Source of the DNA: Enoplolaimus lenunculus
Taxonomy: Eukaryota
NCBI GenBank assembly: GCA_030248215.1
Contig: JASANG010001013.1
Coordinates: forward strand, 186,001 to 250,000
Length of the DNA: 64,000 bases
Reading direction: 5' to 3'
Shown: one piece after another, positions 1 to 64,000 of the stretch
Layout: each line of letters opens with the position of its first letter
Numbering within the stretch: position 1 is the stretch's first letter
Position numbers and translations under genes: made by a program
The notes under the pieces: generated by a model
What the model saw: the letters and a program-made list of their open reading frames with translations, nothing else
The model's database searches: none
Told to the model about the DNA's origin: nothing

Positions 1-129
1 CGGTCATTTCAATAGTGACCCAAGTTTCAAAATGGAACTTTTTATTTTTCGCGTAGCTCATGTTTCAAAATTAAGGACTGCAATAAAATATTAAATGACA
101 ATATGTTAACACAGCAATCTGTATATTAA

Positions 130-390
130 CCCTCTCACTCATAGAATACACTGTGAGCAACTAAATACAATAATGTACGAGCAATACATACACTGTGAGC
201 AGTGTTTAACATTTATAACATATGTGCAGAGCAAAATCTCCACAAGACGTGAGAGCCCCCTCGGGCTCCAGCGTCAAGCTCCTATAGCTCAGCGGTCATC
301 GTAAATGCCTGCCAGCCGTGAGACTGGGGTTCGAATCTTACCTTGAAATCATGTCTCGTTTGAAATTGAAAGTACTCATGTGAGAAAGGG
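130..390. mobile_element. piggyBac-like MITE with internal Pol III A/B boxes
   Basis: TTAA|CCCTCTC...GAAAGGG|TTAA; A-box TAGCTCAGCGG 285-295 and B-box GGTTCGAATC 328-337. Related ends or copies near 21975, 27365, 38317-38430, 46265-46465 and 59978. Confidence 0.8.
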
Positions 391-1335
391 TTAAAGCTGA
401 AACGCTCTATATACGTATTTTGGGCACCGTTCCAGCACAAGTAAGCAATAGTTGTATATGGGTGCAAGTAGTGCTACTGGTATATTTTAATTCTGCATGA
501 GTAAAATGGGTAATAATTTGTTGCCTAATAAGATCAGAGGGGTCGACACGGTTATAATTATCGAGGTTTGAGTAACAGCTTTTCAACATAACCGTTTGAA
601 ATTTATATAAATGCTTAAGACAAATAGTATTTCGCTATTTTAGGAATTTTTTAATTTTCGAAAATTTTCGTGGTTTTTAGACACAGGATGGTGTCGGAGT
701 CCTGGTATAAAATTCAATATATATTTCAATAAACCCTAGTGTAAGAGATCCGAGGATGTGTCCCCTTATGATGAGTAAAAATCGTGTGAGTTGTTATGAG
801 GGTTGACGTTGTGCCTAGCAATCCCTTAGGATTCATGTTGTTCCCATACCTTCGTGATCGTTCCTGCGCCGTTGGTATTTTAATCCGAGACTCGAGCCCT
901 TGGTTAATGGAAATACCGGTGGGTTAGATCACGTCAAGGACGTGCCCTCCCTACAAGGCATTTTTTGAGAGCTGTCACTAGTATGTTGAACCGACACTGA
1001 GACTACCACGAGTCATCCAGCATAAGAAATTGAACTTCTTTCGCAGCTGATTGGCAGAGCAACGAAACTGTTATTTGATGACAACTCGTATAAATACCGC
1101 GTATCGGATTTGGTAAATTTATCATTCCGCTACTAAGCTGATCAAGCTGCATCGAATGATATATGAATAGTTTAACTTTTTGACGAAAATGGCTTTCTTT
1201 CGAGATGTCATTTGAAGCTCAAATATGCAAAAATATCAACATAGGATCGTTCTGATCGGAACACCGTGAAATAAAAAATTAGCTTATACTGCTAAAGTTG
1301 ATAGTAGATAACTTACCACTTTATAATGGGTTTTG

Positions 1336-1537
1336 GACCCATGCATAGAACAGGAAGACCGGATCGTTTTCCGGCGGGACTGTAATAGAGTCAGTTTAAA
1401 ATTAAGACTAACTTTTTTGCTTACGCTTCGGCTTAAGCTTTAGAATTGGCGCATCCTTACGCTTAGGCTTAGGCTTACGCTTAGGAATTTAGGAATATGC
1501 TTAAACTACTGTTCCGGCCCTGTTCTATACATGAGCA
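1336..1537. mobile_element. Telomere-repeat MITE (family A), Merlin-like
   Basis: About 26-bp TIR (CCATGYATAGAACAGG..CCGGA), internal TTAGGC repeats, perfect 8-bp TSD GGGTTTTG. Confidence 0.85.
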
Positions 1538-1775
1538 GGGTTTTGCATGCTTTATCCCTTGTTTACGTTTAGGTTTGGGCTCAGGATTAAGCTTTAGCAA
1601 TTGCATATCCATGCCCAGGTCATAGCCTTTGCTTATGCCTAAGCGTTGAATTTCACTGTGGTTGGAAAGTGTGCAAGGGCCGGGGCCCGTGTAAACATCA
1701 CTTGGCGGAACGTTTTTCTGTGAGCCTGCAATAGAGTAAAGTTAATGTTTAGACAAATCTTTTTGCTTAGACTTA

Positions 1776-1959
1776 GGGTTGCGCTATACTTTTGTTGACG
1801 TCCGGCGCCGTCCGTCACAATGCGGTATCGTACGCAAATAATTCACGTACGATAACTTATGTACAGACGGCGACGGACGTTGCAGTATGGGTGACGCACA
1901 GTGACGGACGGCGCCGTATGGTTGACTAACGGCGCCGACCGTCAGGTATAACGCAACCC
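1776..1959. mobile_element. PIF/Harbinger-like MITE (TIR GGGTTGCGCTATAC)
   Basis: TTA|GGGTTGCGCTATAC...GTATAACGCAACCC|TTA; relatives at 12894-13021, 57879-57917 and 62081-62226. Confidence 0.8.
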
Positions 1960-1962
1960 TTA

Positions 1963-2604
1963 TGCGGGATTCACGTTATAACCGGGGCAGGCGGGACACG
2001 TTTTGTCCTATGTTGATTCGACGCCAACGTTAAAATTCGGGCTCTTATATCGGGTCAACAGACAAAACTCGAATATCGTATGACATTAGCTTACAAACCA
2101 CCGCTCTCAAATGATCAATGTGTACAAGGGACGGTAGGTCACGTGATACTGTGGGACATTTATTCGAATATCATATGATGTTCCAAAATTTCAACGAATA
2201 TCATATATTCAGTGGGGCAGTGTAATCTTTGGGTGCTGATAAATGAATGAAAAGTCGAACGTCAGAGGCACAGATGTGCTTTAAATACTAAATACACGCC
2301 TGCTAAACGTATCCGACACAAGATCGTTTACAACCATAGGTTCGTAATTAAAAAATTCAAATTTCACATTCTAGTATTATATGATATTCAACAGGACATT
2401 TGACAATATATCATATGATATTCGCAGACAATATCTCAAATATCATATGATATTGAAGAACAAAAGATGACCTACAGATGATAGCAGACAAATACGAATT
2501 TTTGAATACGATATGGGGGTCTACAAGCAGACAAAATGTTACCCAGCAGTCTAATAGGGACAAAACGTGTCCCAAGCTGCCCCGGTTATAACGTGAACCC
2601 CGCA
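1963..2604. mobile_element. PIF/Harbinger-like non-autonomous element (about 29-bp TIR TGCGGGRTTCACGTTATAACCGGGGCAG)
   Basis: TTA TSD on both sides. A deleted copy at 9635-9951 has a TAA TSD; fragments lie near 27905-28040 and 59500-59770. Confidence 0.82.
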
Positions 2605-3262
2605 TTAGGCTTACGATTAGTATGCGTATACTACTGTGACAGCCCTGTTGTAAACCTTAGCAAGAGCCGCTTTACCAAATATCTTTATCTAATCCTATTG
2701 TAAGAAAAAACGTTTTACACAAAACATTTAGTCTTAAACCATTTATTTTACGACTATAATATTTCTCTGTACCCGCTGTTTTTAACTCTACCACTGACGT
2801 GAAGTGGGGTGGGTTATTTTGAGGAACTCCAGTGTAAATGCAACAAAAAAACTACACATAAAAGCGCTGCCATAAAAACAGATTTAAAAATAAAGAAATA
2901 CAAAGTTTATAACCAATTTGACATCAACTGTTACTGACGGAAAAAATATATATTTTTGTCTTTTATTTCCTACTTTAAACTGAAAACAACACTCGTTAAC
3001 ATGGGTGTCTACAACTTCTAAGGATACGGCTGACATGTACCGTTTGTGGAATTGTTCAAGAAACGGAAATATAGTAACGCTAAGGCCTTTTAAACAAACC
3101 ATCTGGGTGGGGACATGGCAGAACTTTTTTTTGCTCGCAACGGTCATTTGCCCAAATATTTCGATATTCGCTTGTGGAATGAAATGTTGTCTTGGTTTGG
3201 TAAAGGGTGTCAAAGTTGTGTATCTGCTGCCTCATCTGAGCTATGATTGGTCTTTGGTTTAT

Positions 3263-3502
3263 TGGCTCATGTAAATGATCAGAGACGGAACGTTTTTGCG
3301 TGGGACTAAGTAAGCTTAGGCTTTTTAGACTAATTTTTTGCTTGGCTTAGGATTAAGCTTACGCTTAGACTTAGCAATATGCTCATTCTTACGCTTAGTT
3401 TAGGCTTAGGCTTAGGCTTAGGAATATGCTCATTATTACGCTTAGGCTTAGGCTTAGGAATATACGTCTAATACTGTTCCACCCCTGTTCTTTGCTTTGG
3501 CC
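3263..3502. mobile_element. Family A telomere-repeat MITE
   Basis: Same TIRs and TTAGGC/TTACGC internal blocks. Confidence 0.8.
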
Positions 3503-4829
3503 GTTTTTTCTGTCTATTTCTTGTTTCGGTTTTCTTTCTGACTAAATTAAATTTTTTCAATCTTTTTGGTTTCAACCAGGATACACCTGGACGTCTGCCT
3601 GAAATACCAGCAGCAGATCGGCCTATGGTGATCGAGCGGAAACTTTGACGGTGGCTTCGGCAATTTCGGTGGTGAAAACTTTTGAGTATTTTTAGGCTTT
3701 CTACAGTAACTGGGTGTTCGTTTTGGAACAATTTGATTATTTCATATTTTGTTTCTTTTTTAACATTTATTTCTGTTTGTTTAATGTTTACACTTTTTCA
3801 CAATGTGTCTGTATTGTTTTACAGCGGGATGATATAGCGACAAATTCTGTCTGGGAAAGACGGACATCTGTATATTAAAGCTGGAACACCCCACATACGT
3901 ATTTTGGGCAGCATTCCAACAGATTTTTGTTTACGTATGCAAATTAAGTTTGTATGCATTGAGATACCTATTGTTTCGGATGTTTTATATATTTTATTTT
4001 GTTCACTTAAATATCAGGAGCCCAGGCAACAATTTAGCCTACGGTCGGAGAAGCGTTAGTCCAGTTGGATATGTGTGCAACTATGTGTACTAATTATATA
4101 TAATAGTGAAAAAAGTTGGCGAGCGAAACGAGCGAGAAGTCAAACACAATTTGAGCTTTAAATTTGACGAACAGAATTTATCATTTTGACCTTCTGTTGG
4201 GTGCCCAGGTCTCGACGCTCGCATTGCATGCTCCAGTACTCTTAAATTCTAACCTGATTTTCTTACGAACAAAATTGAGTATATTAAACCCCGTTACTTG
4301 GCTAATTATTTTCCTAAAGCATCCTTCTCAGGCTCGTAGCCAGCTCATCCTGTTACGAGGGAGCGGGGGGGGTTAAAACGCCCCTGACCCCCGCTTTTGA
4401 TGAACCCATTTTCGAAAATGCGAATGAGTGACAAAAATCCATAATAAAATAATAACGCAAAGTCTCGATCTTTTCTCAACCAAACCAATCAAAATCATAC
4501 CCACTTTTCATTTTGCTTACTATCCTAAACCACTATGAGTAGTAGTAACACCCCCCTCCTTGTCGAGGGGTTATAACTACTTTTGTATGAAGTAAATCAA
4601 ACGGTATCATCATCAGTTCTACGGTTCCGCTAAAGACAATTTTTGTCTCAAAAACAGTGTCAAAATTGCACTCGTGCAAGCGTCTTTCCAAAAACCCATT
4701 GACAATTTATACATCAAAATCCACAATTCGGCTTCTAACAAATCATTTATGTAATTATAAAAGCAACAAAATACATAATGTATATATTATAAGTAAATAA
4801 ATATATCAATATCTATGCATAAATGCCCA

Positions 4830-5030
4830 TATATATAAGTATATGTATATATATATTTATGTATATATATTTATGTATATATATATTTATGTATATATAT
4901 TTATAAATATATATTTATTTATATATATTTATTTATATATTTATTTATATATATTTATTTATTTATATATTTATTTATATATATATTTATATATATATAT
5001 TTATTTATATATATATTTAATTATATATAC
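4830..5030. repeat. AT-rich (TA/TTTA) microsatellite
   Basis: Low-complexity TATATATTTA run. Confidence 0.9.
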
Positions 5031-7953
5031 ATAAATTAAAATGCATATATCGGGTTTTGGTAAACGCAACAAAAAAATACAGGTTGATGATTTTGTCGAC
5101 GAACCAAAAAATACGGGACAATTTTTACCAACTTTTATTTTGGTGCTTCAATGCCAGATGGTTGTTGATAAAAATGATTTGAAACCTTGCGGCGGTAATT
5201 TTGAAGCCAAAAGTTTCTTTTTTTGTAAATACACAATTAGAAATATTCCCAACCAGTGACAGCACCGTGGAAGTCAACGGTCAAAACGCCATTTTATAGT
5301 ACAGTGGTGATGGTAAAGCGTTCCTTTTATCCGAGAGTTATTGGATAAAAACTATACGGTGAAATTAGATCACAGATGAAATAGAAAATATTCAAATGCT
5401 TAAACAATTACAAACAGCCTGCATTTTGCGACTAAACCATCCTGGGATCAGATTCCATTCTAAATCTTGGATGTGGATATCTTGCAATTACAAACCTCAA
5501 TCGTGTAAAACCAACAGAAAGGGGCCGGTGCAGCCACCGCCAATAGCCCCCATTTGGGGGGCACCCTAAAAGGACCCGCTCCCTAACCGGTTGAAACAAA
5601 AACCGCTTAAGTTTTAAAATGCGTCTGGCATCGCTTCTCTCGCGAGTTTGGGGTGGGGCGCCCACGATGGAATTTGGGGGGAGCCCCCGCCCCTGCCTGT
5701 TTCGGCACTGCCAACAGATATATGCTGCTTAAGCAATCAAGGTTTTCTACTGTAATTAACCTCTTCTCACATAGAGTTGACTATGAGCAATTCAGACAGT
5801 ATTATAAACATATTCCTAAACCTAAGCGTAAAGAATGAGCATATTCCTCAGCCAAAGCAAAGCAAAAAAATAGTCTAAACCTTAAGTTTGCTCTATTCTA
5901 GTCCCATAGAAAAACGTTCCGCCCCTGATCTTCACATGTGCCGATGGATTTATAGTTAGATTTCGAATGCTTACATTTTGATGGATAGGTTACTATTCAA
6001 ATCCCTATACTTGAAATCCGTATCGGTGAGTCCGATTCTCAATTTCTTAATCACTTCTACAGCTCCTGGCTTTAAACCTATCATCGACTACAGTGACCGT
6101 ACACACTTGACACATTCAAAAATCACCAGTCCTGAGCTTTTATAATTACAAGAAAATAATAAAAATAATTAAATACAACCAAAAAACCACAACAAAGAAA
6201 ATAATTTTGTTTCGTTTACTTTTTACTCGTTTTAAAAATGATAAACATCTTAAAACGCTTTAAGACCTGTGACTCGTTGACCTTAAAAGCTTTGATATAT
6301 ATCAAACGCTCTATGTAACATTCTAGGCGGCGTGACTAGGCTAAGTTGCCGTAGTAACCGGTGTTTCACTACCGTACTAGGGGGTATATTTATTTTTAAC
6401 TGAGGTTTAGAAAAACTATTAAGCATACATAGCTAGGCGTGAATTTGAGCGGTTGACAGCTAAAGAATACGACGTAGAGAACAGGGCCGGAACAGTAGTA
6501 TAAGCGTATTCCTAAGCTTAAGCCTAAAGCGTATGGTTGAGCCTATTCCTAAGTCTAAGCAAAAAATTAGTCTAAAGCTTAAACTGACTCTATTATAGCT
6601 CCTCCAGAAAACGATCCAGCCCTGTTCTACACGTAGGGGCGTACCGATAGCAAGAGTGAAAGGGGGGTCGGCCCTTAATCATATATTTATTTCTGTCAAG
6701 TGAAGCCATTGCATCATGGAAAAATCGTTATGAATTTGTCAATTTTAAGTTAAAACTCAATATTTTAATCGTTTAAGAGGGTCTGCCCCCCGTCAGTTCA
6801 AATTTCTCAGAATACCACTGAACGGTGGCGTACACGTAGGTTTTGGCACTTAATGATGGTTGTCTTACAAGTGAAAACTGATTGCAGGGGGGGTTAAAGC
6901 GTATTTAGGACACGGATAGAATTATTGTAGAAACATTGAAGAAAGTTGCAGGCTGTTTCAACTGCCGTAGGTGAATCCCACCCCCCATGCGTCGTAAATG
7001 ACTCAACCCCTTGCAGCCGTGGGTCACGTCACAACAGTTCAACCCCGCTATTGACTCAGCATCTTTGCAGCCATGGGTAACCTCGCTAATGTTTAGCACC
7101 TCAAATGACTCAGCGTCACGTCAGCGATTTGTCATCTCATGAAATTTCAAATTACGAAATTTTACTGGTAATAAAGTTAATCAACTCATCTGGAATTAAA
7201 TCGGCTCATAGTGAGTTAATGTTTACAGTTATTAACTTAGAAACAACCAGAAACGACTAATTCGTTCCATAATGTGTCTAATCAACTCAATGAAATTTAC
7301 AGTGTACATCATAATAAAAACCTTTTAGTTTTGTGGCCCGCCCCACACCCCCTAAGGGCCCCCTATAAAATTCTTCACGGCAGGGGATGGTGGAATATAT
7401 TTTGGGCGGGTCGAATATGTTTACAACGCGAACGACAACACAAAATAAACCAACAACTCACCCCACCAAATTCTGGATTTTGAGGGCCATCACAACGACC
7501 AATGAAACTCTAATTCTAATCGATTCACTGGAATTTACAGTGTGTGTAATGGCCTCCTGCAGGAACCGACAGATGGTCGCGTTTTCTTCCCTGTGTTGTT
7601 AAACGCGTCTTTGGTCGAGACAATAAGCGCGCCCCACTACATCAATACCTTATTAAATATTAAACTAAAAATATATAACTCACTCTTTTTAATTAATTTT
7701 TTAAAAATTATTATTTTCATTAAACTTTTTCTGAGTTAATTATTCAATAAACGACAAAATATGTTTGATTTATGCGTATATTTTCAGAAAAAAATAACAA
7801 AAAAACACCAAAAAAGTAAAAAGCCGTAGGTTCTGTAAAAAGTTTTCCAGGATGCAGTTGTTATTTTTAAAAATAGGAGGCATTAATTTGGGACGCGTAT
7901 TTTCGTTTGCGGATGGTGGATCCCGGGATCCCCGGTGTATATATTTTAAGAGA

Positions 7954-7985
7954 GGTGCACATGTGTGCAACTACGGATTACTAGT
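7954..7985 (+). mobile_element. Helitron-like 3' terminus
   Basis: Hairpin TGCAC-ATGT-GTGCA followed about 10 nt later by CTAG|T; degenerate twin at about 4064-4095. Confidence 0.5.
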
Positions 7986-8439
7986 ATATTTTATTTCAAA
8001 GACATAATATTTCACCTGTAAACTTGATCGCATGAATACAAAAGACATTAAACATGATTGCTTCATCTTCATTGTGATCCTTTTTTTCCGGCTGAAATAT
8101 AAATAAAATATATCAGATTTGTAGCCAAACGGCGCGGCGACACCGATTAAAAACGAGGCTGAAATATTTGCATGCGTTCACGCAATATGTAATAGTGGAC
8201 GAAAAATTGCAAGCGAAGCGAACAAGAAGCCAAATGCAATTTTTGTACTTTGTAAACTATCGACCTTATGACCGTTACGATGTTTATATAAAATTGTCTT
8301 TTGTATATTTTTCAGCTCGTATGCGATGTTGGTACTATACGGTGTGCACTATCCCTGTTTTTGAAGTTTTTGCCCAAAGTTAATGAACAGGGGTTGTGCA
8401 GACCGTATAGTAGGAACATGGAGGTTGCATCGGGATCAC

Positions 8440-8866
8440 CATGTTATGTTTTATGGGGAAGGTCGCCTTGGTTTTAGGATGCGACCCGCCGGCTCGGGCG
8501 AGCTTATTCAAACCGAGACGGACGGAAGGGGTTGGGAATCTCCTGTTAGTTCGACGGACCCGTAAACTTCAATCTCGCAAATTCGAACGTTTAATTGGAC
8601 TTTATTCGATCCGGCCACGTATCTCTACTGATCCGTGTCCGTAGGCTAACCTTCCGAGTCAAAACTTGTTTTATTACTTGTTTGTGACTCGTGTGTTACT
8701 CGTTTTGTGTCAATAAACGCTCGTATTAGCGAGCTTGAAGTTTACGGGTCCGTCGAACTAACAGGATATTCCCGACCCCTTCCGTCCGTCCCGGCTAAAT
8801 AAGCTCGCCCCAACCGGCGGATCGTATCCTAAAACTAAAGCGACCATCCCCATAAAACGTAACATG
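8440..8866. mobile_element. Foldback element with about 139-bp inverted arms
   Basis: 8440-8578 is the reverse complement of 8729-8866 with scattered mismatches; both ends read CATG. Confidence 0.8.
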
Positions 8867-10624
8867 CAATGTTTTCTAAACCGCAATAACGGGGCGGTCT
8901 TGTCGCCAGCAGCGGTATTGATTCGAATTATCAATGGAACCGGTTCAAAAATACCTGGCGGTTTAGACCTTTGACCGTATTCTCAAATGTGTGTAACACG
9001 TATCACCAGCTGGTAATAGGTTTTGGAACGTTCAAATCACCAGAACGGAAAGCTTAAAAATTTACCATAATTGTCAGATTTCATTAACCCTATTTCTGTG
9101 CAAAATTTTTTGATTTAAAATCGCAAGCGATCGCGAGTTAAAACCTATTACCAACTGAATTGATTTCACTCATTCTGATTAAATTAATCAACTTTTACAC
9201 TGAATTAAATCAGCTCAGAGCGAATTAATATGTACTGCAACGAACACAGAAATGACCAAAAATTACTAATTCTCTCTGAATTGATTAATCAACTCACTGG
9301 AATTTACAGTGTAAGTTAAAGTAAAACTAAAGTCATTATTTGTATATTTGATGCGTTAGAGAATATCAGTTCTGCCATACTAATCTTGGTCTATTGAAAT
9401 TATCGTCTGAAGGTACAGGCGCAATAATGCAATAGCTATGGTTTCCGTCTTATGACAGTTTTTACAATTGCCATTTATTTGGTTATTCTCAAAAAATTAA
9501 GTATTTACTTAAATCGGCGAGTAAAGTAAGTGCTTAACTTATGTAAATACTTAGGTAAAATTTTAGAAACCCAGCCAATAAATGCTGATTTTTATTCTAA
9601 AATGGACTGTAAAAGCTTGTACCATAAACAGTAATGCGGGGTTCACATTATAACCGGGGCAACTTGGGATATGTTTTGTCCCTATTAGACTATTGGCAAC
9701 ATTTTGTTTGCTTTATAGACCCCATTCAAAAAGTCGTATTTGTCTGTTATTATCATGTGTAGTTCACCTTTTGCTTTTCAATATCATATGACATTCGACG
9801 TACTGTCTGCGAATATCGGTATGTTTTTTCAAATGTCTGCATACTTGAGGTAACATACCCACACTGTCCCGTTGAATATCATATTATGCTAGAATCTGAA
9901 ATTTGAATTTCCCTGTAATGCTCCTGCCCCGGTTATAACGTGAACCTCATATAAAACTTGTACGAGATTGAGGTTTACCTCTACTGAACATTACATAATA
10001 CCAAAGAGTGGATGATTGCTTTTAACAAGAGTGTGCAACTGAGTACATTCTGTGTACAAAAATTGTACCCAGCGCATGTTGCGTTTTGGCCTGCACCGCC
10101 TTTATTTATTAGTGTTCTCTTATGTTTCGAGAAATTTCAGGATTACAGCTGTATATCTTTACACTGTCCAGATATACAACCTTTGATGAATGCATTTTCT
10201 TTTACATATTCCATTCTTACTCGGGTTCTATAGAATTAAATGATAAAGTGTGTAGAAATTTAGACCTCTACGATTCAGAGAAGACTAGAAATTTAGGCTT
10301 AGATTTAGGTTTAGGCTTATTATTAGTGTTCTGGTATCAAATTAACACTGGACTGTCCTAGTATAGTATCAGTTCTACTATTCCACGTCTGGCTGTATTT
10401 CTGAACTGGTCAATGTAATACGTGGAAGAACGTAAACAGTAGTTACACATATTCCTAAGCCTACGCTTCAGCGGAAGGATTAGACTGAAACTCAATCTCA
10501 GCGTAAAACTTTAGTCTACGTTCACACAATGAAACAGTCTAAAGCTTAAGCTTACTCTATATTTAGGTTCGGTAGAAACAAGGGACGCCCTTTAAAGTAA
10601 ACACTGACCTCTGAAATGATAGTT

Positions 10625-10897
10625 TTAGATACCTTTTTGCCCATTTTGCTTTTCTTTGCGTCCAATCAAACAAAGACAATGATATCCGTGTTGAATCGCC
10701 TTACCAGCAGGACTGCATTGTCCCCACGGCTCCGATGCTGAGTATATGCAATCTGATTGCAGTTGTTTCAAGCAATTTTCATACGTATTAAGTTGCGTTT
10801 CCTTGCACGAAATTTTTGCTGCAATGCTATTAATTGCACTTGCAAATGCAATAATTGCTAAAATTACAGCGCAAACTCGTTTGCAGTTGCGAGCCAT
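10625..10897 (-). CDS. Candidate small secreted cysteine-rich protein (first exon or whole ORF)
   Basis: ATG at 10897 lies 2 nt after a TTTTTTGTCAG acceptor. Signal-peptide-like MARNCKRVCAVILAIIAFASAINSIAA is followed by several Cys. Possible internal donor G|GTAAGG at 10705/10704. Confidence 0.5.
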   Translation of the reverse strand: MARNCKRVCAVILAIIAFASAINSIAAKISCKETQLNTYENCLKQLQSDCIYSASEPWGQCSPAGKAIQHGYHCLCLIGRKEKQNGQKGI

Positions 10898-12366
10898 GAC
10901 TGACAAAAAATTGAGCTATGATGAGTTAATTATTAATAGCAAACGGTTTACCTGAAAATGTAAAAATTGCACATCCTTACAACTTGATACATTATAGAAG
11001 GCGATAATGTATATAGAACGTGTCCAGAAAAGTGGATGCATACGCGTAGCATCGTAACCGGATATCCGTTTCCGGTTAGGTAAAAAATCAGTGTCCGGTT
11101 CCGTTTTGAAGATACCGAAAATTACATTCTTTTAATTATGTTCGAGAACGCTGAAATCAACGCGGTCCATTTTCGTATAAGAGCCTACTAAAAGGTAAAA
11201 GTCTTCCAGGCTTAAAATAGCACCATCTTCCTGTCTTCAGCGGGCAGGCCTCTATAATTAACATAAGGTCGACTAAACCCATATGCAAGCCTTTGCAATC
11301 CTAAGCCTTAAATGTAGCAGAAAGTGTACCAAAGCCGAAATGAATATCAAACTGCAAACGAATCGTTTCGCTGAACATGAATTTTTACCGAAAATAAAAT
11401 GATTTTGAGCTGCTGTGAAAATTAATAAACATATTCGTCATTGAAAACGTCACGAAATGATTGTTGACAAATCCCTGTCACACAGACCAAAACACACTGG
11501 ATAAGATTAAAGGTCTAATAATTAAATCTTGAACGCCCAACATACGAAATTTGAGCCAAGTTTCAACTTTAACTTTTAAATTACAATTTATAAAAGAAAT
11601 GCTTACAAACAAGTCTTTTCTAACTAACACTAGCTCGCTTTGATGATATTTCAACCACTTTTAGTATAATTCATTGTAGACGCGATATGAAACATTGCTG
11701 GGTTTATCAGTATTATTTGCAAGCGAAATTCAATATGATAAATTTCGAAATTCAACGCATGACCTACAATTAATGATACAGATTAAATTTTCCCAAAATA
11801 TGTTTTTAGAAATTACTGTATAAAATATTTGAAATATATTTTCAAATAAAAGTACCGCAACTATCATTAGTTTTAGTGACAAATTTTGCTAATTTTGAAC
11901 AAATCGTTTCATTGTAACGTTTAAAATTTAGCACAATTACCATGTGAAATTTTAGATCTCCAGTTTTGTTAATTTGAATATTTTAAAATTTACTGCTACA
12001 GATTGGCAGTAGGTGCTATACACAGTTGAAAATACGACTCGTACAGTTGCTGAACGTTGAACTTTTAAAATATTTTTTTTGCTTAGTTTTATACGCTTGA
12101 AAACGGAATTCTGGAAAAAGCTTAAGGTTTTTTTACTGTTTTCTTCACTGTTCGTACTATCGCTTTCGATAATCTATATTTATTAAAACTGGGACGCTCC
12201 ACATACGTATTTTAGACGCCGATTTAACTCAGTAATAAAGATAGTTTTTGGAATGTATATACCCATGATCAATCTACAAAAGAATTTGTACATTTATAGA
12301 TTTATGTTAAGAAATTTTGTGAGTGTAAAAAGCCTGTATTATTTATCGAACAATTTGAGTGCAATT

Positions 12367-12620
12367 CGCCCATGTATAGAACAGGTCCGGAACAGCAGTA
12401 TAAGCATATTCCTAAACCTAAGTCTAAGCGTAAGCCTAAGCCTAAGCGTATGGATGAGATAATTTCTAAGCCTAAGCCTAAGCGTTATGAGATAATTCCT
12501 AAGCCTAAGCGTATGAATGAGATAATTCCTAAGCCTAACCCAAAAAATTAGTCTAAAGCTTAAACTGACTCTATTATATCCCCTCCGAAAAACGATCCGG
12601 CCCTGTCCTATACATGGGTC
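12367..12620. mobile_element. Family A telomere-repeat MITE
   Basis: CCCATGTATAGAACAGG...CCTGTCCTATACATGGG with GCCTAA blocks. Confidence 0.85.
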
Positions 12621-13117
12621 GACTAGTTTTTTATTTAAAATTTTCATCAAATCAAGTGAATTTCCGTAAATTCTCGTCAATTGCAATGGCGGAAATACAA
12701 ACAACTTTTAAACATTTATATATACTTCAATATACGTTTTGCTTTTTCGATATTGATCACTATCCGTTTCTGTTATTTTTACTATTCGTACACAAACTGC
12801 GTCTAAATTTTTTAATGATTCTGTGCTTATACCATCGCCTGTTTCAAATACTTCAATTTGTAAATTTCCGATAAGGTTAAATTAATAAATTTAGGGTTGC
12901 GCTATACTTTTGATCAGCGGCACCGGACGAACTCACGTACGATCGCGTATGGTGACGGATGGTGCCGTACGGGGTGACGCACAGTGACGGACGGCGCCGG
13001 ACGTCAAGTATAGCGCAACCCATACACACGAATTAACAAAATGATAATATTTTAACATAAAGGACAAAACCAGTTAAGCTATTGTTCGGTAAAGTCGAAT
13101 TAAATATCAGGATTTAA

Positions 13118-14048
13118 CCCTTTCTCACATGAATATTTTCAATTTCATATGAGATGTAATTTAGCTGGAAATGCGGGCTAGAGCGGGGATGGAACTCTCA
13201 GCCTATGGATCCTTAAGCGAGCACCCTATCACTGCGCCACGCAGCCCGCCTGTCCAACTACATTTTTCGTCGACTATATTTGTCGACCGTATGCTGCCAG
13301 CTAGCATACATACAGTGCACTGCACTATATTGCATGTGCACATAACGGACAAGCATGTTGCACATGCTTACAAGTTGTAGAGTGCTCGCTTAAGGATCCA
13401 TAGGCTGAGAGTTCGATCTCCGCTCTAGCCCGCTGTTCCAGCTGCTTGGTAGAAAGGTCTGATGTCCTTGGTTCCTACCTAGACTGACATGGGGGCTACG
13501 CCGTGAGCGCAATGGTAAAACTGCCGCGCTATCAACACGGTATGCAGTCGAAAATAGGATGGACGGTCAAGGGACGACCTTGTTAAAAATAAGGGCATGA
13601 AAGCATGTGAGACATGCTTGTCCTGGTGCATATGCAATAAATGCATTGCGCATTGTGTTGTACAGTCGACACATATAGTCGACGAAAAATGCAGTTGGAG
13701 AGACGGGCTTCGTGGCGCAGTGGTAGAGCGCTCGCTTAAGGATTCATAGGCTGAGAGTTCGATCTCTGCTCTAGCCCGCTTTTCTAGCTGCTTCGTAGAA
13801 AGGTCTGATGTCCTTGGATCCTACCGGACGGACAGTAAGATTCGATTCCCAGTCTCACGGGTAGGAGGCCTTTACGATGACCACTGAGCTATAGGAGCTT
13901 GACGCTGGAGCCCGAGTAGGCTCTCAAGTCTTTTGGAGATTTTACACTGCGCATATATGGTACAATTGTTAAACACTGCTCACAGTGTCTATATTACTCG
14001 TATACTATTGTATTTAGTTGCTCATAGTATACTCTATGAGCGAAAGGG
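13118..14048. mobile_element. Same piggyBac-like MITE (opposite orientation) with an about 670-bp tRNA-derived insert
   Basis: TTAA|CCCTTTCTCACATG...GCGAAAGGG|TTAA; 13835-14048 is the reverse complement of 130-340. Confidence 0.8.
13705..13778 (+). other. tRNA-Ala-derived Pol III unit (SINE head or tRNA pseudogene); further copies at 13374-13432 (+) and 13172-13248 (-)
   Basis: GGGCTTCGTGGCGCAGTGGTAGAGCGCTCGCTTA...GAGTTCGATCTC...AGCCC has A and B boxes and a partial acceptor stem. The anticodon stem does not pair. Confidence 0.7.
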
Positions 14049-14515
14049 TTAAGGTTACTACAAATACCTTGGATTAAGTAATGTATTTATTTTCACGGTT
14101 TCAGTCAAATATATAATTTTATTAATATACGTACAAATTTATAGAAAACATGTATATATTCAGTATAATGGTGGATTCAACGATTAATTTGGGTATATTT
14201 TGAAATGTGATCCATGTAAACATCAGGGGCGAAGCGTTCTTTTTTGCAAGACTGCAAAAAAGTTTAAGCATGCTAATACTACTGCTACAGCTTTGTTCTA
14301 TACATTGGCTTGAAATATGGTTCAAATATACGGGTTTGGCAGAAAAATTTCCATGAAAATTGTGTCCAATTTAAGAAATACTGAATTCGCTACCGAATAT
14401 TTTATTGTAAAAACTTTTCAGCTGCACATTTTTATTGCAAAATTATTTCAAGTAAAATTACATCGGATCCGTACACAGCAAATTCGTAGCTATCTAACAC
14501 GTTTAGCATATTCCG

Positions 14516-14671
14516 CAGGTGCGTAGCCACCTCACCTTGCTAGGGGGGGCTATTAAATTTAGGGGCATTTAAAGGTTTTCAACGACACACAAACAAGGTT
14601 GAAAATCTTCTAGGGGGGCTAAAATTTTCCAGGCGGCCTGACCCCCCTGGCCCGTCTTGGCTACGGGTGTG
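14516..14671. mobile_element. hAT-like MITE (CAGG.GCGTAGCC...GGCTACG..TG)
   Basis: Perfect 8-bp TSD ATATTCCG. Relatives at about 15854-16005 (in the GPCR intron), 43720-43883, 45537-45800 and 52219-52380. Confidence 0.82.
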
Positions 14672-15150
14672 ATATTCCGGTTGGGGCCAAATTTTATGCG
14701 AGACATGCGAAAAATTTACACGGGTTTTTCAGGGTCGGGATACCGCAACCTCTCTGCTATTGGAGAATTATAGAATAGACACACATGGTTCACCTGCTCG
14801 CACTTGCTCACACCGACTCCACATTAAGATTATTGCTAGAGGGAGTTACGTTGACTCAGTCCTTACAAAATGTATAACCTCCCTCAGGATCAGAACAGTA
14901 GTATAAGCATATTCCTAAACCTAAACCTAAACCTAAACGTAAGAATGAGTTTATTCTTAAGCCTAAGCAAAAAAACTAAGTCTAAAGCTTCAACTGACTC
15001 TATTACAGCCTCGCCGGAAAACGAACCCGTCCAGTTCAATACATGGGCCGAAAATTCAACAAAAAACACAAATTCGTAGGTATTGGAATATTGAATCTTA
15101 AAGTCCGTTATAAGTCGACTCCGACTAAAATTCGGAGCACAGTTGTTCAC

Positions 15151-15723
15151 TTAAACCATAACATTTCCATTTCCCAACTGACGTCGCAATCCAAACTCGG
15201 AACAGCCACAAACCAACTGAACCGTTTCCAGCTCGTGATCGTTCGAATCCATTTCATCAAGTGAAAGTGTTCCAAGCGTTCCACGTCGTGCTCCCAATCG
15301 TGGTCGTCCGCAAAATATCGCTGAAGTTCTCCGCAAATCTCCTGCTCCCGTGTGATTCACAGCCTGCTCCGAAGACAGTCCTGTTGACCGAAATTGTTTA
15401 CTGAAGCCATCGCAGTTTACACTAGATCTAACGCATAAATCTAACGCTTGGATTGAATTTCGATTCGAAGGTGAATGAACCTTAATTAACGCCGTAGCGG
15501 TTCGTCGAATGCTTGGGTGCTTTAGTTGAGTTGAATCCGGCGAAACTTTCGAGTTCAACGAAGAGCTGACGACAGCCGCTGGCGAGGGGCGGGTAAGATG
15601 GACTAAGGGTCGGTCTGAGTTCATCGGATACGGCTGAATTGCTCCGACTCCAGTGTTTACTGCGTAGAATACTGATGTACGCCGGCTTGCGGGGTGAGAT
15701 GATTGCTCGTGTAGACCGAGAAG
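15151..15723 (-). CDS. Probable terminal coding exon of the GPCR (Ser/Arg-rich cytoplasmic tail, 190 aa)
   Basis: Acceptor TATTTTCAG|CTT is phase 0, matching the donor. The frame is open for 573 nt and is GC-richer than its flanks. Confidence 0.72.
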   Translation of the reverse strand, partial: LLGLHEQSSHPASRRTSVFYAVNTGVGAIQPYPMNSDRPLVHLTRPSPAAVVSSSLNSKVSPDSTQLKHPSIRRTATALIKVHSPSNRNSIQALDLCVRSSVNCDGFSKQFRSTGLSSEQAVNHTGAGDLRRTSAIFCGRPRLGARRGTLGTLSLDEMDSNDHELETVQLVCGCSEFGLRRQLGNGNVMV

Positions 15724-16432
15724 CTGAAAATAGCGAACGAAAAAAATTATCTCCAGTAAATAACAATAAAAGTGTGAAGATATATTCTCAAATGTGCATA
15801 GCACCAAGAACCAATTATGACTCTGTAGGCAAAAGTGGGCAACGTCTTAAAATCAGGCCTGTAGCCAGTTCACCTTGCTAGGGGGGGCTAAAAAATTTTC
15901 AGGAGGGGCATTCAAGGGTTTATAACGGGTTACAAGCAAGGTTGAAAACTTTCTAGGGGGTCCAAAATTTTCCAGTAGGGGATGAGCCCCCCTGCCCCCG
16001 CTTGGGTAACACTGAATACATCAAAGTGGTGGTATTTTACCCATAACCCCTCATTTTAGGGGGTCTAAATTAGATACCCAATGCACAAAACACAAGACAA
16101 AATGATAATAAGGTCTAGAATGTAAGCGGACCATTTTCTACCATGCATTTAATTAGCATATTCTTCAATTTCGTGGTTTTAACCACGACCCCCCTTCCGT
16201 ATAAGGGGTTTGGCCAAAAATTTAACGCTGTTGGATACATTCTTTTGTACACAGAATATACTGACTTAATAAATTGCGTGGTACATTTTTCCGAGTTAAA
16301 AACGCCGTTCAACAGAATCCAGCATTGTACTAAACAGGTGTCACAGCGTTTCATCTAAAGTTACCCATTGAGACCATTAGTAGGGATAAATCTTGATCTG
16401 CTCACTGTTCCATATGCCCTATTCTCACTTAC

Positions 16433-18280
16433 TCGTTTCAAATACGACGTATTAACTTCAATCGAATCCACGCGATAATAGTCCGACCTGCCGTTGGACC
16501 CATGTCCATTCGCAGTGACCCCACCCATCCCGGCGCCGGCCGTTTGGACGCGGCCGTATCGATAAGGACCACCTCGTCCACTCAGCATCGGTCTTTTCAG
16601 CGATTCGTCACAACAACAACACTGAGTCCGTAAACAGTGTAAGAGTTCAAGTCTAAATCGCTGAGAAAACGCGTAATATATCGCAACATTGGTTGACGAA
16701 TTAAGGATTACCAACATATTACTGATGTCCATAACGCAATCTATTGTAGTAAGATTTGCCTCATAATAAGCTGGGTCAACGGCTTCGATAAAGTTTAAAA
16801 TGTACGGAAGTGTATTCGACGCAACAAAAGTTGCAATTAACACAAACATCATTACTGTTGTGCGATTTTCGCGTCGTTGTTGACTGCTAAGTGCACACTG
16901 CGATTTGCGTGCACGTGCAATTTCACGCACGATGCATGCGTTAAATGCAATGATTACGCAGAATGGACCAGCGAAATGTGTTAATAAGTAAAGCGCTGAA
17001 TGATACAAGAGTTGGTAGTTGTATTGACGACGAAGTAGAAAATCTAAACCGATTATTATTTCTTGTTGTTGTTGTTGTTGTTGTTGTTGTGGAGGTTGAG
17101 GTTGAGGTTGGAGTTGAAGTTGAAGTTGTTGTGACTGTTGCTCCTCTTGTTGTTGCTGCTGATGCAACGGTTTTTTCCGTTGTTTGTAGTGTTGTTGTTG
17201 TTGTTGTTGTTGTTTAAAATATTGCAGTTGCTGTTGATCTTGTGGTTGCTGGTGTTGTCGTTGCTTTTGTGCGTCAATTGCCTCGTGCTGTGAAGAAACA
17301 AGCGATTGCGGATGCGATGATCCGTTCATAGATTGGTTTTCGATGCTGTGGTTGTTTCTTTTTACGATGTCATTTTTGAAGTTGTTGTTGTTGTTATTAT
17401 TATTGTTGTTGGTGATGTTGTCGACGAAACTGTTTTCAGTGTTGCTATTGTTTATAATCGTCGCATTAATGATAATGTTATCATTGTTGTTGTAACTGTT
17501 TATAATACTGTAATTATTATCATTGTTACTAACGGTGTTATTGCCGCTGTTATGATAGTCGATGAAGCTGTTATTCCTGCCACAAATGATTGGATCGACG
17601 CATTTCGGAATATTGATAGCAACGTCACCGGGCCAATTAGAGCCTACCGTACCATGCCGATGGTTAGGTGGGTAGGAAAACACTAACCGAAACTCCCAAA
17701 ATCGTACAAAATTGTACGCCAGTGCAGTCGACATAATAATTGCAACTGCAAGCGATGCTTGCCTGCAAGTTGCAATCATGCGATCTCGAAACGGATGACA
17801 AACTACCGTATATCGTTCTATGGTAATGAGTACAAATGTCCAAACGCTCGCGGATCGGGCAGCCATACAAATTGGATAAATATAAACAAACGCATAAGGC
17901 AGGAAACGATTAAATATACGCCATCTTAGATACGTATTTAGTGCAGGCACTGCAAATAGTGCAGTACTTAGTGCAACAACAACAAAATCAATAACTGCCA
18001 AACTTATCAATATTGTATTGATAGGGTTGCGCATTGAGCGTCGACTAAATATTGCAATGGTAACTGAATTGCCTAACATACCAACACTGCAAACAATTGC
18101 AATTGCAAGACCAAATATTGCTGTACGAAATGATAAATCTTTGTCGTCGAAGTTGTTGTCGCTGGTAAAACGTACAGATTCAATGCTAACATTGCTAGCG
18201 ATCAAGATGGCGGTACTGTTTGGCGGCAGTTTTTCGAAGCCAGTCGAATTAGCTAGTTTTGGCGAAGCGTATTTATTCAT
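16433..18280 (-). CDS. Rhodopsin-class neuropeptide GPCR, FMRFamide-receptor-like; coding exon 1 (all 7 TM)
   Basis: GMLGN (TM1), LISLAVID (TM2), YIYPICMAARSASVWTFVLITIERYTVVCHPF (TM3), YNFVRFWE (TM4), AGPFCVIIAFN (TM5), FVASNTLP (TM6), NSSTNVAIYYAFSQRFR (TM7). Phase-0 donor CGA|GTAAGT at 16433/16432. Confidence 0.92.
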
Positions 18281-18338
18281 TATGATGAGAAGTATTTGGA
18301 AATAATTGGTTTGGTGGTTGTTTGTTGATAATTAGTGC

Positions 18339-18488
<150 letters not shown>

Positions 18489-19721
18489 AGGCTGCAACTG
18501 TTGGTGGTGTTCTAATTACTGTTGCTAGCCGGATGCCTTAGCGTTGTTGTATTTGATGATAGTTGGATGACGATTGAAACCGGTAGCCAGTAACCAGAAT
18601 ATGTATTAGAGAAAACGCAAGCAAAACTTAATATGTTTGCTGTGAACAGTTATGAATTAAAGTTCAAATATATTCTAAAATATCTTAAATAGTATACCAT
18701 GTACAACATTTATTTGGTACTCGTATGACAATATGGAAAATTTTTGAAAATCAGACAAAAAGTTAACTTTAAACCCATCCAGTTGGCAGTTGAGAATGCT
18801 TAGAATTAAAGTTATGTCCGGTTCCGGCTCCGGTTCCGGTGATTTTTTTAACTTCCTGTTTCCGTTCCCTGTATTTTATAATTCCGGTTGCACCCTGATA
18901 TATATATTATATATTATATATTTAAATATATATATATGTGTGTGTGTATGTATGTATGTATATATCAAAGACGCGACAGTTTCTCTATGGGACTTCATTA
19001 GAGTAAGTTTTAAGCTTCAGACTAATTATTTTGCTAAGGCTTAGGCTTAGGAATATGCTTATACCAGTTTTATGACCCTGTTCTAAACATTGGCCAAAAT
19101 GCCTAATGTTGAAAGAACACACCAAATTTTAAACAGAAACATGTTTTCATTTTATGATAAAGTGCCAAACTTTTATTGTCGAGTGGCGAAAATAAATATC
19201 CAGTATTTAGCAGTACCGGCTTGTAAATCAATGTTCGTTGTTTAAGTTCTGTTTATATAAAATAAATTTTATGCACCAGACGGCTGCAAAATCTTGTTGA
19301 ACGTTGTACACATCCGTGTAAGCATAAATTTCTCGTGTTGACTCTTTAAATTAACATTTTTTAGATTAAAAACTACTCAAAATCAACGCCAACTGCTTCA
19401 AAATACGTTTACGATTCGACGAATTACTCAAATTAATTAACATAAAATTTTTGATTTTAGCGAAAAGCTACTTAGCTAGCGATGGTAAGTGTTTTCAAGG
19501 TTTGGCTTTTAGACGACGCCCGCAAAATAATTTTGACTTTTACATTTCGAACACATCGTTTAATAATTAATCTTAAATAATTAATGTTTAATAACTTTTA
19601 AGTTTGTGTAGGCAAAAGTTTTAAGTACTCGATTACGAAAAAATTATACGAAACAATGAATTTGAGGAATATGAAACGTTTTTCAGTGTAGCGTTAATAT
19701 TTTTCAAACTTGAATCACATA

Positions 19722-19966
19722 CAGTAGCGGATGCAAAACATTTTGCCGGGGGGAGACGGGCTGGCAAATGTTATAAAACGCAAAAATTGTAAGGTAGGGA
19801 CTTCATCATTTTTCACAAACAATTCTGTGGGAAATATTGTGTTTGTTATTAGAAAAATTTTTGAGGAGGAAAATTGTAGGGTAAGGGTTTCGCCATTTTA
19901 ACACAAAATTTCTGACGGGAGGCGTACGCCCCCCTCCCTCCCGCTCTCCCTCTGGATCCGCTAGTG
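19722..19966. mobile_element. hAT-like MITE
   Basis: CAGTAGCGGAT...ATCCGCTAGTG with a perfect 8-bp TSD ATCACATA. Confidence 0.82.
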
Positions 19967-21323
19967 ATCACATATTTCCCTAAAAGATAAATCTTGTCAC
20001 GTGGAATATATATGTCATGCCTTAAACAGCTATTTGCCCCAGTTAGCAATTGGGACGTGCCAGACTTCAATTTCTGTTCGAGAAACCCCAAACAACAACT
20101 GGAATGCAGACTAATTTTGATTGGTTGTTCAAGTATGACTATTTTCGAGAAAACTGACTTACACAGAAATTATTTGACTTCAAAATATTTACAACCTAAA
20201 AATTATACAAGGTTTATATAGGATAAAAGATTACAGAGGCGTAATTTGATTGGCTAATTAAAACAAATACTGCATTGCCCATATAAATATGTATAAAATT
20301 AAACATTACGACACACGCTTACACACCATCATTTGTATAATTTATAAGTACTATAAACCTTGTTCAATTCACAATTTATAAATACGGTGAAGCCAAATAG
20401 TTATTGTGTAAGGCAATTACTCGACCATAGTTAAACTAAACCTAAGCAACCAATCACAGTTTGTATTCCAGCAGCTGTTTGGCCTCCCAAACAGCAATTG
20501 CCCTCTGGGACGTTTCAATTGCCAACTAGGGCAAATAGCTCATATATCTACCTTCATACTTACACGAACTAACACATAATGCGCAGTGTTTAACAATTAT
20601 TGCACGTATACATGGTCAATATTTCCACAAAACGTTAAAACACCACGAAGTTTAAGCGTCAAGCAACGCTTGACATCCTAAAGTGCAGTGTTCTAACCTG
20701 GGCTTAAAAATACTTAAAAATATTCAAATGAGAAAAAGTTAACCTCATATCAAAGAGTTCAGGGTTTGAATTTTACTTTAGAACTTGGATTTCAGTTGAA
20801 AACCAACATATTCATGTAGGAATTGGCTAACATCTTTTGATGTCTGCCAACGCAGCGAACGAGCAATTTTGTTGCAGTAAGCATTGCATAAAAATTGCTG
20901 TAAAGCCTGTAAACAGGCATTTTTCTCGTCTTTCCATAGAAGTCGGCTGATATATATATTTATACCAATGCCATGTATTTTAATGGTCATTTGCATTGTG
21001 ACGCATTTTCGTCTGTGGTACAACGTTCAATCTTGTGGCTGTGTCGTCTGAAATCAAGCATATTTTGCCAATTTTCAAAGTCCTACGTTCAAATTTGGTC
21101 TAATATTTTCCGGAAGCCATATTTTTTGCTCTCGTTATATCAACGAACGAGTAAATATTTTGTGTTTTTGTATCAAACATCTGCCCGTGGTTACTTAGGA
21201 TGATAAATAGTTGTCAAAATACAGTTCGGCTTCCACGAGATCGCTGTGAGTTGTTCAAAACAAACTTAAAAACACTAAACACAGAGTGAAATATTTCAAA
21301 TTTAAAGAAAATATAGCAAATTC

Positions 21324-21536
21324 GGCCAATGTGACGTAACAGTAGATTAAGCGTATTCTTAAGCCTAAGCTTAAGCCTAACCGTTGCAAAAGGATATTCG
21401 TAAGCCTAAGCCTAAGCGTTGCAAAAGCGTATTCCTAAGCCTATGCCTAAGCATAAGCAAAAAATTGTCTAGAATGTAAGCCTACTTTTTTACAGACCCA
21501 CCAGAAACCGGGACGGCCCTAAAAGTAGCATGGGTC
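21324..21536. mobile_element. Family A MITE, subfamily with GCCCTAAAAGTA sub-terminus
   Basis: GGCCAATG...CATGGGTC ends, GCCTAA blocks, TSD GCAAATTC/ACAAATTC. Confidence 0.78.
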
Positions 21537-23076
21537 ACAAATTCCTTCAATACGCAATGGTATTTTTTGGCCTCGCGTCCTATTAAACGTTAACTGGTCA
21601 AAAAAATATTTGACCACAAATTTAAAACGGGAAGCAAAATATCGATGCTAATGTATTTTAAAATGTTCAACTTTGTCAAATTCGTCAGTTTGAAAACCTA
21701 TTAATTTTATAATGCAATTTCGTTACATTATAACTTTTATTCACTGGTATGAAATGGTGAGAAAGTATAATTTCAATACAAAATCATTATAAACACACGC
21801 TGGCAATTATGGGTTTTGTCTCAACTTATCAAATCTCAATGCTTAAATTTCACATCGCATAACAATCGCCTGAGGCTTGTGATTTTATAGTCGAGCGGCG
21901 ATGCCAGCCACTTCGTATTTGACTGTATTTATCGTTCGAGTCCTAGGTTGAAATTTTGAAATCGAATAAAATCGAAAATATTCATGCGAGAAAGGGTTAA
22001 TAAAAAATTTTAATTACCAATATTTATAAGCTTGCGCGTCAAAAACTCTCATAGGCGAACAGTGATAGTAAACGCTTTGTCAGTCGAGTAAAATCCAAAC
22101 ATATAAATTCAAAATACAGATAAAATAGAAAATATTCATGCGAGAAAGAGTTATTGAAAGGTTTTACTATTTGCCACGTGCAACTTCGATAACAACAAAA
22201 GTTAAAAAAATATATTTGACCCAGAAAGTTGTTGCGATTTTAAACATTTTAGTTGCAAACCGCATCTGTAGAATCACGTGAGCCAAAATCAGTCAAATCC
22301 TATCACGTTTATATGTTTAGGCATAGATACTATGACATCGGCTCTTAGAGCACCATATGTCTAGGACGTGCCTTCAAAATGCTTAATTCTAGCAACACAA
22401 CAGTGTCATTTACAGAACAATCGTTAACCCTTTCGTTTAAAAAAATATAACAAAATTCTTTAAAGTCAGGGATATCCTAATAAGGATACAAAGGGGGCGC
22501 AGCTTTAAGCCGAATCCGTACGAATATTTTTCACTACAGACATCCAATAATTGAACATCCGGTAACGAATAGCAAATTCGATATTAAGGAACCAACGATA
22601 TTTCAGAAGTTGTTTTGTCAGATCCGGCTCCAGCCAATCAAAATTCAACGCTTCGCTATGTGAAGGTAACGAAAAACAAATTTAGCTTGATAATATTTGT
22701 GTTGTCAAAGCGTTAACCCGGGCTGGTCATGTGGTTTTATCCATAACGAAAAATCATGAGATTAATCAGAAATCCTACGTCAAACTGTGGGAATGTTTAA
22801 CAGAAACAATTTTGTGAAAGTCAGGTATAACGTTGATTACTGTGTCATATGACACCTGTCGACGTAATCTCAAATGTGTGTAGCATCTATTACCAGTTTG
22901 TACTGATTTTGACTTTGGTATAAGCGGAAGGGTAAAATCGAATGGAAAAATGTGCTGTAAGTCGAACACCGCATTGCGTCGAATAGCACATTTTGCAACG
23001 CAAAATAATAAGTAATCAGCATAGTATCTGGTCTCTAGGAAGTTATCATCGACTCTTGGTTTATTATTCATTTATT

Positions 23077-23287
23077 GATCCATGCATAGATCCGGGGCGG
23101 AACATGTTTCTGCAGCATTGCAATAGAGTAAGCTTAAGTTTTGAACAATTTTATGCCTAGGCTTAGGTTTAGGTATAAGCCCATTCTTACGCTTAGGCTT
23201 AGGCTTAGCCTTAGGCATATTCTCATTCTTACGCTTAGGCTTAGGAATATGCTTACACCACTGTAACGGACCAGCTATACATTGGCC
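23077..23287. mobile_element. Family A telomere-repeat MITE
   Basis: TIRs, TTAGGC blocks, TSD CATTTATT/CATTTATG. Confidence 0.82.
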
Positions 23288-24094
23288 CATTTATGAAACA
23301 TCCGCTTTAATTGCGATTGCGCTCAATAGAATATATCACTTAACAGGATGTAGCCGGATATCGGTTTCCGGTAAGTAGCATTGGACGTTAGAAAAATTGT
23401 GTTTTTTGTATTTTTCATAGATAATTGTAAATTATTGGTAATCACTTAGTATTCAGTGCAGAGATGTGGCAATTGTTCAATTTGAAATAAAAAAACGACA
23501 AAATTCAGGCTTAAAAAATGGTTGTCTAAGATTCATAGCCTCACATTCGCCAAACCGAACGGACAACACCGAAGCACAATGTGCGCTGGATACTTTGTTT
23601 AAACCAGAATATACCGCAGTTGCATACTCTTGTCTAAAGCCTGATTATCAATATATATACTTGTTGTTTTAATATTAATAGTTAAACTGCAAATAAACGG
23701 TAAAAGAGCACATTCTTATACTAATATCAAACGTCGTAAGACTATTTTCATACGTTTTTTTTTCGATTTCGGTTCATGTGTTCTCAACTCCTTAAAACCT
23801 TTCATCTTGTGAAATTTTGAAATCTTGATCATCGAGTCGCCGCCCATCATCGAGTAGCCGCCGATTATCGAGACATTTAGCAATTCCTATAGCTAAGAAA
23901 TCCTCTACATCTGCATTCTGGTTTAAAATAGCACTTTTGAGCAGAAATCAATAATATATTGTCTAGTAATTTTTAAATCAATCTGATTGGGCTGAAAACA
24001 AACTAGCGATGTTTTAGTTGAAGTTTAATAGCAGATCTGCGATTTGATTAAATATTTTAGCTTAAATTAAAATTGAAATTTTAAACGGACTTAG

Positions 24095-24269
24095 TAGCAT
24101 TTACATTTTTGGACCCATCTAAAGTGTGCAATATCAAAATTTAGGCTCATAGCCTGAAGACAGGCAAACTCGGCCGTCTAATTTTGTCGTAGCATTTACA
24201 TTTTTGGACCCATCTAAAGTATCAAAATTTAGGCTCATAGCCTGAAGACAGGCAAACTCGACCGTCTAA
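24095..24269. repeat. Local direct duplication (about 85 bp x2)
   Basis: TAGCATTTACATTTTTGGACCC...GGCAAACTCG.CCGTCTAA occurs twice. Confidence 0.85.
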
Positions 24270-24932
24270 CGTTGTCCTCTCACCAGATATTACCTCAGTA
24301 ATATGTGGGAGAAGAGTGTATCAGATCAGGTAATCTTTCTGTTTTGCGAATATTCGACAATTTTGCGGCCGAAAATATCTTTGAGGAATATTTTGCGTTT
24401 TGCATATTTTCAAAACATCTTGTTGTTGTTGTTGTTTTCGGGGTTATTTTTCTGCCGCAAAATTATATACACAAAATTCAACCCGCAAACGGGTACAAAT
24501 CGTGTATACTGTATTTGACACTAATTTTAAACTTAAATATTAAATATTTTACGTGTTATAAAGTTGTTCTATTTTAAAAGTCAAAACAACCAAAAATAAC
24601 GCTAATTACACTAGCGTGTGTACACCAAACCGGCTCGTATTGCCTAAGCATTAATTTGCTGGTATTTTTAATAATGCCAATATAGAAACGAGAACCAGGA
24701 TATAATTAGGTCAAACAAGTGCCTCGAAACCCCGTTATGATAAGTCTGTGGGACACTTTTCGTCACGCGCTTCCACCGTAAACTCAAGCTTTCTTCGGTT
24801 TTAGCTTTAGAGGTTTTAGGCGAAGGCTTATTAGGAAAATGTTTACCTAAACCTAAGCATTAGCCTAATCGTGAGCCGAAGAATACGCCTTAACTATAAA
24901 TATCGGGGGAGTGTACAAAAGTTCAGTATTAA

Positions 24933-25208
24933 GCCGTGTTCACACGTGCAAGTTTTTGCTGCGAGAATTTGCAGCTGAAAATTGCAGTTGCAAGTTTTGT
25001 CTAAAATCCCGTTCGAAAATTTTGCAGGTGCAAATAAACCTTAAAAAGCATAGTTAGGAATTTAGTACATATATGTGTTAATAACAGTGCAATTTCACTG
25101 AATTTTTATTGCAGCCGCAATCTCATTGGCTGATGAAAAAATGCAGGTTCAGCGTGCAATTTTCACCGGCAAGTTCTTGCAGTAAAAACTTGAACGTGTT
25201 AATAGGGC
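24933..25208. mobile_element. TIR MITE (GCCCTATTCACACGTGCAAG), TTAA-flanked; Harbinger- or Kolobok-like
   Basis: Inverted termini. Copies at about 25822-26050, 36558-36829 and a degenerate one at 56570-56850. Confidence 0.72.
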
Positions 25209-27439
25209 TTAATTTATTGTAAACGATGCATCTGATGCTTTCGGATCTGTAATAATTACAGCAGTTCACAAAAAGCAAACGAGGCATCTGTACAAGGCAC
25301 AAGAGCTGATTTAAGGACAAAGGGCATATACGCGGAGGGGTGAGATATAACGGCTGAAGAAAACTCACGAACGATGAGAACCAGCATCCTAATATGCACG
25401 AGTAACCCGATACTTAACGTGAATGATTTGTGCCGACAGCTTAACATTGTTTCGCATGATGGATTGGTGGGGTTATCCAGGCGCCAGCAGTTTACCCCCG
25501 TCACTGGCGCTGGCGCTTTAGAGAGGTTAGGTTTGTATCGTCCAGGCACAAAATGTTCTTTGCTGCTTTATGAAATGAGAGATTGACCAGATGTTGTAAT
25601 TTGTGATAAAATAAATTGAATGAATAAAAGTAAAAAACACAGCCGGATATAATCAAAAGACACAGACGACATCAAAAAAAGAGTATTTTATTCATAAAAT
25701 TATCTTAAAATATAATTAAGTTTCCGCTCAAGCCATTAAAAACGAGTGTAAAAGTGCAAAAAAATCAATTCGACTAAGGATCGATTCAGATTCAGATCGA
25801 ATCAGAAAATTTTTACCTAAGCCCTATTCACACGTGCATGTTTTTGCTGCAACAACTCGCAGCTGCAAATTGCATGCAGAACTTGCATTTTTTTTATCAG
25901 CCAATGAGAAAGCGGTTACAATACTTTCATTGACCTTGCATGGTTATTCACATATGCGAACTAAATTCCTAGCTTTGATTTTTAATGAATTATTTACAGC
26001 TGCAAGTTTTTCAAACGGGATTTTGGAGAAAACTTGAATGTGTATTGGCGCAACCCTAAGGAATGAAGATTCCGTTTTGTGAAGTTGCAACTTTGTATAA
26101 AAGTTGTTTTTGAACGAGCGAATCGAGTGACAAATTTTTTGGACTCAAAAACAAAAAAAGCTGCTCAAAAGCTTCCAAAAATACCTATTTTCTAGTCTTC
26201 ATCAATTTTAAAATTAGTCCCGTATTTTTTCTTTGTATACGAGACCCTGCAAGAAATATTTTTTAGCATATAATTCGCATCCTCAATCAACTCTGCTAAA
26301 CACTTTCTGTTTAAAGCAAAACTCTCTTTGAAACCATCGCTTAGTCTTCGCTTGTTTGCTGTGGGTGAAAGTATCACCTGGGACGTTTCTTAGAGTCCTG
26401 TGATCAATTTTAACTTGAATATTTCAGTTGACATATTATCAATGAACCCAGCTGGAAATATAGACTACTACAGGGCGTCCGCAAGATAAAGGTTAGAGAC
26501 AACATATCTTCGCCGAAATTTCTAAAGAGAACAGATAAACCGATTAAACAGACGTTAGAAAGAAACTTCTGCTACTTAAAGGTAAAAAACCTGCCACTAA
26601 GTTGTACCTTTCCAAACTCAGATCCTATCCCCCAAGGAATTTTTATTACTTTTCCTAGGGGTGGCAAACGAAAATTGTAATATAAAATATATGACGTTTC
26701 GTTTGTATATATGTCCAGCGGCACAGCAGCTGATTCAAAAAACAAGTGGAACCAAATACGTGGGTGAACCATATATAATGGCGAAACAAATAATCGCCAA
26801 CGAGAACTCAAACGCAATTTGAGCAATTTAATAGGTTAAAAATGACGTCAGAAAAAATTTTCAAATTTTTTTCCTATTTTTTGACTAAATTTTGAGGATC
26901 GCCACAGAAACGAAACGACTCCCTCACCGATTATTCTGGCTCGAATGGCTGCGATAATATAAGCAGTGGCGTAGCCAGGCTTTCAATTCGGCTGGGTACA
27001 ATTTTTAAAACCATTTGAGGTTAAGAATTCACCGGTTAAATTCTAAAATCCGTTCAAAGTAGGGTTTTGTGTCTCCTGAAATTTTGACAGCAAATATATC
27101 CCTTTTATCTGTTGCCTTGTATATGGCTCAGGTTATATAATGTGTATTTAATTAATTTTCATGGTTAATATATAATTTAGCAATATTAATTTTGTTTGGC
27201 AAGCAATGAAGCTTGTAAACAGCATAAAATGTGTCAAAACACAAACTATTCGCCGAAATAACGTTATTTGCTCAGAAGCACATGATATGCTGCGGCGGCT
27301 ACCTCAAACGGCTGATATGCTTGTTTCGCAACTTATACGTTAAAGACAGTTGAAAACTTTTCCATTAACCCTTTCACATGAATATTTATATATTTCATTC
27401 GAAATACTATTCTCGTATTCTCAAATGTGTATAGCAGAG

Positions 27440-27620
27440 TATCACGGCAATTCATCGGTTGACAAATCGTCGCCTGACAACTTGTAATCCGAAAATAATT
27501 CGACTGGACAATTCGTCGCCTTGGGCAACGAATTGTCGAGTCAGATCAAATTTCGGATTACAAGTTGTCGGGCGACGTGTTGTCAGGCGAGGAATTGCCA
27601 GAAGACAAATTGTCGCGATA
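27440..27620. repeat. Palindromic MITE-like repeat built from GACAAWTYGTCG units
   Basis: GACAACTTGTAATCCGAAA pairs with TTTCGGATTACAAGTTGTC; a related degenerate copy lies at about 56030-56165. Confidence 0.6.
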
Positions 27621-28157
27621 TCGTTGCTCATAGTATACCCCGCGAAATCGGGTTGAACCGTGGCTTAATCGAGCAGGACGCGCTAAATAACCTTAGTTAA
27701 ACGGTGTATTTGACCAGGATCCAAAAGAAAAAACACATTTGATGAAAGAGTCGTGAAAATATTGAGGATTGTAAGGGAGATTTAAACGTTCAAATTTGTT
27801 GTTTATTTCGGTGCAATAAAATATAATTACATAAAACTAAACAATTCTGTCACAAAACAATCTGTTGAATGAAAACTAAGATATTCACGATATCCATAAA
27901 ATCGCTGGTTAGACTATTGGGTCAGATTTTGTCTGCTTATAGACCCCATATCGTATTCAAATATTCGTATTTGTCTGCTAATATCATGTATAGGTTACCT
28001 TTTGTCCTTCAATATCATATGATATTCGAGGCATTGTCTTCGTTCGCTGAACAAGCAAGTGGTAACTACCCATTGTTTGATATCCTTAACGAAAAAAATT
28101 AAAGCGAAAACCCCCCCCCCTGCCCCCACCCCCCCGCCCCCCCCCCCCCCCCCCGGA

Positions 28158-28304
28158 TTAAACAAAAATCTGGTTTATTTGCCAACAATTCTTAATTCTT
28201 GAAAACAACTAACTTCCATGAAAAAACCCCCGCAAACCTTGTTAACCTGCATATTATATCTTCGCAATACTACTTCATATGCAAATTTATGTAAATTTAG
28301 CACA
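28158..28304 (-). repeat. 3' LTR
   Basis: Copy of the 5' LTR. Only the terminal CA next to the poly-C tract is disturbed. Confidence 0.93.
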
Positions 28305-28312
28305 CTCCCAAC
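28305..28312 (-). promoter_or_regulatory. Short polypurine tract
   Basis: GTTGGGAG directly abuts the 3' LTR on the minus strand. Confidence 0.6.
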
Positions 28313-28329
28313 TGAAAGCTAAACCGTTG

Positions 28330-29494
28330 CTAATCATGTTTCAGTTTCCCAAAGCAATTTCGTTTAACCGCTAAGTGGTTTTTTGACAATTCATAACTAA
28401 CATTCTTCAACTCGGGCACACAATTGACCCATGCCAACCACATTTCACGAAAGCCGGAGTGATTAAGATGAAACCCGTCTTTGTCAAATAGGTTTGAATT
28501 ATATGTAGAAGTAGTTCCCTCTCCAAATGGACTATTCGGATACGAAAACCAATTAAGACACAATACTTTTGAATTGTTAAGTTGCATTTGAACCCACTCA
28601 GTGTGGTTTTTAGCATTTGGTACTGCAGGGTGGGGAATTGAGCAGCTGACTAATAATTTGATATCAGGAAAAGTTTCAGAAACATAATTCAAATGTCGCG
28701 CCAATTTTTCCCATGAATCATTCCATGATTGCTGAGCCCTTTGCGCATCGTTTACTCCACAATTTACCACGACCACAGCGAATCTAGATAAGTGTAAGCC
28801 TCTGATTGAAATTTCGTCGGCTAAATCACAAAACTTTCCCCCGAAATACAAACTACAACTCCACCATAAATCGATTGCAAATGTATACACTGACTGTCTG
28901 AGAGCACTAATACTGTCTGCGTATAACTTGAGGACATTTGATCCTTCTTCTTTTGCAGTTGCTTAACACCAAACCGCGGCACCTTTCGCCGTTCGATATG
29001 CAAAACGGCAAGTTTTGTAAGCATTTCACCGTAAAGATTGAACCCAGGATATTTTTCTCGCTGAGTTGCTGGACCGCATCGAAGACCACATGACCAGACA
29101 AACTCTGATCTAGCTTGACAATTAACAAACTGTATCAACTTTGGATTGCTTACAGAAGCCAGAATCTCTAAAAAACAGCACGACACATGTTGTTATTATG
29201 TTTCATAAGATTAATCAAAATGTCTAAGTACACATCATCTGCGCGAAACACCCATTCTGGCGAAAGCTGAAATCCATCCTGTTTTAGAAAAGCGCTAATC
29301 TCCGACGGATTATTTTGACAAACTGAACTTAGCAGCAATTTTTTGCTGATGTCCTTTTCATCATGCTGTAAAAGCATAAGATACCAGTACATCATTTCAA
29401 TAGACGTTACAGTTGTTTTGCCAAATTGTAGTGATTGAAACCGGTAAAAACGGGACAACGGAGACTGAGCATTGATAAATTGACGATGCGACAT
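28330..29494 (-). CDS. Retrotransposon ORF3: NADAR/YbiA-like domain fused to SGNH/GDSL hydrolase (about 388 aa after repairing two 1-nt homopolymer slips)
   Basis: Joins ORFs 29168-29494, 28821-29186 and 28330-28890 at a T6 run (29170-29175) and a G5 run (28838-28842). NADAR-like motifs: SPLSRFY, SIE, WSCGL...YPGFNLYGEMLTKL. SGNH blocks: LSDSQ, ISGG, CGVND, DGFHLN. Confidence 0.75.
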
Positions 29495-29570
29495 ACCGGC
29501 AACTATAACAAAACAAAATAATTAACTGAAAATATATACTACGAAATTATACTGTCTAAAGGTATCGACA

Positions 29571-30967
29571 CTAGTACTCAACGGATCCTTGCGACAAACT
29601 GTCTTGTTCGTCAGCGTGTACTACTGAAGGTTGGCTTTCGTTGTTAACAGGAACCTCAATAGGGAATAATTGCTGTAACGATCGTTTCAACACACGACCG
29701 TTTGCCATCCTGACGGCTGCTGAACGAACTTTATTATCTATACTCGGATAGAGACACACTATTTTCCCCATCTTCCACTGCCCACGTGGTAAATTGTCCT
29801 TAACGACCACTACTGATCCAATTTCAGGATGTAACTCACTGCTACCGCGATTGCTGAAACAAAAGTTATTTCTCAGACTCAACAAATACTGATTTCGCCA
29901 AGTGTTCCAAAATAAACTGAGAACGGCTTGCATGCGTTTGAACGTTAGAACTAATGACTGATGAGTAGCAGATTTCACTTGAACGTTCCCTAAATCTTTG
30001 GCAAACGAAGCAACCCCCAAACGGGGACCTCGTATAAAATGTGCAGGTGTAAGCGGTGCGTTTTCCACTTCGGTTCCTAAGTACGTGAGCGGACGAATGT
30101 TAACAACCGAACAAACTTCGGTCGCCACAGTCTGAAGCTCGATAAGTGAGACACAACGTTTGTCCAATGAAGCTTTTAGAGCTCGTTTAACACAACCTAC
30201 CATTCTTTCAAAAAATCCCCTCATCCAGGGAGATAACTCAGTTATGAATTTCCACGTTATACCTTCACATGCAGCGAAGTTGCGTACTTGTACCGATTCG
30301 AAAACCTGTCTAATAAACTGCTCTGTAGCCTGCAACTGTTTTCCGTTGTCTGATACAATCAATGTAGGTTTTCCATAAAATGACATAAACCTGCGCAGAC
30401 ACATTAAAAATTGGCACGCTGTTAGATCAGCAGCTATTTCCAGATGAACAGCACGTACGGCCGCGCACGTAAAGAGACAAATCCAAACTTTCTGATTGGA
30501 ACCTGTTGTAACTTTTATGAACAGTGGTCCCATATAATCAATACCAATGCAGTCAAATGCCCGAGTACTTTCAACGCGAAATGATGGTAATTGGGGAGGA
30601 GTTGGATACTTGAATGGCCCACCTTTCAATTGACGGCATACTCTGCACTCCGCTAAGATTGATTTGACTCTACTGCGACCGTGAATTATCCAATATTTTT
30701 GTCTTGTCAGTGCGAGAGTATGAGTAACACCTGCATGAAACGCTCGAACGTGGGTGTCCATGACTATCAGTTTCGTAAAATAGGCATGTTTAGGTAACAA
30801 TATAGGAATTTTAGCGTCTTCAGGTAACTCACTGTTTCCAAGACGACCTCGGCATCGAATCAATCCATCATCATCAAGGTATAAGCTTAACTGCCGAACT
30901 AAGGTGTCTCGTTTTCCGGTAGCAATGGATACTTGCAGTGATGCAAAGTGACCGTCTTGCGCCCGTT
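29571..30967 (-). CDS. pol: BEL/Pao integrase (continuation of Pol after a 1-nt frameshift near 30968)
   Basis: H..H/C..C zinc finger (HVRAFH...CRVC), DDE core GIDYMGP / SDNG / GFFERMVG, and a C-terminal FWNTWRNQYLLSLR...RGQWKMG region. Confidence 0.95.
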
Positions 30968-32998
30968 TTCCCACAGTTTCAGAGCTTCAGCTAATTCATA
31001 CGAAGTGAGCGCTTCTAAATTTGAATTCATTCGAGACACCCTATGTAATAAATTGTTGACGAAGCGAAGGACCCAAGCGGTCACTCGTAATAGACGTAAT
31101 AACGTTGAAAATTTTGTAATGTCCATAAATTCATCTAAGACATTAACGGACTTCGTAACAACTGCTAATGTTTTTTCTTCAGTTTTGGATAAACCGTCTT
31201 CGCTACTTTGCGATAACTCGTTTGCTGGCCACTGATCACGGTCAATTAACCAACTTGGACCATGCCACCATTGTGGATTAACCATCAAATCTTGGTAAGT
31301 GCATCCTCGAGAAATTAAATCTGCTGGATTGTCTTGTGTTGGTACATATCGAAAGGTGATTCCTTCGTAAGATTTAATCTCAGACACGCGGTTGTGAACA
31401 AATTTGGGTTGAACTGACGATTTTTTCAACCAGTGCAATACACACTGCGAATCCGTCCACGCTACCTTGTCGATTATTTTAATGCGCAGCTGGTTGACCA
31501 CAAATGCAATTAGGCGGACTGAAATTAGGACACCCATTAGTTCCAAACGAGGAATGGAAAGTTCTTTTAATGGAGCGACCCGTGATTTAGCAAACACCAA
31601 CTGTGATTCTGTCATACCATTTTGTTGTCGGTTAAGGTAAACACATGCACCAAATGCTTTTGCTGATGAATCGCTAAAAGAATGAAGGCTGAAAGTTGCA
31701 TTTTCGTTTGTTGGTGCAGCAAAATAGCAGCGAGGAATGGAAAATTCCGAAATGCGCTTAACTTCTGCAGTGCAATTACACCATTCTTTGTACAATTCTG
31801 GTGAAAGAGTGGAATCCCAGCTGTAATTCTGTTTCCATAATTTTTGAATCAGTATTTTGCCTGTAACCGTAACTGCTGCAAAGTATCCGCACGGATCATA
31901 TACTTTGGCAAGAGTGCTTAACGCCAAACGTTTAGTTACGGCTGTTGTGACTGGAGTAATTGAAATGCCTGTTGAAAGTGTGTCATTTTCTGTGTCCCAA
32001 CTGAGACCTAGTACCTTCGTTTTAGTTTCTTTTCCACGGCCTTTTTCTGCAAATTCATTCCGAAGGCAGGTACTATTGGTAAACCACTCTCTAAGGTTCA
32101 TATTTGCTTTGCGAAACAATTCTTTTGCGTTAACATAAAATGTGGTAGCCTTTCCTATAGTCGATGCTCCTGTTATAATGTTATCAACGTAAATATTTCC
32201 TGCAATATTGTTAACGACGTCTATTTTCGAGTGTTCAATATGATACTGTATTGTAGCTGCTAGTAGAAAAGGGCTCGATATCACTCCAAAAGAAACTCGA
32301 CAAAACCGATACGTGACTAAGTTAGTTAAACAAACCGGCTTATTGATGGTTTTGAGCCAAAGAAATCGCGTAACATCTCGTGAACATGTTTTTAAACCAA
32401 CCTGCAGAAATGCCTTTTCTATATCGCTTATGACCGCTATTGGATGCAGGCGGAATCTTATTATAAGACCACACAAATCATCAAGAATAATTGGCCCTCG
32501 TAACAAACTTTCGTTGAGACTGGGTAACGTTTTATTCATTTTGGCCGATGCATCATAAACTATTCGCAATTTGGTTGTAGTCTTTGCTGGAGACAACACG
32601 TAGTGGTGCGGAATATAATGAACTTTCCCGGGTTCTGCCGGATTCGTTGCTTCTTCAATTATACCGTTGCGTAACTGATCAAGAATTGTTTCACTGTATT
32701 TTTGCAACACATCTGATTTCTGGGCTATTCGTTTTACTAACGTTTTGAGACGACCGAAAGCAAGTTGATAATTATCTGGTAATTCAGGCACATTTTGTTT
32801 CCACGGCCATTCTACGTAATACCGGCCGTTCTGATATATAATCGTGCTGTTGAATACCTTAAGTGCTTCATCATCATCTGTTGAAACTTTGCATGGTTTA
32901 ATTCCTATGTCTTCCAGACTCCAGAACCGTTCAATATCGATCGTTGACTCGGAGGTAGAATTGGTTTGTGATAAGAAAAGAACTGAATGAACATGATT
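30968..32998 (-). CDS. pol: BEL/Pao Pol, RT and RNase H region (in frame with gag after the TAG)
   Basis: IERFWSLEDIGI, YIPHH, KLRIVYDAS, SDIEKAFLQV, FGVISSPFLL, YVDN, LHSFSDSS, SIPRLEL, WTDS, NPADLISRG. Confidence 0.95.
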
Positions 32999-34882
32999 CT
33001 ACTTGTTTTTAGACAGAACTTTTCCCGTTACTATATAACCCAGTGTAGACGATAACAAAACAACTCCACTTGACAATTTTATTTGCTCTGGACCAGTAAA
33101 ATCGTAATAGTAATCAGTGCCAACTAAAATTTCAATTTCAACCATTTCGGGTTTTGAAGTAAGTGGTTCAGCCAGTGGCAATTTGGTCATAACACACCGA
33201 GAATGTTCGTCAAGCGGTACCTTTTCGATTTCACAAGAAATTACAGGTGTGACGTTCGCTGTTATTAACTGCTGAGTTCCATCGGGCCGCCTAATTCCAA
33301 ACTTTACAGACTTGTAATCAACTGTTCTACGTGTGGCATCCGCAAATCCAGCAATTGCGACTGTCTCATTAGGTTTGCGACTAACTACGATTTTTTCACT
33401 AAGCCTGCTTGTAATAAAAGAACGAGAGCATCCAGTATCAAAAAGAATGCGGGCGTAAACAGGCTGCCCGTTTTTGCCGTTCAATGTTGCTACGGCTGTT
33501 TGTAAAATAGCTGTTTCTCCGTAAGCAATTAACTGATTGGCGACTTGCGAAGTTTTACTATTAGTTTCGACCGTTAGAACAGAAGTTGCTTCTGGATTAT
33601 TGGACCGGTTGGTTGACTCTGCGGAAAATTTTACTGTACACAGGCTTCTGTGGTGACCGAACTTGTGACAGTGTGCACATGATCGTTTGCTCTGGCATAC
33701 TTTTGCCAAATGTTTGTTGCTTAGACACTTGAAACATCTTTTAGACTTAATAGCCTGCTGCTTACGACTACTTGAATCTGAATATCTATCACACTGATCT
33801 GCGTAATGTGTCCCACTACAAAAACTGCAACGGGGATTTGCCGTTGTATAACTAGCTACTAATGCCGATGTAGTTCCTCCCGTAGTTTTATTTAGACGAA
33901 CTACATGTCCGGACTGACGTTTTCCTATTTCCTGCTCTTTGGACGCGCCTGTCTGATTACCGAATACTCTTTGACTGTATTCGCGAGCTCTAATTTCCTC
34001 TTTCAGCCATTCTCGAAGGTTAGACAACTCCCAAGGGCTTGATCCATTTTTCCTGTGAAGTTCCATTTTTGCAAATGTTGGTAATTTTGCCAGAATTATA
34101 GGTGTGAATACCTGCCCAAAAGTTTTCTCTTGTAAACCTAACGCCACTAAGCTTCGTATGTGGCTCTCGCATTCGTCAAAGGTTTTTTGTAATTGTCTAA
34201 TGTCATGCGTCGCCGTAGGAATTGCAAGCATAGACTCTAAATGTGCGAAAATTGCTAATTGGGGATTGCCGAAACGTTCGCGTAACGCTTCAACAGCTTC
34301 TGTATAGTTTGCATTTGTAAGGCGATAACCATCGATTAAACGCAGCGCATCACTTTCTAGGAAACTTCTTAGATACTTAAATTTATCTACATTGGCTAGT
34401 TGTTCATTTTGATGTATGGTGGTCACAAAACTATCCCAAAATTCAGTCCACCTTAAAGGATCCCCACCGAATTTTTTCATTTCCAGTTTCGGTAGTTTTG
34501 CGTATAGTACTTTTGATTCATTTACAGATGTTTCCAATGTAGCCTGTTTGCGCGTCTCTGTAGGATTCGATTCCGGAAACAAATGCTCCTGGGTACTAAG
34601 GGTTGAAATAGCTTCAAGCATTATATCATCCAAGTCTGCTGCTTGCTTGCTTTCTATTTCACCCTCTTGATCATCCTCAATTGACAATAAAATTTCATCG
34701 TTTAGTTTCGAAATACGATTGCGGTAGTACTTTATTTTGTTTGAGCATACTGCAATGCCTTGTAAGTCTAGATCTTTAGCTTGTTGTGAAAAAAGTTGCG
34801 CCTTTGCCAACTCTTTTTTAACGTTTGATATTAGCGCATTTCTTTGGCGCTTTGCTCGCAATAATTCCTGGTCAGTAGACAT
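32999..34882 (-). CDS. gag: BEL/Pao Gag + aspartic protease (627 aa up to an in-frame TAG)
   Basis: LPKLEMKKFGGDPLRWTEFWDSF (DUF1759-type Gag); knuckles CSFC..H..C, CFKC..H..C, CAHC..HH..LC; protease LFDTGC and ILVGTD. Confidence 0.93.
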   Translation of the reverse strand: MSTDQELLRAKRQRNALISNVKKELAKAQLFSQQAKDLDLQGIAVCSNKIKYYRNRISKLNDEILLSIEDDQEGEIESKQAADLDDIMLEAISTLSTQEHLFPESNPTETRKQATLETSVNESKVLYAKLPKLEMKKFGGDPLRWTEFWDSFVTTIHQNEQLANVDKFKYLRSFLESDALRLIDGYRLTNANYTEAVEALRERFGNPQLAIFAHLESMLAIPTATHDIRQLQKTFDECESHIRSLVALGLQEKTFGQVFTPIILAKLPTFAKMELHRKNGSSPWELSNLREWLKEEIRAREYSQRVFGNQTGASKEQEIGKRQSGHVVRLNKTTGGTTSALVASYTTANPRCSFCSGTHYADQCDRYSDSSSRKQQAIKSKRCFKCLSNKHLAKVCQSKRSCAHCHKFGHHRSLCTVKFSAESTNRSNNPEATSVLTVETNSKTSQVANQLIAYGETAILQTAVATLNGKNGQPVYARILFDTGCSRSFITSRLSEKIVVSRKPNETVAIAGFADATRRTVDYKSVKFGIRRPDGTQQLITANVTPVISCEIEKVPLDEHSRCVMTKLPLAEPLTSKPEMVEIEILVGTDYYYDFTGPEQIKLSSGVVLLSSTLGYIVTGKVLSKNK

Positions 34883-35164
34883 CGGATATCAGATACTAAT
34901 AGAAAATAAACAAACGTTACCTTTATATCACTCTCAAATTTTGCACCTCACTACTGTTCTACAGATTCCCAAAATTGAGGTTGTTGTAGTTGTAGTTTAA
35001 ACAATCAGCGCTAAAACCTGGCACCGATTGTTTGTAAATGTCTCCTGAAACCATGTATTCAATAAGTATTCCAATGAAATGATGTGCTTACCGAATCTGT
35101 TTGTTATTTCCACTGTAAACGCTGTTTGACCATACACCAAAAGTTGCACTGGCAGAGTAATATC

Positions 35165-35174
35165 CGAAGGACCA
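35165..35174 (-). promoter_or_regulatory. Primer-binding site, probably tRNA-Tyr
   Basis: TGGTCCTTCG lies immediately 3' of the 5' LTR and is complementary to the ...CGAAGGACCA 3' end of animal tRNA-Tyr. Confidence 0.8.
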
Positions 35175-35322
35175 TGTAAACAAAAATCTGGTTTATTTGC
35201 CAACAATTCTTAATTCTTGAAAACAACTAACTTCCATGAAAAAACCCCCGCAAACCTTGTTAACCTGCATATTATATCTTCGCAATACTACTTCATATGC
35301 AAATTTATGTAAATTTAGCACA
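35175..35322 (-). repeat. 5' LTR (148 bp, TG...CA)
   Basis: The minus strand reads TGTGCTAAATTT...TTTGTTTACA. 35177-35322 is identical by eye to 28159-28304 and contains AATAAA on the minus strand. Confidence 0.95.
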
Positions 35323-35938
35323 AAAAAGGGGGGGGGGGGGGGGGGAGCGAAAGGGGGGGTTTTGGGGGGGGGGGGGGTGAGCCCCCACTGCCCTCCATGG
35401 CTACGGGCCCGCTCTGTTGCCAGTAGAAAGGGTCAAAAATTCAGGGAGACGTAGGTGGCGATTTGACAGTATTTACAAGCAGTGTTAAAAATTTTCGAGC
35501 GGGGGCTAAATTTCTGAAAAGTGTGCGGCTAAGTTTTCCGTGGTCCCCCTCTAACTAAAGGCCCCAAAAATCGTTGTAGCCTTTACGGTGGCACATGATT
35601 TTTGCGTCAGTGAGTGATAAATTACGCAAAAATCATTGCGCTGTTCATCGCCATATTTTTAGATAAGCATTAATTTAAGCAAATTTGATTTAAAATTTAA
35701 AATATTCCGTGTATTTTGCTAATTAAATTTCGTGTATCTGAAACGACGTGAAAAATTTAAAATTCTTCCAAAAATGTGACTGTGAACAGACTAGCCAGCG
35801 TCTTGTACGAGCAGATTAGCGTTACAAACGCCTACGATTTAAACTTTTTATTGCTAAAATTTAAAAAATGCTATAGATTTGTCACAAAATGAAATCGTGG
35901 CTACGCCAGTGGTTGTCAAATACTAACAGTTTTACTTC

Positions 35939-36188
35939 GGTCAATGTAAAGAACAGGGGCAGAACAGTATTATAAGAATATTCCTAAGCCTAAGCGTAAG
36001 CCTAAGCGTAAGAATCAGCATATTCCTACGCCTAAGCCTAAGCCTAAGCCTAAGCGTAAGAATGCGCATATTCTTAAGCCTAAACCTAAGCCTAAGCCTA
36101 AGCCAATCAAAAAAATTAGTCTAAATCTTAAACGCACTCTTTTCTAGTCCCACAGAAAAACGTTCCGCCCCTGATCTTTACATGAGCC
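35939..36188. mobile_element. Family A telomere-repeat MITE
   Basis: TIRs, GCCTAA blocks, TSD TTTACTTC/ATTACTTC. Confidence 0.85.
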
Positions 36189-39100
36189 ATTACTTCTATA
36201 GCACAGATTTTTGGGCAAATTTTACAAATGGCTTGAGGTTGCCCGCCGTCGCTTATTCTGTGGTCTTTGTCTCAGCTGTCCAGCTGTTGTTTAATCTGAA
36301 CTGAGAAAAACGTTCATTGAGCTGAAATCATGACTCTTCGCTGCAAAATGATACTAACATACTGTTGCATTGTCTGTACAAAACGATAAGGCTTTTGTGC
36401 ACTTTTCTGCCCACTATTTTAATTAAGGCTTAGATTTAGGCAAATGCTTAGGCTTAAGAAAGTCGTTTTTTTCAACCTAAAGTCAAAATCTATAATCCCA
36501 AGTGTGCGCTGAAGCCTTAGTCTAAGCGTTAAAAATAAACGTGAGCCTAAACCTTAAGCCCTATTCACACGTGCAAGTTTTTGCTGCGAGATCTTGCAGC
36601 TGCAAATTGCACGTAGAACTTGCATTTTTTTATCAGCCAATGAGAAGGCGGATGTAATAAATTCATTGAACTCGCATATTTTTTCACACATGTGAACTAA
36701 ATTTGTAACTTTGATTTTTAATCAATTTTTGCAGCTCCAAGTTTTTCGAACGGGATTTTGGACAAAACTTGCAAGTGCAAGTTGCAGCTGCAAGTTCTCG
36801 CAGCAAAACTTGCACATGTGTATAAGGTTTTGGGCATTCTGGTTTTTAATGGCCCCAGTCTCTATGCAATTACACAGGCAAGACCCATGTATTAACATAT
36901 GCTAACTGTTCAAATATACTTTGGACTTTAGCCAGCTAAAATTCTGGACGCAAGTTTTTAATTTTAAACTCGAAACCACAAAAGTGTTTAAATTTCACTG
37001 GACGAAGCGTTTAAAAATGACTAAAAATTGATTTTTTTTTGCCTAAAAACAGCGATTAGCGGAGCACATACTGTGCCAGTTTCTTTTTCGTTTGGCTTTT
37101 CGTCTAAGAGTATGCTTGCATATTTAAACTGTGTTAGACATGTAAACAGACCCCGTAGACAGCTCATGGGGGTGCTAAACACTTTTTTGCCAGGGGCATG
37201 CAAGCATCCCAGATGGCTCACAAATGAGGTTGAACCTTTTCAGGGTAGGAAGGGGGGGCTGTAAGATCACCAAGTTGGCGACGGAGGCAAGCAACAACCC
37301 AAACACAATTTTAGCATTAAACTCGATTTTAGCATGAAATCTTAATACAAAATTTTGGTTTTAAACTTTATGGGGCCAAAGGAACCCCATCGCCTTCTTC
37401 TTGATGTGCCACTGCTACGGAAGAACAACATTGTTCAGGCGGTTCCGTGCCCTCCTCTGTCCCCCTTGGCTACGAGCCCCAGATATGAACCAGTGCAATT
37501 ATGAGTCTGACGGCAGAAACAAAAATGTACGAAAAAAAATATATTTTAACAATCGCAGACAATTGTGTATATAAAGCCTTTAAGCTAAGACTTTCTTTTT
37601 AAATTTAAGCACGTAAACGAAGCCTTTATATATAATCAACATACCGTTTCACACCTCATTAATTCTTTTATTAGGCAAAAAATAAATCATGAACAACGCG
37701 CTCTTCCTAGCCTGAACCTAATACAACTGTAGAATGGAGTTAAAGGTTTTAATTTCGACTCGCAGGCAAATAGCGCCCTCCCTTACTGATCCAGAAATTA
37801 ATATTTTTACTTTCAGTGCCGAACAGTGACGTTCGCTGAAAATTTGATTTCGGGAGGGCACCGAATGATTTTAGGGCATCCTACAATTGCAATTCAAGAT
37901 TGTTTACATTTAGACCGAGTCCATTTTGGGGGGCGGTAGCCATATTGTGGGGGGAACGGATCCACAGTGCACCCGTGAGAACGACTTTAGCGCCGAGAAA
38001 GAGTTAGAAGTTACGACAATTTTTCCCTGTCCACTCTAAATGCCGTCGTCTCCTATCCCCTAGCAATCCTCGAATTCGGGGGTGATTTAGTCAGGCAAAA
38101 GATTAATATTTGCACTATTTGAACCTACTTTAACACAAAACTGGCTAACGTTGTATTTTTGAATGCCAGTTGAGATTCAAAAGATTTGCACATGAGTCCG
38201 GTTTAAAGATTTAGCCTAGTTTTCGGCTTAGGCTTAGACGTAGGAATATGTTCATTCTTACACTGAGTAAACGATAGAAAATTATTGGGGGAGCTCAACC
38301 CTTTATCACATGAATATTTTCTATTTCATCTGGAGACGGAACGTGTTGCAATTCTTAAACACTGTGCGATATATGTTATTTAACGTTGCGCTGAGTTACC
38401 CATAGACAACTCTTTGAGAAAAGGGGTTAAGAAACTTCCCCCTTGACATAAAATTAACGCCCTATGTTAATATTGTTATAAAATAGCTTTTCTGAGAACT
38501 ATATATACCATTTTGTATAAGAAGCAAATTAATTCTACTGAATGCTAATTTCAATACCAACCGATACAGGTTGAAATGTACCAAAAATAGCCAGCAAAAT
38601 AAATGATTATTAATAAAATTCCTATCCGTCCCTGGGGTACCACGGACTGCGATACCCAGAAAAAATAGCAGCATTGCACCAGCGGTTTGTTTTGCCAAGA
38701 CTGCATAATGACAGGAGTGCGCATGCCTTGAGTTCTGCATGGCGCAAAATGTACCACCGGGTGTTGCGTTTTTGGCCGACCGCCCCTTGTTTAGAGGGGG
38801 GTCGCTATCACATGATCTAAATTAAACTATAACGGAAGCATGTTTGATGCCGCATACATAAAGTGCCATGGTCTGCACCGGTTGTACCCCCATCTAAATA
38901 AATGGGGTTGGGCAAAAACGCAACGCGTGCCGGGTGCATTCGTTTCAACGCAGAATGTACTCAGTTGCACACTCTTGTCAAATAGCGATTATCCACTCTT
39001 GGTTTTGACAATCCGCTGGTTGCGATCCCGGCCACCATATGTGGGGGCAAATGGACCAAATATCAAAAAAATGACGTTAAGGGAAATCGCCATATTTGTT

Positions 39101-39665
39101 TAGAGGCGCCGTCCGACAGGGCCAGCACCGCACGTGAAAAAAGTTATGTTTAATGCTTCATATGCTGTTCTATGCAGTAAACGTACGCAGTGGTACGGTG
39201 ATGGACGGCGTCGGACGTCATCAAAAGCATAGCGGCACCCTGAGTTGGTTTTGAAATTTTTAGCTTAAAATAAAAGCTAAACTATTTTTGTCAACAATCA
39301 GAATTCAGAAATAACTAAAAAAGTTTTTATCATTCATCAAATTTTTCTACTACGCCGCTTATAGGCGGCTTGTAAACGTTTTTAAAAGCGAACACCGAGA
39401 AAATTACCTAAAACTTACAGCCTGTAAAATGTTTTTAAAAAACTGTTTCAAACAAATTTTCAGGCGACATTTCAGTTGATTCTCCCACTGTATACATTCG
39501 TTGTACTTGTAATCTAAAATTTAAACCCGTGACTAAATGTACCGAATTTTAGTTCGGGGTACCACGATACAACCCTGAAGTATACATTTAAATTGCTATC
39601 ATGGCTGTCCATAAACAAATTATTAATGTTACAAACGCACGTAATTTAAGACATTAATATAAAGC

Positions 39666-39856
39666 AGCCTATGCATAGAACAAGGCCGGAACGTTTTCCG
39701 GCGGGACTGTAATAGAGTAAGCTTAAGCTTTAGACTAATTTTTTTGTTTAGGCTTTGGCTTAGGTATAGGCTCATTGTTACCATTAGGCTTAGTCAAAGA
39801 TTTACGCTTAGGAATATGCTTATACTACTGTTCCGGCGCTGTCCTATACATTGGCC
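39666..39856. mobile_element. Family A telomere-repeat MITE
   Basis: TIRs and a perfect 9-bp TSD ATATAAAGC. Confidence 0.85.
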
Positions 39857-40618
39857 ATATAAAGCTTACACCATATTCAGGCAATAACACCCCACCAAAA
39901 TTGATCTTTACCCTGTACCCAGAGGCGTATATAAAACAATCATTACTGGGGATATCTAACCCCCAAAATTTTTGGATGAAAAGAAAAAATGACCCATTTG
40001 TCAGGTTTAGAATAATCTGCTTTATCTCAGGTTCCTCTAACGCGTATGCCTGTTTATCACAGGCACGGTATAACTGGTTAATGATTATAGCCTAAATTTT
40101 CCAACAACCCAGTTGTTTTTGTGACAATATTCTGGTTTCAATTTTTTTGCCTGATATTAATAAATTGCCAGACACAAACAGGATCGTAGTTTGGATGTCA
40201 TTTCGGGAACGGATTAGCCTGGTTTAACTATACGTTATTTCGCTTCAGTAATTTGCCCGTATTCTCAAATGTGTGAAGTGGCAGAACTGTACAGTGAAGA
40301 CTCCTCATAGGAGTTTTGTTGAAAGGCCAAGCCAGGGAATCGAACGTCGATCCGTTTGCACTCGAGTCAAAAGTGTTGAACCATTACAACAACAAGTTCT
40401 TTCAGTTATTGTGTAGACCAGAGTGTAAACGGATAGTAAAAATTCCGGAACCGGATATCGGTAAGAAGCAAAATATTACGGAAACGGAAAACACATATTG
40501 AAGGATGAAACGTTAAAACTGTTTTATTTTTGTGCCAACACAATTGGATCATACAAATATTCGGCGGCCTTTGAGAAACTTTTGAAGAAAAAACATAGCG
40601 GCGGATCTTAAAAGAATG

Positions 40619-40829
40619 AGCCAATGTAAAGAACGGCGGCGGAACAGTAATATAAGCATATACCTAAACCTATGTCTAAGTCTAGCCTAAGCCAAAGCGT
40701 AAAAATAAGCATATTCCTAAGCCGACGCCTAAGCCTAAGCCTAAGCCAAGCCAAAAATAGTCTAAAGCGTAAGCTTATTCTTTTCTAGTCCCGCTCAAAC
40801 ACGTTACGCCCCTAATCTCTACATAGGCC
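40619..40829. mobile_element. Family A telomere-repeat MITE
   Basis: AGCCAATGTAAAGAAC...CTCTACATAGGCC with GCCTAA blocks. Confidence 0.8.
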
Positions 40830-41385
40830 AAAGAGAAAGGTGGGGGTAAAATGTGGGTGGGGGCCGGGACGGGTGAACCGTAGTGGGTGGCGAAAAGTGG
40901 GGGTGGGTTGCGAGAAACGGAGACACTGGGTCGTGGTGGGTGGGAACAAATGTGGGGAGCGAAAAGTAGCAGTGGTAAAAAGTGGGAAACGAACTTTCCG
41001 TATCCACCGACCTTACGCCGCAGAAACTCCAATTTTACAATGCCTGTATGTCCATAAGTATATCAATCTATGCTTTGCTAACACCGATCCACATCCACAT
41101 GCAACAATTGTTGCCGCATTGCAATTGGTCCATGACCGTAGCCAAGATTTTCCAACAAAGGGGGTTACGGTGTATAAAAAACTCAAAAGCTCAAAAGGGG
41201 GTCGTTAGTGGTGTGTTGTTAATTGAAAAAGTGTATAAAATACCTGTACAAAATTTCGAAAGAATGAATTTCTGACACCCTCACCAACGCCTTTGAATAT
41301 GTGAAGTAAACTTTGAAGAACGTCAGTGAGACTCAAAGTAATTTCAGCTTTTGCAATTCTCAGAATTCGCTTGTTTGAGGTCGTG

Positions 41386-41665
41386 GCCTGTATTCTCAAA
41401 TGTGTATAGCACCTATCACCAGTTATTTTGATAAATTTTGAAACCGCTGAACCTGTGTATGATTTTAGGTTCAGAATTATGCACATTTTTGCTTTTGATG
41501 TGTCTTACTTCTGTGCCAATATTGAAATCTGCAATTGTAGCAGTTCGTCTGTTTGAAAACTTTATCCCTGGCTGGTGATAGGTGTTATAAGCATTTGGGA
41601 ATATGGTTCCTTGTTAATACTGGTGATACTGGTTATAGGTGCTATACGCAATTGAGAATATTGCC
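41386..41665. mobile_element. MITE with about 35-bp TIR CCGTATTCTCAAATGTGTATAGCACCTATCACCAG
   Basis: Inverted termini. Copies at 47240-47377 and 50539-50755; single ends near 8975, 22866, 27414, 40257, 55479 and 56344. TSD not resolved. Confidence 0.72.
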
Positions 41666-44600
41666 CGATGCTTATTAAACTTAAACCTTAGTATTTCGTT
41701 TGTCTGTCCTGGCTGTACGTTGTGGACACTGTAAATTTCAGTGAGTTGATTTTAACTCAGAACGAGTTGAATCACTCAGTCTGAGTTAGGACTTTCAGAA
41801 CTTAGAATATAGAGTTGATTCAATTCAATCTGAGGTAATTACTCAACTCAGCCAGAGTCACTCAACTCAGAGTGAGAATCAACTCAAGTCCGAGTGAGTT
41901 AATGTTTACAGTTATTAATTCAGAAATAACCAACTCGCAAGCTGAATTGACTAATCGACTCATTGTAATTTACAGTGAAATAAGCGATATTTTAAATTAG
42001 TTTGCTGTTTTCTAATAGAAAACTTATTAAAGACTTTTTGATTGACACATTTCACTAAAACTGTTGACAGTATCAGCTTATATGCGTACTTTAAAGCAAG
42101 AGTTAAAATTAGAAAGAGTTAACGGAAAATGAAATTAAATTTTGAAACAAAAAAATGTTGTGTATAGTTGCCAGAGGGGTGATGCTGGCTTACAAGCATC
42201 CCCCCCCCCAGAAAATTTTTGCTCCACTGCGAAGTAAATATAAAATATCCATATGCTGGCTTAATTTAACTGGTAATGTACATGACAAGATTTTTAGGTT
42301 GTAAGAATTCTAAGCGAACGACAAAAAAATTATTTTCGAATTTGAAATGATTTGTTCAAATTGAAAAACAAGACAGACAGTAAATTTTTGAGAGAAATTA
42401 ATATTTTTTTACTAAATTTTTAATTTAACGACTGATTTGAAAATAACAAAAATGTCCAAAATGTTGTTCAGCAGAAAAACGTTGGCATGTGAAATACAAC
42501 GTAACGCTTAAGTATACTTAATTTTAGTATGAGTTGAGTCACTGAGTCGAAGTTATAGGAACTCAGAATTGTAAATTGATTGAATTTATTGTGAGTTAAA
42601 TAATCATCTTACTCGGAAATAAACCGGGCTCAGAATGATCCAATGTTTACAGCAATTAACTCAGAAATAACCAGAAATGAATGATCTGTTCTCTGAATTG
42701 GTTAATCAACTCATTAAAATTTACAGTGTAAAATGTATCTTATAATATGTATTTACAAAACGTATATTCTAATCTAAATGGTGTACACTGTAAGTTCCAA
42801 CGAGTTAAATAATCAACTCAGCTAGCGAGTTAGTTATTTCTAAGTTAACAACAATAAGCATTAACTCCCTCTAAGTTGAGTTGATTTTCACTCACAGTTG
42901 ATTTCATTCCGGATGAGTTTATCTGTTAACTGAGATTGAGTTGACCCAACTCACAATTCTGAGCTCTGATAGTCCTAACTGAGGAATTTTCAGTGTAATA
43001 TGAAAATTCTCGAGTATTAAATTATTTTTAAAGTCATTTTAAGTCTTAAATTTTATTTTTCAACAAAAGTTCCGTAATAAAAAAAGTATTTTTCAAGTAT
43101 TAACCTTTCTTGACCAATCTTTAGTTGTCAAATGTACAGAAAACATTTCTACGAGTAAAGTATTGTAGAAATAACTTAAAACACAAACAAGGATCATTTT
43201 TGGAAATAAAACATCGGCTAACTTTAAACTGCAAAAGTTATGAAATTTCAACAAAAATACAACTCAAAATCCAAGTTAAATTCAATGAAATTTGAGCTAA
43301 ATTCCACAAATTTTGCCAGTATTTATCGTCAGTTAAAAGCTTTTATATTCGAAACCAAATATTCAAACTGAGCTTTCAAAACGTTATAAAAATGCAAATT
43401 TACTGAAACTTTGTTAATTTTGGTCATTTATTTTGAAATGAAAAATATCTTTTATTCGGTAGGCGTTGACTTGTTTTCAAGGTATATTCGCTTACCGAGA
43501 ATTGGAGGTCAGAGTGCTCGCAACACCTTGCTATCAACAGGGGGTGCACTGGGAATCGAAACAGAGGTTACCCCTCAAATTGGGATATTAAATATTTGTC
43601 CGGTAAAGACACTGCCTTAATGATGGATCGTAAACAATGCTACTTTATGATATAATTCAATATTTTAGTGATTATTTTCCGGCGCCGACCCGGAACTTTA
43701 CTCGGAACGTTACTCGCTTCAGGCCCGTAGCAAGCTCACGTTGTCAGTGGGGGCTAAAAATTTTCCAGCAGAGACATACAAGGGTTTTCGATGACTTACA
43801 TGCAAAGTTAAAAAATTTTCTATGGGGCCCAAAACTATTTCAGGGGGAGGCTGATCCGCCATGCCCCAAAGGTTACGGGCCTGACTCTTGTTTCGATTCT
43901 TAGTATAGAGCAGTTGAACGAGTCATTTTGACTAAAAGTGATATCAATTTTAGCTTCAATAAGTATGCTTAAAACATGGAATATATTTAATTTAAAAGTA
44001 TTCGGTGTAAATTTTGAATTTATAGTAGAAACTGTTGTGTTTAGAATTAAAAGTCAACATGGGGTGATTGTAGCTTACTATGCTTGATTGCATATTTTAT
44101 TTTTGGATAAAGTTTGCCACCTCTGCCAATGAAATGAAATCCTGCACAAAGTTTAAAAGTCACTAAATTTTTGCAAATATTCTCAAATATTAGCAAATTT
44201 TGCATCAAACATTTTACAACACTTTAAGCCTCTTAATTCCATGCTTTAAAGCTTATTTCGGGTCCAAATTTAGAATATTTTAGCGAAATTTCAGACGACT
44301 CGAGGGTCGAATTTTAGCTAATATCTTAAACAAAAACTTTAAAATTAATAGTCAACTTGTTTTTGCTATTTAAAGCTTTGCGCAAAGGAAGTTTACTACA
44401 GATAAATTTTAGTTCCGGGTCAAAACTCGCAATTCTTCCGGTTTTGCAATAGATTAACATATGTAAAAATTTATGTAAACAATTTTTACGCGTGGCTCTA
44501 GGCGAGTTGATTAATTAGCTCAAAATGAATTGAATCCACTCAAAATTGTGAGTTCTGATGGTCCCAACTCGGACTGAGTGATTCAACTTATTCTGCGTTT

Positions 44601-44952
44601 AAATCAACTCACTGAAATTTACAGTGAAGGCTCACCTTGCGTAGAGGCCAAATAAATATCAACACCCCTCTTATTCGGGTCATTACAGTAGCAAACCAGA
44701 TATGACCAGGACGAGGAAAAAGGACCTGTGTTTAAAAGTCTACGGCCGATATCAAGCCGGCGTTTGAAGAGATGCATATAGGGAGGGGCACAATTGCCAA
44801 TGCCAAACGATTGCTGTCAGACAAAGACACATACTTCCTTTTCGAATAATAAACATTATCAATACTTTATTTTCAGTTGCAACATTTTTGTTGTTTTTTG
44901 TCACGCAAAATAACCAATTAAACCTGGATAGAACAGGCTAAGCATTTTCATG

Positions 44953-45160
44953 AGGCAATGTAAAGAACAGAGGCGGAACAGTATTATAAGCATATTCCTA
45001 AGACTAAGCCTAAGCCTAAGCCTAAGCGTAATAATAAGATTATTCCTAAGCCTAAGCCTAAGCCTAAGCCTAAGCCAAGCAAAACAATTAGTCTAAAGCT
45101 TAAGCGTACTCTTTTTTTGTCCCACAGAAAAACGTTCCGCCCTTGATCTTTACATGGGCC
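44953..45160. mobile_element. Family A telomere-repeat MITE
   Basis: CAATGTAAAGAACAGAGGCGGAAC...GTTCCGCCCTTGATCTTTACATGGGCC. Confidence 0.83.
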
Positions 45161-47520
45161 AGAGGTACATACAAGGGTTTGCGATGACTTACAAGCGGAG
45201 TTGAAACTTTTCTATGTGAAGGCAACATTCTCCTACGATGGCTCCGGTCTCCTGACTTCCCCAACTGGCACGAGCCTGCTCGAGACAAGGGACCATTTAA
45301 CGGTACTCTCCGGCCTATCATACTCACGTATTGTGTAATTTCAAAACGCCCTGCTTAAAAGTTTCAGTATCTAATTTTTCAGTGTCAACTTAAAGTTTGA
45401 ATTAATTCGTCAGATTTATACCAAAACAACATTATTTTCTATTTTGAAATTTCGTGTGTTTTTAACAGACATTTCTAGGAATTGTGCCATGCTTAAGAGA
45501 ATGTGAGAAATGATAAAATAAAAACAGTATTTCAATCAGTGTCGTTGCCAGATCACCTTAAAAGCGGGGGCTAAACATTTGTCAGGAGGGATATACAAAG
45601 GTTTTCGGTGACTTACAAACAAGGGTGCAAATTACCTAGGGGGCGGGTTTTCGAAGACTTGCAAGCAAGGTTGAAAATTTTTTGGGGGAACAGGGTTTAT
45701 GAAGGCTTACAAGCAGGGTTGAAAGTTTCTTAGAAGGGGCAAAATTCTTCCTGGTGTGTGCTTAGCCCCCCCCTGGCCCCTCTCTGTAGCTACGGACCCG
45801 ATTCAATTACAGAACGTACGATAAACATAGTAGCTATTGGCAATATACCTGGTTCACAAACGGTAATTTGTTATTCCATGCACAATAAATACAGTACATT
45901 TTTGCTTCAAAACACTGTTTAGGATTAATGGTCTGAAAAGCCCTCACTGTAAATTTCAGTGAGTTGATTTTAACTCAGAATAAGTTGAATCAGTCTGAGT
46001 TAGGATTATCAGAACTCAGAATTTTGAGGTAATTCAATTTATTCTGAGTTCAACTGACCCAGAGTCAATTCAACTCAGAGTGAGAATAAGCTCAACTCAC
46101 AGTGAATTAAGGTTTACTGATACTAATTCAGAAATAACCAACTCGCAAGCGGCATTGCTTAATCAACTCATTGTAATTTACAGCGTTCATTTGAACTGAA
46201 GGCACCGCGCCAAATCAAGTTGTTTTTGGAAAGTAAAAAACAAACATCAAACTTAAACTTACATCAACCATTTCTCACATGAATATTTTCTATTTTGTAA
46301 AGGAACTTGTTTCAAGATCGGAATCGAATAGGCGTTTATCTTTACCGCTCAGGTACAACGCTCAATTGCAAGGGATTCTCACGTCTTATGAAGATTTTTC
46401 ACATACTTAATATGGTTTGCGACAAGTTGAGTTGATTATGGTATGGGTCTACACGCGAAAGGGTTAAAAACAACGTATTTTCAAGAGTGTAGGAAGTGAC
46501 ATATAAAGATTGAAATGTCCTGACCAACCTTCGTAGCCTCTGGTTCCCTGCGGTTTAGTCTCTATGCTGGAATAGATTTTCCAAATAACCGGCCCATCAG
46601 CGGATCCAGGGATTTCCGGTGGAAACGGATCCTTTTTAAATGCTTTGAAATGTTATCTCTTTTAAATATTAAAGTGTGTTTTAAGCAAATATAAATTTCA
46701 ATATTTCGAATTGCACATAGCGTTGAATTTGCAAACATTTTGCAATTTTAAAAGCCTAATTTTGCAACGTGAAATAGCGAGGGGGGGTCGTTTGCAGGCG
46801 CCCTCGCGTGGTCTGCCCCTAGGCTGTATGCACCCAGAATCCGTATCCCTAATAACAGTCCGTAAGTGGATAGAGTCCCTAAACTCTAAATAGAGTCCAT
46901 AAATGTCAATTATTCCAATTGTAGTGTATAAATGACTCCAGGACTAAAAAAGTAGGGTTCGAACCTTGAAAGCGTACTTAAATTTTGAAAGTGCATTACT
47001 AAGTATAACCCTGCATTATCTCTCAAGCTATTAATGCAAAGTAAAAACCGTTTAATTCAACGGATAGTTGCAATACTGGATATATATCAGTAACGAAGGG
47101 TGGCGGAGCGTGGGTTAACAATAAATAACAGTCCGTAACCGAATAACAAGGGGGGGTACCCTCTGGAGAGGCCAAATAAATATCAGTCCCCCCTCCTATT
47201 CGAGTCACTTTAGTACGTGAAGCTGCATACAAGTGCAACATTCTCAAATGCGTATAGCACCTATCACCAGTTAGCGATAGATTTTCAAAAAGCTCATTAT
47301 TTGCAGAATTGGAATGTTATTACTACAAGACCTGCCACTAACTGATGATAAGGTGCTATGCACATTTGAGAATACAGACATTGGTATAAATTAATTTGTC
47401 AGCATAAGAAATAGGTTTTGTTTGAAACCGTAGTATTTTAAGCTTAGCGCTCACAAACCCGTTTGGCTCTGGTCCTGCAGATACATAATCGGTTTGTGCA
47501 ATAAATTGTTCACAAACATC

Positions 47521-47674
47521 GGCCAATGTAAAGAACATGGGCGGCGCTGTATTATAAGCATATTCCAAAGCCTAAGCCTAAGCCTAAGCCAAGCAAAAAA
47601 ATTAGTCTAAAGCTTTAGCTTACTCTTTCGCAGTCCTACAGAAAAACGTTCCGCCCCTCATCTTTACATGGGCC
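47521..47674. mobile_element. Family A telomere-repeat MITE (short form)
   Basis: GGCCAATGTAAAGA...TCTTTACATGGGCC; both flanks share AACATC. Confidence 0.83.
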
Positions 47675-50600
47675 CAACATCCACAAATATTTAAATATAT
47701 AATATTGCCGCCATTTAAAAAATCGCGTGACTAAGAGCACTTCAAAGAGACTCAAATGCAGTTTACCGCAGTTTACGGTACATAAGTACTTGTGCCATTT
47801 CATTCACTGAAATAAATTTGAAATTGTCAAACAAACTTAAATTTTTGTTTCTTAGTTGTCAACCTTGCGTATCCAGCTAATGTGCACACTTGAAGCTAAT
47901 CCAGAACGGATTGAACTTGCAGGAATGTTACTGGTGACATTTCTAAGCCTAAACCTAAGCCTAATCCTAAGTCTCAAGGTAAACCTGTACAGAAGTGTAA
48001 CTTTAATCCTTAAGTGTAAACTTAACAGTGTTTAGTTCCGATAGTCTATAAGAGAGAGCCCTATGTTTGATCGACGCTATTTTTAATATTGTTCAGCGCC
48101 GCTCGCTGCCGCACAGCGCCGCATACTAAGTAAAGTAGAAATAAATTTTAATCAGTGATTGGCGAAGATAGCAAGTTTAAAAATTTTAGGAAATATTCAC
48201 ACATCCTTAAATTTGCATCTAACTAATTCACAAAGTTTCAAACTCTCTGAAAACTTAAACTTTAAATATAGCTTAATTAAACTTGAATATTTGTTTGAGT
48301 AAAACTTAAATGGCTGGACGAGCTAACTAAACTGGAATTTTAAGTTTTACTTAAACTAACATGTTTTTAAGTTTAATACAGGTTTAAGTAAACTTATTTT
48401 TAGTTTAAGTAACAAGTGCAGCGCTGAAATGACGTGTATCTAAGTGTTCGTTAAGTTTAGCTTAAGCTGGAAAAATGTAAGATTCTAAATTAGTTTAAGC
48501 GTAAACCTACCTGTTAGCTTAGTTAATCTAGAAAGTTAGTTTAATACTACTGGATTATGTTAAGCTTAAATCAACATAGATTAAAAGTGTTTAGAAAGTA
48601 TTCGTATAAACCGTTTATCCAATCACTTAATAGTTGTTTTACAAGGCTATTTGCTCTAGCAATTGTTGTCTAACTCGTATGAGTAAAAAATAAATTGTTA
48701 CTCGCTACGCTGTTTCTCTAACACTGTTCTTGGCATGTTTTACAGTATTTAATAATGAAAAATGTTACTTAGATAACATTGGCTTTTTCAATATTTCTTC
48801 GAAGAAATTGCTTGAAAACAAGCTAAAACAAATTGACTATTAATTTTAACGTTTTTGTTTAAGATTTTAGGCTAAATTCTACCCTCGGGTCATCTAAAGT
48901 TTCGGCTAAAAATTCTAAATTTGGACCCGAAATAAGTTTAAAAGTATAGAATTAAGCGGTTTAAAGTGTTGTAAAATGTTTTTATGCAAAATTTGATAAT
49001 ATTTAAGAATAATTGCAAAAATTTTGTGATATTTATACTTAAAGTCAGCATTTAGTTTTTATCCAACGGGTAAAATTTGCAATCAATTATTGTAAGCTAC
49101 AATAACGGCTAAAAATGAGAATAATTGCTAATTTTGTTATACCACCAGTAACTTTACGGGAAATACTCTGTTTAAGCCCCTCCATTTCGCATAACCGTAC
49201 CCTCTAATAAACTAATCTTACGCTTTTTACACAAAGATGTCAATTACCTGCAAATTAATTATAATTAATTATTGCGATGAATACAATTTCAGATTTCATC
49301 AGCCTAAGCCTACACTGTAAATTCCAATGAGTTGAATAATCATCTCTGACGAGTTAGTTATTTCTGAGTTAATAACAATAAGCATTAACTCACGCTGAGT
49401 TGAGTTGATTTTCACTCTCATTTGATTTCATTCCGGGAAAGTTAATCAGACTCAAAATTATAAGTTCTGATAGTCCTAACTCAGACTGAGTGATTCAACT
49501 TATTCTCAGTTAAAATCAACTCACTGAAATTTGCAGTGCGCTGAAAACAATTTCAGATTTCTAAGTATCGCTTTTTATATACAGAAATATTAGTGAAACA
49601 AAATATTCTGAAGCTGAACTGACGTTGCACATTTAGATTGAGCTGTTCGGTGTTTGTCGTTGTTCTATCAGCTTTTCAGAACGAGATTAAAAATATAATC
49701 ACTGGGCTACAAAGTCGTGATATTAATAACAACCGGATTTTGACGACCTTAATTCGCTGTTTTCATTAAATATTTACAGCCGAAATTAAGTTTTAAATAA
49801 GCTGTTTATGACCGAAAATGAGTTGAAATTTCTTGCTAATTATTATAAGCTACTTGAAATAGCAAATCGACAAGGATTAACCCTTACCATTCGCACGCTA
49901 CACGGTTCCAGAACTTAAAATTTTGAGTTGATTCAACGCATTCTGAGTTAATTAATCAATTCAACGAGGGGATTTCATTTAGAAATAACCTAAAATAACT
50001 AAAGTTCTCGTTGAGTTGATTAATCAACTTATTGAAGTTTCCAGCGTATATCAAAGGTAGTCAAGGATGATTTATAAAGGCGTCACACGGGCGCGTGGGC
50101 TTAAAATTGCGTTTAGTAAACTTGAAATTAATTTCGGTTAATAAACTCTAATCTTCCACATTCTTATTCTGGATTTTCAGAAAATATCCACTGTTTCAAA
50201 AACTATTATTCAGCGGTGATAGGTGGTATGCAGAAATCTGAGAGTATGGCTCATAGCATTTAAATACCTTCAGCTTATCTGACAACGTACCACTTGAAAT
50301 TAATTTGAGACTAAAATTTGTCATTTTTGTCACATAATAAATAATTAAGAAAATTTTTGTCAAAATTTGTTTAAGATACCGTGTAAACTGTTGTTTGCTG
50401 GTTTTGAATTACTGTAGTAACCCGAAAAAATGAAGACACTACTATGTATTTTGATACTTTCCAAAATCAAATTTAATACTGAACTTTACTTGAGTTCAAT
50501 TATGCATAAATGTCATCGTTAAGTAACTGACAAGTAGCGGCCATATTCTCAATTGCATATAGCACCTATCACCAATTAGCAATAGCTTTTTAAATTAACG

Positions 50601-53126
50601 AATTGCTGCAATTCCGCATCTCAAACTGTGCACAGAAGTAAAGTAAATCGAATGCAACAAATGTACTAAATTTCAAAACCTCGCCATTCTCTGGTTCAAA
50701 AATCACCAGACTTATCACTAATAATAGGGTGATACACACATTCGAGAATACGGGTTTAGATCCTACTTAACCATATTGGATTATATCCATTCGCGCACTC
50801 CAATAAAAGATAAATGGTAATGTTACTTTTAGGAGTGTCCGGTTTTGCAGAAGCAAGACACAGGAGTGTACTCGGGGCAAATTTATATACTCATGTCGAC
50901 AGCGTTACGGGCAGATGGGAAAATCGGACGGGCAGATGGGAAAATCGGACAGCTGCAAATTTTCACTAGGAAAACGGAAAAATGGGACATGCTTGCTTCA
51001 GGCAAATGAAAAACTTGACAGCTGCAATTTTTTGCTAGGATACGGTAAGACGGAACAGGGTTGTTTCGGTCAAATGGGAAAACAGGACAGCTGCAAATTT
51101 TCGCTGGGAAAACTTGACAATGGAACAGGCCTGTTTTGGGCAAACGGAAAACGAGACAACTGTAATTTTGCGCTGGGAAAACAGAAAAACAGGGTCACGC
51201 CCCTGAAAGTAACATGGGTCAGACAACTAAACTTTTAATTCAACGGATAATTTCAAAAACCGGACATATATCAGAAACAATGGGTAGCAGATGTATAGGA
51301 TAAAAATAAATAACAGTCCGTAACCGAATAACAGGGGTACCCTCCAGAGAGACCGAATAAATATTAGCTCCCCACTCATATTCGGGTCACTACAGTATTT
51401 ATAAATAAATAACAGTCCGTAACTGAGTAACAGGGATTTCCATCTGGAAAAGCCAAGTAAATATTAGTCTCTCTCTTATTCGGGTCACTACAGTATATCT
51501 GAACTTGTAGAAGATTATTAATGAATTAGTCTTTCTATAGAGCGGATAAAACTTCTTGAACATTTCAAATTATCGATAATAAATGATTATTAAAATTTAC
51601 AAAAACATAAAATTTTAAACCCTTTGACCGCCGCTTATTTAGTGAAAATATCACCTCATTTGAGGTATAAACAACACTTCGTCGTTAGCTTAAGAAGACA
51701 GAAACTTAGGTACTGAAATTAGCATTTTGTTTATTGTGATATAAACGTGAATTTTTCACTCTTTTCAGTTATTAATTAAGATGTAATTTACATATTAATT
51801 AGCTGTAACATCTCAAAATTAATACGCTTACCAGCTTAGCATAAACAAGTTTAAGAGCGCAGCCTATGGTGTCAAAATTACCAAGAGTCGAAAGGTGTCA
51901 TTAGCTGAAATTGTTTTAATATTTTATTAATATGTGTTTGCTGAAAATAATTAATTTACATACAAACTATAAATATCATGACTAATGTGCACATCTTTAA
52001 GCTAAATTCGTAGCTATGCTCACGGATAAAGTTGGATTTTTAGTACTGAATAAAGTTTGCCGAACCTGGCACAAAATGCGTGGTTTCCCCAGATGGTGTT
52101 TTTACCAGAGGCTTTGATCCGGTAAAAAATGCCGTGATAAACTGGTTAATATGCAAGAAACGGTTCAGTTGAAACCAAACCAAAACCAGATCGATTTCGA
52201 TTGGTGCAGGAAACTGGTACAGGCGTGTAGCCAGCACACCTTCCAAGGGGGGGCTAAAATTTTTTCAAGAGAGGCATTCATGGGTTTTCAATGAGCTAGA
52301 AGCAAGGTTGAACACTTGCTGGGTAGCCAAAATTTTTGCAGGGGTGGGGGCTGAGCCCGGCTGCCCCACTGCCCCACTCTTTGATAACGGAGAAATCTTT
52401 GTGAAGACGTCCCTTGAATCCAGTGTGGATTATGAGGTCTCCAACGACAACAAGGATATAAACTGCAAAGATTCACCGATTGCAATCCGTATGGATGATT
52501 GGTTGAAAACAAAGTTCAAATTTTAATATTGAAATTAGTGTTGAAAGCGCTGTCTGCCAACTAAAAATTGGTTATTTCAACAGTCACTAAATGACCCTTT
52601 AGACAAGAGTATGCAACTACAACGGCATTAATATCAGAAAATATTGGCGTTTTTTGCCTAAACATGGTCAAACCTAAAATTGAAGGATCGATGAAGTAGG
52701 CATCTTGAAAATATTTATTTATGACGCTTATTTGTTCAAGCTGGTACTTAGAAATATATTTGTCAAAATTCCTGAAGCACCCAATGGTACGTTTTGGTTC
52801 CACTCTGATTACTCGTCTGTAGGCCGAATCATACTTTTTAAAGGGGGAATGTCGATATACATACGTTATAAGAATATGAACGCTAAAATTCGAACTGTAG
52901 TATCTGATAAGAAATCTATATCGCGAAATTTAAAATTTTTAAATGGCTTAGAATACTCAACTTTGGTAAGTCGCATTCAAATATAAAAAAGTATAGATTA
53001 GTGCACATATACCGGAATATGAAGTTGTTGCAATCGACCGCATGGCGTAGTGATAGCATGCTTTGATTCAAGGCGTGGTACTTAATTTTGGGCAAACCTT
53101 CGAACAGGGACCGTACAGACCGAGTT

Positions 53127-53290
53127 CTGTAGGGACCCGAATAAGAGGAGAGACTGATATTTATTTAGCCTCGCTAGAGGGTACCCCCTGTTATTCGGTT
53201 ACGGACTGTGATTTATACTTAACCCACCATCCGCCACCCTTCGTTACTGATATATCCGGCATAGCAGCCATCCGTTGAATTAAACGTATA
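53127..53290. repeat. Unclassified dispersed repeat (about 165 bp)
   Basis: Reverse-complement copies at 47047-47214 and 51235-51396; partial copies at 51405-51495 and 44630-44690. Confidence 0.7.
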
Positions 53291-53882
53291 TTTTTCTTGT
53301 GTCATGAATGTGTTATAAGCAAGGTTGAAATTTTTCTAGGGAACGCAAAATTTTTCAAAGACGGGGTCCAGCCCCCTCTGACCCCCCGCCTTGGCTGCAA
53401 GCCCGCGGTCTTCTTGATTTGATTACAACTTTACACAATTAAATTGCGTAAATTTGAAAATATGGGCATTTTAAAACCTTCAAACAATATGTAGGAGTTT
53501 TAAAATATCACAAAGTTTAATTGACGAATGACGTTTAATTCCTTCGAGGGTCATTAGAAAGTTTGACAATCTTTATTAAAAATTAACAAACTCCATTTGC
53601 AGTCACAATTCGCGTTTTGAAATGCGACGGCGGAAACAACATTCATTTCAATTTTTAGCGATTTTTAAGTATGCCCTTATGGCATTTTAAGCGGATTTTG
53701 AACTATTTTTCAGAAAACATATTTTTACTCAAAACAAGCCAAGAACACTCAACTCAGAAGCTTCCACAAGTAAATTTATTCAAACTGTATTTTCTCTCAA
53801 GTCTACTAGGATTTGAAGATCTAAACCAGCGACGTACAGATGAAACTAAACTGGTTCGAACTGGCACTGAAACAAAAATGTC

Positions 53883-54020
53883 GGCCAATAACAGGGTCGT
53901 AACAGTAGTATAAGCGCATTACAAAAAGCCTAAATCGTAGCAAAAAATAGTCTAAAGCTTAAGCTTACTCAATTGTATTCTTACACGAAAAATGTTTCGC
54001 CTCTGATCTTCAAATTGGTC
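53883..54020. mobile_element. Family A MITE (internally deleted)
   Basis: GGCCAAT...ATTGGTC, TSD AAAATGTC/AAAATGTT. Confidence 0.7.
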
Positions 54021-57000
54021 AAAATGTTTAAAATATTAAGTAAAATTAGCTAATCACCAACGATCAATTAATGATACAGTTGTATGCATCAGATTGAATA
54101 GAAGATTGGGTTTGGCCGAAGATCGCATGGTTTGGTGGTCTCAGATACAAACCTAATCTAAAGGCGCTGTTAGTCATATTGAAAACTGATTTGTTATATT
54201 CTCAGAAACCTAAAAATTGGGCTTAGCTTAATGTTGACGCTGAATATTACGGATTTTGTTCGAGAGCACAATATGAAGCTTAAATTTCTAAGAATTGTAA
54301 GACAAGTATATTAATGAACTATGCTCTTGCTAAATATTAATTAACCTATATTAGCTATCGTTATATTTCTGGTTCAAAAACTTTGTTTTACTTAAATATT
54401 TCGATCATTAAACCGATTATATCTTCTAGTACTGATTTACTTTCAATAAATTGAACAAATTTGATCAAGTGAAAATAATTTATAAAGTAAACCAGCTGAA
54501 TCTGCGATATTCTTGCAGTTGCGGACAGTAAAATCTCGTGGTTTTAATCCGATTAAGAAACGATGTCAAAGTGTTTTGATACTCAAGCGATTCATTTTGG
54601 AGTTTGTCCTTTGTACAAAAATGTGTTTTTAAACATACTCTTTGACGTAACAAAAATTCGTTTGATAATTATGTTAATTACTATGATGCTTACGGTAGAA
54701 TATAGTATCATCCAGGGCGAAAAAATAGACAAAGATCAATCTAACCTAGCCCGAATCTATATTTTGTAACAAGGTCAACCGGGGCATAGTTCTAAGCCTA
54801 AGCCTAAGCGTAAGAATGAGCACATTACTACTAAGCCTAAGCCTAAGCCAAGCAAAAAAATAGTCTATAACTTAAGCTTACTCTTTTCTAGTCCCACAGA
54901 AAAACGTTTTGCCTCTATCTTTATATATATCGGCCACTATTTCAATATACAGAAAATTCCGGAAGATGCGATTGAACGGCTATAAAGCATCGGCTGTCAG
55001 CACAGAATAGTGTGTGGAAACGAAACACACAGGACATCATTGCTTCAATTTATTCAAAAATAGAATATCTTCAAAATTATTTGGGGGGACACGGTCACAT
55101 TGCACCCCTGGCTACGCACCTGTAAATTGTTTAATATTTAATATAAAAGGTCACGTCCAGATCGACTTTGGTTTTATCGAAATCATTATTGCTGCATAAC
55201 CCATTGACACATGAATATTTTCAGTTTTAACAATTTCAATCTGTTAATTGAACACCGGATCTTCGGATGGGGGTAATTTATCATCCACAGTCGACAAAGT
55301 GTTTGACGCTCATATCTAAGAGGGCTGTCATGTCTTGTGTTTTAGTTTGGAAACTATACGTCAACGAGTTGTACGGGTGACAAATTGTCGTAGGTTCCTG
55401 CTTTTGTTGGGCCTAACAACATCTTGTTCCGAAAAAAATTATAATCTGATGAATTTTTGATCTATGACAATTTACGGCCAGTATTCTTAAATGTGTACAG
55501 TAACCATCATCAGTTAGTAATACGTTTTCAAACTCACTAACTATTGCAGTCGTTCAACTATCCAACATTGGTGCATCGTACAACAAATCATGCAAAAAAT
55601 GTGCAATATTTCTTGAATACAAGACAGTTGATTTTGTAGGTTGAAATACCAGAAATTCGGTTACGCATATTTAATGTCAAAATTCGTTATAAATCACGTA
55701 TATCTTACAGTTATTTAAAAATTACGGTATATCAACCATTTTTCTTAATTTTAGAAAACCCGGTGAATATTTGCACGTCTTTAATTGTGTTGCCAGAATT
55801 ATATAAAACAACTTTGAAACTTTTATACTTCAGTATCTGCTTTCGATTTCGGTTATTTTTTTATATCCGTTTACATCCTGATCCTAACCATTTTAACCTG
55901 TTGCCACAATAATTTACACATATTGTCATCAGCTCGCGCGCAAACATGTGGCCGGCCATAAAAAGATGTTATGAACTCTGCATTTATTTGGTATAATTAT
56001 TAATTTATTACTTGAAGTTTGACCAATGGGAATACGACAACTCATTGACTTAACATTCGTCGACCATCAAATCAGAATTCTCGTCGACTCGACAATTTGT
56101 TGCCCGTCGATATCGATTGGCTATTTTTCTGTCGACAAGTTGTCTGGCCGACAAATTGTAACCAGAGTTACCTATGCACCCAACTTATCTGGTTTGAAGA
56201 TTAAATACTTAAAAATAAACATCTTATATACATGCGTTTTATTTAAACTCAGCAGCAAGGCCTGACGCCAAAAAATACGATAATTTATAAAGTCATGAGC
56301 CTAAGCACATTTGAAGTCTCAAATTTATTTTAAGCTTTAGGGTCCGTATTCTCAAATTTGTATAGCACCTATCACCAATTGGTGCTACGTCTTGTAACTT
56401 TTGAACCAGTGAATGGTATGGCTCAAAATTCACTTTCATTCTGAATCTTGAAATGAATTTAAATAACTATTGTACAGAGGACTGTAATACATATAAACTA
56501 TAGCTATAAATATCACTTCAGCCAATGATAACGAATTAATTCAATTTATAAAATTACTCATACCTATTAATTAATTCTTTTTGCAGCTGCAAGTTCGTCG
56601 AATTAAATTTGAAAAAACTTGCAAGCGACAAGTTTTAAAACTGAAAAACAAATCCCGTCATATTAATCGCTGCAGACTGCGAATTATAAAATCAAGTTTC
56701 ATATTTGATTTCATTCAAGCTCCTTGAATAAATAATGCCAAACTGAATTAATTCAGCAGCACTCAAAAACATGTCTTCCGATTGGCCAATCAAAATGCAA
56801 CTGCAAGAAATTCAAACGACTTGCAACTGCGTTCACACGTGTGAATTAAACTTAATAGCACAAATTCCAGTAATTAATTAACATCTGCAAAAACTTCAAA
56901 GCTGTTTTGTGACCAAACTTTTTTGCACGTGCAACAATTGTGAATAAGTCTTTACTGTTGTTATTTGTGGTTGTTGTTATCAAAACAATATTTAGTTAAT

Positions 57001-58093
57001 ATCAATTGAGTTCAACTGCGGTTTAAACCGACCACAGGCGATTGTGAAAATTTTTCACCTCAGGGAAAAAGTGTCTGCTATTATTATTTAGACGAGACAG
57101 ACATTTACGTATTCGCTTTCTAATTTTTGAATTAAAATTTTAAAAACCTGGTTATACTTCGAGTATCACTTGATTATTATATTTAAAAACAAACGAACAC
57201 AAACATTATTACAGCAGGAAATGAGGGTTTTTGGCATATCGCTGAAAACCATGCTGCAAGCAAATTTAAATTATTTAAATTTGATACTCAAAATTTTAAC
57301 TATTTTGTGTACTTTTCAACTAAATAGTTTAACCTGTAACAAATTAAACTGGCAGTATTTGCCATAAGGCATGAAAGAGACCGTTTTGAAGTTATAAATC
57401 TGTTATAAAATAAACACTTCCACAGACTTTAGAATAAATTATTTTTACATTATATCTATAATACAACATTTAATGTATTAAAAGTTGGGCATTACACTGT
57501 AAATTTCAGTGAGTTGATTTTAACTCAGAATGAGTTTAATCACTCAGTCTGAGTTAGGACTATCAGAACTCAAAATATTGAGTTGATTCAATTCATTCTG
57601 AGTTAATTAATCAACTCACCCAGAGTCAACTCAACTCAGAGTGAGTTAAAGTTTGCTGTTATTAACTCAGAAATAGCTAACGTTCCGTCTGAGTCGCAAC
57701 TGAAAACAGATTTCAATTCGCGTGCTGGTTTGGCTTGAACTCAGAGCCAGTTAATGTTTACTGAGATTTAATTCAGTAATAACCAACTCGCTAGCTGAAT
57801 TGATTAATCAACTCATTCGAATTTACCGTTCAGTAGAAGTTAAACATTAGACGTCGGTTAAGACAAACGCATAGGTAAGGGTTGTGCTATACTCGCCACG
57901 GCGCCAGGTGTCCTTTACAGTAAAGTATAGCGTAACCTTTAGCCTTTTCGTAGGCTAAAGTGAAGATGTGTGAGCAAAAGCGCCCGAGAGACAAATTTTC
58001 TAAAGAATGTCAAAAATCTATACGTAGTTAATAGAAAGGTTTTTGATTATTAAATTTTGTACGACTTGGTGGTCAGCTGTTCTAATAACCGTA

Positions 58094-58350
58094 CACTGTA
58101 AATTCCAATGCGTTGCTTTATCAATTCAGCGAGCGAGTTGGTTTATTTCTGAATTAATATCAGTAAACATTAACCCACTCTATGAGCTGCGTTAATTGTT
58201 ACTCTGCGTTGAGTTGGCTCAGGGTGAGGTGATTAATTATAACTCAGAATGAATTGAATCAACTTAAAATTTTGACTTGTGATAGTCCAAACTCAAATTG
58301 AGTTATTAAACTCATTCTAAGTTAAAGTAAACTCACTGAAATTTGCAGCG
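58094..58350. mobile_element. Tc1/mariner-type MITE (TIR CACTGTAAATTYCARTGAGTTG, TA TSD)
   Basis: TA|CACTGTAAATT...AATTTGCAGCG|TA. Other copies at 41727-41977, 42786-42995, 45945-46185, 49313-49538 and 57495-57828; partial copies near 7150-7305, 9150-9311, 42540-42728, 44500-44626 and 60838. Confidence 0.78.
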
Positions 58351-58650
58351 TATACCTGGTATACGAATAATTCTTTACGCTGGTATTTTGCACGAAATTG
58401 CAAAATTTTCTCAAAATGTCTTAAAATGTTTGTTTGTTTGTTTTACATATATTTTTTGCTTGAAAATAAGGTGTCAAAGTATAAATAGGTCAATATGTCA
58501 TCGGCCTGTTGGATTTGTGTCGAAATTAATTTTTTTATTCTGAGAAAATTACAACAAATTTATAGCATCAACGTTTAAAAATTTTAATTTTTACTGTAAA
58601 GTCACTGTTTTATGGTGTTTGTCAGACTTTGTCCAAACGTCGCTTTTTTG

Positions 58651-59352
58651 AATCAGCGAATCAAAATTCAGTAGTGGTTACATTTTTGGGCAAACCAGCT
58701 TTTTAATGCCTGATTTCAGAATGGTGCAAAAGTGTATATTTAATCAGCGAATCAAAATTCAGTAGTGCTTATATTTTTTGGACAAACCACATTTTTAATG
58801 CCTGATTGCAGAATGGTGCAAACGTCTTTTTTAATCAGCGAATCAAAATTCAGTAGTGGGGCAAACCACCTTTTTAATGCCTGATTGCAGAATTGTGAAA
58901 AGTGTTTATTTAATCAGCGAATCAAAATTCAGTAGTGGTTACATTTTTTGGGCAAACCACCTTTTTAATGCCTGATTGCAGAATTGTGAAAAGTGTTTAT
59001 TTAATCAGCGAATCAAAATTCAGTAGTGGTTACATTTTTTGTGCAAACCACCTTTTTAATGCCTGATTGCAGAATTGTAAAATTTATTAACTAATCAAAT
59101 CAACAAAAATTAGTATTTTTTTTTTTTTCCCACCACCTTCTTTTTTAATTCCTGAATTTGAATAGTAATATTTTTTATTAGAAAATTTAGTGGTTACATT
59201 TTTTGGGCAAACCACATTTTTAATGCCTGATTGCAGAATTGTGAAGTGTTTATTTAATCAGCGAATCAAAATTCAGTAGTGGTTACATTTTTTGGGCAAA
59301 CCAGCTTTTTAATGCCTGATTGCAGAATGGTGCAAACGTCTTTTTTAATCAG
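58651..59352. repeat. Tandem repeat, about 90-bp unit, 7-8 copies
   Basis: AATCAGCGAATCAAAATTCAGTAGTGG...GCCTGATTGCAGAAT recurs at about 58652, 58742, 58834, 58912, 59003 and 59257. Confidence 0.92.
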
Positions 59353-60179
59353 TGATGCACACTTATTATATATTGAAAAGTTAGACAATGTTGCTTTAAA
59401 TGGTTCCGAATACTGACTGAATTACCTTCTATTTTTCTGTTTCTGGCGAAAATTTTGCCTAAATATATTCATAAGTACAAATAATTCGAACTTCAGATTT
59501 TTGTATCATATGATACGCTACAGGACATTCAGACTAATTTATCACAACTTTGCAGACATTTTTGAACAAGCCACATGATACTGACGGACAATATCTCGAA
59601 TATTATATGATATTGCAGTATATACTAGTGAAGGGCACATCAGGATAGCAGACAATTCAAATTTTTTGAATTTGTTAGCGGGTCAACGTACAGACAAAAT
59701 GTTACTCGCTATAGTAATAGGGACAAACCATGTTGCTGGATGCCCCAGCTGTAACGTGGATCCCGTATTAACATGGACATCGGAAACAACGAATGTTTTG
59801 AAAAATATAACACAGTTATTGTTAGAATATTTTACAAAGTTTAAATTTTAAAAAATGTTTCCAATAATTTATTTGGCGTATTTTGTGATAATTATTCAAT
59901 GTAAGCATAGAACAATATTCATTCTGTATATAACAGCAGATATGATTGCAAGCTCGCTAGTCTCTCAGCTTAATGCCTAATCCTTTCTCACATGAAAATT
60001 TGCTATTTCGCATAAGAGCTAATTTCAAGCCTGAATTCGAATCGCCGCCTCAGGGTAACAGGCGTTTACCGTCATCATTCAGCAATAAAAGCTTGAAGCT
60101 CGAGCCCAAGGGACCTGGGGCGCCTGACGTCATGTGGTGATTGCGCAAAGCGCATACGCGTTCAATTGTTAAATGTTGC

Positions 60180-60420
60180 GGCCAATGTATAGAACAGGGG
60201 CGGAACAGTATTATAAGCATATCTGTAAGCCGAAGCCTGAGCCTTAAGCGTAAGCCTAAGCGTAAGAATGAATTTATTCCTAAGCCTAAGCCTGAGCGTA
60301 AAGATGAGCCTATTTCTAAGCCTAAGCCTAAGTCAAGCAAAAAAAATTAGTTCTAAAGCTTAAAATTACTCTATTGCAGTCCAACAGAAAAACGTTCCGC
60401 CCCTGATCTTTACATGGGCC
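60180..60420. mobile_element. Family A telomere-repeat MITE
   Basis: GGCCAATGTATAGAACAGGGGCGGAAC...GTTCCGCCCCTGATCTTTACATGGGCC. Confidence 0.87.
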
Positions 60421-60540
60421 AACATTTGCGTACAGTGTGTTAAATCATGTCGTATACAGATTGCTTTAAGCTTTCACCGTCTACGATATGTTAAAATCGA
60501 TTATTGACAGTACTTGAAAAGTCTTTTCCATTAAATTTTG

Positions 60541-60723
60541 AGCCAATGTTACTTTTAGGGCCGTAACAGTAGATTAAGCGTATTCCTAAGCCTAAGCCTA
60601 AGCGTTGCAAAAGTGTGTTCTTAAGCCTAAGCCTAAGCAAAGACAATGTAATCTAGAATGTAAAGCCTACTCTTTTACAGACCCAACAGATACCGAGACG
60701 GCCCTAAAACTACAACATAGGCC
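60541..60723. mobile_element. Family A MITE, GCCCTAAAA subfamily
   Basis: AGCCAATGTTACTTTTAGGGCCGT...ACGGCCCTAAAACTACAACATAGGCC with a perfect 8-bp TSD AAATTTTG. Confidence 0.83.
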
Positions 60724-61232
60724 AAATTTTGATTTAAATATGAAAATATAACGTAGTGTAAGTATGATAATTCACTCTTGACAAACCGATAAATGAATTG
60801 AAATGCACGCAAATGTTTGCCTTGAGGATCATATGGCACACTGTAAATTCCAATGAGTTAATTAATGAACTCAAAGAACGAATTGGTCATTTCTCGTTAT
60901 TTCTTGGTTAATAAGGATAAACATCGTCTCATTCTGAACGATGCATTTTAAATCAGAGCTAAAACGTTTAAATTTTAATATTTCAGGTACAAACGCGGAA
61001 CCGTCAGCAATTTCTACACCAAAACGAGCTAAACTGATTCGGTTAAGTGCGTTGTTGTTTTACAGCATTGAGTATTTTTACTGAAAAATATGCTATAAAG
61101 TTTATTGTGTTAAAATTAAAATGGCTCGGGTCAACAGAAACGCCAAAAGTACAAAACAGGACACTGGTGCCATGCATGGTTTCTGGGTTAAAGTTGGGAG
61201 AATTTTAAACAGATCAAAGTTAGGGGTCGAAA

Positions 61233-62072
61233 TTTTCAAAGGGTCAAAATTTTGACAATTTTAAAAGGGTCAAAATTTGGTTAAATTTTAAAAGGATCAA
61301 ATTTTGACAATTTTAAAAGGGTCAAAATTTGGTTAAATTTTAAAGGGATCAAATTTTGACAATTTTAAAAGGGTCAAAATTTGGTTAAATTTTAAAAGGA
61401 TCAAATTTTGACAATTTTAAAAGGGTCAAAATTTTGACAATTTTAAAAGGGACAAAATTTTGACAATTTTAAAAGGGTCAAAATTTGGTTAAATTTTAAA
61501 AGGATCAAATTTTGACAATTTTAAAAGGGTCAAAATTTGGTTAAATTTTAAAAGGATCAAATTTTGACAATTTTAAAAGGGTCAAAATTTTGACAATTTT
61601 AAAAGGGTCAAAATTTTGACAATTTTAAAAGGGTCAAAATTTTGACAATTTTAAAAGGGTCAAAATTTTGACAATTTTAAAAGGGTCAAAATTTGGTTAA
61701 ACTTTAAAAGGATCAAATTTTGACAATTTTAAAAGGGTCAAAATTTGGTTAAATTTTAAAAGGATCAAATTTTGACAATTTTAAAAGGGTCAAAATTTTG
61801 ACAATTTTAAAAGGGACAAAATTTTGACAATTTTAAAAGGGTCAAAATTTGGTTAAATTTTAAAAGGATCAAATTTTGAGAATTTTAAAAGGGTCAAAAT
61901 TTGGTTAAACTTTAAAAGGATCAAATTTTGACAATTTTAAAAGGGTCAAAATTTTGACAATTTTAAAAGGGTCAAAATTTTGACAATTTTAAAAGGGTCA
62001 AAATTTTCACAATTTTAAAAGTGTCAAAATTTGGCTAAATTTTAAAGGGATCAAATTTTGACAATTTTAAAA
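61233..62072. repeat. Satellite with a 26-bp palindromic monomer and a 52-bp dimer variant, about 32 monomers
   Basis: TTTTAAAAGGGTCAAAATTTTGACAA (26 bp) is interspersed with a 27+25-bp pair. Confidence 0.95.
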
Positions 62073-62898
62073 CTGGTTTAGAGTTGCGCTATGCTTTACT
62101 GTACTGGACGCTGCCGCGTGCGCACCGAACACCCATATATGCGTTGCTAACAAAAATATAGGCAAAATGTATTTGGGTAATGCTGTGTTTGTCGGGGCGC
62201 GAGAAGTACATATATAGCGCAATCCTAATATTCGTTACGTATTATATATACATATAAAATATAAAATATATATTTAGTTTTTTAAATTGCGCGATATACC
62301 CTAAATTTGACCCGAGTCACGGCTCGAGGGTCGCATTCCTAACGCCGCTGGCATGTTTTGCGGCTCACAACCGGTAAAGGTTACTCTAAAAAGGATGGGC
62401 CCATACCTAAACAGGGTCGTAGCCAGGACTTCATTTTGGATTTCGTCTACAAGTTTTTTCGCCAGCCCGTCCAGCGAGCGAGAACATTTTTTTATCTCTG
62501 CGAGTTATTCTACAGCCGGTACAAGTGCGTTTTCACAAGTTAGCACAACATTGTGGGAATTATATACCCAAATTGACCCTGAACGCTGCTATGGATGTCG
62601 TCGCGGTTAAGTGGCAAAATTCCGTGCTGGACGGCATCGGCCGAATACGGATGACGCCGGCCGGCGCCTGATTTGTTTGTAGTATTTCTTTTAGGAGCTG
62701 TTCAGTTTTGTGTCAATAATCCAATTTTCTACTCACCGTCACAGTCAATTTCAACGTCCTCAGAGGGGGCCCAAATATAATTTCAGAGACGAAACGCGGT
62801 ATTTTCTATGATTTAGTAACGTTTTTTGAACTAATTTTCATAGAACAGCTGAATAAATACGATTATTCAAATTTCAACAACCGTTTTATATCAATATT

Positions 62899-63071
62899 GA
62901 CCCACGTAAAAGATCAGGGGCGTGGGCTATTTTTCCGCAGGACTGCAACAGAGTAAAAGCTTAAAAGTTTAACGCTATTTTTTGCTCAGGTATACGTTTT
63001 TGTTTACGCTTAGGCTTTGCGCTTAGGAATGTGTTTACACTACTGCTATGGTCATGTTTTATACATTGACC
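62899..63071. mobile_element. Family A MITE (diverged)
   Basis: Diverged TIRs and TTAGGC remnants. Confidence 0.65.
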
Positions 63072-63274
63072 TTATAATATTGAACAAACCAGCTTTAATT
63101 TCAGATCCCGCAATCAATTTGTGGCCAGTCGAAAATTTGCCGAAAATCAACGGTGTCGCAGATTGCAGATGTCAGCGCAAACGTTGCAGTTGACTATGGG
63201 ATCGATTTTGGAAGCTAAAAGTAACTACTGCGTTTGGGTTTTGGCTAAAGCAAACTTTATTGCAACTGCAAGAT

Positions 63275-63443
63275 CGGGCCTGTAGCAAGGGGGGGCAGGA
63301 TGACTCAGCTCCTCTTGAAATAATTTGGCCCTACTTTGAAAATTTTCAACATTGCTTGCAAGTCATTAAAAATCCTTGAATGCCCTCTTGAAAATTTTTT
63401 AGCTTCCCCTCTCGTCTAGCAAGGTGAGCTGGCTACGAGTCTA
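63275..63443. mobile_element. hAT-like MITE
   Basis: CGGGCCTGTAGC...GCTACGAGTCTA with a perfect 8-bp TSD TGCAAGAT. Confidence 0.78.
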
Positions 63444-64000
63444 TGCAAGATTTAATCTGGCAAGGTTCGAGTTGATGTTGCCTGCAACTAAAGAAAAAAG
63501 GCAGCGATTAACTGTTGTACTTCTTTTGGCTGTGAGCGAAAAAGCAATCTACTGCAAATGTAATGTCATTTTGACGAGTTCAGATGTTCAATACTGTGGG
63601 ACATTTATGCCATAATCATATGATATTCCAAAATCATATTCAATATGATAAGCAGTAAAAAAGGTGTTGTTAGCCAATAGCGTAACAGCATTAAAACTTA
63701 CGCCGAAATGCCGCTTTTTTATTGGTTTAGCATTCAATTGTCCTACTAACCGAAATCAAAAGATTCAAAGCTTTCCAACTTTAGTTCGATTCAACGGAAT
63801 ACAAATCAACGAACGCGAAACGTATTCGGCAAAACGATCATCAGAAATAACCAACTGCGCAATATTGTGCAAAAACAATACAGGTCAGCAATTAGAACCA
63901 GTTGTGTATATGTAATTAATTTTGAATTTTTTAAAATAAATCATTTTTTTACTTAGGCTTTAAGCTTAAACTTTAACTAAACTGGCTTAAAGTATAAGCT

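Follow-up and report, generated by a model that had tools for sequence, protein, structure and literature searches.

The Vesta LTR retrotransposons of bdelloids carry a GDSL/SGNH ORF3 in the env position (PMC5408684), the esterase of ZfL2-1 is active and binds liposomes (PMC3905857), and NADAR/YbiA domains are found in oyster Tx1 LINEs, within ORF1, and in a single Gypsy lineage of Ectocarpus, within Pol (PMC12477816), according to the sections of these papers cited here. Retroelements have thus acquired NADAR and SGNH domains again and again. Here we describe a BEL/Pao element with a NADAR-fold domain and an SGNH esterase domain joined in a single gene, ORF3, in the env position; it lies in a 64-kb stretch of DNA, which we call the window. 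A literature search covering sources other than Repbase, GyDB and subscription papers returned no NADAR-SGNH fusion, and neither domain as a BEL/Pao ORF3. The novelty is narrower than the first-pass annotation of this DNA suggested, each of the two domains being already known in retroelements.

The element is a BEL/Pao LTR retrotransposon. It has an LTR pair with a primer-binding site and the gene order gag-PR-RT-RNase H-IN, and the Pao-specific domains DUF1759, DUF1758, Peptidase_A17 and DUF5641 (4/4) score above the Pfam cut-off. These domains, the LTR pair and the linkage of two ORF3 relatives, P0006 and P0025, to Pao pol genes bear out the element context given in the first-pass annotation. 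Its features, in window coordinates, are the following.

35175..35322, minus strand: 5' LTR, TG...CA, 148 nt, with AATAAA at LTR position 126
35165..35174, minus strand: primer-binding site, beginning TGG and adjoining the 5' LTR; putative tRNA type
35086..35092, minus strand: candidate splice donor G/GTAAG in the leader
32999..34888, minus strand: gag-protease frame with DUF1759 and DUF1758, closed by an in-frame TAG at 33001-32999
30899..32998, minus strand: RT and Pao RNase H, Peptidase_A17 at E = 6e-52, with a shift into the integrase frame near 30965
29571..30986, minus strand: integrase with Integrase_H2C2, rve and DUF5641; stop at 29571
29526..29532, minus strand: TTTTCAG, a 3' splice-acceptor consensus of presumed use, 31 nt 5' of the ORF3 ATG
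28305..28311, minus strand: short purine-rich stretch in the polypurine-tract position
28159..28304, minus strand: 3' LTR, matching the 5' LTR at all 146 nt, without the terminal CA

The LTRs form a direct repeat (35177-35322 and 28159-28304) with no mismatch in 146 nt, and because identity spans only that length an LTR-based bound on age is loose. The flanks of the element (28100-28158 and 35323-35400) show no target-site duplication and hold G/C runs: read in the sense of the element, long G runs border it at one end and C runs at the other.

In the window TTAGGC, the nematode telomere repeat, occurs 99 times, against 20 for TTAGGG. Arrays of TTAGGC/GCCTAA lie inside a dispersed repeat family with conserved flanks and more than 10 copies in the 64 kb (for example at 35938-36190, 44941-45162 and 60179-60422). 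A tandem array at 61127-62180 is built of a 26-nt unit with a 52-nt higher order and internal palindromic symmetry, and a 656-codon open frame on the minus strand at 16364-18331, with an internal short tandem repeat, has 7tm_1 and Srw/Srx chemoreceptor matches. The telomere-type repeats and the receptor frame make a nematode the likely host.

Between the integrase stop and the 3' LTR lie three overlapping minus-strand frames (29168-29521, 28821-29192 and 28330-28962), which the first-pass annotation had joined into one protein of about 388 aa by adding a base to each of two homopolymer runs. That length is consistent with the 1165-nt span of ORF3, from an ATG at 29494 to a stop at 28330, and the runs lie where they had been placed (T6 at 29170-29175, G5 at 28838-28842). 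We left ORF3 unrepaired and searched each of its pieces on its own.

29168..29494, minus strand: ORF3 piece A, N-terminal stretch of the NADAR fold at profile positions 1-109, ending at the T-run break
28821..29192, minus strand: ORF3 piece B, remainder of the NADAR fold, linker and SGNH block I, profile positions 109-225
28330..28842, minus strand: ORF3 piece C, SGNH blocks II, III (CGVND) and V (DGFH), profile positions 222-385

Matched to a profile of 20 metagenomic relatives, pieces A, B and C gave E-values of 6e-31, 5e-34 and 3e-55 at these positions, and pieces A and B had played no role in choosing the relatives. That separate pieces tile one profile end to end shows that they are one gene by descent and not a chance arrangement. 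Direct searches with the pieces recovered far less: Pfam matched GDSL_2 to piece C at E = 0.019 and had no match for A or B, and a PDB sequence search with piece B returned 0 matches. As first annotated, the LSDSQ serine codon is at 28895-28893 in piece B and DGFH at 28479-28468. Other motifs needed correction: CGVND is present at 28761-28747, the range first given for it spanning GVND alone; the first NADAR motif is present but reads PLSRF, not PLSNF; and ISGG appears solely when read across the G-run break and within no single frame.

A full HMMER search with piece C recovered 30 matches at E up to 0.001. Two of them, P0005 and P0030, had no match to the family profile and were dropped as spurious. 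Both domains share one frame in 20 of the 28 genuine relatives. The family alignment was built from 20 of the 28, short pieces and long fusions being excluded. Its rows are 20-34% identical to P0001, and the closest pair in the family, one near-duplicate aside, is 41% identical. All 20 relatives checked have no functional name or are called 'hypothetical', and they come from JGI, Logan and ENA contigs of 1.3-9.4 kb. The intact protein is predicted to measure 390-430 aa. Two relatives connect the family to BEL/Pao independently of each other: P0006 runs in frame through Pao RT, RNase H and integrase into profile positions 123-388, and P0025 has the integrase end and DUF5641 followed in frame by the cargo at positions 1-382. 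In pol, both share 39-45% identity with the window element. The sequence tie to BEL/Pao pol extends to 2/28 relatives only, and some of the other 26 may belong to other elements or be host genes. Among the 120 integrase relatives listed, 0 carried an in-frame cargo, as is expected if ORF3 is a separate gene. Word-based homologue searches, an insensitive method, found piece C in none of the longer proteins and gave 2 matches with the family profile. The nearest Atlas clusters of two relatives are NADAR, with scores of 0.86 and, for P0012, 0.90, the P0012 cluster being mostly nematode; we treat these assignments as leads only.

Structure prediction places both domains in one protein. The P0001 model, computed from the alignment, has a pLDDT of 91.9 and a pTM of 0.88, the latter predicting fixed packing of the NADAR and SGNH domains. 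Over residues 1-171 its fold is that of the Phytophthora NADAR 8BAU (Z 13.6, rmsd 2.7, 156 aligned) and of YbiA (2B3W, Z 12.0); over residues 194-361 it is that of GDSL/SGNH esterases, the best of which gave Z 15.9 (rmsd 2.6, 159 aligned). Foldseek agrees for both halves, with E = 4e-6 on the SGNH half and viral NADARs at E = 2e-4 on the NADAR half. Profile-profile comparison (hhalign) of the family with 13 NADARs gave 90.4%, E = 1.4e-6, over 139 columns; the family profile compared with the single YbiA sequence fell below significance. The combination of the two domains, first proposed from motifs, is thus upheld by the model and by the profiles alike. The family escapes present Pfam thresholds: among the 30 matches, 13 gave GDSL_2 with E-values of 0.1 or less and 2 gave NADAR, none passed the curated cut-off for either domain, and the best GDSL_2 score in the family was 31.8 bits, the gathering cut-off being 32.9.

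The esterase site is nearly invariant. Across the 20 aligned relatives the catalytic set comprises Ser (20/20), the block II Gly (19/20), the block III Gly-x-Asn (Gly 20/20, Asn 19/20), Asp (18/20) and His (20/20), and the same S, G, N, D and H are found in the ORF3 pieces of the window. Such conservation, at 20-34% overall identity, argues strongly for long-standing selection. Among natural PDB sequences, the family profile matched 4C1B best (E = 2.6e-6), the esterase of the ZfL2-1 retrotransposon. Judged by these residues, the SGNH half is likely an active esterase in the intact form.

The NADAR site has been remodelled. In sections of a published study, mutagenesis showed that K50 of 8BAU and the acidic E125 of the last strand are needed for guanine-ADP-ribose hydrolysis, and NADARs were also reported to be able to act on other substrates (PMC11543638). 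Both residues are invariant in 13/13 control NADARs. By profile alignment, as opposed to superposed coordinates, the K50 position is basic in 0/15 family rows that reach that column, and the E125 equivalent with its neighbours (columns 124-128) is acidic in 0/20 rows, with one His at column 127. A Lys or Arg two residues beyond the K50 position in 6/15 rows speaks against the reading that the Lys was lost. What the family keeps is the first Glu (E43, acidic in 12/15), the Asp (D130, acidic in 19/20), the Trp (W133, aromatic in 19/20) and the G..N..G motif. The family-wide lack of this Lys and of the catalytic Glu disfavours a DNA ADP-ribose eraser and leaves unsupported the suggestion in the first-pass annotation that the NADAR half might serve as one. 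From its residues, the NADAR half looks like a remodelled binding module, possibly with another N-glycosidase activity, and does not resemble a DarT-type eraser.

The ORF3 product is not an entry glycoprotein. An env protein would have a transmembrane anchor and a fusion-protein fold; both domains here are modelled as soluble enzyme folds, and hydropathy revealed no transmembrane stretch among the 20 aligned relatives (peak below 1.6 in 19/20, the exception sitting in an SGNH strand). A basic cluster in the C-terminal tail occurs in just 13/28 relatives. The evidence supports intact ORF3 as a long-conserved retroelement cargo, not an env. The first-pass annotation had called it a selected cargo rather than an env, which holds for the family, conserved as it is in distant relatives; selection on the copy in the window is not borne out.

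How such a cargo would be expressed is suggested by the TTTTCAG acceptor, which lies within a 76-nt spacer of 72% A+T, 31 nt ahead of the ORF3 ATG. In the non-coding DNA of the window, 8 of 1529 ATGs have such an acceptor within 40 nt. The start is covered in 13 relatives, and in 5 of these the gene calls extend upstream of the start Met; a TTTCAG-compatible peptide footprint occurs within ten residues in 5/5 relatives with readable upstream residues. The chance of this is 4e-5 on a protein background and 9e-5 on an A+T-rich background, for a footprint spotted post hoc and read from peptides, not DNA. P0026, with a long N-terminus, has no splice footprint. The Cer1 element of C. elegans makes spliced and SL1-trans-spliced mRNA, according to the cited part of that study (PMC3315495). 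Together with the acceptor, the footprint suggests that ORF3 is made from an env-like spliced or SL-trans-spliced RNA.

The copy in the window is broken, and its breaks are not alike. We compared it with contigs of three public runs from two samples of one study, which may include the window's own source. The first-pass annotation had treated the two homopolymer slips as equivalent; in fact the G-run break is missing from covering contigs in 3/3 runs, whereas the T-run break is common to the runs, occurring in contigs of 3/3. Absence from all three makes the G-run break either an assembly error or private to the window copy. Assembly error as the source of both breaks was considered and ruled out for the T run, since the same break is in 3/3 runs. 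The RNase H/integrase frame change at about 30965 is likewise common to 3/3 runs, with no gaps, and the in-frame TAG at 32999-33001 past the protease is in 2 runs, the third being undecidable. Among the rows listed, differences from other copies comprise 7 synonymous and 16 non-synonymous changes in the main set, 4 synonymous and 7 non-synonymous changes plus an indel in a diverged fragment, and 0 synonymous and 5 non-synonymous changes in further rows; 36 rows lie outside this count. These differences among copies in the host species look neutral, as under drift, with no purifying selection seen. The earlier inference of selection finds no support in the window's own copy, in which gag-pol itself is broken and copy differences are neutral-looking.

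Several further observations concern these contigs. A diverged fragment of the 5' part of ORF3 (29246-29433), differing by 11-12 letters and one indel, is present in all three runs, joined to unrelated sequence. In one run a contig skips 28400-29022. Across 28277-35043, contig depth, which is not copy number, declines in all three runs from the 3' end toward gag, most steeply in run X3, where it falls from 99.5 to about 9.

With moderate confidence, we favour the reading that the window holds a decayed copy of a conserved BEL/Pao accessory ORF3, whose intact form would be soluble, likely spliced, and likely to combine an active esterase with a binding-type NADAR fold. ORF3 would probably be placed first on a subgenomic RNA, cis- or SL-trans-spliced via the TTTTCAG acceptor. 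Its esterase would very probably hydrolyse acyl esters. It is fairly likely that the NADAR half is no guanine-ADP-ribose hydrolase and would instead offer a ribose/phosphate-type pocket, serving as a nucleotide- or RNA-binding anchor. More tentatively, and by analogy with the ZfL2-1 esterase, both domains might aid the membrane association and movement of RNPs or particles in germ cells.

Were the breaks programmed recoding, the window copy would be functional. Contigs of 3/3 runs have the T-run break as well as the pol frame change, and those of 2 have the gag/pol stop, which fits such a scheme, as do the identical LTRs. However, 20 relatives have ORF3 in a single frame, P0006 is unbroken through RT, RNase H and integrase, copy-to-copy changes look neutral, and the runs belong to one study that may include the window's own source, which makes recoding very improbable. 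Because the relatives are continuous at the break sites, we read the common breaks as decay, and the window copy as a decayed, non-autonomous one; intact copies may exist in the same genome, as contigs drop rare variants. Scarcely more probable is a host or viral gene captured once by the window copy and without a role for the element. The BEL/Pao tie shown in only 2/28 relatives would suit such a capture, as would the mostly nematode NADAR cluster nearest to P0012 (0.90, a lead only), but the same gene sits in the same position in two distant relatives (39-45% pol identity), and of the 20 relatives checked none is functionally named or stems from a reference genome.

Given a conserved accessory ORF3, its activity may be read in other ways. 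The protein could act in counter-defence, with an active NADAR N-glycosidase stripping ADP-ribose-like marks from element nucleic acid while the esterase strips acyl marks. The NADAR fold is clear from structure and profile comparison, the first Glu, Asp, Trp and G..N..G are retained, the Glu, Asp and Trp of SNA-3 domain 2 were found on mutation to matter for its function (PMC9303266, in the part cited), and NADARs can use other substrates (PMC11543638, likewise in part). Yet the needed Lys (0/15) and the acidic residue (0/20) are gone from the family, both being present in 13/13 control NADARs, and no host writer of such marks is known here, so that we consider this activity unlikely. We hold equally doubtful a single enzyme whose esterase site would receive its substrate, an acylated nucleotide or a derivative of ADP-ribose, from the NADAR pocket that had bound it. 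Retention of the fusion in 20/28 relatives, the fixed packing predicted by a pTM of 0.88, and the retention of binding-type residues with loss of catalytic ones would all accord with such a handover; against it, many ADP-ribose contacts (basic, K75/R79 region) are unconserved in the alignment. The accessory ORF3 with an esterase and a binding-type NADAR fold remains our preferred reading.

It is tempting to speculate further that the window samples a widespread, undescribed BEL/Pao lineage that uses host (trans-)splicing and fills its env slot with a reader-eraser, in which the NADAR domain would bind ADP-ribosylated, acylated or capped RNA or nucleotide and would be rigidly fused to an acyl-removing esterase. 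We regard this as a long shot. If true, it would point to an unknown acyl- or ADP-ribose-based mechanism by which hosts ward off retroelements in the germ lines of invertebrates, and the recurrence of NADAR and esterase domains in unrelated retroelements would be accounted for. Whatever the activity, the range of genes able to fill the BEL/Pao env slot is widened, and because the fusion is small and soluble, with many intact natural variants, a near-invariant esterase site and a remodelled NADAR site, what the two domains do for retroelements can be tested directly by assay and structure.

In summary, each half of ORF3 has counterparts in systems already described, here compared with the sections of the papers cited. 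Vesta ORF3 is likewise an env-position esterase with S-G-N-H intact and without a transmembrane domain; an auxiliary role has been proposed for it, and in one case it is fused to a second enzyme, DEDDy. Vesta differs in belonging to a Gypsy-like rotifer lineage, not BEL/Pao, and has no NADAR there (PMC5408684). ZfL2-1 ORF1p (4C1B), also a retroelement SGNH esterase, comes from a non-LTR element, occupies the ORF1 position and has a coiled coil where our family has NADAR (PMC3905857). The Ectocarpus and oyster elements share with the window element a retrotransposon-borne NADAR, which lies inside Pol or ORF1 and is termed highly conserved (PMC12477816); the window family, in contrast, has its NADAR joined to an esterase in an ORF3 of its own, with the essential Lys and Glu missing. 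YbiA (2B3W) and 8BAU have the fold of family residues 1-171, and their Glu, Asp, Trp and G..N..G are partly kept in the family, which lacks their essential Lys and their catalytic Glu. C. elegans SNA-3 is a nematode NADAR protein with a role in RNA processing and one domain without the conserved residues; unlike the ORF3 of the window, it is a trans-splicing factor of the host, has three NADAR domains and, in the sections cited, no esterase (PMC9303266).
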